Shown: piece after piece, positions 1 to 53,986 of the stretch | Layout: every line of letters begins with the position of its first letter | Position numbering within the stretch: position 1 is the stretch's first letter | DNA from: Candidatus Omnitrophota bacterium | GTDB taxonomy: Bacteria > Omnitrophota > Gorgyraeia > Zapsychrales > JBDRMG01 | Direction of reading: 5' to 3' | Assembly (NCBI GenBank): GCA_043812495.1 | Contig: JBDRMG010000066.1 | Coordinates: 1-53,986, forward strand | Length of the DNA stretch: 53,986 bases | Made by a program: the position numbers and the translations under genes | The notes under the pieces: model-generated | What the model saw: the letters and a program-made list of their open reading frames with translations, nothing else | Database searches by the model: none | What the model was told of the DNA's origin: nothing

Positions 1-179
1 TTGCGCCTGCCCCTCGGCTCAGCGTTCCAAAAGAGAGAGCCTCGGGACAAGGCGCAAACTAATCTCATAAAGAAATAAAGGAAGTTTGCGCCTGCCCCTC
101 GGCTCAGCGTTCCAAAAGAGAGAGCCTCGGGACAAGGCGCAAACTAATCTCATAAAGAAATAAAGGAAGTTTGCGCCTG
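1..179. repeat. Perfect tandem repeat, 85-bp unit x2 plus 9 bp, running into the 5' end of tRNA-Arg
   Basis: ttgcgcctg recurs at 1, 86 and 171; units 1-85 and 86-170 are identical. The unit folds via gtttgcgcct/aggcgcaaac with inner ggctc/gagcc. Confidence 0.9.
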
Positions 180-244
180 TAGTCTAATGGATAGGGCAGT
201 AGCCTCCGGCGCTACTTGTGTGGGTTCGATTCCCGCCAGGCGCG
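173..244 (+). tRNA. tRNA-Arg(CCG), CCA not encoded
   Basis: Acceptor gcgcctg/caggcgc, anticodon arm gtagc-ctCCGgc-gctac, T-loop ttcgatt. Confidence 0.93.
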
Positions 245-288
245 TTCTCCTTCGCGCCAATGCTTTCGCGTTGGCGCTATGGAGGAAC
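244..288. repeat. Palindromic element (cttcg-hairpin-ctayg type) directly 3' of tRNA-Arg
   Basis: gttctcc-ttc-gcgccaatgc-tttc-gcgttggcgc-tat-ggaggaac. A similar element follows tRNA-Asp at about 15038-15088. Confidence 0.6.
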
Positions 289-545
289 TGGCGAATAAAA
301 TGTTCAGGATGGTTCTTCGAAACTTAAATGCCTAGGCTCGTTTTAGAAATATACAAAAATTAACAGTTTTTCAACAAATATGAATATATTCTGATATGGC
401 CTTGAAACCCATATTATTGTTAATAATAGAGCTTAAGTGGAGAGGCAAGATACAAATATTGCTAAAATGATTGCCATAGTGGCATATAATATCATCTCCT
501 CATGAGATATATAAAGAATACATATTAACACGGCAGGGGGAAATA

Positions 546-1022
546 ATGAAGGGTCGGAAAATATTAATTTCTGTTATTGGAGGTCACGATGTTGATAAGG
601 AAGTGGAGAGATTTGCCATAGAAGTAGGAGAGATAGTATCAGAAGTGGGTGCAATACTTGTATGTGGTGGTCTTGGTGGAGTGATGGAGGCTGTTTCTAA
701 AGGATCTAAGAAGGCAGGCGGAATGACCATAGGCATCCTTCCAGGGAAGGATAAAAATGATGCTAACCCATTTATTGATATAGCCTTACCAACATCTATA
801 GGATATGCAAGAAATACTATTGTAGCATGCTGCGCTGACATAATCATTGCCTTACCCGGTAGTCACGGAACAAGGTCGGAAATATCTTATGGCTTTGTTT
901 ATGAGAAGCCTATCATAGATCTTGGAGAATGGGGCATTGATGGAATGATTAAAATAAAAAATATAAAGGAGTTAAAGAGTGTTCTCCTTGGTTTAATTAA
1001 GGAAATACAAGAGGAAAGTTAA
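546..1022 (+). CDS. TIGR00725 / LOG-family Rossmann-fold protein
   Basis: Motifs ILVCGGLGGVMEA, GMTIGILPG, ARN and GxxGTxSE. Confidence 0.85.
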   Translation: MKGRKILISVIGGHDVDKEVERFAIEVGEIVSEVGAILVCGGLGGVMEAVSKGSKKAGGMTIGILPGKDKNDANPFIDIALPTSIGYARNTIVACCADIIIALPGSHGTRSEISYGFVYEKPIIDLGEWGIDGMIKIKNIKELKSVLLGLIKEIQEES

Positions 1023-2618
1023 TTGAAGAAATTCTTCAAAGGCATAAATATTCCATTATCCCTCTTGGCCGTTATTACCGTCATCGGTTGTTTACTTAGG
1101 ATTTTTCTGGGTTATAATCTCACGCTTAATGCAGATGAAGCTGGCGTGACGCTTCTTCAAGCCAGCGGTCAGGCTGTTCAATACGAGAAAAACCCTATTC
1201 GACTCATTGCTCCCCTTGAAAAGTTTAAGGCGTATATTAATTATTCAGACCGATTTGGCCTTCAAGACGTCATTGATTCGCTTCAACAAACCGGACTCCA
1301 TCCTCCTTTTTATTACCTTTTCCTGCATCTTATCCTCAAATTATTCGGCTCTCATATTCTTATCTTAAGGGGGGTGTCCATTGGATTTTCTATATTGTCC
1401 ATAGCGCTGATCTATCGCGTAGGCTCTCTTTTGGTTAACCGGGAGGTAGGTCTTCTGAGCGCCCTGTTTCTTTCGGTATCAACCTTTGGGGTTCACCTTG
1501 GCGTCATGGTCCGACCTTATCCGCTTGCCATGCTCCTTTCGCTGGTTTCTACGGCTCTTGTTTTGGAAATCATTTTGAGAAAACAGACTATCAAAGAAGG
1601 ACAGATTTTCTTTGGTTATGGAGTTGTGGCCCTCATTGGCCTTTATACCGTTTATCATTTTGTTTTTGTCATTATCTTTCAAGTCTTGTTGCTTTGTCTG
1701 TTCTTCTGGGGCCAAAAAGAGGTCTTTAAAAAAATACTGATTACTCTCTCTTTGGTCATGCTGGGGTACTTTCTTTGGGTGCCTTCCGTTTTTCGTCAGC
1801 TGAATTTTCTGGATCATGTTTCCTATTTCCAAGGATCCTGTCACAACTTGGCTATTGTACAGTATCCTTTTGATGTTAGCTTTTTTGCATTAAGAAAATT
1901 ATTGATGTTGCCCTTGGCGAGCTTTTTTGTCCTCAAGGCGCTCTGGTGGGGTACCTTGCTTGCGGGGATTTCATTTTTTCTTAAGAAAAGAACACATCAA
2001 TTATTTCTTCTTTCGATCGGAATCTACTTTTGTTCTCTTGTTTTGGCTGATCGGTGCTTAGGGACATGCACATTGGCGATTCCCAAACTATTCTTTTTCA
2101 TCATGCCGCTTGTCTATATTATTTTTGCGATCGGAATATCCAGAATTTCAAATAAAATCTACCTGAAAACAATAGCCGTAACGTTTTTCACGACCTCGCT
2201 CCTTCTTAATACAGTCTATTCCTATCACATTAATCCTGGGATTTATACCAAGGAAAGATATGTGCCGCTATTTCAAAGCCACATTGAATATAAACTTGAG
2301 GATAGGAAAAAAGGACTTCTGATTCTTTGTGATTCCCAGCGGCGGTATGTTTTTCCTCTCATCTATGCGCTCAAAGCACCCTTGGATGTTTTGATTATTC
2401 CCAACGAAACATTGAAATCCACAGTATTTGATATAAAATCATGGAAGGAGTATCGCCATATTTTTGTCGTTAATTTTTTGGGTGACGAAAATAAGAATCT
2501 TCCCGTGATCAGCTTGTTGGGAGAAAATTTAGAAAGAAATAATTTTTCTAAAGAAGGAGTAATCAAAGTCGATCAACAGTCGCTACAGATTTACCGAAAA
2601 ACAGATGCCGCCTTATGA
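1023..2618 (+). CDS. GT-C (GT39/ArnT/PMT-like) membrane glycosyltransferase
   Basis: ADE after TM1, HPPFYY, VRPYPL, many TM segments; TTG start. Confidence 0.75.
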   Translation: MKKFFKGINIPLSLLAVITVIGCLLRIFLGYNLTLNADEAGVTLLQASGQAVQYEKNPIRLIAPLEKFKAYINYSDRFGLQDVIDSLQQTGLHPPFYYLFLHLILKLFGSHILILRGVSIGFSILSIALIYRVGSLLVNREVGLLSALFLSVSTFGVHLGVMVRPYPLAMLLSLVSTALVLEIILRKQTIKEGQIFFGYGVVALIGLYTVYHFVFVIIFQVLLLCLFFWGQKEVFKKILITLSLVMLGYFLWVPSVFRQLNFLDHVSYFQGSCHNLAIVQYPFDVSFFALRKLLMLPLASFFVLKALWWGTLLAGISFFLKKRTHQLFLLSIGIYFCSLVLADRCLGTCTLAIPKLFFFIMPLVYIIFAIGISRISNKIYLKTIAVTFFTTSLLLNTVYSYHINPGIYTKERYVPLFQSHIEYKLEDRKKGLLILCDSQRRYVFPLIYALKAPLDVLIIPNETLKSTVFDIKSWKEYRHIFVVNFLGDENKNLPVISLLGENLERNNFSKEGVIKVDQQSLQIYRKTDAAL

Positions 2619-3289
2619 AAAAACGTATTAAAATTGATAGCTCCATCTTGTCCTTTATCATCATTTTGACAGGGCTCTTGTATCAATTTCCCCACTTGTA
2701 CACCTATAGCCTGAGGACAGATGATGCCTTTGATTTGCTTGGGCTTATCATCGTTTTTTGGGGAACGTTTCTGCGCATGGCTGCGCGAGGCTATAAGAAA
2801 GTTTACTCCCAAAAAGGACATGGTCTGGTGATTTCAGGACCCTATGCGCTGACGAGAAATCCTATGTATCTCGGGAGCTTTCTCATGGGAGCGGGTTTTA
2901 TTCTCATTGTCTGGCCGTGGTGGACGTTAATTTTGTTTGCCGTCCTTTTTTACATTCGATTTAATAAACAAATTAAGAAAGAAGAGAAGCATCTGGAGGC
3001 GCTATTCGGGCCGGATTATCACAGGTATGCCCAAAAGGTTCCCAGAGTATTTCCTTCATGGCGTCATGTGCGCAAAATACATTTTCAAAAGACCTTTCCT
3101 TTTGAATCAAGCTGGAATACAAAGGAAAAATGGGGTTTAGCCGGATGGTTTGCTCTGGCCGTTATCCTTGAGGTTCTGCAAGAGAAAATTATTTATGGAT
3201 TGCTGGATATAAGTCATGCCCTTATTATTTTTCTTTTCAGCGCCTTGATATTCGCCGCGAGCCTCTGGGTACTTTATAAACATGAATAA
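2615..3289 (+). CDS. Isoprenylcysteine carboxylmethyltransferase (ICMT/Ste14) family membrane protein
   Basis: LVISGPYALTRNPMYLG and EEKHL...FGPDY..Y...VPR motifs. Confidence 0.85.
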   Translation: MKKRIKIDSSILSFIIILTGLLYQFPHLYTYSLRTDDAFDLLGLIIVFWGTFLRMAARGYKKVYSQKGHGLVISGPYALTRNPMYLGSFLMGAGFILIVWPWWTLILFAVLFYIRFNKQIKKEEKHLEALFGPDYHRYAQKVPRVFPSWRHVRKIHFQKTFPFESSWNTKEKWGLAGWFALAVILEVLQEKIIYGLLDISHALIIFLFSALIFAASLWVLYKHE

Positions 3290-4052
3290 AATTCAAAATA
3301 CGGCAAGAATAATTTCCAATGAAAAGGTCTGTCCGAAATTCTATCATCTTTGCCTTGAGGCACGTCCCCTGGCGAAAGCCGTACGGCCGGGACAATTTTT
3401 TCATATCCGCACATCCGATGCGCTTGTGCCTTTTTTCCGTCGGCCTTTTAGCGTATTTCGCGCAAAGACAACCATTGAAATCCTTTACGAAGTCGTTGGG
3501 AAAGGAACGAAAAACATTTCTCTTAAGAAGAAAGGCGATCTTTTAGATGTTATGGGTCCGCTGGGTAATTCATTCTCTCTGCCGCCTCAAGGCACGAAGC
3601 AGGTTGTGATGATCGCCGGCGGCGTGGGCATTGCTCCCTTTTTGATTCTTTCGGATTTACTGGCTCGAAAAATATACAAACCCATTCTCCTCTATGGCGC
3701 TCGCTCCAAAGGACATGTTTTTCGACTCAATGAATTTACAAAAAACGGTTGCAGAATTTATATCAGCACGAATGACGGCAGCGTCGGTCAAAAAGGGTAT
3801 GTCTCAACACTGTTTCCCCATATTGATTTGAATGAGAAAAAGACAATGGTGTATGCGTGCGGACCGCGTCCGATGCTTGCGACCGTTCAGACCTTTGCGC
3901 GCTTGCACCGCTTGCCTTGCGAGGCCTCCTGCGAAGAGGTGATGGCTTGTGGTCTGGGCGCCTGTTTGGGATGTTCGATTCAGACGACCCAAGGATACAA
4001 AACCGTATGCCATGATGGCCCGGTATTCAATATTCATGAGTTGAAATTCTAA
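3282..4052 (+). CDS. pyrK: Dihydroorotate dehydrogenase electron transfer subunit
   Basis: RRPFS, AGGVGIAP, CGPRPML, MACGLGACLGC...VCHDGPVF 2Fe-2S motif; close to pyrD and pyrF. Confidence 0.93.
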   Translation: MNKIQNTARIISNEKVCPKFYHLCLEARPLAKAVRPGQFFHIRTSDALVPFFRRPFSVFRAKTTIEILYEVVGKGTKNISLKKKGDLLDVMGPLGNSFSLPPQGTKQVVMIAGGVGIAPFLILSDLLARKIYKPILLYGARSKGHVFRLNEFTKNGCRIYISTNDGSVGQKGYVSTLFPHIDLNEKKTMVYACGPRPMLATVQTFARLHRLPCEASCEEVMACGLGACLGCSIQTTQGYKTVCHDGPVFNIHELKF

Positions 4053-4058
4053 ATGAAA

Positions 4059-4275
4059 ATTAAATCCGAAGTCCGAAGCACGAAATTCGAAATGGTTCGA
4101 CGAGCTCACCATCCTTCTCATTCGACGTTGCTCATGATCCTTCGAATGATCCTGAGCGAAGTCGAAGGACATATCCGAAATTCAAATCTTTGAATGATCA
4201 AAACAGTTTTGATCATTTGAATTTTGGAAAATTTGAATTTGTTTCGAGATTCGGATTTCGATATTCGAATTTAAT
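4059..4275. repeat. Inverted arrays of degenerate 7-mers (cgaaatc-type) with nested ttcgac...ctgagcgaagtcgaa palindromes
   Basis: attaaatccgaagtccgaagcacgaaattcgaaa at the left is complementary to tttcgagattcggatttcgatattcgaatttaat at the right; nested hairpins at about 4094-4169. Confidence 0.8.
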
Positions 4276-4322
4276 ATCGCTTTTAAAATTTTAGAGTCAC
4301 TCATTCATTAAAGGAGAATATT

Positions 4323-4682
4323 ATGTCTGCATTATCTTATGCACTACTTGGTTTAACCGGAGGATTACTCGGCGGTGCTTTTGGCATCGGCGGTGGCGCC
4401 TTGATGGTACCGGCCCTGGTCTTTTTCTTCGGACTCTCCCAGCATCAGGCGCAAGGAACATCGCTTGCGTTGATGTTGCCGCCGGTCACGCTTTTTGCGG
4501 CTCTTCGGTATTATTATGCGGGACACGTCAATGTGAAAATAGCTATTTTCGGAGCTCTTGGATTCTTGCTCGGCGCTTTCATAAGCGCCAATTTTGTGCA
4601 AGGCATAGAAGATGCAAGCCTTAAAAGGGCGTTCGGCATCTTTCTTATGATGGTTGGCATTAAAATGGTATTCTTCAAATGA
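4323..4682 (+). CDS. TSUP/TauE-SafE family permease (short form)
   Basis: GGAFGIGGG...VPALV...QHQAQGTSL motif; strong SD aaggag. Confidence 0.85.
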   Translation: MSALSYALLGLTGGLLGGAFGIGGGALMVPALVFFFGLSQHQAQGTSLALMLPPVTLFAALRYYYAGHVNVKIAIFGALGFLLGAFISANFVQGIEDASLKRAFGIFLMMVGIKMVFFK

Positions 4683-5590
4683 ACCTTTCTGTCCGCATCG
4701 GAAAACTGAAACTCAAGAATCCCGTGACTGTGGCCTCCGGGACATTCGGTCACGCCGAAGAATACTATAATTTAGAAGAAGTTAAGAAACTTGGCGCTTT
4801 AGTTCCAAAGACTATCACGCTTCGAACTAGAGAAGGCAACCCCCCGCCAAGAATCGTTGAAACGGCTTCGGGCATGCTTAACGCCATCGGCATTGAAAAT
4901 CCTGGCGTTGGAATATTCATCAAAGAAAAACTTCCCCTTTTAAGGAAAATCGGCATTCCTTTGATCATCAGCATTTCAGCCGACTCAAACAAAGAATTCG
5001 TTCAGCTGGCCAAAAAACTGAACCAAGCAAAAGGTGTTAACGCGATTGAATGCAATCTTTCTTGCCCCAATCTCAAGAAAAAGGTTCTTGTGGCTCAGGA
5101 TGCGAAGGCCACGTATGAGGCCATCAAGGCTGTGAAAAAAGTTTCCCGCGTTCCTGTGATCGCCAAGCTTTCGCCGAATGTGACGAACATTGCAAATATT
5201 GCTAAGGCGGCCCAGGACGCCGGCGCTGATGCCGTTAGCTTAGTCAATACTTTTATGGCTATGGCCATTGACGTGGAAAGAAAAAAACCCGTACTTGGCA
5301 ATGTGTCCGGCGGGTTAAGCGGGCCTGCGATTAAACCCATTGCTCTCTATATGGTCTATCAGGTCGCGCAGAAAGTAAAGATCCCTATTATTGCTATGGG
5401 CGGGATTGCCAATGCCCATGATGCCCTTGAATTTCTTATGGCCGGCGCAAGCATGATTGCCGTGGGGACAATGAATTACATTAATCCCCGCGCGCCTTTG
5501 GAAATTCTTGAGGGAATAAGAGAATACATGAGAAGAAAGAAAATAAACAATATCAGACAAATCACAGGGAGCCTGAACGTTGATAAATAA
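4679..5590 (+). CDS. pyrD: Dihydroorotate dehydrogenase B catalytic subunit
   Basis: LKNPVTVASGTFG, MLNAIG, NLSCPN, KLSPN, GGLSGPAIKP. Confidence 0.95.
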   Translation: MNLSVRIGKLKLKNPVTVASGTFGHAEEYYNLEEVKKLGALVPKTITLRTREGNPPPRIVETASGMLNAIGIENPGVGIFIKEKLPLLRKIGIPLIISISADSNKEFVQLAKKLNQAKGVNAIECNLSCPNLKKKVLVAQDAKATYEAIKAVKKVSRVPVIAKLSPNVTNIANIAKAAQDAGADAVSLVNTFMAMAIDVERKKPVLGNVSGGLSGPAIKPIALYMVYQVAQKVKIPIIAMGGIANAHDALEFLMAGASMIAVGTMNYINPRAPLEILEGIREYMRRKKINNIRQITGSLNVDK

Positions 5591-6323
5591 AAAAGCACAA
5601 CTGATTGTGGCTTTAGATGTGGGCTCATTGGAGGAGGCCAAGGGTCTCATCGATACTTTGTCTTCCGTCGTGGATATCTTTAAAGTCGGCAGTCAGCTTT
5701 TCACGGCCTGTGGGCCGACGGCCGTTCGTTTTGTGCAAACGCGCGGCAAAAAGGTCTTTCTGGATTTGAAATATCATGATATTCCAAACACCGTGGCCAA
5801 TGCCGTTAAAGAGGCCGTTGGTCTAAATATTGAAAATAATTCTGCTTCCTCAAGCGGTATTGAGATGATGACTCTCCATACCGTGGGCGGCCAGGAAATG
5901 CTCATCGGCGCAAAAGAAGCCGTAGCCAAGGAGGCTCAGGATTTGAACGTACAAAGACCGCTTCTGATCGGAATAACGGTCTTGACAAGCCAGAAAAAAG
6001 ACGATAGCATACAATCTCTTGTTTTGGAAAGAGCCAAATTGGCCAAAGACGCTGGTTTGGACGGTGTTGTAGCTTCCGTCCAGGAAGCTCCTTTGATTCG
6101 CCGGACCTGTGGTCAGGATTTTATTATCGTCACACCGGGGATTCGTCCCGCGGGAAGCTCAAAAGACGATCAAGAGCGAGTAGCCACACCCCGCAAGGCC
6201 ATCGAAAATGGAAGCAACTTTCTTGTCGTGGGCCGGCCGATTACTCAATCCAAAACCCCGCTTGAAAGCGCCAAGCAGATCTTAGAAGAAATGGAAAAAG
6301 CATACCTAACGAAGAAAGATTAA
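5580..6323 (+). CDS. pyrF: Orotidine-5'-phosphate decarboxylase
   Basis: IVALD, FLDLKYHDIPNTV, TVLTS, VTPGIRP, VVGRPI. Confidence 0.96.
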   Translation: MINKKAQLIVALDVGSLEEAKGLIDTLSSVVDIFKVGSQLFTACGPTAVRFVQTRGKKVFLDLKYHDIPNTVANAVKEAVGLNIENNSASSSGIEMMTLHTVGGQEMLIGAKEAVAKEAQDLNVQRPLLIGITVLTSQKKDDSIQSLVLERAKLAKDAGLDGVVASVQEAPLIRRTCGQDFIIVTPGIRPAGSSKDDQERVATPRKAIENGSNFLVVGRPITQSKTPLESAKQILEEMEKAYLTKKD

Positions 6324-6341
6324 ATTATGTTTGTTTTATCC

Positions 6342-6416
6342 CCCCGCACCAACTTTTTATCAAAAGTTGGTGCGGGGTCAATTCGCCCGCCATTGAGTCA
6401 GTGGCGGGCTCATTGA
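6342..6416 (+). repeat. Double-hairpin element, THAAT family, copy A
   Basis: H1 ccccgcaccaactttt/aaaagttggtgcgggg, then tcaat-tc-gcccgccattg..cagtggcgggc-tc-attga; abuts the SD of V-ATPase subunit E. Confidence 0.85.
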
Positions 6417-6427
6417 GGAGAAAAACA

Positions 6428-7045
6428 ATGTCTGAGCAAGTCCAAGAACTTATTAATAAGATAAAATCCGAAGGGATTCAGGAAGCCCAGAACAAGGCCA
6501 AGCAGATCGAAGCCGAAGCCAGGAAAAAAGCTGAAGGCATTGTGCAGGACGCGAGAAAGCAGGCCCAACAGATTGTCGCGCAGGCCGCAAAAGACCAGGA
6601 GCTTTTAAAGGAAAAAACAGAAAAGACCCTCCAGCAGGCCGCGCGCGACATGATTTTAAGTCTCAAAAAAGAGATTCAGAAAATTCTTCATGATCTCATT
6701 GCTCAGGACATTAAGTCCGCCTTGTCGACGGACGAGCTTGCCGAAATTATCACGCAGGCCGTGAATAATTTTCTTAAAGATCAATCCAAAGGCGATCGCA
6801 TAATGATTGCTTTGAATAAGGGCGATCATGAAAAGCTTAAGAAAGATTATCTGGCAAAATTAAAAGAAAAAATCAAAGACGGTATTGAATTTAAACCGAC
6901 GGACCAGATCGACAAGGGTTTTACGATTAGTTTTGACAGTGGCAAATCATTCTTTGATTTCACGGATGAAAGCCTGGCCGGATATTTAAGCGCCATGCTA
7001 AGCCCTGAGATCGCCAATCTATTCAAGAATGCATTCTCATCCTAA
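6428..7045 (+). CDS. ntpE: V-type ATP synthase subunit E
   Basis: MSEQVQELINKIKSEG N-terminus, coiled coil, C-terminal FDFTDESL. ATG 6428 with SD gaggag preferred over GTG 6401; first gene of the operon. Confidence 0.85.
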   Translation: MSEQVQELINKIKSEGIQEAQNKAKQIEAEARKKAEGIVQDARKQAQQIVAQAAKDQELLKEKTEKTLQQAARDMILSLKKEIQKILHDLIAQDIKSALSTDELAEIITQAVNNFLKDQSKGDRIMIALNKGDHEKLKKDYLAKLKEKIKDGIEFKPTDQIDKGFTISFDSGKSFFDFTDESLAGYLSAMLSPEIANLFKNAFSS

Positions 7046-7051
7046 CGGGTT

Positions 7052-7603
7052 ATGAGCCATTCGTATTATTATCTTGTTTCAAGTTTGCCTCTTCTTCTCT
7101 TTGGCCAAAGGCCCCCGGTTTCCTATGATGAATTTCTTGCGGATTGCCAGAGAATTATGACGGCACAAGATTATGCCTTGATGGAGGCGGCGGTCCTAAG
7201 ACCAAGGCCGGCTTTTCAAGGAAGAAATGCCGTTCTGGATCAATGGATTCAATTCATGAATCATTGCTGCAATGAAATTGCCCGTACGTGTGCCCTCAAG
7301 GCGCGTAAAGACCCTATAGATTATGTACGGGGGGATATCAGCTTTGATCCTTTTGTAGCGGATCTTATCCATCAAGCGGAGAAAATGCACGATCCCCTGG
7401 CAGGCGAAAAACTATTAGACAAAGCGAAATGGCAGAAATTGGATGAGCTTGCAGGCGGGCATCATTTTGATTTGGAATTTCTCATTGTCTATAGTTTAAA
7501 ATTGCAGATGGCCGAACGCTACCGGGAGATAGAGTCTGAGCGCGGCAAAGATATTTTGAATGGATTCGAAAAGGAATCTTTAGCCATCAGCCAAAAAGCA
7601 TAA
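7052..7603 (+). CDS. DUF2764 family protein (putative V-ATPase subunit C equivalent)
   Basis: YYYLVSSLP start, HHFDLEFLIVY..KLQ..ER; lies between subunits E and A. Confidence 0.8.
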   Translation: MSHSYYYLVSSLPLLLFGQRPPVSYDEFLADCQRIMTAQDYALMEAAVLRPRPAFQGRNAVLDQWIQFMNHCCNEIARTCALKARKDPIDYVRGDISFDPFVADLIHQAEKMHDPLAGEKLLDKAKWQKLDELAGGHHFDLEFLIVYSLKLQMAERYREIESERGKDILNGFEKESLAISQKA

Positions 7604-7617
7604 CGCATTAAATTATT

Positions 7618-9354
7618 ATGGCCCAACGAACAACAGAAGATAAAAGAATCGGAAACGTCATTGCCGTCAATGGCAACATGGTGGCGGTTTCTTTCGATAC
7701 GCGCGTCATGCAAAATGAAGTCGCTTATGTCCTTTGCGGCGAGGAACGCCTGAAATCAGAGGTTATTCGCGTCAAAGGCCAGAAAGCGGAACTTCAGGTC
7801 TTTGAAGATACGCTCAATATCAAGATCGGCAACGAGGTCGAATTCACCAATGAACTTTTGAGCGTGGAACTGGGTCCCGGCCTGATCGGCCAGATTTTTG
7901 ACGGCCTTCAAAATCCTTTGCCTGAGCTTGCGAAAAAACACGGATTTTTCTTAAAACGCGGCGAATATTTGGAAGCCCTCCCCGATGACGCCAAATGGTC
8001 ATTTACTCCGACGGCTCAAAAAGGCAATAAGGTGCGCTCGGGTTCAAAATTAGGAAGCGTTCCGGAGAAGATTTTTGACCACTGGATTATGGTTCCTTTT
8101 CATCTCAAAGGAGAGTGCGAAGTCGCGGATATTGTTAATACAGGTTCGTATTCGCTTGTTGATGTTGTAGCCAAAGTCAAAGACGAGCAAGGCAAAATTC
8201 ATCTTGTGACGATGCAGCAGATTTGGCCGGTCAAAATCCCTATTAAAGCGTACACGCAAAAATATCAACCCAAAGATCCCCTGGTTACGAAAATTCGCAT
8301 TATCGATACCCTTGTTCCCGTGGCGATCGGCGGGACATTCTGCACGCCCGGACCTTTCGGCGCAGGAAAAACCGTTTTGCAACACCTGATCAGTCGCCAT
8401 GCCGATGTGGATCTTGTTGTTGTAGCGGCCTGCGGTGAGCGCGCCGGCGAAGTGGTAGAAATCTTGAGGACTTTTCCTGAATTGAAAGATCCCCGCACGG
8501 GAAATTCTTTAATGGATCGCACGATTATTATCTGCAATACAAGCTCTATGCCGGTGGCGGCACGCGAATCCAGCGTTTACACGGCTGTAACCATTGCCGA
8601 ATACTATCGACAGATGGGTTTGAATGTTTTATTGCTTGCGGATTCGACGTCGCGCTGGGCCCAGGCCATGCGGGAGGTCTCCGGCCGTCTTGAGGAAATT
8701 CCCGGCGAAGAAGCCTTTCCGGCTTACCTAGAAACGCGTATTGCTTCTTTTTATGAACGGGCCGGTTTAGTGAAATTGCGCAATGGAAGCTTTGGGTCCA
8801 TCACGATCGGCGGGGCAATCAGTCCCGCGGGAGGAAATTTCGAAGAGCCCGTCACCCAAGCGACGCTCAAAGTGGTCGGGGCTTTTCATGGCCTCTCGCG
8901 AGATCGCGCCAATGCCCGCCGGTATCCTGCGATTGACCCCTTGGAAAGCTGGAGCAAATACGAGGGCTTGATCGATAGAGACAAAAGGAAAATTGGCTCT
9001 TCGATTCTACAGAAAAGTCATCAGGTCGAGCAGACCATGCAAGTCATCGGCGAAGAAGGAACCAGCATCGGTGATTTTGTGGCGTATTTAAAAGGCGAAT
9101 TCTTTGACGACGTCTACTTGCAGCAGAACGCCTTTGATGAGGTGGACGAAGCCACCGATGCGAAGCGTCAGAAATATATTTTTGATATGATCCTCACATT
9201 GATCAAGAAGGAATTTGTTTTTCAGGATAAAAATCAGGCCAGACGGTTTTTCCAGGAGCTCAGGCAGAAATTCATTACGTGGAATTCTGCGCCTTTTAAG
9301 GATGAGGATTTTCAGGCCATCGAAAAAGACATACGACAAAGAATCGAAACATAA
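7618..9354 (+). CDS. ntpA: V-type ATP synthase subunit A
   Basis: Walker A GPFGAGKT, CGERAGE, DSTSRWAQA, PAGGNFEEPVTQ. Confidence 0.96.
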   Translation: MAQRTTEDKRIGNVIAVNGNMVAVSFDTRVMQNEVAYVLCGEERLKSEVIRVKGQKAELQVFEDTLNIKIGNEVEFTNELLSVELGPGLIGQIFDGLQNPLPELAKKHGFFLKRGEYLEALPDDAKWSFTPTAQKGNKVRSGSKLGSVPEKIFDHWIMVPFHLKGECEVADIVNTGSYSLVDVVAKVKDEQGKIHLVTMQQIWPVKIPIKAYTQKYQPKDPLVTKIRIIDTLVPVAIGGTFCTPGPFGAGKTVLQHLISRHADVDLVVVAACGERAGEVVEILRTFPELKDPRTGNSLMDRTIIICNTSSMPVAARESSVYTAVTIAEYYRQMGLNVLLLADSTSRWAQAMREVSGRLEEIPGEEAFPAYLETRIASFYERAGLVKLRNGSFGSITIGGAISPAGGNFEEPVTQATLKVVGAFHGLSRDRANARRYPAIDPLESWSKYEGLIDRDKRKIGSSILQKSHQVEQTMQVIGEEGTSIGDFVAYLKGEFFDDVYLQQNAFDEVDEATDAKRQKYIFDMILTLIKKEFVFQDKNQARRFFQELRQKFITWNSAPFKDEDFQAIEKDIRQRIET

Positions 9355-9363
9355 GGGTTCATT

Positions 9364-10659
9364 ATGCAGAAGGTTTATAGTCAAATTGTTCAAATTGCCG
9401 GTGACGTGATTACGGTTGAAGCCGAAGGCGTCGGTTACCGGGAATTGGCGCAGATTAATACAAAAACAAGTATTTCCTTGGCGCAGGTCATCCGGCTCGA
9501 CGGAAAAAGAGTTTCCCTGCAAGTCTTAGCCGGAAGCCGGGGAATTTCGACCGACGATAAAGTGAGATTCCTGGGTCATCCGATGCAGGTTGCTTTTTCG
9601 AAAGACCTTTTAGGCCGTATTTTTACAGGCAGCGGTTTGCCGCGCGATCACGGTCCTGCCATTACGGATCACATGATCGATATCGGCGGTCCGTCGGTAA
9701 ATCCGGCTAAAAGGATTGTGCCCAAAAACATGATCCGCACAGGCATCCCCATGATCGACGTTTTCAATTCTTTTGTTGAATCGCAAAAGTTACCTATTTT
9801 TTCCGTGGCTGGAGAACCTTACAACGAATTGTTAGCCCGAATTGCCATGCAGGCTGAAGTGGACTTGATTATTTTAGGCGGCATGGGTCTTAAATACGAT
9901 GATTTTCTTTTCTTTCGCGATACATTTGAACAGCGCGGAGCTTTGTCGCGCTCGATATTCTTTATCCATACGGCGAGTGATCCGACCGTTGAATGCCTTC
10001 TTGTTCCCGATATGAGTTTGGCTGTGGCCGAACAGTTTGCGCTTCAAGGCCAACGGGTTCTTGTTCTTCTGACGGACATGACCAACTTTTGTGATTCCCT
10101 GAAAGAAATCGCCATTACGATGGAACAAATTCCCTCCAACCGCGGCTATCCGGGTGACCTGTATAGTCAATTGGCCGCGCGCTATGAAAAGGCCGTTGAT
10201 TTTGATACCGCAGGATCCATTACCGTTTTGGCCGTTACGACCATGCCGGGGGATGATGTCACGCACCCCGTTCCCGACAATACGGGTTATATTACCGAAG
10301 GGCAATTTTATTTACGCGGTGGACACATTGAACCCTTCGGTTCGTTAAGCCGCTTAAAACAGCAAGTCAACGGAGACACGCGCGCCGATCATCGCGCGAT
10401 CATGGATCGCATGATTCAGCTTTTCGCGGATTATCGGGAATCCCTGGAGAAAAAGTCTATGGGTTTTCAGATGAGCGCGTGGGATGAAAAACTCCTCAAA
10501 TACGGCGAACGTTTCGAGAAAGAATTAATGGACTTGTCCGTCAACATCCCCTTGGAAGAGGCCCTTGATTTGGGTTGGAGAATATTGGCGGATATTTTTG
10601 AGTCGGCGGAAACAGGTCTCAAAGATTCTCTCATCAAACAATTTTGGCCAAAGAAGTAA
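9364..10659 (+). CDS. ntpB: V-type ATP synthase subunit B
   Basis: [37 protein letters not shown]. Confidence 0.96.
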
Positions 10660-10681
10660 GAGCCAAACAACAACTGGATTG

Positions 10682-11129
10682 GAGATGAGAGATGAGAGAT
10701 GGGAGATTGGAAAAATGAAATTAGAGGATTTAAAAATATATGATAAAGCCCATAAGCTTGCTGTCAACATACATAAAATGTCGCTGACGTTACCTTCTTT
10801 TGAAATGTACGAGGAAGGTTCTCAGATTCGAAGATCTTCAAAATCCGTTTCTTCTCAAATTGTGGAGGGATATTCGCTGAGAAATTACAAAAATGAGTAT
10901 ATTCATTATCTCAATCGCGCATATGCTTCAAATCGAGAAACAAAAGAGCACCTTGATCTCCTGTTTGAAACAAAATCACTTAAAAATGAAGAAATGTATA
11001 AAGATTTCTCTGATGAGATCACGGATCTGAGCAAAATGATTTATTCATTTATTAATTCTGTGGAAAAGGATCATAAATTGCCTAAATTAAAAAAAATATC
11101 TGCTTAGCTCCAATCTGCCATCTGCCATC
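10682..11129. repeat. Complementary 7-mer arrays flanking the four-helix-bundle gene
   Basis: gagatga gagatga gagatgg gagattgg (10682-10710) pairs with tccaatctgccatctgccatc (11109-11129). Confidence 0.8.
10715..11107 (+). CDS. Four-helix-bundle protein (23S rRNA IVS / bAvd-like family) inserted in the V-ATPase operon
   Basis: EDLKIY..AHKL...LPSFEMYEEGSQIRRSSKSVSSQIVEGY...AYASNRETKEHL; AT-rich; ATG 10715 in frame with listed ORF 10565..11107. Confidence 0.88.
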   Translation: MKLEDLKIYDKAHKLAVNIHKMSLTLPSFEMYEEGSQIRRSSKSVSSQIVEGYSLRNYKNEYIHYLNRAYASNRETKEHLDLLFETKSLKNEEMYKDFSDEITDLSKMIYSFINSVEKDHKLPKLKKISA

Positions 11130-11157
11130 GAAAGAAATCATCAAATGAGCTATTCTT

Positions 11158-11775
11158 ATGAGCAAAATTAAGCTAACTAAAGGCGAGCTCAAACGCCAAC
11201 GCGACGCACTTGAGCAATTTCAGCATTATCTGCCTACGCTCCAACTCAAAAAACAGCAGCTACAAATCAAAATTCTTGAAATGAGAAGGACTCTTAAAGA
11301 AAAAGAGGATCTTCTGGCTTCTTTAGAAAATGGTCTCAACGACTGGGTCGGTCTTTTGGCAGATCCGGGTATTGACATCAAGAAATGGGTGATCCCGGAG
11401 CAAGTGATCTTAGGCCAAGTCAATATTGCCGGAGCGAGTATTCCTCTTTATCGCGAAGTCATTTTCAAAGACATTGATTACGACTATTATGAAATGCCGT
11501 TATGGGTCGACCGGGGTGTGGAAGAATTAAGAGAATTGATGCAAATGCTATGTGAAATCGAAGTCATCAAGAAACAAATTTCTATCTTGCAGCATGAACT
11601 TAAAATTACCACTCAGCGTGTGAATCTTTTTGAGAAAGTCAGAATACCTGAGTGCATCGAAAATATCCGCATCATTCGTATTTATCTGGGAGACCGCATG
11701 GCGAATGCCGTCGGCATCAGCAAGGTGGCCAAAAAGAAAATTGAGCAGTCCACCCTGCAGGAAGCGCTTGCATGA
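11158..11775 (+). CDS. ntpD: V-type ATP synthase subunit D
   Basis: KLTKGEL...YLPTLQLKKQQL and TTQRVNLFEKVRIP. Confidence 0.93.
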   Translation: MSKIKLTKGELKRQRDALEQFQHYLPTLQLKKQQLQIKILEMRRTLKEKEDLLASLENGLNDWVGLLADPGIDIKKWVIPEQVILGQVNIAGASIPLYREVIFKDIDYDYYEMPLWVDRGVEELRELMQMLCEIEVIKKQISILQHELKITTQRVNLFEKVRIPECIENIRIIRIYLGDRMANAVGISKVAKKKIEQSTLQEALA

Positions 11776-13628
11776 TAGTTCCTATGAAGAAAATACATTT
11801 GATTGTGCAAAAAAAAGATGCTCAAGGAGCCATCGGAGTACTTCAAGAGGCCGGGATTGTTCATATCGAACATCAAGGAGTTCCGTCGTCGGGTGAGGTC
11901 CAGCAATTGACGCAAGACATTGAGCGTCTCACAAAGGCTTTGGAGATCCTACCCCGACGCCATCCCGACGATACCGTCGGAATGAGTCGGGGTTCCGACT
12001 TTCGCCGAAGGCGAAATGTCGGAACCTTTAACACTCATGTACCAGCCCAATCAATAGATGAAAATCAAGCTGCAAAGGTAGCTCAAGAAATTATTCATCT
12101 TTGCGAGCGAACGCATCAGTTAAAAGACGAAATAGCTCATGGACAAATGACCATCAGTGAATGGGAACCATGGGGCAACTTTGATCCCGACGATATTCAG
12201 CGGTTAGTTAACCAAGGAGTCTGTCTTCAACTTTGCCAAGTTCCCGTTAAAGAATTAGAGAAATTACCGGAAGATATTGCGTTGGAAGTTTTGTTTGTCA
12301 AAGCAGGGCTGATTTACGGCGTTCTTGTTTCAAGGAACATGTTTGATATTCCGGATGAATTCATGGCCAAGGTTTTGTCGCTTCCTTCCATGAGCCTCCA
12401 TCAAATGAAAGCTAAGAAACAAAAATTGGAATCGGAACTTTCGGACATAAATGATCAGATAAGAAAGTTAGTTTGCCATGAAAAGGCCTTGCGCAGAACT
12501 TATCAGGACAAGCTTCTCGCGCTGCGTTATCATGAAGCTTTAGCCGGGATGAAAAAAGAAGAGAGCCTGACATGTTTAAAAGGGTTCTGCCCGCAAGGCC
12601 GATGCCATCAACTTCAAGCCTTGGCCGACCGGCAAAAATGGGCTCTTTTGATTCAAGATCCATTGGACGATGACAGTGTCCCCACGTTTTTAAAAAATCC
12701 CCGGTGGGTTGAAATGATCAAGCCGGTCTTCAGTCTCATGAATATCCTGCCTGGCTATCGGGAAGTGGATATCAGCTTACTATTCCTTCTGTTTTTCTCG
12801 GTATTTTTTGGCATGCTCATTGGCGACGCGGGTTACGGCGCGATCTTTCTTATTATGACTTTTCTAGGGCAGAAAAAATGGTCTAAACATATTCAGAACC
12901 CAGCTCTTTTTGTCTTGATGTATGTTCTTGGTATCTTTACGGTTGTTTGGGGAGTTTTCACAGGAACATTTTTTGGGCAAATTTGGTTACCGTCGAGCGT
13001 ACAGCCGCTTTTTCCCGGACTGCGAAACAATGAAAATATCCAGGCTTTGTGTTTTTTGATCGGGGGGATCCACTTAAGCATTGCCCATATTTGGCGCGGA
13101 CTGATGAAGATGCCTTCGTTGGCGGCTTTGGCCGAGATAGGTTGGCTATCCTTATTGTGGGGCATGTTTTTTCTAGCCAAATTTCTGATTTTAAGTCATC
13201 CTTTTCCTTCATTTGGTTTGGGATTGATTATCACCGGTCCGATTCTGGTTATCTTTTTTAGCCAGCCCAAGAAAAACATGATGAAAACAATTAGCTTGGG
13301 ATTGGGTGATTTTCTTGTGAATTTAACAAATACATTTACCGACCTTGTGTCCTATATCAGGCTTTTTGCGGTTGGACTGGCTTCTGTGGCTGTGGCGGAT
13401 GCTTTTAACCAAATAGCTATGGATATGGGGATGAACACTCTATGGACGAGTCTCGTTGCTGCGCTTGTTTTAGTATTTGGCCATTTGCTGAACATTGTTT
13501 TAGGACTCATGGCTGTCTTAGTCCATGGAGTTCGTTTGAATGTCCTTGAATTTTCTAGCCATCTCAAAATGGAATGGACTGGCTTTAAATATGATCCGCT
13601 CAGAAGAACAGACGACATCAACCTTTAA
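11772..13628 (+). CDS. ntpI: V-type ATP synthase subunit I, carrying an in-frame palindromic insert
   Basis: MIVPMKK, FFGMLIGDAGYG, DLVSYIRLFAVGLA, VHGVRLNVLEF. Confidence 0.93.
   Translation: MIVPMKKIHLIVQKKDAQGAIGVLQEAGIVHIEHQGVPSSGEVQQLTQDIERLTKALEILPRRHPDDTVGMSRGSDFRRRRNVGTFNTHVPAQSIDENQAAKVAQEIIHLCERTHQLKDEIAHGQMTISEWEPWGNFDPDDIQRLVNQGVCLQLCQVPVKELEKLPEDIALEVLFVKAGLIYGVLVSRNMFDIPDEFMAKVLSLPSMSLHQMKAKKQKLESELSDINDQIRKLVCHEKALRRTYQDKLLALRYHEALAGMKKEESLTCLKGFCPQGRCHQLQALADRQKWALLIQDPLDDDSVPTFLKNPRWVEMIKPVFSLMNILPGYREVDISLLFLLFFSVFFGMLIGDAGYGAIFLIMTFLGQKKWSKHIQNPALFVLMYVLGIFTVVWGVFTGTFFGQIWLPSSVQPLFPGLRNNENIQALCFLIGGIHLSIAHIWRGLMKMPSLAALAEIGWLSLLWGMFFLAKFLILSHPFPSFGLGLIITGPILVIFFSQPKKNMMKTISLGLGDFLVNLTNTFTDLVSYIRLFAVGLASVAVADAFNQIAMDMGMNTLWTSLVAALVLVFGHLLNIVLGLMAVLVHGVRLNVLEFSSHLKMEWTGFKYDPLRRTDDINL
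11951..12028 (+). mobile_element. CCGAC/GTCGG double-hairpin element inserted in-frame in ntpI
   Basis: accccgac..gtcggggt and ggttccgac-tttcgcc-gaa-ggcgaaa-t-gtcggaacc; encodes PRRHPDDTVGMSRGSDFRRRRNVG; sister copy at 21868-22001. Confidence 0.8.
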
Positions 13629-13715
13629 AAAGGCCGCCCTCAAACCATAGGTTCGAGGGCGAGCCTCGTCATTTTTTCAAGACAAAAATGACGAAAAATG
13701 ACAGGAGAACATGCG

Positions 13716-14171
13716 ATGGACAATGCTTTGTTAATGCAGCTTAAAGACTTGGGCATGGCTGGGGCCTTAGCTTTTTCAGCCATAGGATCGGCCTTAGGAA
13801 CAGGCGTGGCTGGCATGGCTGCTGTGGGAGCATGGAAAAAGGCTTTTGCTCAGAGTAAGACCGCGCCTTTTGTTTTAACTGTGTTCGTGGGTGCACCCTT
13901 GACCCAAACTATTTATGGCATGATTGTTATGAATACGCTGATTAGCAGTGTAGCCAATGGTAGTTATTTCTGGGGAGCCGGGATTTTTAGCGGTTTGGCC
14001 ATGGGCACATCCGCGTGGATGCAGGGAAAGGCCGGTGCGGCCGCGGCCGATGCCATGGGGGAAACAGGAAAAGGATTTGGTAATTACCTGATTGTTTTGG
14101 GCGTGATTGAAACCGTGGCCCTTTTTGTCATGGTTTTTATCATGATGGGCGTAGGGAAAATCACTGGATAA
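13716..14171 (+). CDS. ntpK: V-type ATP synthase subunit K (proteolipid)
   Basis: Four TM segments with APLTQTIYG, MQGK and GVIETVAL; start ATG 13716 or 13698. Confidence 0.9.
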   Translation: MDNALLMQLKDLGMAGALAFSAIGSALGTGVAGMAAVGAWKKAFAQSKTAPFVLTVFVGAPLTQTIYGMIVMNTLISSVANGSYFWGAGIFSGLAMGTSAWMQGKAGAAAADAMGETGKGFGNYLIVLGVIETVALFVMVFIMMGVGKITG

Positions 14172-14180
14172 ATATTAGAT

Positions 14181-14257
14181 GGACGAATAGCTCAGCTGGT
14201 TAGAGCACCTGACTTACATTCAGGGGGTCGAAGGTTCAAATCCTTCTTCGTCCACCA
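14181..14257 (+). tRNA. tRNA-Val(TAC)
   Basis: Acceptor ggacgaa/ttcgtcc, anticodon arm cctga-ctTACat-tcagg, ttcaaat T-loop, encoded CCA. Confidence 0.95.
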
Positions 14258-14348
14258 AGAAATTTTAATTAAGAAAAGGCGGGAGAGTCCTTCATCGTCC
14301 ACCAAAAATTTAGTTTAGAAAAAGCGGGAAGTCCTTCATCGCCCATTA
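14241..14348 (+). repeat. Degenerate tandem repeats (47 and 44 bp) starting with the tRNA-Val 3' end
   Basis: tccttcttcgtccacca (14241), tccttcatcgtccacca (14288), tccttcatcgcccatta (14332); the spacers are similar, each ending agaaaa.gcggga. Confidence 0.8.
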
Positions 14349-14433
14349 AATGACCCCGCCGCCCCGCTAAAGCGGGGCGAGAGGCGGGGGAATTTACTCC
14401 GAGCCCGCCTATGAATCAATGGCGGGCGAGGAG
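14347..14433 (-). repeat. Double-hairpin element, THAAT family, copy F
   Basis: Plus strand reads taaat-ga-ccccgcc..ggcgggg-ga-attta followed by H1 ctcc-ga-gcccgcc..ggcgggc-ga-ggag. Confidence 0.75.
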
Positions 14434-14499
14434 AAAACAAATTTCTCTTTACAAAAAGAGTATTCCATATTAAACTTGAGTCCAAAATTAGTTGACATA

Positions 14500-14639
14500 G
14501 GGCCCGTGGTGTAGCTTGGTTAACATATCTGCTTGTCACGCAGAAGATCGCGAGTCCCGACACTCGTCCCGCCGAAGGCGGAACTCGGTCGGGATGCCGA
14601 CCGGAGTGAAACGAAGTGTCGGCATTCGAATCTCGTCGG
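14500..14639 (+). pseudogene. Interrupted, 3'-truncated tRNA-Asp copy
   Basis: Identical to 14960-15029 except for a 70-nt double-hairpin insert (14555-14624) before ttcgaa; ends gtcgg-attaag, so the acceptor 3' strand is lost. Confidence 0.85.
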
Positions 14640-14679
14640 ATTAAGATACAGCTGTTGTAAAAGTTGACTTAGAGGCTTT

Positions 14680-14934
14680 ATGGCTTACGTTTATGTTCTG
14701 GAAAGTGAGAGAGTTAAACAGTTTTATATTGGAAGTACGGATAGTTTAGAAGATAGGCTGAAGAGGCACAATCAGGGATACGAGAAAGCAACTAAGCCAT
14801 ATCGGCCTTTTAAAATTGTCTTTAAGCAGAAATGTTTGAATATGGAACAAGCAAGAATTCTCGAACGTAAAATAAAGAAGTGGAAACGAAGAGATTTTAT
14901 TTTAAAGATTATAAATAGCGGCGTTGTCTATTAA
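14680..14934 (+). CDS. Small stand-alone GIY-YIG nuclease (UPF0213/SLX1-like)
   Basis: YVYVL..FYIGST..L..RL..HN.G...TK.YRP....A...E..IKKWK. Confidence 0.9.
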   Translation: MAYVYVLESERVKQFYIGSTDSLEDRLKRHNQGYEKATKPYRPFKIVFKQKCLNMEQARILERKIKKWKRRDFILKIINSGVVY

Positions 14935-14959
14935 CTTTTTGATTTCCGTATTTATTCTT

Positions 14960-15037
14960 GGGCCCGTGGTGTAGCTTGGTTAACATATCTGCTTGTCACG
15001 CAGAAGATCGCGAGTTCGAATCTCGTCGGGCCCGCCA
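14960..15037 (+). tRNA. tRNA-Asp(GTC)
   Basis: Acceptor gggcccg/cgggccc, anticodon arm tctgc-ttGTCac-gcaga, ttcgaat, encoded CCA. Confidence 0.95.
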
Positions 15038-15164
15038 GTCTTCGCCCCGCCTCTTGCATTTCGCAAGAATGCGGCGGGGCTACGCCTGGCTCCAAAAAAG
15101 AGCCAGGCTTTATTATTTAGAGATCCGGCGAAGCTCAACGCGAAAGCCTTTGAGCGAAGCCGGA

Positions 15165-15180
15165 CTCGTCGGGCCCGCCA
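15165..15180 (+). repeat. Repeat of the tRNA-Asp 3' 16 nt (att-like)
   Basis: ctcgtcgggcccgcca is identical to 15022-15037 and is followed by a terminator-like hairpin aaaaaatcctgc/gcaggatttttt. Confidence 0.8.
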
Positions 15181-15273
15181 AATAAAAAATCCTGCAAAAG
15201 CAGGATTTTTTATTTGGCGAGGCTCGCCCATCAATCCGCCGAAGGCGGATTGATGTGGCGGCCCGCTATAAAT

Positions 15274-15308
15274 AAACGCCGTAAACAACTTACGGCGTTT
15301 TTCTTTTA
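15274..15308. terminator. Probable intrinsic terminator between the tRNA cluster and the convergent 15426..16367 gene
   Basis: aaacgccgtaa-acaac-ttacggcgttt followed by ttctttt. Confidence 0.6.
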
Positions 15309-15425
15309 TATTAGATTTCTTGATTCTGATTCTGCTTCGCTGCAAAGTTTTCACGTTGCAGCTTCGCAGAATGGATCCACTCAAAATTATGAAAAAACAA
15401 ACTGCGGATTTACCACGGGATCCAT

Positions 15426-16367
15426 TTACACACCCAAAAGGGCTCGGAGGGTCGTTCGGGCCGTTTCCATAATGCCTTTTGATTTATTACGGAGGTTATC
15501 ATATTCATTGCTGAACACGGTATATTGTTCTCCGAAATCTTTATCGCTTGCGCTGTTCTTCTTTTTTGGTTCCTTGATCTCCCTCCATAACAAAGAAAGC
15601 ATTCTTTCAATTCTCTCGATTTGGTCAATACATGATCTGTAATCCCTGAATGACTTATTGTCAGTCAAGCTTCCCAAAGGAGATACGGAGATATGATATT
15701 TCCATTTTGCTTCATCAAAATTCCAGGACTTGATGAGAAAATTGAGAGTCTGTTCATAAGCAAAATTTCTGTTATTGATGAGAAGATCGCGCAAAACAGA
15801 TGTTTTGATATTCAGAAATTCGGATCTCGATCGATGAAGAGGCAAGGACCTTATGCTTTTTGAGATCTCAGGAAACCAGTTCGCGAGAAGCGGATAGGAG
15901 CCATACGTATCGACCAGGCTTTTCGCGCTGTACTTGTCCCCTGTCCCAAAATCTCCTATGGCAAGATCTGAACCTGTTGTTTCAATAAAGCCTCCGAGAT
16001 TGTCATAGAATTCGACATCCTCATTCACATAATCAAGATCACCCGGCAAAAGGACAATTCTTTCCGCTTCAGGATAATGGTCAAGCACATGACCCCAACC
16101 GGCAAGCCATGTCTGGCATGTATCCACAGACCAGGTTTGTACAACCTCAAGGGTCTTGTATCTCTCATCCTTTATAAAAGAAGCGGCATTCTGCCTTAAA
16201 ACCGTAAATTTGGGTAAGACAACAATCGGCTTGGGATCAATTTGCTTACACCTTTCAACGGTCCACCAGAAGTACCATTCACACTGTTTATTATTCTCAT
16301 ACCCCAGGTAGGGAAAGATAATCACCGGTTTGGAATTTATGCTTTTATGATTGGATTGTTTAGCCAT
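15426..16367 (-). CDS. Hypothetical protein, possible GT-A fold glycosyltransferase-like
   Basis: 313-aa ORF; PVIIFP near the N-terminus and IVLLPGDLD (DxD-like); downstream of a sugar permease. Function uncertain. Confidence 0.5.
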   Translation of the reverse strand: MAKQSNHKSINSKPVIIFPYLGYENNKQCEWYFWWTVERCKQIDPKPIVVLPKFTVLRQNAASFIKDERYKTLEVVQTWSVDTCQTWLAGWGHVLDHYPEAERIVLLPGDLDYVNEDVEFYDNLGGFIETTGSDLAIGDFGTGDKYSAKSLVDTYGSYPLLANWFPEISKSIRSLPLHRSRSEFLNIKTSVLRDLLINNRNFAYEQTLNFLIKSWNFDEAKWKYHISVSPLGSLTDNKSFRDYRSCIDQIERIERMLSLLWREIKEPKKKNSASDKDFGEQYTVFSNEYDNLRNKSKGIMETARTTLRALLGV

Positions 16368-16463
16368 ATGTTATCTCGATCCATGATACCCCTTCGACTC
16401 AGTCGCCCTTTCGGGTTCCTTCGCTCAGGGTTAAATAAATATGGGCAATCTGCCCATATTTAT

Positions 16464-17918
16464 TTAAGCTTTTCCTCGTCTCTCTTCCAGCTGCTTACGA
16501 ATGTCATAGGCCTTATCTTCTGAGATGTCAAAGGTCATAATGAGAAAAATAGCAGCGGCAGAGGTTAAGATCGGAATACCGATATCAAAAATTCTCATCC
16601 ACAATAAAGTTCCGGGTACCTGGCCAAGGCCTAATTCCTGGTGAAAACCGGTCGCATTGAGGAGGAATCCGGAGATCAGCGATGTAACGGCAAGCCCAAG
16701 TTTGACCATCCACCAGTAAACAGCACCAAACATACCTTCCCGGCGTGTGCCGGTTTGAAGTTCGTCAAGGTCACAAACATCAGCGACCATGGAATTGGCC
16801 AACGTGAATAGCGATCCTAAGCCAAACGCTATGAAAGGAGCAGCGATCAAAAGTAAATAAGGCTGATCAGGATTATATCCTATCCATTTCAAGGCGTAAC
16901 CAATAATGGAAAGGGAAATAGCAATGAGAAAGGTTCTTCGCTTTCCTATCTTTGTGGAGATCCAAGTGACTAAGAAGATGACTCCGAAAGTACAAGCGGA
17001 ACTCACTGATCCAAAAACACCGAGCAGTGTTCCCCCTTTCTGATACATCATGTCCATTGTGCTCTCGCCACCATGAACATAAAAGAAAATCACATAGGCG
17101 GAGAAGGCGGAGGCCAGCATGAATCCGTTGAAGATCAAGAATGTTGCGGCACAAACCTTAACAAACGGACGATTTGTGAAAGTAATGGCAACACCCTTAA
17201 AGAAGTCTCTGAGAGTACCCGGAATACCCTTTTCTTTTTTGGGTCTTGGTAAGTTGCCGAAATGCTCTTTGTTAAAAATAGCCGGAAGGATACCGCCAAT
17301 CACAATAAAGCCACCGATGAGGAGTGCGAGGATACGTGCTCCATGAACCATATCTGCAAAAAACTTTCTGTTCATAAACCAGAAAAACCAGGGAGCGATC
17401 AGCCAGGCAAATTGAGCGACAAAGTTGCTGACCCCCTGCAGTCGTGTTCGCTCATGATAATCAGGTGTCATTTCATATCCGAGCGCGATCCAGGGGATTG
17501 AATAACAGGTGAATGCAACGAAAAAGAGAATCTGGAATCCTAAGAAATACCAGAAATAGTAACTTTCGCTTTGTCCCTTATGGAGTTGGAACATGAGTGC
17601 ATATAAAATACCTGAAGCAATAGATCCAAAGAATATGAAAGGCCTGCGGCGTCCGTAGCGGGTCCGGGCGTTATCTGAACTGTAACCGATGATGGGATCT
17701 AATACGGCATCGACAATACGGGGAATCATTCCGATGAGACCGACGACAGCGGGATTCACGCCTAACCCGAGGTTTAACACAATGACCATCGCTCCAATCG
17801 CGGCGGCCTGAATGCTGTTCACGAGCGATCCTATACTGTATATGGCTTTCTGAAAAAGTGGAATGCGGTCTTCGCGGGCTGTCTTATGGTGGGTTGGTTG
17901 ATTAATTGTTTGTCCCAT
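16464..17918 (-). CDS. MFS glycoside-pentoside-hexuronide (MelB-like) symporter
   Basis: RIVDAVLDPIIGYSSD...RYGRRRPF, ERTRL, MVADVCD.DEL.TG.RREG; SD aggagg. Confidence 0.9.
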   Translation of the reverse strand: MGQTINQPTHHKTAREDRIPLFQKAIYSIGSLVNSIQAAAIGAMVIVLNLGLGVNPAVVGLIGMIPRIVDAVLDPIIGYSSDNARTRYGRRRPFIFFGSIASGILYALMFQLHKGQSESYYFWYFLGFQILFFVAFTCYSIPWIALGYEMTPDYHERTRLQGVSNFVAQFAWLIAPWFFWFMNRKFFADMVHGARILALLIGGFIVIGGILPAIFNKEHFGNLPRPKKEKGIPGTLRDFFKGVAITFTNRPFVKVCAATFLIFNGFMLASAFSAYVIFFYVHGGESTMDMMYQKGGTLLGVFGSVSSACTFGVIFLVTWISTKIGKRRTFLIAISLSIIGYALKWIGYNPDQPYLLLIAAPFIAFGLGSLFTLANSMVADVCDLDELQTGTRREGMFGAVYWWMVKLGLAVTSLISGFLLNATGFHQELGLGQVPGTLLWMRIFDIGIPILTSAAAIFLIMTFDISEDKAYDIRKQLEERRGKA

Positions 17919-17930
17919 GAACTACCTCCT

Positions 17931-18104
17931 TCAATGAGCGCTTAATTTATGGAGTTCCGCCAACGGCGGAATGACGTAAATTAGAAGCGCGAATTGAACC
18001 CCCACACCAATTTGACATGAAACGCTAAGTTCGAAAAAAACGGTCTCATTGTGTTTAAACCATCAATTCAAAATATTCCCATGCAGTCAAATTGGTGTGG
18101 GGGT
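17931..18104 (-). repeat. Double-hairpin element, THAAT family, copy E
   Basis: Plus strand tcaat-ga-gcgctt..aagcgc-ga-attga, then acccccacaccaatttgac/gtcaaattggtgtgggggt; abuts the SD of the MFS gene. Confidence 0.8.
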
Positions 18105-18293
18105 CTAAGTTGGACAACAACTTGCATTCACTTCCTGCCTGCCGGCAGGCGTTCTGCAAGTTGTGTCCTCCTAAGACATCCCTATTAATTTTAAATTAAA
18201 GAAACGATTCTCCTAAATGACTAGAAGTTTCGTATTATAACAAACAAATCCAGCGCGTACAATAATATTTGTCAAATGGGGGGGCCATAGCTT

Positions 18294-18374
18294 TCTAGCT
18301 ATTGGCGCTTCCTCCCCATGGTCGGTCGCCGTGGTCCTCTAGCTACCGGCGCTTCCTCCCCAGGGTCGGTCGGC
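18294..18374. repeat. Two-copy direct repeat, period 44 bp
   Basis: tctagctattggcgcttcctccccatggtcggtcg versus tctagctaccggcgcttcctccccagggtcggtcg. Confidence 0.75.
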
Positions 18375-18583
18375 CTAGTCCAGATGGCCTAGGCACTTCT
18401 TCGGACATTGCATCCTCAGTCGCGGAGTCAACTTAACAACTTTTATTGGCACACCTACCGCGTCTGCCTGTCAGTAGGCAGGGCAGGCAGGAATCCGGCA
18501 CATCGATAGATCAGTAAAACAAAAACATTCAAATAAAAATCCGCCAAAAGGCGAAATGTTTCATGTTAATTCGTGTAGAAAAT

Positions 18584-20188
18584 TTAATTATTAACCCGCT
18601 TTAAAATCCTTGTTCCATGATGCTCCCACGCTTTTATCGGCGGCTCTTGCCAATTTCCAAATTGAGCAACAACTTTAAAATTCTCATCGATGTACTTAGC
18701 TAACACAGGGCAATAGGTTTCCCCAAAGGTTCCGATCCCTGGCGCGGGAGAGCGCAACCGGCTCGAAAGAACAATATAATGAACGTTCTTTTTTTCAAGT
18801 TCTCTGATAATTTCTTGTTCCTGCTCCTTGGGGATATTGATATGATCAAAAAAGATCAGCTGTCTGGTTGGGCTTTCTTTGTTGGTTAGAAAATAATAAA
18901 TCGGATCATAAGGAAGAGCCAGAAAAAGCTCATTCTTATCAAGGTGCTCTGTCAAATACGATGTTGTCAACTTTACGGTCATGATCCAATCGCAAGGATT
19001 GGCCATGTAGACATCCGCGGTTTTAAATAAGAGTCGTTGAGCGGGAATTTTATATGTTTTAATTAACTGGCGCTTATCATAAATAAAGAGCGAAGCCATG
19101 AAAAGGAAAATGACGAGGAAAAGTGATTTGTAAAATTTCGGAAGGAAACGAATGGTTTTGCAGATAAGGATCATGTTGAACATCATCAGGAAAAACGAGA
19201 TCCAATAAAGCCGATAAGGAATTCCGCTCAAAAGAAACTCATGGGAATAAAATCCGGAGAAGATCAGAAGGACGGCAAGAGACAAGCTTGTTTGCCGGGC
19301 TTCTTGGCCTTTCATCTTCTTGGTGCGCTGCATATGGATATAATTCAATATGCAAAGAAGAACAAGCATGCTGAAAAGGAAATTCGGCAAGGTTGAGCTG
19401 ACATGATGGATCATGATGCCCCACAGAGTTTGTCCTGTCGTCAGGATAGAGGCATGGATGGGTCGGTCTTCGGGTAAATAGATAATGCACTGTCTAATCT
19501 CGGCGACAGTTAGGCCCCGGACAAAAAGCCAATGAATGAAAGCAGCCAATAAGGGGATAGCGACAAGCACACAAAGGCCAGTTTTTCTATTTTTAACAGC
19601 TAGAGGATTTTTTGATATTTTATCGATAATATAAAGGGAGATCGCAAATGCCAGGAGGCCCGCGCATCCAATATTGATTTTAATCAGGCATAGCACAAAC
19701 AGGAAAACAAAGTTTAAAAGAATAAGAATGGTTCTTGGTTTTTTAATATAAAGAAAAGTCAGATAAATAATCAAAAGCGTACAGCAGACCCCACCGATAT
19801 GATTATACGTATAAGTAAAGGTTGGATTAAAAGCCCAATACCAGACGCTGGCAAGAAAAGCAAATGACGCAGGTAAAATAGCGGCCAACGCTAAATAAAC
19901 AAAGAGGCCAGACAATACCCATAAGACAATTTTTCCTAAAAGAACAGTCTGAATGCTGATCCCAAACATCTTGTAAAAAAGAGCGTAATAATATGGCATC
20001 AAAGGACCATACACCCACCAGTAGTCCCGATAAGGTTGTCCGCCTTCCAATGTTTTCTTAAATGCGTAAAAGTCCCGCCCGTTATCCCCTTGCGAGAAAT
20101 AGGCTTGAAAATTATGATAAGGATACAGAATGACGATACCTGCCAGAATCACAAGGAGAATCAAAAGAAATTTTTTAACGGGGATCAT
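18584..20188 (-). CDS. GT-C (ArnT/PMT-like) membrane glycosyltransferase, paralog 1
   Basis: SQGDNGRD..PYRDYWWVYGPLMPYYYALFY; many TM segments. Confidence 0.7.
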   Translation of the reverse strand: MIPVKKFLLILLVILAGIVILYPYHNFQAYFSQGDNGRDFYAFKKTLEGGQPYRDYWWVYGPLMPYYYALFYKMFGISIQTVLLGKIVLWVLSGLFVYLALAAILPASFAFLASVWYWAFNPTFTYTYNHIGGVCCTLLIIYLTFLYIKKPRTILILLNFVFLFVLCLIKINIGCAGLLAFAISLYIIDKISKNPLAVKNRKTGLCVLVAIPLLAAFIHWLFVRGLTVAEIRQCIIYLPEDRPIHASILTTGQTLWGIMIHHVSSTLPNFLFSMLVLLCILNYIHMQRTKKMKGQEARQTSLSLAVLLIFSGFYSHEFLLSGIPYRLYWISFFLMMFNMILICKTIRFLPKFYKSLFLVIFLFMASLFIYDKRQLIKTYKIPAQRLLFKTADVYMANPCDWIMTVKLTTSYLTEHLDKNELFLALPYDPIYYFLTNKESPTRQLIFFDHINIPKEQEQEIIRELEKKNVHYIVLSSRLRSPAPGIGTFGETYCPVLAKYIDENFKVVAQFGNWQEPPIKAWEHHGTRILKRVNN

Positions 20189-21849
20189 TTTAGTGAAGGA
20201 AGCCGCTTAAAGATTTTAACCGCGTGATTTTCGGCCCACTGGGCCTTTTTGTCCCAATTTCCATAAGAAGCGATTTCTCGAAATTGACGATGGAGCGTGA
20301 GCGCTAAAGAGGGATCTTTCTTGCGACCGAAATCAAGCATTCCTTGTTGATCAAATGAAACCTGATTGGTCACAACAATATAATTGACTCGGTTATCGTC
20401 GAGTGCCTCTAAAATTCTTTCCTCTTGTTCGCGCGGCATGTTTTTATGTAGTGCTGTTTCGGGAATAACACAGTCATGACCGCTTAAAAAATAATAAAGC
20501 GGAGCATAACGAAGTACAAGAATTTTCTCCTCCGGCGGGACATATTCCTTTAGAAAAGACGTAACTTGCGTTACCGTCTGAATCCATTCGCTTGGATTGG
20601 CGACATAAATTTTATTTTGGCCGATCGAAAGCAGATGCTCAGGATTTTTAACCGAAGCAACCAAACGATGATGATTCATAATAAAAGAAATGCTTAAAAA
20701 CAACAGAGTCAGAAAACACACAAGCTTGATCCACGAAGGTTTCAATGTTTCGAGCGAAAATCCAAGCAGAAAAAATAATCCCACAATTGCGGAAGGAAGA
20801 GACCAATTTAAACGATAGATATAACCACTTGTGAACATTTCATGAAGACTAAAAAAAGCAAATAAGGCAAAAGAACAGAGAACCAAGACGACCTTCATTT
20901 TTTCTTCTTCTTTGAATTTTTTCTGGGTCAGCAGGACAAAGAGGCGCAAGGCGCACAAGACAATAAGAACGGAAAAGGCTTTTCTTATCCAAGTTCCGGT
21001 GAAATTGAAGAAAATAACGCAAACCATATAAATCCAAGGAGAGGTAGATTTCTCGATCGTAGGATTACGCGCCGTCTTGAGCGACTGGACATAATGGAAA
21101 CATTGTCGGACATAGTACGCCGGCAGAGGACGAAGCAAGAGCCAATAGATGAAGCCTGCGGCAATTAGAACGAAGGGAAAAAGAATGATATAACGACGTA
21201 GATTTGATTTGCGGTTTTGATCCTTATTCAAAATATCTGTTAAAAAAAGACAAAACACAAGCAAACCGAGGGCCATGAGGCCCATATTGGGACGAATCAG
21301 GCACAAAAGAAAAGTCCACAAAAACCCCCAGTGGGCGAAGCTTAGCTTACTTTCCTTGATGTATTTGGTCAGATAATAGAGAATAATCAAAAGGGCCAAT
21401 ACGCCGCCGCTATGATTGTAGGTGTAGAAAAATTCACCTTGAAAGGCCCAAAACCATGTGGCGCAGACAAAGGATAATAAACCGGAAAAAAAGACGGAGC
21501 AGGTCAGAAAAACAACAAGCCCCGACAACAAAATCAACAAATTCTGCGCAATGAGTGTTGTCTGAATGCTGGTTGAGAAAATACGGTAGAATAAAGCATA
21601 ATAGTAAGGCATCAGAGGGCCGTATTCCCAGCGATAATCCCGATACGGAATACCTCCTTGCGCTGTTTTCATAAATCCGTAGAGATCTCGTCCATTATCG
21701 CTTTGAGAGAAGTAAAGCTCAGCGTTATTGGTGGGCCACAAAATCCAGATGCCGACCATGATTAAAAGAAGAAGAACGAATGTTTTTTTCAAAAAAATGT
21801 TTTTCTGCATTTTCTTTTGTAGTGTATCATGAAGAATACGTCCCTTCAA
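20185..21849 (-). CDS. GT-C (ArnT/PMT-like) membrane glycosyltransferase, paralog 2 (start uncertain)
   Basis: SQSDNGRD..PYRDYRWEYGPLMPYYYALFY; clear tandem paralog of 18584..20188. Confidence 0.7.
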   Translation of the reverse strand: MKGRILHDTLQKKMQKNIFLKKTFVLLLLIMVGIWILWPTNNAELYFSQSDNGRDLYGFMKTAQGGIPYRDYRWEYGPLMPYYYALFYRIFSTSIQTTLIAQNLLILLSGLVVFLTCSVFFSGLLSFVCATWFWAFQGEFFYTYNHSGGVLALLIILYYLTKYIKESKLSFAHWGFLWTFLLCLIRPNMGLMALGLLVFCLFLTDILNKDQNRKSNLRRYIILFPFVLIAAGFIYWLLLRPLPAYYVRQCFHYVQSLKTARNPTIEKSTSPWIYMVCVIFFNFTGTWIRKAFSVLIVLCALRLFVLLTQKKFKEEEKMKVVLVLCSFALFAFFSLHEMFTSGYIYRLNWSLPSAIVGLFFLLGFSLETLKPSWIKLVCFLTLLFLSISFIMNHHRLVASVKNPEHLLSIGQNKIYVANPSEWIQTVTQVTSFLKEYVPPEEKILVLRYAPLYYFLSGHDCVIPETALHKNMPREQEERILEALDDNRVNYIVVTNQVSFDQQGMLDFGRKKDPSLALTLHRQFREIASYGNWDKKAQWAENHAVKIFKRLPSLK

Positions 21850-21867
21850 TCATTACTCTTTGTTTTG

Positions 21868-22001
21868 TCACGACACCAGTCCGCCAAAAATCATGGCGGG
21901 CTGAGTCGGGATTTCCCTCGACTTTGCTCGGGACACCTTCGAGGGATCCTGAGCGCAAGTCGAAGGGCCGACTTCCGCCTTTGGCGGAATGTCGGAACCT
22001 T
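21868..22001 (+). mobile_element. CCGAC/GTCGG double-hairpin element with a nested second palindrome (about 21915-21967)
   Basis: cgac-ac-cag..ctg-agtcgg-gatt-[cctcgactttgctc..gagcgcaagtcgaaggg]-ccgacttccgcc-ttt-ggcggaa-tgtcggaacctt; same frame sequences as the ntpI insert. Confidence 0.75.
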
Positions 22002-22108
22002 ATAGGCTAAAACATCAGATTTTCACCAAAGGTAAAACCTTTGTGAGTGCTTCAGAATATGATAGAATAGCACGATTAAATACACAAACAACAAAGGAGG
22101 ATCGCCTC

Positions 22109-22429
22109 ATGATCACCATTGAAGATTTCAAAAAGCTGCAGATTGTCATTGCGCAAATCAAAGAAGTCAAAGAACATCCAAATGCCGACAAACTTTATCT
22201 CGTGTATGTGGATATCGCAGGGGAACAAAGACAGCTTGTAGCCGGGATTCGTCCATTTTATACTAAAAAGGAATTAATCGGTCGGCAAGTGGCCGTTGTC
22301 AGTAATCTCGCGCCGGCTGTTATCCGCGGAGAAGAATCCCAGGGAATGATCTTGGCCGCTTCGGATGAAACAACCATATCGGTCCTTTCACCGGATAAAG
22401 AAGTGAAACTCGGCAGTCCTGTCCGGTAG
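22109..22429 (+). CDS. Stand-alone tRNA-binding OB-fold protein (Trbp111/MetRS beta-subunit-like)
   Basis: ITIEDFKKL..HPNADKL..RQLVAGI..NLAPA.IRG.ESQGMILAA; SD aggagg before ATG 22109. Confidence 0.88.
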   Translation: MITIEDFKKLQIVIAQIKEVKEHPNADKLYLVYVDIAGEQRQLVAGIRPFYTKKELIGRQVAVVSNLAPAVIRGEESQGMILAASDETTISVLSPDKEVKLGSPVR

Positions 22430-22461
22430 TGATCAATCGTACAAAGATGGGGTGCAAGGGG

Positions 22462-22878
22462 ATGGCTATCAAAACGGAATTCCTTCAATTCTCAACACAC
22501 GGGAATAATGAAGTGATCGACATAACGCCGCAAGTGAATAAAAAGTTAGCCGGTTCCGGGCTAAAGAACGGGATTGTCACAGCGAGCGTCATCGGTTCGA
22601 CAGGCGGCTTGACCACGTGTGAATATGAGCCCGGTTTAGTCCAAGATCTGAATGATCTTTTTAACCGCTTGATTCCCAAAGAAAGCTATCATCACGATCA
22701 AACCTGGCATGACGGAAATGGTCACTCTCACCTGAGGGCCTCATTGCTGGGACCGTCGTTGACGATCCCTTTTAGCAAGGGTCAAATTATCCTCGGAACG
22801 TGGCAACAAATAATATTTATCGATTTTGATAATAGATCACGTCAAAGAAAAATTGTTTTACAGTTCATGGGCGAGTGA
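22462..22878 (+). CDS. yjbQ: YjbQ (UPF0047) family protein
   Basis: DIT, EYEPGLVQD, YHHD..DGNGHSHLRASLLG, LGTWQQI..DFDNR. Confidence 0.9.
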   Translation: MAIKTEFLQFSTHGNNEVIDITPQVNKKLAGSGLKNGIVTASVIGSTGGLTTCEYEPGLVQDLNDLFNRLIPKESYHHDQTWHDGNGHSHLRASLLGPSLTIPFSKGQIILGTWQQIIFIDFDNRSRQRKIVLQFMGE

Positions 22879-22881
22879 AAT

Positions 22882-23041
22882 GGGACTTGGCATTCCGATT
22901 TCTCTTTGGAGAAAATTGAGGAAATCGGAATCCCGACTTCCACTTAGAAAAATTCAAGGAAAGTCGGGACAAGTAATATTTATTGATTTTGATAATCGAT
23001 CGCGCCAACGCAAGATTGTTTTACAATTTCTGGGGGAATGA
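22882..23041 (+). pseudogene. Recoded duplicate of the yjbQ 3' end (GTWQ...GE*), interrupted by a 76-nt CCGAY double hairpin
   Basis: ggg act tgg ca[22893-22968]a caa gta ata ttt...; 22970-23041 matches 22807-22878 with 13 differences, only two changing the amino acid. Confidence 0.85.
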
Positions 23042-23559
23042 TCATGGGAGAAGATCTCAAGCAATTTGTTCCTTCAGAGATCTGTCTCCGCTGTGACGGA
23101 TGCTGCCGTTTTCGTGATGAAAAAAGCGTTTGGCGGCCCAAGATGTCCAAAGAAGAAATACCCGCATCAAGCGATCAAGAAAACAAGGACTCATCCGCTC
23201 GTTTCATTATGGATGACGACGGTTATGTAAAAACAGTGCCGAATAAAGACACAAGAGTCTGCCAGTTCTTTGCGCCCAAGACAAACACGTGCCACATCTA
23301 CGAAAAAAGACCTTTGGAGTGCCGGTTGTATCCGTTTATGCTCATTTCAGATCAAAAGCACATGGTGATGGCCGTCCATACGCGTTGTCCGTTTATTCAA
23401 GAAAAAGAAAAGACCCAAGAGCTTCAAGCCTATGTCGACGATCTGAAAGAATTTTGCTTGCGCAAAGAAACGATTGAATTCTTAGAGCGGAATCCTTCGC
23501 TTGCCGGAGACTACCAAGAAGACAAAACGGAAATCAGACATCTTTTTAAGATTCTTTAA
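23038..23559 (+). CDS. YkgJ-family CxxCxxCC cysteine cluster protein
   Basis: CLRCDGCC, CQFF...C.IYEKRPLECRLYPF. Confidence 0.85.
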   Translation: MIMGEDLKQFVPSEICLRCDGCCRFRDEKSVWRPKMSKEEIPASSDQENKDSSARFIMDDDGYVKTVPNKDTRVCQFFAPKTNTCHIYEKRPLECRLYPFMLISDQKHMVMAVHTRCPFIQEKEKTQELQAYVDDLKEFCLRKETIEFLERNPSLAGDYQEDKTEIRHLFKIL

Positions 23560-23564
23560 ATAGT

Positions 23565-24464
23565 ATGACTATCCCCGGCTATTTGCGCGAAGAGCGAAAT
23601 TTATTCAACCGGTTTACCGCTCAGCGCAGTTTCGATTTATCGGCCTTTTCTTTTGTCAGTCTATTTGCCTGGAGAGATTTTTATAATATTTCTTTTCAAA
23701 TCATTGACGGAAATCTCTGCGTGTTTGCCTACAATGCCTTAGGGTGTTTTCAAGCCTTGCCTCCTTTAGGAACGCGTGTTACGCAGAGGACCCTCGACAA
23801 ATGTTTTGCCGTGATGGATACGCATAATCATGCGCGCGGTTTTTCCCGAATTGAAAATGTTCAGGAAAGCCAGCTCAAGATGTTTCCCAATGATCGATAC
23901 ACTTTTTATAAAAAATGTGATGAATTTGTCTACCAGCGGGCCGAGATCAGCTCTTTAAAAGGAAATAAATTCAAATCCAAAAGAAATAGCTACAATTATT
24001 TTAAAGAACATTACAACGCGGCATTCTTGCCCTATCAGAAGAATATGCGCAGCGCCTGCTTAGCTCTCTACGGGCAATGGGCCAAGCGCAGAAAAAAGGA
24101 GAATAAGGACGATATCTATCGGCAGATGATTAAAGAAAATTATCCTGTGCAAAAGACCGTTTTGGGGGCCTATCAAGATTTGGGCCTCATCGGTCGGGTT
24201 GTCATGATTGACGGAAAGATTCACGGCTACACGTTTGGTTATCCGTTAAATCGTAAAACTTTTTGCGTTCTTTTTGAGATCACCGACTTGGACAAAAAAG
24301 GATTATCCGTATTTATTTTTCGGGAATTCTGCCATGACCAGGAACTCAAAGCCTTTGCCTATATCAATGCTATGGATGATTGCGGTCTTGAAAACATAAG
24401 AACAGCGAAACAGTCGTTTCGTCCGCATCATCTGGTTCCTGCGTATGTGGTTTCAAGAAAATGA
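23565..24464 (+). CDS. DUF2156 / aminoacyl-phosphatidylglycerol synthase C-terminal (GNAT-like) protein
   Basis: FSFVSLFAW, EFVY...LKGNKFKSKRN..N.F, YINAMDD.GLE..R.AK.SF.P. Confidence 0.75.
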   Translation: MTIPGYLREERNLFNRFTAQRSFDLSAFSFVSLFAWRDFYNISFQIIDGNLCVFAYNALGCFQALPPLGTRVTQRTLDKCFAVMDTHNHARGFSRIENVQESQLKMFPNDRYTFYKKCDEFVYQRAEISSLKGNKFKSKRNSYNYFKEHYNAAFLPYQKNMRSACLALYGQWAKRRKKENKDDIYRQMIKENYPVQKTVLGAYQDLGLIGRVVMIDGKIHGYTFGYPLNRKTFCVLFEITDLDKKGLSVFIFREFCHDQELKAFAYINAMDDCGLENIRTAKQSFRPHHLVPAYVVSRK

Positions 24465-25285
24465 AGATGGATACTATGCATAACGAAGAGTATATTATTT
24501 TTGACGTGGAGACGACGGGTCTGTCGCCGGCTTTAGGGGACCGCGTGATCGAAATAGCGGCACTTAAGGTTAAAAATTTCCGTCCGATCGAAAAATTCCA
24601 CTCTCTCGTTGATCCCCAGAGGGAAATATCATATGGGGCCTTCTTGGTCAACGGCATAATGCAAGAAATGCTCGACGGTGCTCCTCTTGCCAAGGATGTT
24701 TTTCCGCGCTTTTTGGAATTTGCGGGTTCACGGTGCTTGGTGGGGCATAACATTGGTTTTGATTTAAGTTTTTTGAATCAGGAATTGTCTTTATTGGGAC
24801 AGAAGGCGGTTGTTTCGAATGCAGCAATTGACACGTTAAAAATGGCCAGGAGCTTACTGCCGTCTTTAGGAAGTTATTCGCTTTGGATGGTGGCTCAAGC
24901 TCTCGGCGTTGGGCAGAAACAACGCCATCGGGCCCTCGAAGATGTTTATATGACTTTTGAAGTCTTTGAGCGTTTGATGCGCTGCGCCAAAGAGAAATCA
25001 CTCGCTACGCCCAAGACCCTCTTAATGTTGTTCGGCCGAACCGGTGCCGCGCATCAAGCGGAAATCGAAGAAAAAATGGCTTTGATTGAAGAGGCCATTG
25101 AGGAAAACAAAGATTTACAGTTATCATATTTTTCGGCCGGACGCGTTTCGATTACATCGCGCAAAGTCACGCCTAAAAAACTGACTAAAGGAAGATCCAG
25201 GGCCACATTGGTTGGATATTGTTATTTGCGCGAGCAAGAAAGGGAATTTCGCATTGACCGCATATTGCAGTTACAAAAGTTATGA
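24461..25285 (+). CDS. DEDDh 3'-5' exonuclease (DnaQ-like) fused to a C-terminal WYL domain
   Basis: FDVETTG, GHNIGFD, HRALED; C-terminal Y..R.V.P..LVGYCYLREQEREFRIDRI. Confidence 0.85.
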   Translation: MKMDTMHNEEYIIFDVETTGLSPALGDRVIEIAALKVKNFRPIEKFHSLVDPQREISYGAFLVNGIMQEMLDGAPLAKDVFPRFLEFAGSRCLVGHNIGFDLSFLNQELSLLGQKAVVSNAAIDTLKMARSLLPSLGSYSLWMVAQALGVGQKQRHRALEDVYMTFEVFERLMRCAKEKSLATPKTLLMLFGRTGAAHQAEIEEKMALIEEAIEENKDLQLSYFSAGRVSITSRKVTPKKLTKGRSRATLVGYCYLREQEREFRIDRILQLQKL

Positions 25286-26696
25286 TTTCAAAGGTGATGC
25301 CTTTGATCTTGCGGCTCTTTTTCAAGACGAGCCAAATCTTTTTTTCTTGGACAGCAGCCTTGTGCATAATGAGAGAGGACGCTATTCGTTTATCGGGTTT
25401 GATCCCTTCTTTAAATTTCTCGATAAAAATCGTAACTCTTTACCGGATTTAAGAAGATACTTTCAACAGTACGCCTTTTCATCAAAAGAAAAATCTCTGC
25501 CCCTGGAAGCGGGTTGTGTGGGTTTTCTTGGTTATGATTTTGGCTTCCAGCTTGAAGATATCAAGATCAGGGCCTGCGATGACTTGGGGCTGCCGGATTG
25601 TTTTTTTGGTTTTTATGACACGATCATCACCATTGATCATCTAGCGCGAAAACTGCATATCACATCCACAGGTCTTCCGGAAAAGAAAATATTTCTTAGG
25701 CAAAAGAAAGCAGAGGCGCGCATAGAGGCGCTGTCTAATAAACTCAAGAAATATTCGCCTCAACCATTTGTTCCGTCGTACGATGATCCGGCATCCAGGA
25801 AGATTTCCGCTCAGGGCGGTCCCTGGACCTCCAACTTTAGTCACTCGGCTTATCTTCAGGCGGTTGACAAGGCCTTGGATTATATCGCGCAAGGAGAAAT
25901 CTATCAGGTCAATTTATCCCAAAGGTTTTCTCTAAATAAGAATGATCTTCTCGATAACGTCAAGCCCTTGGATATTTATCGATGCCTCAGAGCTATTTCA
26001 CCGTCTTGTTTTGGAGGTTATTTAGACTGCGGTGATTTTCAAATTATCAGCAGTTCGCCCGAGAGGTTTTTGTGTGCAGACAACCGTAAGGTCTCGACGC
26101 GTCCCATGAAGGGAACGCGACCGCGCGGGCAAACATTTAAAGAAGACGAACAACTCAAGAAAGAATTGCTTTCAAGTGGCAAAGACAAGGCTGAATTATT
26201 GATGATCACGGATCTTTTGCGCAATGATTTAGGTCGCGTTTGTCAATACGGGACCATTCGCGTTCGAAAAAGGCGTGCCCTGGAAACCTATTCAACGGTT
26301 TTTCAGACAACAAGCGAAATCGAAGGCCGATTGAAAGACGACAAGGATATCTTTGACATTCTCGCGGCGTGTTTTCCGGGCGGGTCCATTACCGGTTGTC
26401 CCAAGATCCGCGCCATGGAAGTCATCGAGGAACTCGAGCCGACCAGGCGGGGTATTTATACGGGAGCCCTGGGGTATATGAGCTTTTCGGGCCGGATGGA
26501 TTTCAATATTTTGATTCGCACGCTTTTATCCACCAGAGAAAAATTGTATTTCCAGGTGGGTGGAGGGATTGTGGCGGATTCCCTCGCTCAGAAAGAATAC
26601 GAGGAGACCCTGATTAAGGCCGAAGCCATACATCGGTGCCTCGGACGTCTTTGCGCAAAGAAGGTGAGCGTTTATTCTACTTCGCATAACAAATGA
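25212..26696 (+). CDS. pabB: Aminodeoxychorismate synthase component I (start uncertain, overlaps upstream gene)
   Basis: FLDSS, GRYS, IYQVNLSQR, SSPERFL, RPMKGTRPRG, AELLMITDLLRNDLGRV, FPGGSITGCPK. Confidence 0.88.
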   Translation: MDIVICASKKGNFALTAYCSYKSYDFKGDAFDLAALFQDEPNLFFLDSSLVHNERGRYSFIGFDPFFKFLDKNRNSLPDLRRYFQQYAFSSKEKSLPLEAGCVGFLGYDFGFQLEDIKIRACDDLGLPDCFFGFYDTIITIDHLARKLHITSTGLPEKKIFLRQKKAEARIEALSNKLKKYSPQPFVPSYDDPASRKISAQGGPWTSNFSHSAYLQAVDKALDYIAQGEIYQVNLSQRFSLNKNDLLDNVKPLDIYRCLRAISPSCFGGYLDCGDFQIISSSPERFLCADNRKVSTRPMKGTRPRGQTFKEDEQLKKELLSSGKDKAELLMITDLLRNDLGRVCQYGTIRVRKRRALETYSTVFQTTSEIEGRLKDDKDIFDILAACFPGGSITGCPKIRAMEVIEELEPTRRGIYTGALGYMSFSGRMDFNILIRTLLSTREKLYFQVGGGIVADSLAQKEYEETLIKAEAIHRCLGRLCAKKVSVYSTSHNK

Positions 26697-26791
26697 AAAT
26701 AATGGTAAATGCTTCGTAGAATATTCTTATTAGGAATAATTCTCCGAAGCCTATACCATTGTTGATTTATGATAAAGCAAAGGAGAATAGT

Positions 26792-27619
26792 ATGCGGCGA
26801 AGAATCATGTTTCTGGATGGAATGTTTATTCCCGCAAGCGAGACAATGACCAAAACGCTTTCTCCGGGTCTTTTGACCGGACGCGGTGTTTTTGAAACCA
26901 TGCGCGCGTATAACGGGTCAATATTTGCTTTTCATGAACATTGCCGAAGACTTTTTGAGGGTCTGCGAAAATTAAATATTGAAGCGCCTTGTTCTCAAGA
27001 AAAAATGCAGGGCTATCTTTATTGTGCCCTGCGGTCCAACAAACTTAAAAACGGACGTTTACGCCTCACGATTTGGCAATCCAAGCAGGGCCCGCGCATG
27101 TCCGTTATCGCGACTGAATACCATCCTTTTTCCAAGACAAAATACCGTGAAGGCTTTAAAACTGTTGTGTCCAGCTTAAGAAGAGATGAACGCCATTTGT
27201 CTTGCGATGTCAAATCCATTGAATACCTTCCGCTTTTTATCGAACGCCGAAAGGCTAAAACCAAAGGCAAGGATGAAGCAATTCTTTTGAACCGCAAAGG
27301 ATATATCTGCGAAGGGAGCTACACAAATATTTTCTTGATTAAAGATAAAATATTATATACACCTTCGCTAGCGTGCGGTTGTTTAAAGGGAATTACCCGA
27401 CAATTTGTTTTGAAAATAGCGAAAGAAACTCATTTGCCCTGCAAAGAAATGCAAATCCTTTTAAACCAGCTCTTAGGGGCCGACGAGGCTTTTTTGACAA
27501 ACTCGCTTCTTGAAATTATGCCCTTGACCTTTGTGGGAAACAAACGTATCGGCCAAGGTCAGGCCGGGCCTCTAACAAAACTATTATCCTCAAAATATCA
27601 CGCCTTGACACAAGAATAA
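26792..27619 (+). CDS. Class IV PLP aminotransferase (aminodeoxychorismate lyase/BCAT-like)
   Basis: GVFETMR, EG..TN.F, LKGITR, ADEAFLTNS; next to pabB; SD aaggag before ATG 26792. Confidence 0.85.
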   Translation: MRRRIMFLDGMFIPASETMTKTLSPGLLTGRGVFETMRAYNGSIFAFHEHCRRLFEGLRKLNIEAPCSQEKMQGYLYCALRSNKLKNGRLRLTIWQSKQGPRMSVIATEYHPFSKTKYREGFKTVVSSLRRDERHLSCDVKSIEYLPLFIERRKAKTKGKDEAILLNRKGYICEGSYTNIFLIKDKILYTPSLACGCLKGITRQFVLKIAKETHLPCKEMQILLNQLLGADEAFLTNSLLEIMPLTFVGNKRIGQGQAGPLTKLLSSKYHALTQE

Positions 27620-27726
27620 AGTCCTTAAAGCTTTCCTTTTGAGGGGACCTCATTTTTTACGTATCCTTTTAAAATTTATGAGTTTATATTTGCTCTTATA
27701 TTGCTCTATCGATATAATAAAATCAA

Positions 27727-29103
27727 ATGCACGTTTTCATTTTCATTGTGATTAGCTGCATGTTTGCAGCGCTCATGCCGGGGTCTATCTGTGCCGATGA
27801 ACCGACACAAAGCTATACCTCTATCTTTGAGGATAGACCTGTGGTGGGCGTCTGGAAAGAAAACATTGGTGCCCTACAGGGCAGCACGGATCGATTGGTT
27901 GAAATCACCGATATGCTTTTTAAAGAAAACGAATTATTAAGCCAGGAAATCCTGGCCACGCAAAAAGCAATCGAAGACATCAAGAGAGACAGCGAAAAGC
28001 TCATCGGAGAACCTCCCCGTCTGAAGAAACTCATCGGCAGCCAAGAGGAAAGACTCAAGCAAGTCGAGCGGGAATTAGATGCACTTGAAACCCAAGCCAG
28101 TAATCTCAGAAAGAAAAAATTATTGCTGGATAAGGAACTTTCCGCCATCAAGGAATCCCAAAGGCCATGGGAAGAGCAGATCGTTCAATTGACCAAAGAA
28201 GAGACTCTTTTAAGAGAAGAACTCAAAACGCAAGACGCCTTCAAAGAGGAACGCATTCAAGGCATTCAGTTGCGCTCAGAGCAAATCAATAAAGAAGTTC
28301 TCGCGAATCAGGAAGCCTTAAAATCCGTCGAGATTTTGATTAAAGAAAATTCAACTCAATACGCCAAGACTCTCGAAGGGATCGATCAACTGATCAAAGA
28401 AAACAAAGAGACCTCTTTGCAGATTTCGGAAAATCAAAGAACGGTACGCACCGGTGAACGCGAACTCAGACAACTGAGAACGGATAACGAAAAGTTAGAA
28501 AGATCCATTCAGCGCGAATTGGATCGTCAGTCACTGCGCCGAGAAAAATGGCAAAAGGCCGTGGACGCGCTGCAATCCGAAATCAATGAAATCGAACAAT
28601 CAATGGACGCCGATGCGCTCGAAGGATTGTCTAAGCAGAAAACCCAATTGGCCGGACAAATCGAAAATGCCGAAACGGAAAATACGACCCTCCAGCAAGA
28701 AATCGCGGATCTGAATAATGCGATAGACGTTTTGAAAAGAGAAAATGCCATGATTGAAGATTTGCTTGGAGTCCAAAAAGAACTTGTCGGCGAACCTGTT
28801 ATTTCGATTGAGATGTTACGTGAGCTGGCTCCTCAATTTGACAATATCAGCGAGGCTATGGGTTATGCGTATGCCAAACAAGGGTATTACGATACGGCAA
28901 TTGAATATTATTTTAAGGCCCTGAAGGAAGGCGCAAGCCCAAGAAATGTTTATTTCAATTTAGGGTATATCTACTATCAGATGGACGATCTTAAGCGGGC
29001 CGTTCATTATTACAAAAAGGTCTTGGCTGTCGACCCCGAAGATAAGGAAGCCAAATATAATTTGGAGCTTTTGCGCGAAGAACTTCGCGATTCCTCAAAA
29101 TAA
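27727..29103 (+). CDS. Exported long coiled-coil protein with C-terminal TPRs
   Basis: Signal peptide, about 300 aa of heptad-rich region, then MGYAY..YFNLGYIY..AKYNL TPR motifs. Confidence 0.7.
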   Translation: MHVFIFIVISCMFAALMPGSICADEPTQSYTSIFEDRPVVGVWKENIGALQGSTDRLVEITDMLFKENELLSQEILATQKAIEDIKRDSEKLIGEPPRLKKLIGSQEERLKQVERELDALETQASNLRKKKLLLDKELSAIKESQRPWEEQIVQLTKEETLLREELKTQDAFKEERIQGIQLRSEQINKEVLANQEALKSVEILIKENSTQYAKTLEGIDQLIKENKETSLQISENQRTVRTGERELRQLRTDNEKLERSIQRELDRQSLRREKWQKAVDALQSEINEIEQSMDADALEGLSKQKTQLAGQIENAETENTTLQQEIADLNNAIDVLKRENAMIEDLLGVQKELVGEPVISIEMLRELAPQFDNISEAMGYAYAKQGYYDTAIEYYFKALKEGASPRNVYFNLGYIYYQMDDLKRAVHYYKKVLAVDPEDKEAKYNLELLREELRDSSK

Positions 29104-29185
29104 TTATCCCCCCCTTTTTAATACTTCCCATCCAAGCCTTTGCATTGCTAAAATATTGAAATATAATAATTGTATTTAGTTGGTT

Positions 29186-29290
29186 CCCGCCCACCAAAAT
29201 TTAAGACAATTTTGGTGGGCGGGTTAATTCGGCCAGCGACTTACGTCACACCACCTTTGAATGGATTTCCGTAAGTTGCGGCCTCATTAA
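29186..29290 (+). repeat. Double-hairpin element, THAAT family, copy C
   Basis: cccgcccaccaaaatt/aattttggtgggcggg, then ttaat-tc-ggcc..ggcc-tc-attaa. Confidence 0.8.
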
Positions 29291-29420
29291 ACAGTACTTA
29301 CCGAATATATTGACTTCTGGTGCTATCCTGTTATAGAATGACTAACATAATTCATTAATATTAATCTTAATATTACAAATTGCGAGAGAATGAATAGCTT
29401 CAGAATGGAGAGGGGGACCC

Positions 29421-29906
29421 ATGGACGAAATTTTACAGATTTTGAACAATGATGCGCGCATCAGCCCGAAAGAAATCGCTAAGCTGACCGGAAAGCCTGA
29501 AAGCCACATCAAGAACCAAATCAAGAAATACGAGAAAAACGGCACCATTGTCAAATATAAGACCGTGATCAATCAAGATTTGGTGCAGGATTCCGCTTCC
29601 ACCGTGCGGGCGCTTATCGAGGTAAGTATCACACCGCAGAAAAATGTGGGCTTTGATTACGTCGCCGAAAGAATTTATAGCTTTCCTGAGGTTGTAAGCT
29701 GTCATCTTGTTTCGGGAACCTACGATCTTTTGGTGATTGTCGAGGGAGATAATATTCAAACGGTTGCCAGTTTTATTGCCTCAAAGCTTTCTCCCATGGA
29801 AAATGTCCGCGCGACAACGACCCATTTCTTATTAAAAAAATATAAAGAAGACGGACAGATTTTTAAGAAAAAAGACCGACGCAAGCGATTAAATATTTCT
29901 TTTTAA
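29421..29906 (+). CDS. Lrp/AsnC family regulator
   Basis: EIL.IL.NDAR.S..EIA HTH, GFD.VAERI..FPEV, SGTYDL, TTHF.LKKYK; paired with an aminotransferase as in yugG/yugH. Confidence 0.9.
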   Translation: MDEILQILNNDARISPKEIAKLTGKPESHIKNQIKKYEKNGTIVKYKTVINQDLVQDSASTVRALIEVSITPQKNVGFDYVAERIYSFPEVVSCHLVSGTYDLLVIVEGDNIQTVASFIASKLSPMENVRATTTHFLLKKYKEDGQIFKKKDRRKRLNISF

Positions 29907-29933
29907 CATCGCTAACCAAGATTTAAAGAACCG

Positions 29934-31085
29934 ATGAAAATATCACAAACAGTTGAGAAAATGGCGCCTTCGGGCATCCGCGCATTTTTTGATCTTGTGC
30001 TGACCATGAAAGATGTTATTTCTTTGGGCGTGGGGGAGCCGGACTTTGTTACACCCTGGCGTATTCGCGAGAAGGCCATCTATTCGCTCGAAAAAGGCTA
30101 TACCTCGTATACCTCTAATCAGGGCATGCCGGAGTTAAGAAAACAACTGGCTGTTTATTTACGGCATCGCCATGGCCTGGACTACGACGACAAAAAGGAA
30201 ATTTTGATTACCGTCGGCGTCAGCGAAGGAATGGATTTGGTCGTACGGGCCCTTCTTAATCCCGGCGACAAGGTGCTGATTCCCGAACCGCATTACGTGT
30301 CTTACGGGCCCATTGTCGAGATGGCTGGTGGACAACCCATATTTATCCAGACGCACCTTCAGGACGGATTTAAATTAAAACCAAAGCAGATTGAAAAGGC
30401 TTATCACCGAGGCGTGAAGGCCATTATTCTGAATTATCCTTGTAATCCAACAGGCACATCGTACACAAAAGAGGAACTCAAAGAATTATCCCGGATTATC
30501 CTCAAGCACAATCTTCTGGTCATCAGCGATGAGATCTATGATGAGCTCACCTATGATTTTGACCATGTTCCCTTATCGACCTTGAAGGGCATGAAAAAGA
30601 ATGTCATTTATCTCAATGGATTTTCCAAGGCTTTTGCGATGACGGGTTTCCGTATCGGCTGGGCGTGCGGGCCTGAGGAAATCATCGCGGCGATGACCAA
30701 GATTCATCAGTACACCATGATGTGCGTTCCCATCACCAGTCAACTCGCCGGCATCGAAGCGCTCAAAAGCGGTTTTCGTGATGTGCAGGACATGAAAAAA
30801 GAATATGTGCGCCGTCGGCGCTACATCACAACCAGTCTTAATGAGCTTGGGCTAGACTGTCCTATGCCGCAGGGAACGTTTTACGTTTTTCCTTCGATCA
30901 AGAAGACGAAGATGAAATCCATGGATTTTGCGACAGACTTATTGAACAAGAAAAGAGTAGCCCTCGTTCCCGGCGTGGCCTTCGGTCCATCTGGTGAAGG
31001 ACATGTCCGGATTTCTTATGCCTCCAGTTACGATAATCTCAAAGAGGCGGTTTCTCGTTTACGCCAATATTTGGGAAAAATATAG
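29934..31085 (+). CDS. Class I/II PLP aminotransferase
   Basis: SGIRAFF, ISLGVGEPDF, YPCNPTG, SDEIY, NGFSKAFAMTGFRIG. Confidence 0.93.
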   Translation: MKISQTVEKMAPSGIRAFFDLVLTMKDVISLGVGEPDFVTPWRIREKAIYSLEKGYTSYTSNQGMPELRKQLAVYLRHRHGLDYDDKKEILITVGVSEGMDLVVRALLNPGDKVLIPEPHYVSYGPIVEMAGGQPIFIQTHLQDGFKLKPKQIEKAYHRGVKAIILNYPCNPTGTSYTKEELKELSRIILKHNLLVISDEIYDELTYDFDHVPLSTLKGMKKNVIYLNGFSKAFAMTGFRIGWACGPEEIIAAMTKIHQYTMMCVPITSQLAGIEALKSGFRDVQDMKKEYVRRRRYITTSLNELGLDCPMPQGTFYVFPSIKKTKMKSMDFATDLLNKKRVALVPGVAFGPSGEGHVRISYASSYDNLKEAVSRLRQYLGKI

Positions 31086-31141
31086 CTCTTCGTTTTCTGA
31101 ATATTCGTTAGGTAGGAAGAATATTATTGTTTTTGCTTTTG

Positions 31142-31213
31142 CCCCCCACCACTTTTTAAAAAAGTGGTGGGGGGTTAATTCGCCCGCCATTGATTCAGTG
31201 GCGGGCTCATTAA
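31142..31213 (+). repeat. Double-hairpin element, THAAT family, copy B
   Basis: ccccccaccactttt/aaaagtggtgggggg, then ttaat-tc-gcccgccattg..cagtggcgggc-tc-attaa; ends 4 nt before ATG 31218. Confidence 0.85.
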
Positions 31214-31217
31214 ACGG

Positions 31218-33626
31218 ATGCAAACAAAATTCAGAATCTTTTGCCTGCTTGTTGGTTGCCTGGCGTACTCTTCCTGCCTTACGCCTGTCGCCTCTATTCC
31301 AGATTCCCGCGGATCGCTGAAGAAAGCCGAAGAATATGCGCGCCAGTCCGATCTCCTCTATCAAAAAGCTGTCCAGGAGCTCAAAGGAGCTTTAAAGACG
31401 GCCCAAAATTCCGACGAGATTCATATCCAATTGGGTGAACTTTTCTTCCGTCACGCGGATTATCGCAAAACCATCGAACAATTTTCGCTTGTCGATCAAC
31501 CCATAGCAAAGAAATTATGCGCCATGGCCTACTACAAATTAGGCGAATTTACCGATGCCTTGAGTCTGTTCAATCAACTGGGGCCGCTTGCAGACGACGA
31601 GTACTTATATGATTACGGACGCACCTGCGAAGAGCAGAATCTTTTTGATCAAGCGCTGGATATTTACGCGGCCGTCCAACAAGCCGAATTCAAAGACATG
31701 GCCCAAGCACGTATTCAGTTGATTAGCGCAGAAAGACAAAACAAAGGCCTTGAAGATCTAGATCCTTTTGTCCAAGACTTGATCCGTAACGCCCCTTCCC
31801 AAGAGGATAATCCTCAAGCCGCAGCCGTGATCCTTTTTGATCATGAAGGTGTGACCGTCCAAAAGAACAACACCGTCGAATACGTCCATCATTATCTGCT
31901 GAAAATACTCAATGAACGAGGCAAAAAATACGGAGAAATCCAAACCGGCTATGATTCCACCTACGACAAAGTCACAGTTGAGATCGCGCGCACCATTCGA
32001 CCCGACGGCACGGTCATTTCCGTAGGCTCCAAACATACGCGCGATGTTTCGCGCTATCTTAACTTTCCGCTCTACAGCAATGCGCGCGTGCGCATCGTTT
32101 CGATGCCCGAGGTATCCGTCGGGACTTTTATCGAATACAAAGTCAGGATCTCAACAAGCCGCATGATCGCCGATGAGCATTTTCGCGCGCAATATTTGCT
32201 TCAGCCCGGAGATCCTGTCCTGAGAGCCAAGTTTGTTGTCAGCCTTCCCGTTGAAAAGAAGCTCAAGCAAAAAATTCTGAACAGAGAATACAATCCCTCG
32301 GGGATTACGCTTGAGCCAAACGTTGCAGACGACGGGAATCAAACAACCTACACGTGGGAATTCGAAAATATTCCTTTGATGATCCCCGAACCCAGCATGC
32401 CTCCCAGGGTGGAAATCACTCCTAATATTCTATTATCGACTTTTGAAAGCTGGGACGAAATCTATAACTGGTGGTGGGCGCTCGCCAAGGATAAGATGGA
32501 AACAAACCGGGAGATGAAAGATAAGATTCGCGAATTGATCAATGGAAAAGAAACGCTTTTGGATCAGATCAAGGCGATTTATCATTTTTGCGCCAAAGAA
32601 ATCCGTTATGTCGCCGTGGAATACGGCCAGGCCGGTTTTGAGCCTCATCAAGCAAGCGAGATTTTTGAAAATAAATACGGGGACTGTAAAGATCAATCGA
32701 TTCTCTTGATTTCTATGCTTAAAGGTATCGGCGTCCCGGCGTATCCCGTCTTGATTCCGACGCGCGGGACAACGGCGCTCATGGATGATTTTCCCATGGT
32801 TTTATTTAATCATGCGATTGTCGCGATCAAATGGGATCACGTATGGGTCTTTCTTGATCCCACGGGGGAGACAGTCTCTTTCGGCGATCTGCCGCAAGGA
32901 GATCAGGGCCGACGCGTGATGATCTTTCGCGAAGACGGTTGGGAACTCGCCACAATACCCCGGTTCCCCGCCGAGCACAATCAGACACGAAGAAAGACGG
33001 TCTTACAATTTGATAACGACGAGAATATTACAGCCGAAAGAACCGTTTGGACCAAGGGGGTTTTTGACCAGTCCCAGCGCAGGCGATTCCGTTATACCAT
33101 GCCGATCTTAATTGAAGAGAGCCTCAAAACAGCCATTCAAAATATTATCCCGGCCTCAACCCTGATCGATTATACCATCGAAAACGTCGAGGATATGAAT
33201 AAAGAAATCGTGCTTTCGTATCATTTTCGGGGCAGTGATTATTTGATTAAAGCCGGGAATGATATGCGCGTTGTTCCCTTCTGGGGCGGCATCAACTTAA
33301 ATCTTGCGGCTAAAGATGCGCGGGTTTATCCGATTGATTTAACGATGCTGACTGACGAAGAATCCACCATGGAACTGCGCTTGCCGCCCACCTATAGCCT
33401 TTTGTCTTTACCTGAAGCCGTCATCCGAGAAACGCCCTGGTTTCGCTTTGAAGGGACCTATACGTTTGAAAATAATGTTGTTCGCTATAGCGAAAAGACG
33501 CTTGATAAAACAGTTCGTATTGAGATAGAGGATTACGCAGGTTATAAATCAGCTCTGGAGCAGCTGTCCAAGGATATCCGGCAAAGCGTCATTCTTAGAA
33601 GAAAGACCAAAGACCATGCCCCCTAA
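31218..33626 (+). CDS. Exported TPR + DUF3857 + transglutaminase-like protein
   Basis: Signal peptide, TPRs, IRYVAVEYG, YGDCKDQ, FNHAI, FLDPT (Cys-His-Asp triad). Confidence 0.85.
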   Translation: MQTKFRIFCLLVGCLAYSSCLTPVASIPDSRGSLKKAEEYARQSDLLYQKAVQELKGALKTAQNSDEIHIQLGELFFRHADYRKTIEQFSLVDQPIAKKLCAMAYYKLGEFTDALSLFNQLGPLADDEYLYDYGRTCEEQNLFDQALDIYAAVQQAEFKDMAQARIQLISAERQNKGLEDLDPFVQDLIRNAPSQEDNPQAAAVILFDHEGVTVQKNNTVEYVHHYLLKILNERGKKYGEIQTGYDSTYDKVTVEIARTIRPDGTVISVGSKHTRDVSRYLNFPLYSNARVRIVSMPEVSVGTFIEYKVRISTSRMIADEHFRAQYLLQPGDPVLRAKFVVSLPVEKKLKQKILNREYNPSGITLEPNVADDGNQTTYTWEFENIPLMIPEPSMPPRVEITPNILLSTFESWDEIYNWWWALAKDKMETNREMKDKIRELINGKETLLDQIKAIYHFCAKEIRYVAVEYGQAGFEPHQASEIFENKYGDCKDQSILLISMLKGIGVPAYPVLIPTRGTTALMDDFPMVLFNHAIVAIKWDHVWVFLDPTGETVSFGDLPQGDQGRRVMIFREDGWELATIPRFPAEHNQTRRKTVLQFDNDENITAERTVWTKGVFDQSQRRRFRYTMPILIEESLKTAIQNIIPASTLIDYTIENVEDMNKEIVLSYHFRGSDYLIKAGNDMRVVPFWGGINLNLAAKDARVYPIDLTMLTDEESTMELRLPPTYSLLSLPEAVIRETPWFRFEGTYTFENNVVRYSEKTLDKTVRIEIEDYAGYKSALEQLSKDIRQSVILRRKTKDHAP

Positions 33627-34008
33627 AGAGAAAAAGAAAGATAATCATATCGACTTTGAAATCGAATTTTATCAAAAGGTTGTTATCGAAAGGCCAAATT
33701 TTGTCGAAGCGCTGATCGCCCTGGGTGATCTCTATACAAAGAAAGGCCTCATCAATGAAGGCCTGAAAGTCGATGAGAGGTTGTCGAAATTAAAACCCGA
33801 TGACCCTCTGATTCTTTATAATCTGGCCTGCAGTTATTCGCTCCTTGGGAATAACGACCTGGCTTTTGACGCAATCAAAAAAGCCATTCATCACGGCTAT
33901 GATGATTTTAGTCATTTGAAGAAAGACCAAGATCTGGAGAATCTCCGGCGAGATCCGCGCTTTCAGGGGCTTCTTGACAAAATCGAGCGTACGCCAAAGA
34001 AACCATGA
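33616..34008 (+). CDS. TPR protein
   Basis: LGDLYT..G..EGL.VD..L..L.P.DP...YNLACSYSL. Confidence 0.75.
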   Translation: MPPKEKKKDNHIDFEIEFYQKVVIERPNFVEALIALGDLYTKKGLINEGLKVDERLSKLKPDDPLILYNLACSYSLLGNNDLAFDAIKKAIHHGYDDFSHLKKDQDLENLRRDPRFQGLLDKIERTPKKP

Positions 34009-35111
34009 CCGATACACCCAAAGCCAAACATTATCATCGCTTAAAAAACAGAATGTTCTTTGTTCAGCTGGGTCTCAACGTCCTTATTCTGGTTGTTCTT
34101 CTTGCAAGTGGTTTATCGTTGGGTTTGCGCAATTTCTCCGGACGAATTTTTAATCATTTTCTTCTAGCCAATGGTCTGTACATCATGATTTTTGGAATTG
34201 CGATGTACCTCCTGTATTTTCCTCTAAGCATGTTGGAAGGCTATATCTGGGAACATCGTTTTTCTTTATCGAATCAGAAATTTCTTGATTGGCTCAAAGA
34301 TGATTTTAAAAAGGCTATTTTGAGCGGCTTTGTATCTCTTTTAGCGATTGAAGTTGTCTATGTGCTCTTAAGGCATTATCCTCAGACCTGGTGGATCGGG
34401 GCGAGCCTTTTTTGGTTGTTCTTAAGTCTTGTTTTGGCCCGCCTGATGCCGCAAGTGATCATTCCGTTATTTTACAAATATCTGGACATTGACAATGAGG
34501 ACTTAAAGAGACGCGTCTTGGAACTTTTCGAACATTGTCATTTAAAGATCAAAAATGTCTATTCTATCAATTTTTCGACGAAGACAAAGAAAGCCAATGC
34601 GTTCATTTGCGGTCTGGGTAATAACAGAAGAGTCGTTTTGACCGACAACCTTCTGGACAACTTCACGATCGATGAAATCGAAACCGTTGTGGCCCACGAA
34701 ATCGGTCACTACCAACACCACGATATTTTGAAATTAACCATGGTTCATTCGGCGGTTATGTTCGGCAGCTTTTTCTTGATTCACCTTTTCTTAAAGAATT
34801 CCTTGGCTTGGTTCGAGCTTAAAACCATTGATGATATTGCTTTTTTCCCCATGATCGCTTTGGCCTTGATGGTTTTGGGATTCTGCGTGACGCCTTTTTT
34901 AAATACCTTTAGCCGGCGCTGCGAAGTGCGGGCCGATCATTTTAGCGTGTCGTTGACAAAGAAACCAAGCGCCTTGATTAGCGCGTTTGAAAAACTAGGC
35001 CAGATGAACCTGGCGGAATTTGCACCCGGCAAATGGGTTGAACTCTTTTTTTATGACCATCCGCCGCTCGCCAAGAGAATCGCGGATATTCAGAAACTAA
35101 AAATCGGATAG
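34005..35111 (+). CDS. M48 (Ste24/HtpX-like) membrane zinc metalloprotease
   Basis: ANAF..GLG..RRVVL.D.L, VAHEIGH, E..AD, DHPP...RI. Confidence 0.92.
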   Translation: MTDTPKAKHYHRLKNRMFFVQLGLNVLILVVLLASGLSLGLRNFSGRIFNHFLLANGLYIMIFGIAMYLLYFPLSMLEGYIWEHRFSLSNQKFLDWLKDDFKKAILSGFVSLLAIEVVYVLLRHYPQTWWIGASLFWLFLSLVLARLMPQVIIPLFYKYLDIDNEDLKRRVLELFEHCHLKIKNVYSINFSTKTKKANAFICGLGNNRRVVLTDNLLDNFTIDEIETVVAHEIGHYQHHDILKLTMVHSAVMFGSFFLIHLFLKNSLAWFELKTIDDIAFFPMIALALMVLGFCVTPFLNTFSRRCEVRADHFSVSLTKKPSALISAFEKLGQMNLAEFAPGKWVELFFYDHPPLAKRIADIQKLKIG

Positions 35112-35119
35112 GGAAAAAG

Positions 35120-37948
35120 ATGAAAAACGTAAAACGCAAAAGCTGTTTTTTGATTATTGCTCTTGTAGGGATGATGTGCGGAATTTTCTTCACAAAGGAC
35201 GCCCTAGGCTTTGAATTTCCCCGCTATGAAATCGAGGCCACCATTGACGTCCAGGCGAAACGTATTTCATCGACGCAGGTTGTAACATTCACCAACAATA
35301 CCCAAAACCCTGTCAAGGAAGTCTATTTTCACGCATACCCTAACCGCGAGTATACGAAAAAAGAAAAAGACTTCATGATGCTTTACGCGGGGTATTTTAA
35401 GATGGATCCTTTCCCGGACGGCTTTCAGTCCGGCAATATGGAATTCCGCGAAATTTCCTGCGAGGGAAAAAGTCTGATGTTCGCATTTGAAGGAAAGGAC
35501 AAGACGCTTCTTAGAGTTCAATTGCAAAAAGAACTCAAAACCGGACAGAGCATAAAAATAGAACTTGCCTATACCGTTAGTATTCCGCATGCGTACGGTC
35601 GGTTCGGCTGGCACAAAAACATTTTCGCCTTATCGCGCTTTTATCCGATTCTCTCAGTTCTGGATGAAAAAGGCTGGAATAAGAATCCCTTTTATCCGTT
35701 TCATCGGCCCTTTTTTAGCGATGCATCTATCTATGAAGTTAAGCTTACACTTCCTAAGGATTTTGTCGCTATCTATTCCGGCGACCTTGAAAGCGAGCAG
35801 GATGTTAATGGCAGGCGTCGATTATGGATTAAAACGCCTTTGCCGATTCGGGAATTTACCCTGGCTTTAAGCCCGGATTACAAAATCGCTCAAGAGGCAT
35901 TGAACGGCGTTACCGTCAAATCGTTTTATCTCACCGGAGACAAAGTCCGCGGCGAAAAGGCTCTTGAAATTGCGCGTGATACGATCGAATTTTATACAGA
36001 TCGTTTTGGAGCGTATCCCTATAAGACATTCAGCATTGCGCCGGTGTATCTGGGTTATGGCGGCGAGCAGATGTCCAATATGATTTTTATCGATACCCGC
36101 GTTTATCAACTGCCCAAAATTCTCAACCGCCATTTTGAGTTTTTGATCGCGCATGAAATCGGCCATCAATGGTTTTATAATCTGGTGGGCGTCAATGAAT
36201 TTTCCGAAATGTGGCTTGAAGAAGGCGTGAACTCTTATTTTATCCTCGCGTATCTTGAAAACAAATATGGATTCGATGCCGACGTCATCGAATGGCCCAA
36301 AGATTTAGATTGGCTTTTGCCGAACTTTTCTTTTCGCCGCGCGAGGGACTACCGATATAAAATTCTTGCCCGCATCGATTTAAATTATCCTTTAACCAGC
36401 AAGCTCTCCAGCTACAAAGAGCCCAGCAGTATATTCTCACTTACCTATGGTAAGGGCGCGTCCATTGTGTCCATGTTGCGTTATGTCATCAGCGACGAGG
36501 CCTTTGCAAGAGTATTTCAAAGAATCTTCAAAGACTATCGGCATCGCAACTTTTCTGTTGAACAGCTCATTAAGTTATGTGAAGAGGAAGGCGGCCGGGA
36601 CTTGCGCTGGTTTTTCAGCGAGTGGCTTGAAACCACCGAAAGCTGCGATTATGCCGTCGGTAGCGTAAGGGGCAAGGAAATTATCCTGGAAAACCGGGGT
36701 GGAATCCATATGCCCGTTGATGTTGAGATTGACTACCGTGATGGGAAGAAAGAAATTATTCGCTGGAACGGAAAAGGACACACAGAGAAGATTCTTGCAG
36801 AGGCGGGCCGATTAGTTAAGCGAGTCACCATCGATCCTCAAAAACGATTACTTGATATCGATCAAACCAATAATACGTGGCCCCGAAAAGTTCATATCCA
36901 ACCGGTTGCGATGTATACGCCCTTGCACGAGATTCCTTTGGCGCTACCGGAAGATAGCTACAATATTGTCTTTGGGCCCGAAGCGGCTAATTCCGGCTTA
37001 GGCATTAAAGCGGTTGCTCAAAAACCATATGATCAAATCGTCTATGCGGCCACGGATTTTGAATTTGGCGAAAGTCTGCAGCATACGCGCGTAGGCTATC
37101 AGCTCAAGAACGTTTTGAACACGCAAGCGAGCCTCGGGTTTGAATTATTCAATATCAATGACTGGGATGATGGTGAGCGCGATCTTATTGGCGGGAAAGT
37201 CTATCTAAGAAAAGAACTCAGGCCCGTCGCCTACAGTTTAAGCGTCATCAACGATCATTTCACCTTATACGTGATGCGCGACCGCAGCCTGAATAAGGGC
37301 TTGTCGTTAAGCGGATGGGAAGATTCCCGCAATGCATCGTATTTAAAGAAAGATGAAGCGCTCGTCGGCGGTGTTCTTCATTTAGAGCGCAATGGTCCTC
37401 ATCCGGATCCGCGGCAAGGTTTTAAATCCGATTTACTTCTTGAAAGTTCCGGGCATTTCCTGGGTGCCACGCAATATTTCTATCGGGGATCATGGGATGT
37501 CGGAGTCTATCATCCTGTGACGGCCAAAAGCAAGATTGCCTTGCGCGTCAAATACGGCTGGGGATATCCGGATGATAAAAATCTTTATGAAGCCGGCGGC
37601 CCGTTTGGCCTGCGTGGTTATGACCGTAAAACCGTGCGTGGTTCCCGTATGGGGCTGGGAAGCCTGGAATATCGTTTTCCTCTGATGAAAGATTTGAATA
37701 TATCTTTTCTGGATCATATCATTCGCTTGGATGCGATCAGCGGCGTTGTTTTTGCGGATATCGGGCAAAGCTGGTTTGAGGATATCGATGATGTGAGTCT
37801 GAAAAAAGATGCTGGCGGCGGCTTGAGATGTGAGGTCAGCATCGGCTCATTCTTAGAAAAAGTCCTTGTGCGTATGGACGTGGCGCAGGCGATCAATGAT
37901 TCGAAAGAAGATACAAAAGTTTGGTTTGGGATTAATCATTCATTTTGA
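35120..37948 (+). CDS. M1-family zinc aminopeptidase fused to a C-terminal Omp85 (BamA/TamA-like) beta-barrel
   Basis: AHEIGHQWF...WLEEG and YGKGA; C-terminal GLRGYD, LEYRFP, FADIG, AGGGLR, RMDVA and terminal F. Confidence 0.78.
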   Translation: MKNVKRKSCFLIIALVGMMCGIFFTKDALGFEFPRYEIEATIDVQAKRISSTQVVTFTNNTQNPVKEVYFHAYPNREYTKKEKDFMMLYAGYFKMDPFPDGFQSGNMEFREISCEGKSLMFAFEGKDKTLLRVQLQKELKTGQSIKIELAYTVSIPHAYGRFGWHKNIFALSRFYPILSVLDEKGWNKNPFYPFHRPFFSDASIYEVKLTLPKDFVAIYSGDLESEQDVNGRRRLWIKTPLPIREFTLALSPDYKIAQEALNGVTVKSFYLTGDKVRGEKALEIARDTIEFYTDRFGAYPYKTFSIAPVYLGYGGEQMSNMIFIDTRVYQLPKILNRHFEFLIAHEIGHQWFYNLVGVNEFSEMWLEEGVNSYFILAYLENKYGFDADVIEWPKDLDWLLPNFSFRRARDYRYKILARIDLNYPLTSKLSSYKEPSSIFSLTYGKGASIVSMLRYVISDEAFARVFQRIFKDYRHRNFSVEQLIKLCEEEGGRDLRWFFSEWLETTESCDYAVGSVRGKEIILENRGGIHMPVDVEIDYRDGKKEIIRWNGKGHTEKILAEAGRLVKRVTIDPQKRLLDIDQTNNTWPRKVHIQPVAMYTPLHEIPLALPEDSYNIVFGPEAANSGLGIKAVAQKPYDQIVYAATDFEFGESLQHTRVGYQLKNVLNTQASLGFELFNINDWDDGERDLIGGKVYLRKELRPVAYSLSVINDHFTLYVMRDRSLNKGLSLSGWEDSRNASYLKKDEALVGGVLHLERNGPHPDPRQGFKSDLLLESSGHFLGATQYFYRGSWDVGVYHPVTAKSKIALRVKYGWGYPDDKNLYEAGGPFGLRGYDRKTVRGSRMGLGSLEYRFPLMKDLNISFLDHIIRLDAISGVVFADIGQSWFEDIDDVSLKKDAGGGLRCEVSIGSFLEKVLVRMDVAQAINDSKEDTKVWFGINHSF

Positions 37949-37951
37949 AAC

Positions 37952-38040
37952 AAGTTTATCGAGTTGACGAGCTAGCCAGTTGGCGAGTTTAACGAGTTCT
38001 CAGAACTTGCCAACTCGTTGAACTCAACAACTCGTCAACT
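37952..38040. repeat. Inverted arrays of degenerate 8-9-mers (gagttgac/aactcgtc), no cargo gene
   Basis: agttgacgag (37962-37971) is the exact complement of ctcgtcaact (38031-38040). Confidence 0.75.
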
Positions 38041-38058
38041 AGATTGGGGATTTGAAAG

Positions 38059-38475
38059 ATGAAGGCCTTTCGCGAAGAAATTTGGTTTAACACAAAAACC
38101 CGGCGAGACTACATCAACATCACCGACCAAATTCAGAAAATGGTCACGAAAAGCGGCATTAAAGAGGGTTTGTGTTTGGTCAACGCTATGCATATTACCG
38201 CGAGCGTCTTTATCAATGACGATGAAAGCGGTCTGATTCAGGATTTTGACGACTGGCTGGAAAAGCTTGCTCCGCATGAACCGGTCAGTCATTATCGTCA
38301 TAATGTGGGCGAAGATAACGGCGATGCGCATTTGAAACGCCAGGTGATGGGCCGGGAGGTCGTTGTGGCCGTGACAAATGGTCGATTGGATTTCGGACCG
38401 TGGGAGCAGATTTTCTATGGAGAATTTGATGGAAGGAGAAAGAAACGAGTATTGGTTAAGATTATCGGAGAATAG
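38059..38475 (+). CDS. yjbQ: YjbQ (UPF0047) family protein, second paralog
   Basis: [51 protein letters not shown]. Confidence 0.92.
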
Positions 38476-38486
38476 AGGAATCTGCA

Positions 38487-38541
38487 TCAATTCGTACAAA
38501 TGATTTACGTCACTTCGTTCCGTAAATCATGTACTCATTGA
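38487..38541 (+). repeat. THAAT-family hairpin, copy H (H1 absent), forming the spacer of the yjbQ 3' duplication
   Basis: tcaat-tc-gtac-aa-atgatttacg..cgtaaatcat-gtac-tc-attga. Confidence 0.75.
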
Positions 38542-38610
38542 CAGATTTTCTATGGAGAATTTGATGGCAGGAGGAAGAAAAGAGTTTTGGTAAAAATAAT
38601 CGGAGAATAG
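38542..38610 (+). pseudogene. Recoded duplicate of the last 69 nt of yjbQ paralog 2
   Basis: Encodes an identical [22 protein letters not shown]; 7 differences from 38407-38475, all synonymous. Confidence 0.9.
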
Positions 38611-38614
38611 TTCT

Positions 38615-38711
38615 GCCCTGCTTCGTCCGCCACTAATTTAATGGCGGACTTCGCAGGGTCAATTCGCCCCGCTGCCCCGCATTTTGCGGGGCAAGAAGCG
38701 GGGCTCATGGA
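38615..38711 (+). repeat. Double-hairpin element, THAAT family, copy D
   Basis: gccctgc..gcaggg, then tcaat-tc-gccccgct..agcggggc-tc-atgga (one basal mismatch). Confidence 0.75.
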
Positions 38712-38767
38712 GAATCAATTATTTTCATTGAAAGAAAACCCGAAGACAGATAAGATTATATAACCAT

Positions 38768-39670
38768 ATGAGTTTAGTTGCCTTAGGAACCATAGCCTTA
38801 GACGATATTAAAACGCCCAGCGGAATTAAGCGGGATATGCTTGGCGGATCAGCCGCGCATTTTGCCATGGCGGCCCGTTTATTTACCAAGGTGCATCTGG
38901 TGGGCGTGGTCGGTGAGGATTTTCCCAAAAAACACATTCATTTCCTTAGAAAAAAGAAGATTGATCTGACAAGCGTTTGCCAGACTTGCGGCAAGACCTT
39001 TCACTGGAAGGGCGAATATAAAAAACATGATTTGAACGTAGCGTTGACCCTGGCGACCGAATTAGGTGTCCTGGCTAATTTTAAACCTCATGTATCGAAA
39101 GGTCAACACGATATTCCGTATATCTTTCTCGCTAATATCGATCCGGACATGCAGATGGAATTACTTGAAAAAATGCGCAAACCCCAGCTGGTGGGTTTGG
39201 ACAGCATGAATCTATGGATCAAGATCAAAAAGAAATCATTGGTCAAGCTGATGAAGAGAGTTGATTTATTTGTCGCCAACGACGCAGAAGCCAGACAATT
39301 AACAGGCGAGCATAATTTGATTAAAGCCACCAAGCGCCTTCGCACAATGGGCCCTCAATGGATTGTCATCAAAAAGGGCGAGCATGGGCTTCTTTTTTTC
39401 TGCGATCGGTTTCTGTTTTCTTTTCCGGCTTATCCTCTCGAGCATGTGGTTGATCCGACGGGAGCCGGAGATACCTTTGCCGGCGGGCTAATGGGCTATT
39501 TAAGCAAAATCGGGCGCACAACACCCCAAGACCTCAAAAAAGCCCTGTTGTACGCCACAACCATGGCCTCTTTTAATGTGCAAGGCTTCGGTCTGACCAA
39601 AACAGCGCAATTGACCTTGCCCAGGGTCAATCAAAGAATGAAAAAGCTTATTCAGTTTATTTCTGTTTAA
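38768..39670 (+). CDS. PfkB family carbohydrate kinase
   Basis: GGSAAH, VGVVGEDF, IKKGEHG, DPTGAGDTFAGG. Confidence 0.92.
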   Translation: MSLVALGTIALDDIKTPSGIKRDMLGGSAAHFAMAARLFTKVHLVGVVGEDFPKKHIHFLRKKKIDLTSVCQTCGKTFHWKGEYKKHDLNVALTLATELGVLANFKPHVSKGQHDIPYIFLANIDPDMQMELLEKMRKPQLVGLDSMNLWIKIKKKSLVKLMKRVDLFVANDAEARQLTGEHNLIKATKRLRTMGPQWIVIKKGEHGLLFFCDRFLFSFPAYPLEHVVDPTGAGDTFAGGLMGYLSKIGRTTPQDLKKALLYATTMASFNVQGFGLTKTAQLTLPRVNQRMKKLIQFISV

Positions 39671-39715
39671 GGAATCAAGAATGAACTATAAATGGAATTT
39701 ACCTATTTTCCTGAG

Positions 39716-39886
39716 TAAACGCAGATACTCGCAAATTGCCCGTCTCGCTGAAGGCTCGCCGAGGCGGACATGCAGATGGTCGCAGATATTATGATCAATC
39801 TGAGAAATCTAATCTGCGTGAATCCGCCCGCCTCGGCCGTTGGCCTCATCGAGGCCGGGCGTTTTATCTGCGTCAATCTGCGTTTA
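39716..39886. repeat. Inverted arrays of cgcagat/atctgcg repeats with nested GC-rich hairpins
   Basis: taaacgcagat (39716) and atctgcgttta (39876-39886) are exact inverted termini. Confidence 0.75.
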
Positions 39887-39974
39887 TTCCATAATTCTGT
39901 TATAATAAACATTCTATTATTTATTTGCTTCTAATTAATTTTAACAAATATTATTAAATTATAAGTAAATCTCT

Positions 39975-40976
39975 ATGAATCATAGCGATTTCAAAAATAA
40001 CATGAAGGCCACAGCGCGGCTGATCAAAAAAAGCAAAAAGATCATCATCGCCTGCCATATGAATCCCGATGGAGATGCACTGGGCTCCATGATCGGATTG
40101 TATTATGGCCTGATGAAGATGGGCAAGGATGTTGTGATGCTTTGTCCTGATAAAGTGCCCTATCGTTATATTGATCTCTCGGGCGCGCGGCGTATTAAGC
40201 AAAGATACACAAAAGAAGCCGATTGTGCCATCAGCGTGGATTGCGGAGCGATGGTTCAGCTGGCGCGTCTGCAGGAGGCCTTTAGAAAATCCAAACGCAT
40301 CGTGGAGATCGATCACCACACTTACCGTACGCGCTTTGGTGATATTCAGTTGATTGACCGGGGATCCTGCTCGGTGGGAGAGATTGTCTATCAGCTTTTG
40401 AAAATGATGAGAATACGCCTGGATAAGAGAATGGCTGAATGTTTTCTGACGTCCATGCTCGTTGAGACATCGTCTTTTAGCCGGCCGGAAGTGAGAAACT
40501 CCACCTTTGATATCTGTTCGGAACTCATGAAAACCGGTATTAACTTCAATAAGATTTCGGACCGATTCTACTGGCTCAAAAAACTTTCGGTCCTACATCT
40601 GTGCGGTCTGTGTTTTGTGCGCATCAAGATGAGGGCCAACGGGAAGCTGGCTTGGTCCATTCTCTACCAGAAAGATTATGATAAATTCAACGGAAGCAAA
40701 GAGGATGTCGATGCCGTGCCGGATGAAATGATGGCGATTGACGGCGTCAAGGTGACCTTGCTTTTTCGGGAAATCGAGGACAATATGCTGCGCGTGAGCT
40801 TGCGTTCCAAAGGTAAGATTGATATCGGGTACTTAGCCAGCATCTACGGCGGCGGTGGGCATCACGATGTGGCCGGGTGCCGCATTCACAATAATAAACG
40901 GACCATCGAGAAGTTTATTGAGCAGGCGTGTCTGCTGATTGACCGTAAGAGACAGAAAATTTTAACCTTGTCGTAA
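39975..40976 (+). CDS. nrnA: DHH/DHHA1 phosphoesterase (nanoRNase/pAp phosphatase)
   Basis: HMNPDGDALGS, VDC, IDHH, VSLRS, GGGGHHDVAG. Confidence 0.88.
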   Translation: MNHSDFKNNMKATARLIKKSKKIIIACHMNPDGDALGSMIGLYYGLMKMGKDVVMLCPDKVPYRYIDLSGARRIKQRYTKEADCAISVDCGAMVQLARLQEAFRKSKRIVEIDHHTYRTRFGDIQLIDRGSCSVGEIVYQLLKMMRIRLDKRMAECFLTSMLVETSSFSRPEVRNSTFDICSELMKTGINFNKISDRFYWLKKLSVLHLCGLCFVRIKMRANGKLAWSILYQKDYDKFNGSKEDVDAVPDEMMAIDGVKVTLLFREIEDNMLRVSLRSKGKIDIGYLASIYGGGGHHDVAGCRIHNNKRTIEKFIEQACLLIDRKRQKILTLS

Positions 40977-41088
40977 ATTTATCCAAAAATTTCCTAAAAT
41001 TTAATCTTATTATCTTTTTGAGCCGGTTGATAATCAAAAATTTACGGAAGATCAAACTGTAATTAAGAGAAATGATTTTAACGTGGAT

Positions 41089-41197
41089 TTATTGGTCTTT
41101 TCCTTATTAATGGAACAGTCAATAATATTCTCTCTATACGAGAAAGAAGACCTAATATTGACTTCCACCGTTCCTTTAATAAAGAGAAAGTCAATAA
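41089..41197. repeat. 109-bp AT-rich imperfect hairpin, copy 1
   Basis: Identical to 48090-48198 except one base (41168 c / 48169 t); ends ttattg/caataa, inner agtcaata/tattgact. Confidence 0.9.
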
Positions 41198-41211
41198 GCA
41201 GATATTTGCTA

Positions 41212-41348
41212 AGGATATCAGGGAATCGGGTGATCAGGGACTTGGTTATTGGGAAACAAGGAGATCAGGAACATGTCCATTCTAAGGTCCCCAATATCCA
41301 AATACCCAAATTCCCTAGTCCCGAATCTCCAAATTACCTAATGACCTG
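41212..41348. repeat. Inverted arrays of degenerate 8-mers (ggNNatca versus cc.aat), no cargo gene
   Basis: ggatatca gggaatcg ggtgatca... on the left and cccaatat ccaaatac ccaaattc... on the right. Confidence 0.6.
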
Positions 41349-41421
41349 CATTGATGTTTATTTGCGACCATCTGCGTTTATTCGAGAAATTTAATAAACT
41401 CTACTTTAATCATTTTCAACC

Positions 41422-42342
41422 ATGAATCAAAAAGAAAAACAAGATTTCCGCTGCGGTTTTGTCGCGATTGTCGGGCGGCCCAATGTGGGCAAATCAACGC
41501 TACTCAATAATATCGTAGGACAAAAAGTCGCTATCGTCTCGAAAGTTCCGCAGACCACGCGCCATCAGATCCGCGGAATTTATAATAGCGACCGCGGTCA
41601 AATCATCTTTCTGGATACGCCAGGCATTCATCTTGAAAAAGATAACCTCGATCGCTTTATGAACACCACGTCCTTGGAAACCTTAGAGGGCGCCGATTGT
41701 ATTATTCATTTGGCGGATATTATGCGCTGCGTCGGACAGGAAGAAGAGATGGTCCTCCGGAATCTTGAAAACGCCAAGGTCCCCGTTATTCTTGGCTTAA
41801 ACAAATCGGATTTGAAAGGTAAGTACGCCCATGAGTATATTTCCCTGTGGCAAAAGATTAAAGGAGAGACCTTAAGCGAAAAGGGCGATTTTGTGCTTTT
41901 GCCTTTGAGCGCGAAAGAAGGAATGAATATTGATAAATTAATCGATATCCTCTTCGGATTTTTGCCCGCAGGGCCGGCTCTTTATCCGACCGACACGGTA
42001 TCGGATGTACCCCAGAAGCTGGCCATAGCCGATATCGTGCGCGAAAAGTTATTTTTTCTTTTGCGCGAAGAAGTTCCGCATTCCGTGGCTGTTGTGGTTG
42101 AGGAGATGATCCAAAGAAAAAAGAAACTTTTGTACATCCGTATCCAAATATTAGTGGAGCGTGACTCTCAGAAAGAAATCGTGATCGGCCAAAATGGGCA
42201 GGTCCTTAAAAAAGCGGGAAGTCTCGCGCGCAAAGAGCTTGAACGGTTACTGCAAAGTAAGATCTATCTGGACCTTCATGTCAAGGCCAAGAAAAAATGG
42301 CGGGATGATATGTCTTTCTTAGGAGAAATGGGGTGTGCCTGA
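41422..42342 (+). CDS. era: GTPase Era
   Basis: GFVAIVGRPNVGKSTL, PQTTR, DTPG, NKSD, EEVPHS, VERDSQK.IVIG. Confidence 0.96.
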   Translation: MNQKEKQDFRCGFVAIVGRPNVGKSTLLNNIVGQKVAIVSKVPQTTRHQIRGIYNSDRGQIIFLDTPGIHLEKDNLDRFMNTTSLETLEGADCIIHLADIMRCVGQEEEMVLRNLENAKVPVILGLNKSDLKGKYAHEYISLWQKIKGETLSEKGDFVLLPLSAKEGMNIDKLIDILFGFLPAGPALYPTDTVSDVPQKLAIADIVREKLFFLLREEVPHSVAVVVEEMIQRKKKLLYIRIQILVERDSQKEIVIGQNGQVLKKAGSLARKELERLLQSKIYLDLHVKAKKKWRDDMSFLGEMGCA

Positions 42343-42369
42343 GGGACAGTTGCACATATTTCAAGAAGC

Positions 42370-42400
42370 AAAAAACGGGGAATCATTTCCCCGTTTTTTT
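42370..42400. terminator. Bidirectional intrinsic terminator between convergent era and cassette 1
   Basis: aaaaaacggggaa-tcat-ttccccgttttttt. Confidence 0.8.
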
Positions 42401-42446
42401 ATAAATAGAATCACTTATCTTCTTTAAGCAGGCATTAGCGAATTTC

Positions 42447-45400
42447 TTATATTAAAGGGCAATCTTCAGGACAATTCGTATAATTTTCTCCCCATTTAGG
42501 TTCGCAGATTCCGTTCGGATTGGGACATGTCGGGCAAGAACCGCAATCGCCCGGACAAGTACTGCATGTTTCGCCGTAATCACAAACGTGATTACCGCAG
42601 CACAATCCGCAATCACCCGAACACGTGCTGCAGTTTTCAGATCCGTTACACTGTCCATCTCCGCAATAAGGACACACACCGCAATCCGCAGAACAATTAC
42701 TGCAGGTATCCAAACCATTACAAGTACCGTCGCCGCACACAGGGGGACAATCCAAAGTGCATGTATAGGTTTCTGATTCATCGCATTGGCCGTCACCGCA
42801 CACAATAGGGCATTGACCGCAATCAATTTCACATGTGCCGCAGGACTCAAAAGACTCCTGGCAGATATTGTCACCGCAGAACTGCTCAGGATGATGAACC
42901 CAGTTATTGCGTACAAGCGCGTATTCTTTCGTAAAGCCATCAGAAAGTCCGTAAAAATGTCCGGGCGGCTGTAAATTAGGATTATTCAGGTAATCCGCAT
43001 CATAGACATGAACAGGCTGGTCATACAAAGCCAGCAATTCTTTTGGCGTGCCGGGGTTGGCGTAAGAAAATCCAGTTTCTCGGCAACCCATGGGATCGTT
43101 TAGCCAAGGACTCGGGTCATCCGTAGTATCAACAAAACGTATTTTCACATCTTCGTTATACTGCGCTTGATCGCAGGCACGGGTATTCATGGTTTTTGCA
43201 ACCGGACCCACGGAAGGAAACTCATTGGATAATTGGATAAGGGAGCCGGTGACGACCGCTTCATATTCTACCCAACTATTCTGAGCGGGCGGGCTGGATT
43301 GATCTCCGGGATTCGCAAAGTATTTCCATAGCTCCAAATGATCCAGCTCATCGACGGAAACATAGTTCCCGACTAAAGATATATTATACTGAATCTCATT
43401 TTTGCCGTCTCCATCGGTATCTGATCCGCCTGTAACCGGATGGGCCATTTTCAATTCTGGTTCTTGAGGGCCATCCCACTTGTAATACCAGTACCAATTC
43501 TTACCGTTGACTATATCGTAATTCTTGTCGAGCCCGCGTCCTTCCGGCAAGCCGTCCCATTCCGGGTTCCAAACCGATGTAAATTCATCTTCTCCATAAG
43601 GGTACGAATAATGAAATTGCGGCATCGGGAGATGTTCGGGGAAATCATAATTTTCCGAGAGAAGGTTAATGCGGTTAGATACAAAAGCAGCAGAAGGCTG
43701 TTTGTTATCCGGGGCCGTGTTGTACTTGCCTATCATCGAGAAATCGCCTTGCACATAATACGTAAGTCCGTTCTCCGGCAGACTCTCCGCATTTATAACA
43801 GCCAGGCCAACAGGATACAGTTGAGGTCCGTCAGCCTGATAATCCCAGGCTGCATTCCACTCGTACCCTTTATTGCTCATAACAATCGTGCCGTCCAAGG
43901 GGAGGTAATTTTTTTCCGGGTTTTGGATCTGACATTCTTCCAACCCTTGAATATTTACAACAATTGCTCGATTAATGAGTCCGGTCTTATGATTCATAAA
44001 TCTTTTGAGTTGAACCAAGGGCTCGCTGGTGCAACCTTCATCATCCCATGTATAATTGTTTTCAGAATTCAGAAGAATAATGGTAGGTTCGTTTTGAGCA
44101 TTTATGGAAAAATGTACATCATCTGTATCCTTGTCAGGATAAAAAATCATGCTTCCTCCGGAAACCTGAGCCTCGGACATCATTTGTTCAACAGGAACCG
44201 TAGGCAAGGTGACTTGGCTGACTTCAGAGGATTGGTCAAGAAGGACATCATCCAATCCTACGCTTTCCAGGAAGCTTTGCCATGCATTCTGTTGTGAGTC
44301 GGCAAAAAGAACATTGATCTGGTCTGAGCGGTTAAAATAAGCGTTTACCGGATAAGTATCGGCATCCGGCAAAATCGAAGGAATATAATAACCGCTGGCC
44401 TCACCGGCTTTTTGGATATAGACATTGTCTTGGTAGTAATTTGCATTATTAGCCACGGGATCGGTCATCGCGCAGTTCACGTCCGGGTTACAATTATAGT
44501 TCTGCTCAAGATAGACATATTGTTTTGGATTGTCCTGGTCGGTCCACCAGTTGACCCCATGGGCGCCATCAAGTCCATAACCCGATAAGTAAATATTAAG
44601 GGAAGTTGTGTCTCCCCAAGGCAATATCGGGTTTTGGTTCGCATCACTTTGATTCCACGGAACGACGGATGTGCAGCCGGCATCTTTACAAGCCAGAAGG
44701 CCATAGCGCATACCGGCGATATGGCCGTGATTATGATTCAGATTATTATACAGCGCACCAAAAGGAGTGGTGTTCTCATTGGCAGAAACGAAAGGAGAGA
44801 TCTTTGTTTTGGCCCAGTCTTGGACCGCATCGTCAGGGTATAAAAGCGGATTAAAGGCCCAGTGAAAATTACCGGCCGTTGAAATTTCCGTCGCGTTAAG
44901 GATTTTTGTGCCGGCATTAAAGAAAATATCCCCGTTGGAATGGATTTTGCCCTGCTGGGCATCAATGGACTGCCAGCCGATGGAGACATTACCGGAATAA
45001 AAATTTGCGTAATCATAGAGCGAGATGCCGTTGATTTTATGCAAAAAAAGCCGTTCGTGCCCTTTATTCGCGCCCTTGACAAGAACATAATAATCACTGT
45101 CCATCCGGTAGATTTTCACCTCAAGAAGAGGATCGCCGTCGTTATCCTTCACGACATAGATTTTACTTCCGTCGCCAAACGACTCGTCATTATCGATAAT
45201 AATTTCGGCATCTGAGGCTAACAAGCTAGGGATAGGTCCCTGGTTGGCTTCTTCCCGGTCAATCAGTTCATTCAGATCATCGGGAACATGGGTAAAAAAA
45301 GGAGATTCGCCGATGCTATGGCCCATAATTTCTGCGAAGGCATAGGACGCGCCTTTGTCGGCATTGTATTTGGCCTGAAGATAATCGTAGAGGATTTGAA

Positions 45401-45533
45401 TCTGGTGGCTGTTATTGATAGATTGCATGAAAATAATAGCGCTGTAAGCCACCAGAAGAATCAGGGCATAAAAGACCACCAGGCCCCAGAGAAATTGCCC
45501 TTTTTTGGATAACACCAGTTTCTTAAACTCCAT
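42447..45533 (-). CDS. Large PilX-like (pilin-type N-terminus) extracellular protein with C-terminal CG[DN]xxC Cys-rich repeats, cassette 1
   Basis: KKG followed by a hydrophobic helix, QAKYNADKGA..A..EI, G.IHSNG.I.F; about six CG[DN]..C...E.C..C..DC repeats. Confidence 0.7.
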   Translation of the reverse strand: MEFKKLVLSKKGQFLWGLVVFYALILLVAYSAIIFMQSINNSHQIQILYDYLQAKYNADKGASYAFAEIMGHSIGESPFFTHVPDDLNELIDREEANQGPIPSLLASDAEIIIDNDESFGDGSKIYVVKDNDGDPLLEVKIYRMDSDYYVLVKGANKGHERLFLHKINGISLYDYANFYSGNVSIGWQSIDAQQGKIHSNGDIFFNAGTKILNATEISTAGNFHWAFNPLLYPDDAVQDWAKTKISPFVSANENTTPFGALYNNLNHNHGHIAGMRYGLLACKDAGCTSVVPWNQSDANQNPILPWGDTTSLNIYLSGYGLDGAHGVNWWTDQDNPKQYVYLEQNYNCNPDVNCAMTDPVANNANYYQDNVYIQKAGEASGYYIPSILPDADTYPVNAYFNRSDQINVLFADSQQNAWQSFLESVGLDDVLLDQSSEVSQVTLPTVPVEQMMSEAQVSGGSMIFYPDKDTDDVHFSINAQNEPTIILLNSENNYTWDDEGCTSEPLVQLKRFMNHKTGLINRAIVVNIQGLEECQIQNPEKNYLPLDGTIVMSNKGYEWNAAWDYQADGPQLYPVGLAVINAESLPENGLTYYVQGDFSMIGKYNTAPDNKQPSAAFVSNRINLLSENYDFPEHLPMPQFHYSYPYGEDEFTSVWNPEWDGLPEGRGLDKNYDIVNGKNWYWYYKWDGPQEPELKMAHPVTGGSDTDGDGKNEIQYNISLVGNYVSVDELDHLELWKYFANPGDQSSPPAQNSWVEYEAVVTGSLIQLSNEFPSVGPVAKTMNTRACDQAQYNEDVKIRFVDTTDDPSPWLNDPMGCRETGFSYANPGTPKELLALYDQPVHVYDADYLNNPNLQPPGHFYGLSDGFTKEYALVRNNWVHHPEQFCGDNICQESFESCGTCEIDCGQCPIVCGDGQCDESETYTCTLDCPPVCGDGTCNGLDTCSNCSADCGVCPYCGDGQCNGSENCSTCSGDCGLCCGNHVCDYGETCSTCPGDCGSCPTCPNPNGICEPKWGENYTNCPEDCPLI

Positions 45534-45568
45534 AGGTAAATCCTCGTCTTTTCTCGATATTATTTCAC

Positions 45569-46318
45569 TTACGATGCATCGTCGCTAGGTTCAAGGTCAG
45601 TGGCGGCTTCCATTTCTTCATTTGAACACCACCCGGGACAATCTTCAGGGCATGTACATTTCGTTTCGCCCTGCTCATCAAAATCATTGCAAACGTTATT
45701 ACCGCATAAAGGAAGACACGTCGGCCTTGGTCCGCTGGCGTACAAATAGTCGAGAAGATAATTAACATCTTCGATATCTACAGACCCGGACGCATCCACA
45801 TCGGCAACTTCGTAATACGTGGGCGCAGTTCCATCGGCAAATATGTATTGCAAAAGAAATGTGCAATCTGCCGTATCCACAAAAGTATCATTGTTGGCAT
45901 CACCGCAACCGGGGATAAGAGGGCAGTCTAGCAAACAATTGTCAAAGCTCTCCGTGATATCGCAATGACCATCCCCGCAGACAGGCAGGGTTTGCACATT
46001 CTTCGGATTCCTTAAATAAACCGTTGTCTCAAGAAAAGAGTCTGTAGTGGCGGGCAGATTCCCGGTATTATTGTTCTGGGTCGTCAACCTCATTCTTACT
46101 TTATTATTGTCTGAAAAGAATTCGGCATTCTGGATTCCATAAGCCAAGATTTGCTGATCGTATACAGCAAAATCATCGCTCAGTTGTTCTATGATTGGTT
46201 CTGATAAGGGAAGAAATTCGCTCCCTCCTTGCTGGGCATTAATATTATTAACTTTCCCGGTCAGAAATGCAACAAAGAATAAGCAACTGAAAAGAATAAT
46301 ATATTTTTCCTTACACAT
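45569..46318 (-). CDS. Exported protein with a PilW C-terminal-like segment, Cys-rich repeats and a type I dockerin, cassette 1
   Basis: Signal peptide; QILAYGIQNAEF...LETTVYLRN; duplicated Ca-binding loops GDANNDTFVDTADC and ADVDASGSVDIEDV; SD aggagg before ATG 46318. Confidence 0.7.
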   Translation of the reverse strand: MCKEKYIILFSCLFFVAFLTGKVNNINAQQGGSEFLPLSEPIIEQLSDDFAVYDQQILAYGIQNAEFFSDNNKVRMRLTTQNNNTGNLPATTDSFLETTVYLRNPKNVQTLPVCGDGHCDITESFDNCLLDCPLIPGCGDANNDTFVDTADCTFLLQYIFADGTAPTYYEVADVDASGSVDIEDVNYLLDYLYASGPRPTCLPLCGNNVCNDFDEQGETKCTCPEDCPGWCSNEEMEAATDLEPSDDAS

Positions 46319-46455
46319 GAAATCCTCCTTCACGACAAACACCTCTCATTATTTAGAATGCTTCTTAAGTGAAGCTCTACAGCCTAACGGCTGTAGCATC
46401 TTCTTTATAGCTCCGACGCTCCTTCGGAGGTCGGGGTAAAATGTTCATTCGATTG

Positions 46456-47364
46456 TTAGCTTCCACCGCCTGACGATTCGCCGCAAGAATGATCACAGGG
46501 GGATGTGCAATCTTGAGGGCAGGGGCTGCAGGCGCAGTCTTCATTGCAAATTTCGTCTCCGCAGCAAGGGCTGCAATCGTCACAGGAGCCGCAGATCTCG
46601 TTGCCGTTACAGGACCCGTCCCCGCAATACGCCAACTCTTCGCAAGGTCCGCAATCGCCCGTGCACGTCAAGCACGTTTCTCCAAAATTACAAACCCCAT
46701 CCCCGCAGCATGTGCCGCAGTCTTGAAGGCATGTCTGACAATTTTCACCCATAGCGGTGTCGCAAAGATTTCCGTCCGGATCGCTTCCTTGCGTGGCTCC
46801 GCAACAATCTCTCCCGCAAGGGGGGCAATCAAGCGTGCAATTGTTGCAATCTTCCCCCATGTCAGGGCCGCTGATGCCGTCTTCGCATGTTCCGTTGCCG
46901 CATGTATTCACGCTTTCGATGCTATCCGGGCAAACCGTTCGTCGAATAAGCTGATGATTTTCTGAATTCACCAGAAACTCATAATGGCACGCTTCATAGC
47001 CGGTGTCACCGACATAAGCGCCGTAGCGGATGTTTCCGCTCTCGGTATATTGATTTCCCTCTTCATCGACAATAGGGGATTTGAATGTAAGAACGGTTCC
47101 GTCACATTCATATAATATATTGCTATCAGTACTTCCGCACCATGTATACTTGGCGCCCCCTTTATACGTCAGTTCAATCTCCCGGACCATGCGTTCTGTG
47201 ACATTGACGAGTTGCGAATTTTTCTCAGCTCTTTTGCTTGAGATCAAAGACGCCACAATGCCTTTTTGGGCCACAACACCGATCGCTGTCCCGATGACGA
47301 CAACCAATCCTGCGACAATCAGCGTTTCGGCTAGGGTAAAAGATTTGTTTTTGAGAAGTTTCAT
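46456..47364 (-). CDS. Prepilin N-terminal methylation protein (PilW/PulJ-like N-half) with Cys-rich repeats, cassette 1
   Basis: KSF-TLAE-TLIV class III signal, ERMVREI, QLIRR, then about five CG[DN]G repeats; SD ggagg. Confidence 0.75.
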   Translation of the reverse strand: MKLLKNKSFTLAETLIVAGLVVVIGTAIGVVAQKGIVASLISSKRAEKNSQLVNVTERMVREIELTYKGGAKYTWCGSTDSNILYECDGTVLTFKSPIVDEEGNQYTESGNIRYGAYVGDTGYEACHYEFLVNSENHQLIRRTVCPDSIESVNTCGNGTCEDGISGPDMGEDCNNCTLDCPPCGRDCCGATQGSDPDGNLCDTAMGENCQTCLQDCGTCCGDGVCNFGETCLTCTGDCGPCEELAYCGDGSCNGNEICGSCDDCSPCCGDEICNEDCACSPCPQDCTSPCDHSCGESSGGGS

Positions 47365-47547
47365 TTGTATCCTCCCCGCCCTTTTGGCGGTTCATTAATC
47401 TATTTGAATTTTCCAAAATATTCATTGCCGATCCGCCTTCGTCAAACTCTTAACGTGTTTGACTTCGGCGGATTTGTTCGTCCGGATGACTTAGCTTCGC
47501 TTTGCCTGCCTTGCGGCAGGCCAAGCTCGCTAAGCCATGGACTCACA

Positions 47548-47580
47548 AAAAAATCTCATCCGGATATAAGGATGAGATTA
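47548..47580 (-). terminator. Leader terminator (probable riboswitch expression platform), cassette 1
   Basis: Minus strand aatctcatcc-ttatatcc-ggatgagatt-tttt. Confidence 0.65.
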
Positions 47581-47618
47581 AAGTAACACGTTTTATAAAA
47601 TAAAGCAAACGTCTTTAA

Positions 47619-47948
47619 TCTTTGTTGGCGGCCAGGCTGCCTCGGCCATTGATCATTGATCAATGCGCCGGGCCCTATAGCTTTGTGCTCTACTCCGCTC
47701 AAAAATCCTTCGACTAGCTCAGGACATCTTGAAGGACGCTGAGCAAAACCGAAGTACTTTCGCGTTTGAGCTTCCCTCGGGACCGAGTCTCCTTGAGGAA
47801 GGGTCCTCGGGACGAGGTCGTAGAGCCCTGCGTAGCTCACATACGAAAGTATTTGCCTCGCACCGAGTGCAATGTGATTTGTGCTCGGCACGAGGTGAGC
47901 GAAGCAGGGTCCCATCCTTACGAACGGTTTACCTTTTTCAACGAAAGA
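47619..47948 (-). ncRNA. c-di-GMP-I (GEMM-I) riboswitch aptamer interrupted by a 222-nt palindromic insert (47689-47910)
   Basis: Minus strand gttgaaaaaggtaaaccgttcgtaaggatggg[insert]gcacaaagctatagggccc...ggcagcctggccgccaac; colinear with 53111-53195. Confidence 0.8.
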
Positions 47949-48089
47949 TATACTGTTAGAAAAAGTATAACACATAAAAAGTTGAAGGCCAGAGCGAATC
48001 AAGGTTTCTGTTAGAAATAAGAAAACGTTTCCTTTGGATCATTTAAATGAATTATAACTTAAAAACTGTTTCTCACGACAAACTTTTTA

Positions 48090-48198
48090 TTATTGGTCTT
48101 TTCCTTATTAATGGAACAGTCAATAATATTCTCTCTATACGAGAAAGAAGACCTAATATTGACTTCCATCGTTCCTTTAATAAAGAGAAAGTCAATAA
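48090..48198. repeat. 109-bp AT-rich imperfect hairpin, copy 2
   Basis: Direct repeat of 41089-41197, offset 7001 bp. Confidence 0.9.
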
Positions 48199-48354
48199 AT
48201 TGCTCTGCCTGAATTGTCCTCATAATCTATGAAGATTCGAGTAGTTTTAGAGGCAGAAAGGAAAGAAAAAGAGATCCTTCGATGGAAAGTTTCTGAGTTT
48301 GGCAAGTGAAAAAAGACAGGATTTGACTAAAGATCTGTCCAAAAAAGAAAAATA

Positions 48355-51096
48355 CTAATAAAGAATTATTTGGGTTTCGTTGCCGCAGCTCGCTGTGCTT
48401 GTTCCGCAATCTTCACAATTGCAAGGGTCCTCTTCCGCGTTACAGAAACCATCCCCGCAATATTCCGCGATGCACTGGTCCGGACAATTTGTCCAGTTGA
48501 ACGGCGCATAAGGGATTTCCTGAACGAGACCGACCGTGAAAAATCCGGCTAATTCATCCGGCGGAACATAATTGGCTACATTGGCATAGTCCGCATCATA
48601 GGTTATTTCGGGTCTTTTGCCGGTTATGAGAAAGTCCGAAGGAGGATCATCCGTGCGCGTTCGTTTAGTGTTATTGGAAAACCACGAGTCACTTGTATTC
48701 CAGGGAGTGTCGCAGCCGGTACCATCTCCGTTAAGGATAAAACAGCGGATGGGATTCTCGTATCTTTGCGCGTCGAGTTCATTGTTTCGCTGGTCGCGGT
48801 TGTTTTCCTCCACATCGACATGCCCCACCGGCTGAAATGTTTCTGTATCAAGTTGAATCATCGAGCCGGAAATAAACGCCTGTTTTTGAATCCAGGTTTG
48901 ATTATAAGACGGCTGAAGGACCGGTGTTTCAAAATAGCCCCATCGCTCCAGAAAATCAGGTTCAACAGCGTAATGACCGGCCAGAGAAATATTGTAACGG
49001 ACATCATCAGAAACCGCGTGGGCCATTTTCATTGCACGAGGATTAACTGTTCCGCTTTTAGGCCAATTCGCCGGATCGTCATCAGCAAATGTATAATAAT
49101 AATCTAATACGTCAAAGCCAGGAGATAGGCCAAAATCCGAGCGGAACCCAGTTCCCGCAGGCAGACCGGCCCATGCGCCTGCTCCTTCATAGGGATAATC
49201 GAGATGATGTTGGGGCATGGGAAGGCTTTTAGGGAAATCAAAATCTTCCGAAACAAGATTCACTTTATTGGAAACAATGGCCGCTGACGGCTGTTTGTCC
49301 TCCGGAATCACGGGGTCATTATAATCTCCCACAATCGTGAAATCTCCTTGGATAAAATAGGATAGGCCCCCTTCCGGAAGCTGCTTGGCATTTTCGACGG
49401 TTAAACCAAGAGGGACGTCCATGAGATCGGGTAAATCCCCCGGGTACGGACTGTCAAAAACAGGAGGATCATTATTCACCAGCATGATAATATTGCTTTC
49501 GGGAACCCATGGCCCAATACCCCCGTTCAGCGCGTAATACTCTTCGCATGCTATCAAAACGCCCATATCAAGGACAAGAGTTTTATTCACAACGCCGTAT
49601 TTATTATTAATAAAAACTTCATCCCGAAAAATTTCTTTTTTACCGTCATTAGTCGTGCATCTAATACTATTAATGGGCGGGGAATATGATCTTCCGTTAA
49701 GTTTAATCTCTTGCACGGCCCCCTGATCACCCGCCTTAATCAATAGACCGTTTTCCTCGCTTTTCTGCATGATTTGAAGAATATTAATGTCCGGAACCGT
49801 AAATTTATGGCCGCCTGAATTCCGGTCTTTCAGGACATCGTCTAATTCCACACTAGTGAGAAAATTATTCCAAGCCGTGCTTTGGGCATCTGAATCCGTC
49901 AGATTCAAACTTGCGGGATTGTCGTGGTCGCCGAGATAGATTCTTTTTTCATAGGAGGGCGCGCCGGGAAGACGGCTGGGAATATACTTCCCCAGTATGT
50001 TCACATTCTTTTCATAATAAGCACCGTTATACCCAACGGGATCATCGTTAGCGCAGTTTCCAATGATTTTACACATTTTGGGATCTTGCTCCAGATAAGC
50101 GTATTGATAGGCACTGCTGTTCGCATGCCAGTTGACCGAACTCCAGCCGCTGTCTGCCACAAATTTTTCCCGATCTCCCCACGGCCAGATGGGCTGCTGA
50201 TTGGAATCTGTCGGGTTCCACTCCTCAATAACACCACAACTGGCATTATTGCAGGCCAAAAGGCCTCTTCTTTCACCCGCGAAATGACCGTCCATTTTGT
50301 TGATATAGTTGCCTCCACCAAGGCCGTCATTGGGATAAATATAAGGTTCCCGTCTGGATGGATATAGAGTGTTTTCGCCGCCTTCGCCCGGATAAACTAA
50401 AGGAGAGTATTCCCAGTAGAATTTCCCGGCGGTCGAAAGCTCCGAAACATCCGTGATCGTAACGCTTTCATTGAATTTGATATTGCCGTTCGCGTGAATG
50501 CCTCCGCCGTTAGCGTTAATCGTCTGCCACCCGAAGGCCGCGTCATCACTATAAAAGGCGGCAAAATTGTACATCGAGATACCCTCTATTTTACCGAAAA
50601 ATAATCGGATCGGATCACTCGCCACTGTCTTGATCAGCGCATAATAGTCTTTACTTTTTTGATAGACTTTGGCGTAAGCGATCACGTCGCTTGTCGCGCC
50701 AGCATCCTCGCGCAGCGCGTAGACATAATTTTCATTACCATTGTCGTCCAGTACTCCTTCGTCGAGAATGGCCGCGCCGGGCAAAAGATCGCTATCGGGA
50801 ATAGCGTCCGCAGGTTTAGCCAACAGCCGCCCGCCCGTAAATAAATCAAGCGTATGGGTCGTGAAAATATTATCGCTGTAAGAATTCCGGGTGATCTCAA
50901 GGAAAACATATTCCAGCGTCTTCACGGCCGCATATTGCGCCTTAATTTTATTATAGATTTTTCTGATATTGCGGTTATTCGCGCCGGATTGAATAAAAAT
51001 AATAATTCCATAGGCCCCCAGCAGGAAAACCAGAGGGAGAACAATCATGAAGGATATGGTGTAGCCTTTTTTCTCAAAATATTTTCGCCAGAACAT
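48355..51096 (-). CDS. Large PilX-like extracellular protein, cassette 2 (paralog of 42447..45533)
   Basis: KKGYTISF hydrophobic helix, KAQYAA; shares GIS.Y..A.FYS, GWQ.I.A, GLLAC..A.C, KQPSAA, LPMPQ.H..YPY and KMAH with the paralog; ATG 51096 preferred. Confidence 0.7.
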   Translation of the reverse strand: MFWRKYFEKKGYTISFMIVLPLVFLLGAYGIIIFIQSGANNRNIRKIYNKIKAQYAAVKTLEYVFLEITRNSYSDNIFTTHTLDLFTGGRLLAKPADAIPDSDLLPGAAILDEGVLDDNGNENYVYALREDAGATSDVIAYAKVYQKSKDYYALIKTVASDPIRLFFGKIEGISMYNFAAFYSDDAAFGWQTINANGGGIHANGNIKFNESVTITDVSELSTAGKFYWEYSPLVYPGEGGENTLYPSRREPYIYPNDGLGGGNYINKMDGHFAGERRGLLACNNASCGVIEEWNPTDSNQQPIWPWGDREKFVADSGWSSVNWHANSSAYQYAYLEQDPKMCKIIGNCANDDPVGYNGAYYEKNVNILGKYIPSRLPGAPSYEKRIYLGDHDNPASLNLTDSDAQSTAWNNFLTSVELDDVLKDRNSGGHKFTVPDINILQIMQKSEENGLLIKAGDQGAVQEIKLNGRSYSPPINSIRCTTNDGKKEIFRDEVFINNKYGVVNKTLVLDMGVLIACEEYYALNGGIGPWVPESNIIMLVNNDPPVFDSPYPGDLPDLMDVPLGLTVENAKQLPEGGLSYFIQGDFTIVGDYNDPVIPEDKQPSAAIVSNKVNLVSEDFDFPKSLPMPQHHLDYPYEGAGAWAGLPAGTGFRSDFGLSPGFDVLDYYYTFADDDPANWPKSGTVNPRAMKMAHAVSDDVRYNISLAGHYAVEPDFLERWGYFETPVLQPSYNQTWIQKQAFISGSMIQLDTETFQPVGHVDVEENNRDQRNNELDAQRYENPIRCFILNGDGTGCDTPWNTSDSWFSNNTKRTRTDDPPSDFLITGKRPEITYDADYANVANYVPPDELAGFFTVGLVQEIPYAPFNWTNCPDQCIAEYCGDGFCNAEEDPCNCEDCGTSTASCGNETQIILY

Positions 51097-51119
51097 AGTT
51101 TTTGTCCCTTTTTCCTTTC

Positions 51120-51719
51120 TTATTCTAAACCGCATGTCGGCGCGCCCAGCTCTCCGGATATATAATCGATGATACGAACGGCGTCGTCAATATCGATTGA
51201 GTCGATGCCGTCCGCATTGCCGTAAGTCAGATCCGGGGCCGGGCCTCCGCGGAAGATATAGTCAAGAAGATAATTGACATCATCGATATCAATCCCTCCG
51301 TCTTCATTGCAGTCTCCGCATTTTTGATTGCCTGCGCATTCTTCGGGGCAATTCAAGGCGTTTTCTCCCACATCGCAATCGCCATCCCCATTACAAGCAT
51401 TCTGGGAGTCGAAGGTATCTTTGCTATTGCGCGGAATAGCCTCTGTCTTAAGATGGATGTCCGCGTCTTTCACAAGACTGCCGGGCGTATCCAAGGCATG
51501 GACCTCGATGGAAAATCGATCGCTGTCTTCCGGCTGGACAAATTCGATATTATCGATGCCGTCGGCTATGACTTTGTTGAATACGGCCTCTTGAGAGTAG
51601 GCCGCATGCTCCGCGCCGGGAAAACAAAATATCACGAAAAATATCCCAGCTACAAGAAGCAGAAGAAACACCTCCCGTGCGCGGTCAAGCCCTTTTTGCG
51701 CGTTATTCTTGTATTGCAT
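51120..51719 (-). CDS. Exported protein with a PilW C-terminal-like segment, Cys repeat and type I dockerin, cassette 2
   Basis: KVIADGIDNIEF...LKTEAIPRN; CGDCNEDGGIDIDDVNYLLDYIF and GNADGIDSIDIDDAV; SD aggtga before ATG 51719. Confidence 0.7.
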   Translation of the reverse strand: MQYKNNAQKGLDRAREVFLLLLVAGIFFVIFCFPGAEHAAYSQEAVFNKVIADGIDNIEFVQPEDSDRFSIEVHALDTPGSLVKDADIHLKTEAIPRNSKDTFDSQNACNGDGDCDVGENALNCPEECAGNQKCGDCNEDGGIDIDDVNYLLDYIFRGGPAPDLTYGNADGIDSIDIDDAVRIIDYISGELGAPTCGLE

Positions 51720-51781
51720 GATAATCACCTTCTTTAGTCTCATCTATTTGTATTATTAAAAAAGACCAAACAAATCTAACT

Positions 51782-53059
51782 TCATAGGCACTCCGGGTTG
51801 TGTCGGCAGTAGTGGCAATTACATGATTCATCCCAATCGCATAAGCCATCGGCATCTGAACATCTATAATTGATCGAAGATGGCGGGTAAGCCGGATTCT
51901 CATAACAAGCGCAATCACTGGTTGCTCGACAGTTTTCTTTTTGTGTTAAGGGAGGACAGCTATAGGTTCCCGTATTATCACAATAGCCATCTCCTAAGCA
52001 ATTTCCTTGCGCAGCACAATAATCGCTTTTACAGGAAGGTTCAGAGGAGTTGCATTTTTCGCCCGTATCGATTTGTCCGTTTCCGCAGCAGTTATTTGGA
52101 TACGGATGAAGGTAGCAATCTGAACACAAAGAGCAATCCTCCGTGCCTTCGGGCCAGGCAGGAGGCTTGTTGCATGTGCCATCTCCGCATGAAAAACACC
52201 AAGGAGCACAGTCAATGCATCCGCAGACGACTTCACCGTTATTAGGTTGCCCGTGCACACCGTCATTGCATGTGCCGTCTCCGCAGCATGGGCTGCAATC
52301 GGCTGTGCATGCAGCGCATCCTTCGGACCAATGGCACTCGCCGTCGCCGCAATAGGGAAAATCCTCATTTTCATTGGATCCGCAGTCCGCCGTACAGTTG
52401 ACTTGACTTTCTCCGATTTGGGCATCGCAGATGCCGTTCGGGCAGCAAGGCCCGCAGTCATAAGGACATGTAAAACAACTTTCATCGTCATCGCACGTTT
52501 CATCTCGACAACAGGGGCTGCAATCGGCGCATATTCCACAGAGTCCTTCACAATCTTCGTCGGGATTAAATCCAGAATCTCCGCATTCAGCAGGAGCTTC
52601 TCCGGGCGAGCCGCAGACGGTTGCTTTGATCAGTTGTTGATTGTCATTGACAAAATACTCATAATAACAATCTTCATTTCCGATTCCTTCCTCATCATAC
52701 GCCCCGTATTTTGTTTTTCCCTCCGGCGTATAGCGGGTGCCAGCGACAGGATCATCATTGACGACGGGAACTTTGATGCTGATGGTTGAGCATCTATTAT
52801 TTCCGAATTCATCTATTTCGCAAATGGATCCCATTGGGCCGCCGCGATAACTGGCCTGGATATCGGACACAATCGGCTCGATCGCAATCGAAAGACGCGT
52901 TGATTTTGTTGCCCGTTCGGTGGAAATGGCCGAGGCGCGGATGCCTTTCTGGCTGACAATGGCAAAGCCCGTTCCCAACGTAACCAGAATAGCGATGGAC
53001 ACAAGCAATTCAGGCAGCGTGTTGGCTCTATTTTTAATCTCTTTGCGTTGATAGCTCAT
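51782..53059 (-). CDS. Prepilin N-terminal protein (PilW/PulJ-like N-half) with many Cys-rich repeats, cassette 2
   Basis: RAN-TLPE-LLV, QKGI.AS.IS..RA.K, YGAY...C.YE..VN...QLI shared with 46456..47364; SD ggag. Confidence 0.75.
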   Translation of the reverse strand: MSYQRKEIKNRANTLPELLVSIAILVTLGTGFAIVSQKGIRASAISTERATKSTRLSIAIEPIVSDIQASYRGGPMGSICEIDEFGNNRCSTISIKVPVVNDDPVAGTRYTPEGKTKYGAYDEEGIGNEDCYYEYFVNDNQQLIKATVCGSPGEAPAECGDSGFNPDEDCEGLCGICADCSPCCRDETCDDDESCFTCPYDCGPCCPNGICDAQIGESQVNCTADCGSNENEDFPYCGDGECHWSEGCAACTADCSPCCGDGTCNDGVHGQPNNGEVVCGCIDCAPWCFSCGDGTCNKPPAWPEGTEDCSLCSDCYLHPYPNNCCGNGQIDTGEKCNSSEPSCKSDYCAAQGNCLGDGYCDNTGTYSCPPLTQKENCRATSDCACYENPAYPPSSINYRCSDADGLCDWDESCNCHYCRHNPECL

Positions 53060-53067
53060 GCTTACTC

Positions 53068-53105
53068 CAAATAAAGAAACTCATCTGCATGAAAAAGATG
53101 AGCTT
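53068..53105 (-). terminator. Leader terminator (probable riboswitch expression platform), cassette 2
   Basis: Minus strand aagctcatct-ttttcatgc-agatgagttt-ctttattt just before the SD. Confidence 0.6.
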
Positions 53106-53110
53106 GCGAT

Positions 53111-53195
53111 TGTTGGCAGCCAGGCTGTCCCCTTTATTTTCGAGGATCCTTGAGCTTTGTGCCCTGTCCTTACGAACAGTTTACCTTTTTCAACA
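53111..53195 (-). ncRNA. c-di-GMP-I (GEMM-I) riboswitch, intact
   Basis: Minus strand tgttgaaaaaGGTAAACtgttcGTAAggacagGGCACAAAGCtcaaggatcc...ggacAGCctggctGCCaaca: P1 tgttg/caaca, GNRA loop, G at the Vc2 G20-equivalent position. Confidence 0.88.
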
Positions 53196-53516
53196 GATTT
53201 AAATTGTCTATTAAAGAATACCATATAAATGTAATTTATCAATGCACAAGCCGCAGGAACAATAGAAGCGCTTTCTTTGATAGCTTAAAAAGTAAGAAAA
53301 TGAAACATAACCCTTTGTCATCGCAACAACTATGACGAAAAGAGGAAATCTGCTACGAAAAAAGAAATGCAAAAATTGTACGCATCTATTATAAAGAGAA
53401 GGACGGGGTATTGTCTATAGAAAAGATTATATTATCTGGCCGAATGCGAGATTAGTTGAAATATTATAATTTCATTTGCTTGATCCCCCACCCGCCACTG
53501 AATCAATGGCGGGGCC

Positions 53517-53660
53517 TCTCGCTCATTAACATTCGCTCGAGATAAATTCCGGCAATTGTGTTACGTTCCGTCAATTCGATAAAATCGAATTGACGAGACC
53601 TCGCGAAAATATTAAGAAAAAGACGGGCGTTTCTCTCCGTAACACAAGCCGTCATTTATC
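53517..53660 (+). repeat. Double-hairpin element, THAAT family, copy G, with nested hairpins
   Basis: tctcg..cgaga, then taaat-tc-cggc-aa-ttgtgttacg..cgtaacacaa-gccg-tc-attta. Confidence 0.75.
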
Positions 53661-53912
53661 GGTCATGCACTTATGTTCTGCCGACTCATCGTCGGCATCC
53701 ATAAGCGCAGACCTCATTAAATAAGATTGCAATAAGAAATTGGCCATGTTAAAATGACAAACAATTTTATTAAAAGACTGCTTTTGAAAAACTTTTCAGA
53801 AATTTTCTAATCCATGATAGACCAAAAAACAGTTAGTGTCCGGCAAATTCAGAAACTTGACCGCCTTGCTATCCAACAGTATAAGATTCCATCGATTATT
53901 CTTATGGAAAAT

Positions 53913-53986
53913 GTCCGCCATTTCGTCCTAGGCGAAATGGCGAGACCTCGTCCGTCCCGCCAATCCACCGAAGGTGGATTGGCGGG
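53913..53986. repeat. Palindromic elements (hairpin + gagacctcg type) at the window end
   Basis: cgccatttcg/cgaaatggcg-agacctcg and cccgccaatccacc-gaa-ggtggattggcggg; similar frames at about 13633-13670, 15215-15268 (reverse) and 53565-53604. Confidence 0.6.

Follow-up and report, generated by a model that had tools for sequence, protein, structure and literature searches.

Is a single minor pilin divided between two adjacent genes in this Omnitrophota genome, and if so, how did the break arise? The window, by which we mean the whole stretch of DNA analysed, is a complete contig of 53,986 nucleotides (G000:C66). On its minus strand, downstream of an era-like gene, it carries two cassettes of three genes each. 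A first-pass annotation had read genes 1 and 2 of each cassette as an N-half and a C-half of a PilW-like pilin whose globular domain is rebuilt in trans. All of its open reading frame (ORF) positions were recovered, and every ORF lies on the minus strand.

Organization of the two cassettes

Cassette 1, all features on the minus strand:
47620–47945: c-di-GMP-I-like aptamer upstream of the cassette, interrupted by 220 nt (47689–47908)
46456–47364: gene 1, 302 aa; class III-like leader, PilW/GspJ-type N-half and Cys repeats
46930–47364: PilW/GspJ-type N-half of gene 1 (aa 1–145)
45569–46342: gene 2 ORF; likelier start at ATG 46318, giving 45569–46318
46323–46330: Shine-Dalgarno-like site AAGGAGGA ahead of the gene 2 ATG, read from the sequence
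about 46235–46318: Sec-type signal of gene 2
46007–46165: pilin C-half of gene 2, from profile alignment
45743–45904: dockerin-I domain of gene 2 (Pfam PF00404, E 3.9e-6)
42447–45533: gene 3, 1028 aa; N-terminal hydrophobic helix and C-terminal Cys repeats

Cassette 2, all features on the minus strand:
53112–53195: c-di-GMP-I riboswitch aptamer upstream of the cassette (Rfam RF01051, 54.3 bits against a gathering threshold of 35)
51782–53059: gene 1; pilin N-half (52613–53059) followed by Cys repeats, 54 Cys
51120–51743: gene 2 ORF; likelier start at ATG 51719, giving 51120–51719
about 51594–51719: Sec-type signal of gene 2
51423–51587: pilin C-half of gene 2, followed by a Cys repeat and a dockerin-like domain
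48355–51135: gene 3, a 926-aa paralog of cassette 1 gene 3 (35% identity)

The gene 1 plan consists of a class III-like leader, a long helix and a few strands leading to QLIR or QLIK, followed by Cys repeats (37 Cys in total in cassette 1). The N-halves of the two copies are 40% identical. Gene 2 begins at a start of its own behind a purine-rich ribosome site and encodes a hydrophobic leader, roughly 50 residues up to RN, a Cys repeat and a dockerin. In cassette 1, ATG 46318 is the likelier gene 2 start because AAGGAGGA precedes it, and the order of the product is signal, pilin C-half, Cys repeat, dockerin-I, Cys repeat. The dockerin-like domain of cassette 2 gene 2 matches NF041540 with E 0.0009, below the cut-off. 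The segments ending in RN were found in both cassettes, as annotated, and the separate gene 2 start with its SD-type site and hydrophobic leader was confirmed. The pattern described for gene 1 of both cassettes held for YGA, QLIR/QLIK and the switch to Cys repeats, but RMVREI occurs in cassette 1 only. The class III signal assigned to gene 1 is atypical in cassette 2, where Pfam N_methyl matches with E 0.073, below the cut-off; cassette 1 gene 1 gives no match. The compact homologs that were compared all match N_methyl (21/21), and the Glu at +5 of the class III signal is invariant in 12 of 12 N-halves.

By its position and leader, we take gene 3 to be PilX/GspK-like, a label that no database match confirms (zero Pfam and zero PDB sequence matches). 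Its family comprises proteins of 800–1030 aa, of which 10 members are 29–35% identical to the window copy. They are rich in invariant Gly, Pro, Trp and Cys and match nothing in Pfam or PDB, and we regard the family as a candidate new tip adhesin fold. A prepilin peptidase gene is present in G000, and in the surveyed loci we recognised by eye ORFs that we take to be PilB-, PilC-, PilM-, PilN-, PilO-, PilQ- and PilV-like.

The aptamer upstream of cassette 1 was assigned from its 5′ half (E 0.0026, below gathering) and from comparison with the intact copy. In relatives, c-di-GMP-I riboswitches precede split or fused cassettes (7 matches in 11 loci scanned: L013, L015, two in L016, L017, L018 and L063), and one lies before the C26 pilin locus of G000 (G000:C26:43083-43165). 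This distribution suggests that the cassettes are co-regulated with the main pilus genes. The copies in L013 and L015 contain inserts of 44–54 nt within the aptamer. The copy at L016 13293-13371 has A where other copies have G, before the P2 base; we presume that it might serve a different ligand. A promoter scan was at chance level, with 20 sites found against a mean of 19.8.

Homology of the two halves and the position of the break

For the reference alignment, 20 homologs encoded in other genomes were combined with the compact C26 paralog of G000. With hhalign, the N-halves cover template positions 10–164 (probability 99.5), and the gene 2 cores cover positions 172–222 with E 0.00094 and a probability of only 22. 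The cores are very divergent (16–22% identity to the first, with zero invariant columns), and no Pfam or NCBIfam pilin model matches gene 2. When a profile of the 9 split cores was run against 1962 ORFs, it returned three fused orthologs, two cassettes of G011 and one of G016, at E 2.7e-6, 6e-6 and 4.5e-5; the next match was at E 0.41. A second profile, of length 55, was built for the C-half from 31 single-ORF relatives, including these three fused proteins. It aligns with the two window gene 2 products over positions 1–55 and 3–55 (10.3 and 21.4 bits), scores that none of 200 shuffles equalled. It exceeds all 200 shuffles in 10 of 11 gene 2 products, three of them by partial matches of just 0.2–3.3 bits, whereas every gene 1 product scores 0 or below. 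Searched against 9846 ORFs of the same genome, a compact-PilW profile ranks cassette 1 gene 2 fourth, weakly (E 0.2), and cassette 2 gene 2 is absent among the top rows. For the gene 2 segment, what the ESM Atlas gave were leads only: PpdB (25% of cluster members), T2SSJ (13%) and ComGF.

The annotated assignment of the gene 2 segment to a PilW-type C-terminus is upheld by its alignment to positions 172–222, its retrieval of the fused orthologs and its scores above shuffles. Of a PilW/GspJ-type minor pilin, gene 1 encodes the N-terminal two-thirds and gene 2 the last four strands. The two halves are homologous to one pilin and cover it collinearly without overlap; gene 2 has a separate start and signal, and fused orthologs occupy the same locus. 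At the level of sequence comparison, we regard the natural fusion as the decisive evidence that the halves belong together. The helix and the whole sheet are carried on two ORFs in the window, which makes this a split variant of the PilW/GspJ type. A split intein was also considered and rejected: none of the six window proteins has a Hint match, and the PT-HINT domains of relatives are whole and on a single chain.

To locate the break, we used the model of the compact C26 paralog (pLDDT 80), which has the GspJ-type fold and aligns with both halves. The closest folds are TTHA1219 (Z 12.7, rmsd 3.0 over 135 aligned residues), XcpW (11.4), EpsJ (11.0) and GspJ (10.2), against Z of at most 6.3 for unrelated rows. 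The top rows of a Foldseek search are also GspJ-family proteins, none at E of 0.001 or better. Strands 143–150 and 156–162 precede the break and strands 167–174, 177–184, 190–200 and 206–216 follow it. Because the break lies between strands 156–162 and 167–174, it falls at a hairpin turn, and gene 2 therefore supplies four strands.

Modeled alone with AF2, gene 1 reaches pTM 0.53, with a helix at 11–64 and a last strand at 139–144, and neither Foldseek nor VIA-align matched the model to any pilin. Gene 1 by itself thus fails to model as a complete pilin. In place of a joined gene 1–gene 2 chain, we used the natural single-ORF relatives and a two-chain prediction. The latter passed weakly, with ipSAE 0.52 against 0.01 for the best of 3 controls, a score that gives no interface and does not display the inter-chain sheet. 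Contacts agree by at least 94% between runs and the partner pLDDT is at least 68. The mark used for this score is reached by 116 of 157 solved pairs and 2 of 215 mismatched pairs; 18 of the solved pairs and both mismatches lie at 0.60 or below, and halves of a split gene may pass through likeness. We conclude that genes 1 and 2 are very probably complementary parts of one PilW/GspJ-type minor pilin that reassemble in trans. The first-pass proposal of trans-rebuilding is supported, none of the three outcomes that it named as refuting arose, and the pair model lends it weak support.

Several observations indicate that the break is real, as had been argued against a sequencing artefact. Across 9 measured cassettes, between −11 and 137 nt separate the gene 1 stop from the gene 2 start. 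Gene 2 is out of frame with gene 1 in 8 of them; in G007 it is in frame across a TAG. The junctions are identical in contigs of public runs at a depth of about 2. Public contig X2 spans the cassette 1 stop (46343–46543) and the cassette 2 junction (51590–51803), extending just 19 nt beyond the stop in the latter case. This match counts little because the runs possibly come from the source campaign; the recurrence of the split in 11 cassettes is the stronger argument. The leader of the G007 gene 2 (L018:10242-11207) has a hydrophobic core, a second short segment and then an A-Y-A site; this gene may represent a stage between the fused and the split form. Separately, L059:158-769 (G146:C29) is a compact PilW-like gene with one TAG elsewhere and a second piece without a signal; these features suggest a pseudogene or an error in the sequence, in contrast to the gene 1–gene 2 split.

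The 11 split cassettes occur in six assemblies: two each in G000 and G001, one in G007, four in G008, and one in each of the metagenome contigs L062 and L063. This count leaves out the 13 N-only representatives found below, except P0017, which is L063. A gene 2 that keeps the strands follows 11 of the 11 gene 1 copies that have sequenced downstream DNA. At the equivalent locus, relatives annotated as Omnitrophota carry both halves in one ORF (two in G011, one in G016, two in G309 and two in G493). In G309 and G493, which belong to other orders of the class, tandem single-ORF cassettes with insert and motif lie beside the same upstream neighbour gene, and the G309 cassettes also adjoin era. Profile searches among 168 genomes of the order gave strong matches only in the 6 genomes already in the profile; matches were also obtained in 12 of 401 genomes of a phylum sample at E of 1e-12 or better, where the loci inspected were those of G309 and G493. 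A pattern scan of genome contigs gave 12 matches, none confirmed, and a metagenome scan gave 94 matches that reduced to 3 loci, one of them too short to reveal gene 2. A word-index protein search with the gene 1 N-half, among lengths 166–529, returned only the self match.

Single-gene relatives and the internal motif

An HMMER search with the N-half profile against 1.84 billion representatives retrieved 150 proteins. These fall into three groups: compact single-ORF forms, N-only forms with Cys repeats or a Hint domain at their end, and single-ORF forms that bear an insert at the split hairpin. The hairpin inserts are Cys repeats, PT-HINT domains or both. The C-half was located in 80 of the 150; 5 were added by hand, and 13 of these 85, for which no N boundary was found, were set aside, leaving 72. 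An amphipathic helix with aromatic residues that closes with A-F/Y-A or a near variant is found in 31 of 33 linkers of at least 30 aa, in none of 39 linkers shorter than 30 aa and in 2.2% of shuffled linkers, counts that come from a pattern written after the sequences had been seen and from related proteins that are not independent. The two misses are insert-free proteins with a misplaced boundary. All four held-out insert-bearing proteins score with the motif model (4/4), and the written pattern fails in one of three held-out proteins from new genomes. Five insert-free rows nested in the insert-bearing clade lack the motif along with the insert. Together, the held-out proteins and these nested compact rows soften the concern that the pattern was defined after the fact. 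In G000 itself, one paralog has the insert and motif in a single ORF (C16:102469-103395). Run against 1474 proteins of the same genome, the motif model gave weak matches at ranks 2 and 4 (E 0.063 and 9.4) that are ordinary N-terminal signal-like peptides.

Signal peptidase I cuts after small residues at −1 and −3, with no Pro at +1, and normally requires a hydrophobic transmembrane core. In the motif, −1 is Ala in 30 of 31 cases and Gly in one, −3 is Ala in 27 of 31 and −2 is Phe or Tyr in 29 of 31, although the −1 and −3 counts follow partly from the pattern that picked the sites. No Pro occurs at +1 in the site list. The motif lies 1–65 aa ahead of the C-half and, because this distance varies, is not in register with the fold. 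Its best 10-residue hydropathy is 0.87 compared with 2.92 in the gene 2 signals (ranges 0.07–1.8 and, for nine gene 2 leaders, 2.25–3.48), its longest uncharged run is 8 compared with 22, and its hydrophobic moment is 0.55. The gene 2 signals end at the same position as the motif, mostly in a similar A-x-A/S site. Judged from its residues, the internal motif fits the −3/−1 rule of signal peptidase I but is without a transmembrane h-region. Signal peptidase I is encoded by one gene per genome in 5 of 5 genomes, and no extra paralog was found in the 5 genomes searched. In S. aureus, the amphipathic leader of AgrD is cut by MroQ and not by SpsB, according to the portion of the report consulted (PMC9388083); because of this precedent, the motif could be cut by another protease or not at all.

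Whole PT-HINT domains, up to three per protein, occur in P0026, P0003, P0012, L062:1284-2396 and L086:6598-8187, placed in the hairpin insert or at the C-terminus of either chain. These domains may cleave themselves or attach covalently. No cohesin partner for the dockerins was found in the 5 genomes searched (0/5). Elsewhere in G000, a separate secreted protein with a dockerin-like domain and Cys repeats (L025:2122-3057, C16) lies behind two tandem c-di-GMP-I riboswitches, and a 469-aa protein (L026:3107-4516, C22) carries Cys repeats of this type along with a Hint-like domain. We take the leader of the latter to be Flp/TadE-like; its Cys repeats and Hint-like domain suggest that this cargo is common to several pilus types.

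In two quick trees of about 148 columns, the split rows, the N-only rows and three fused rows fall on one side of a branch with SH-aLRT 94–96. As far as such trees go, the favoured history is fission in the descendants of an ancestor that bore the insert. A single origin of the split is not rejected (p-AU 0.33), with the three fused rows inside the split clade. The tree does not fix the order of events, and the nested fused genes may be retentions or re-fusions.

A proposed route to the pilus tip and its counterparts

We propose that gene 1 would insert through its class III helix and be trimmed by prepilin peptidase, while gene 2 would be exported by Sec and released by signal peptidase I. 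The four strands of gene 2 would then dock beside the last strand of gene 1 and against helix alpha-1, completing the sheet. With the gene 3 PilX-like protein and a PilV-like subunit encoded elsewhere, the completed subunit could form the tip of a type IVa pilus, where two free C-termini would present Cys-repeat rods and dockerin domains (in relatives, Hint domains), probably as a means of attaching to cells of a host or prey. In the single-ORF relatives, the amphipathic helix would lie on the membrane's outer face and present A-F/Y-A to the peptidase; a cut there would open the hairpin loop and let elongated cargo or Cys-repeat rods extend as a free end. The first-pass annotation had suggested that the split gives two C-termini for cargo. 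A free C-terminus is indeed gained, but no second cargo site is added: in single-ORF relatives, cargo is already present at two places, within the hairpin and behind the last strand. What changes by a split or a cut is that the first cargo site becomes a free C-terminus.

We judge the chances to be evenly divided for the whole account, in which the split would hard-code a signal-peptidase-type cut predicted in single-gene relatives. Its central step, that a non-transmembrane internal signal lets signal peptidase cut a folded minor pilin in mid-sheet and that one lineage made this into two genes, is tentative, and we place it slightly below an even chance. If the chains reassemble but the motif is never cut, it might be a membrane-binding or folding element, and the split would be an ordinary fission in a permissive loop, with a signal peptide gained there. 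The amphipathic character of the motif, which is not transmembrane (hydrophobic moment as above), fits this reading, as does the AgrD case, in which, according to the text consulted, signal peptidase I leaves an amphipathic leader uncut; our literature search also found no paper on such an internal bacterial site. We nevertheless consider an uncut motif doubtful, roughly a one-in-three prospect in our estimation, for it leaves unexplained the near-invariant Ala at −1 and −3, the lack of Pro at +1, the free spacing and the gene 2 signals that end at the same position, mostly in A-x-A/S.

Three further explanations are less likely. Gene 1 could be a truncated pilin working alone and gene 2 a released adhesin with vestigial pilin strands; the divergence of the gene 2 cores would agree with this, and headless short pilins exist, as described in the consulted part of PMC10710030. 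The reading is improbable, given the strand-keeping gene 2 behind all 11 gene 1 copies with downstream sequence, the incomplete gene 1 model and a pair prediction above controls. It is more improbable still that the gene 2 N-terminus is an uncleaved anchor and its product a membrane-bound chaperone that holds gene 1 up to its assembly and then stays behind. In its favour, certain gene 2 leaders are of considerable length (42 aa in cassette 2), and their cleavage was assessed from sequence. Against it, small-x-small sites that are plausible on inspection by eye stand at the leader ends, and gene 2 bears surface-type cargo (dockerin, Cys repeats or Hint). Finally, the in-frame TAG of G007, one of 9 measured cassettes, could hint at a single polypeptide made by frameshift or read-through, with an assembly error or an internal start in the fused genes as variants. 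We give these very little credence: gaps and frames vary, every gene 2 starts independently and with a hydrophobic signal, the junctions recur unchanged in public contigs, and in the 657-aa gene of G011 the stretch checked ahead of the motif contains no in-frame start codon.

The preferred reading is therefore a real and conserved split minor pilin; its link to an ancestral internal cut, to which we assign about even odds, is the part that would surprise specialists. The protein would be a split member of the tip-initiation complex, a minor pilin that exists naturally in three states: compact, with insert and cleavage-like motif, and in two genes. The reading raises the questions of whether signal peptidase I can cut an internal amphipathic site without a transmembrane helix and how well a PilW sheet tolerates two chains under pilus load. 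If the internal cut is true, it would be a new mode of pilin maturation in which the path from proteolytic processing to gene fission is visible, and the freed end would carry rods of Cys repeats together with Hint domains that cleave themselves and might bind or bond to cells of a host. The preferred reading also points to candidate tips for host recognition in a phylum that is thought to be predatory or parasitic and in which type IVa pili are common, as stated in the consulted part of PMC10066038, and it warns that annotation misses gene 2.

Among the papers searched, with subscription journals mostly uncovered, the Geobacter major pilin was the only split type IV pilin; the same literature, supplements being outside its scope, yielded no paper on a split PilW/GspJ protein or on an internal amphipathic signal-peptidase site in pilins. 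A split minor pilin goes unmentioned in the consulted parts of PMC6668835 and of two Omnitrophota papers (PMC10066038; bioRxiv 10.64898/2026.06.07.730766). The single-chain PilW/GspJ minor pilins TTHA1219, XcpW, EpsJ and GspJ share the fold of the C26 paralog and precede a large PilX-like gene, but unlike the window proteins they have no hairpin insert. In the portion of PMC12918778 consulted, the C-terminal beta-strand of PilC/PilY1 completes the PilK sheet and holds cargo on the tip. The likeness is that of a secreted chain, itself not a pilin, completing a minor pilin sheet in trans, although PilC/PilY1 gives one strand to a PilK/PilX-family subunit and gene 2 would give four to a PilW-family subunit. 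S. sanguinis PilB and PilC, as far as described in the consulted text of PMC10191384, have adhesive domains grafted on the pilin by short linkers in a single chain; window-type cargo is also placed at an internal hairpin that is opened.

The closest counterpart is PilA-N/PilA-C of Geobacter sulfurreducens. In the consulted sections of the reports on this pair, adjacent genes encode one pilin whose C-terminal beta part is supplied in trans, and full-length relatives indicate gene fission (PMC10710030, PMC11046646, PMC5174107, PMC10191384). The window shares the adjacent N-gene and C-gene and the full-length relatives. A stable heterodimer in the filament characterises the Geobacter type; for the window proteins, the pair score predicts a heterodimer weakly. 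As described there, the Geobacter break falls in a major pilin right after alpha-1, with the whole head in trans; in the window it falls in mid-sheet, at a hairpin of a PilW/GspJ-type minor pilin. Unlike the Geobacter pair, both window chains carry cargo, and their single-ORF relatives have a cleavage-like motif.
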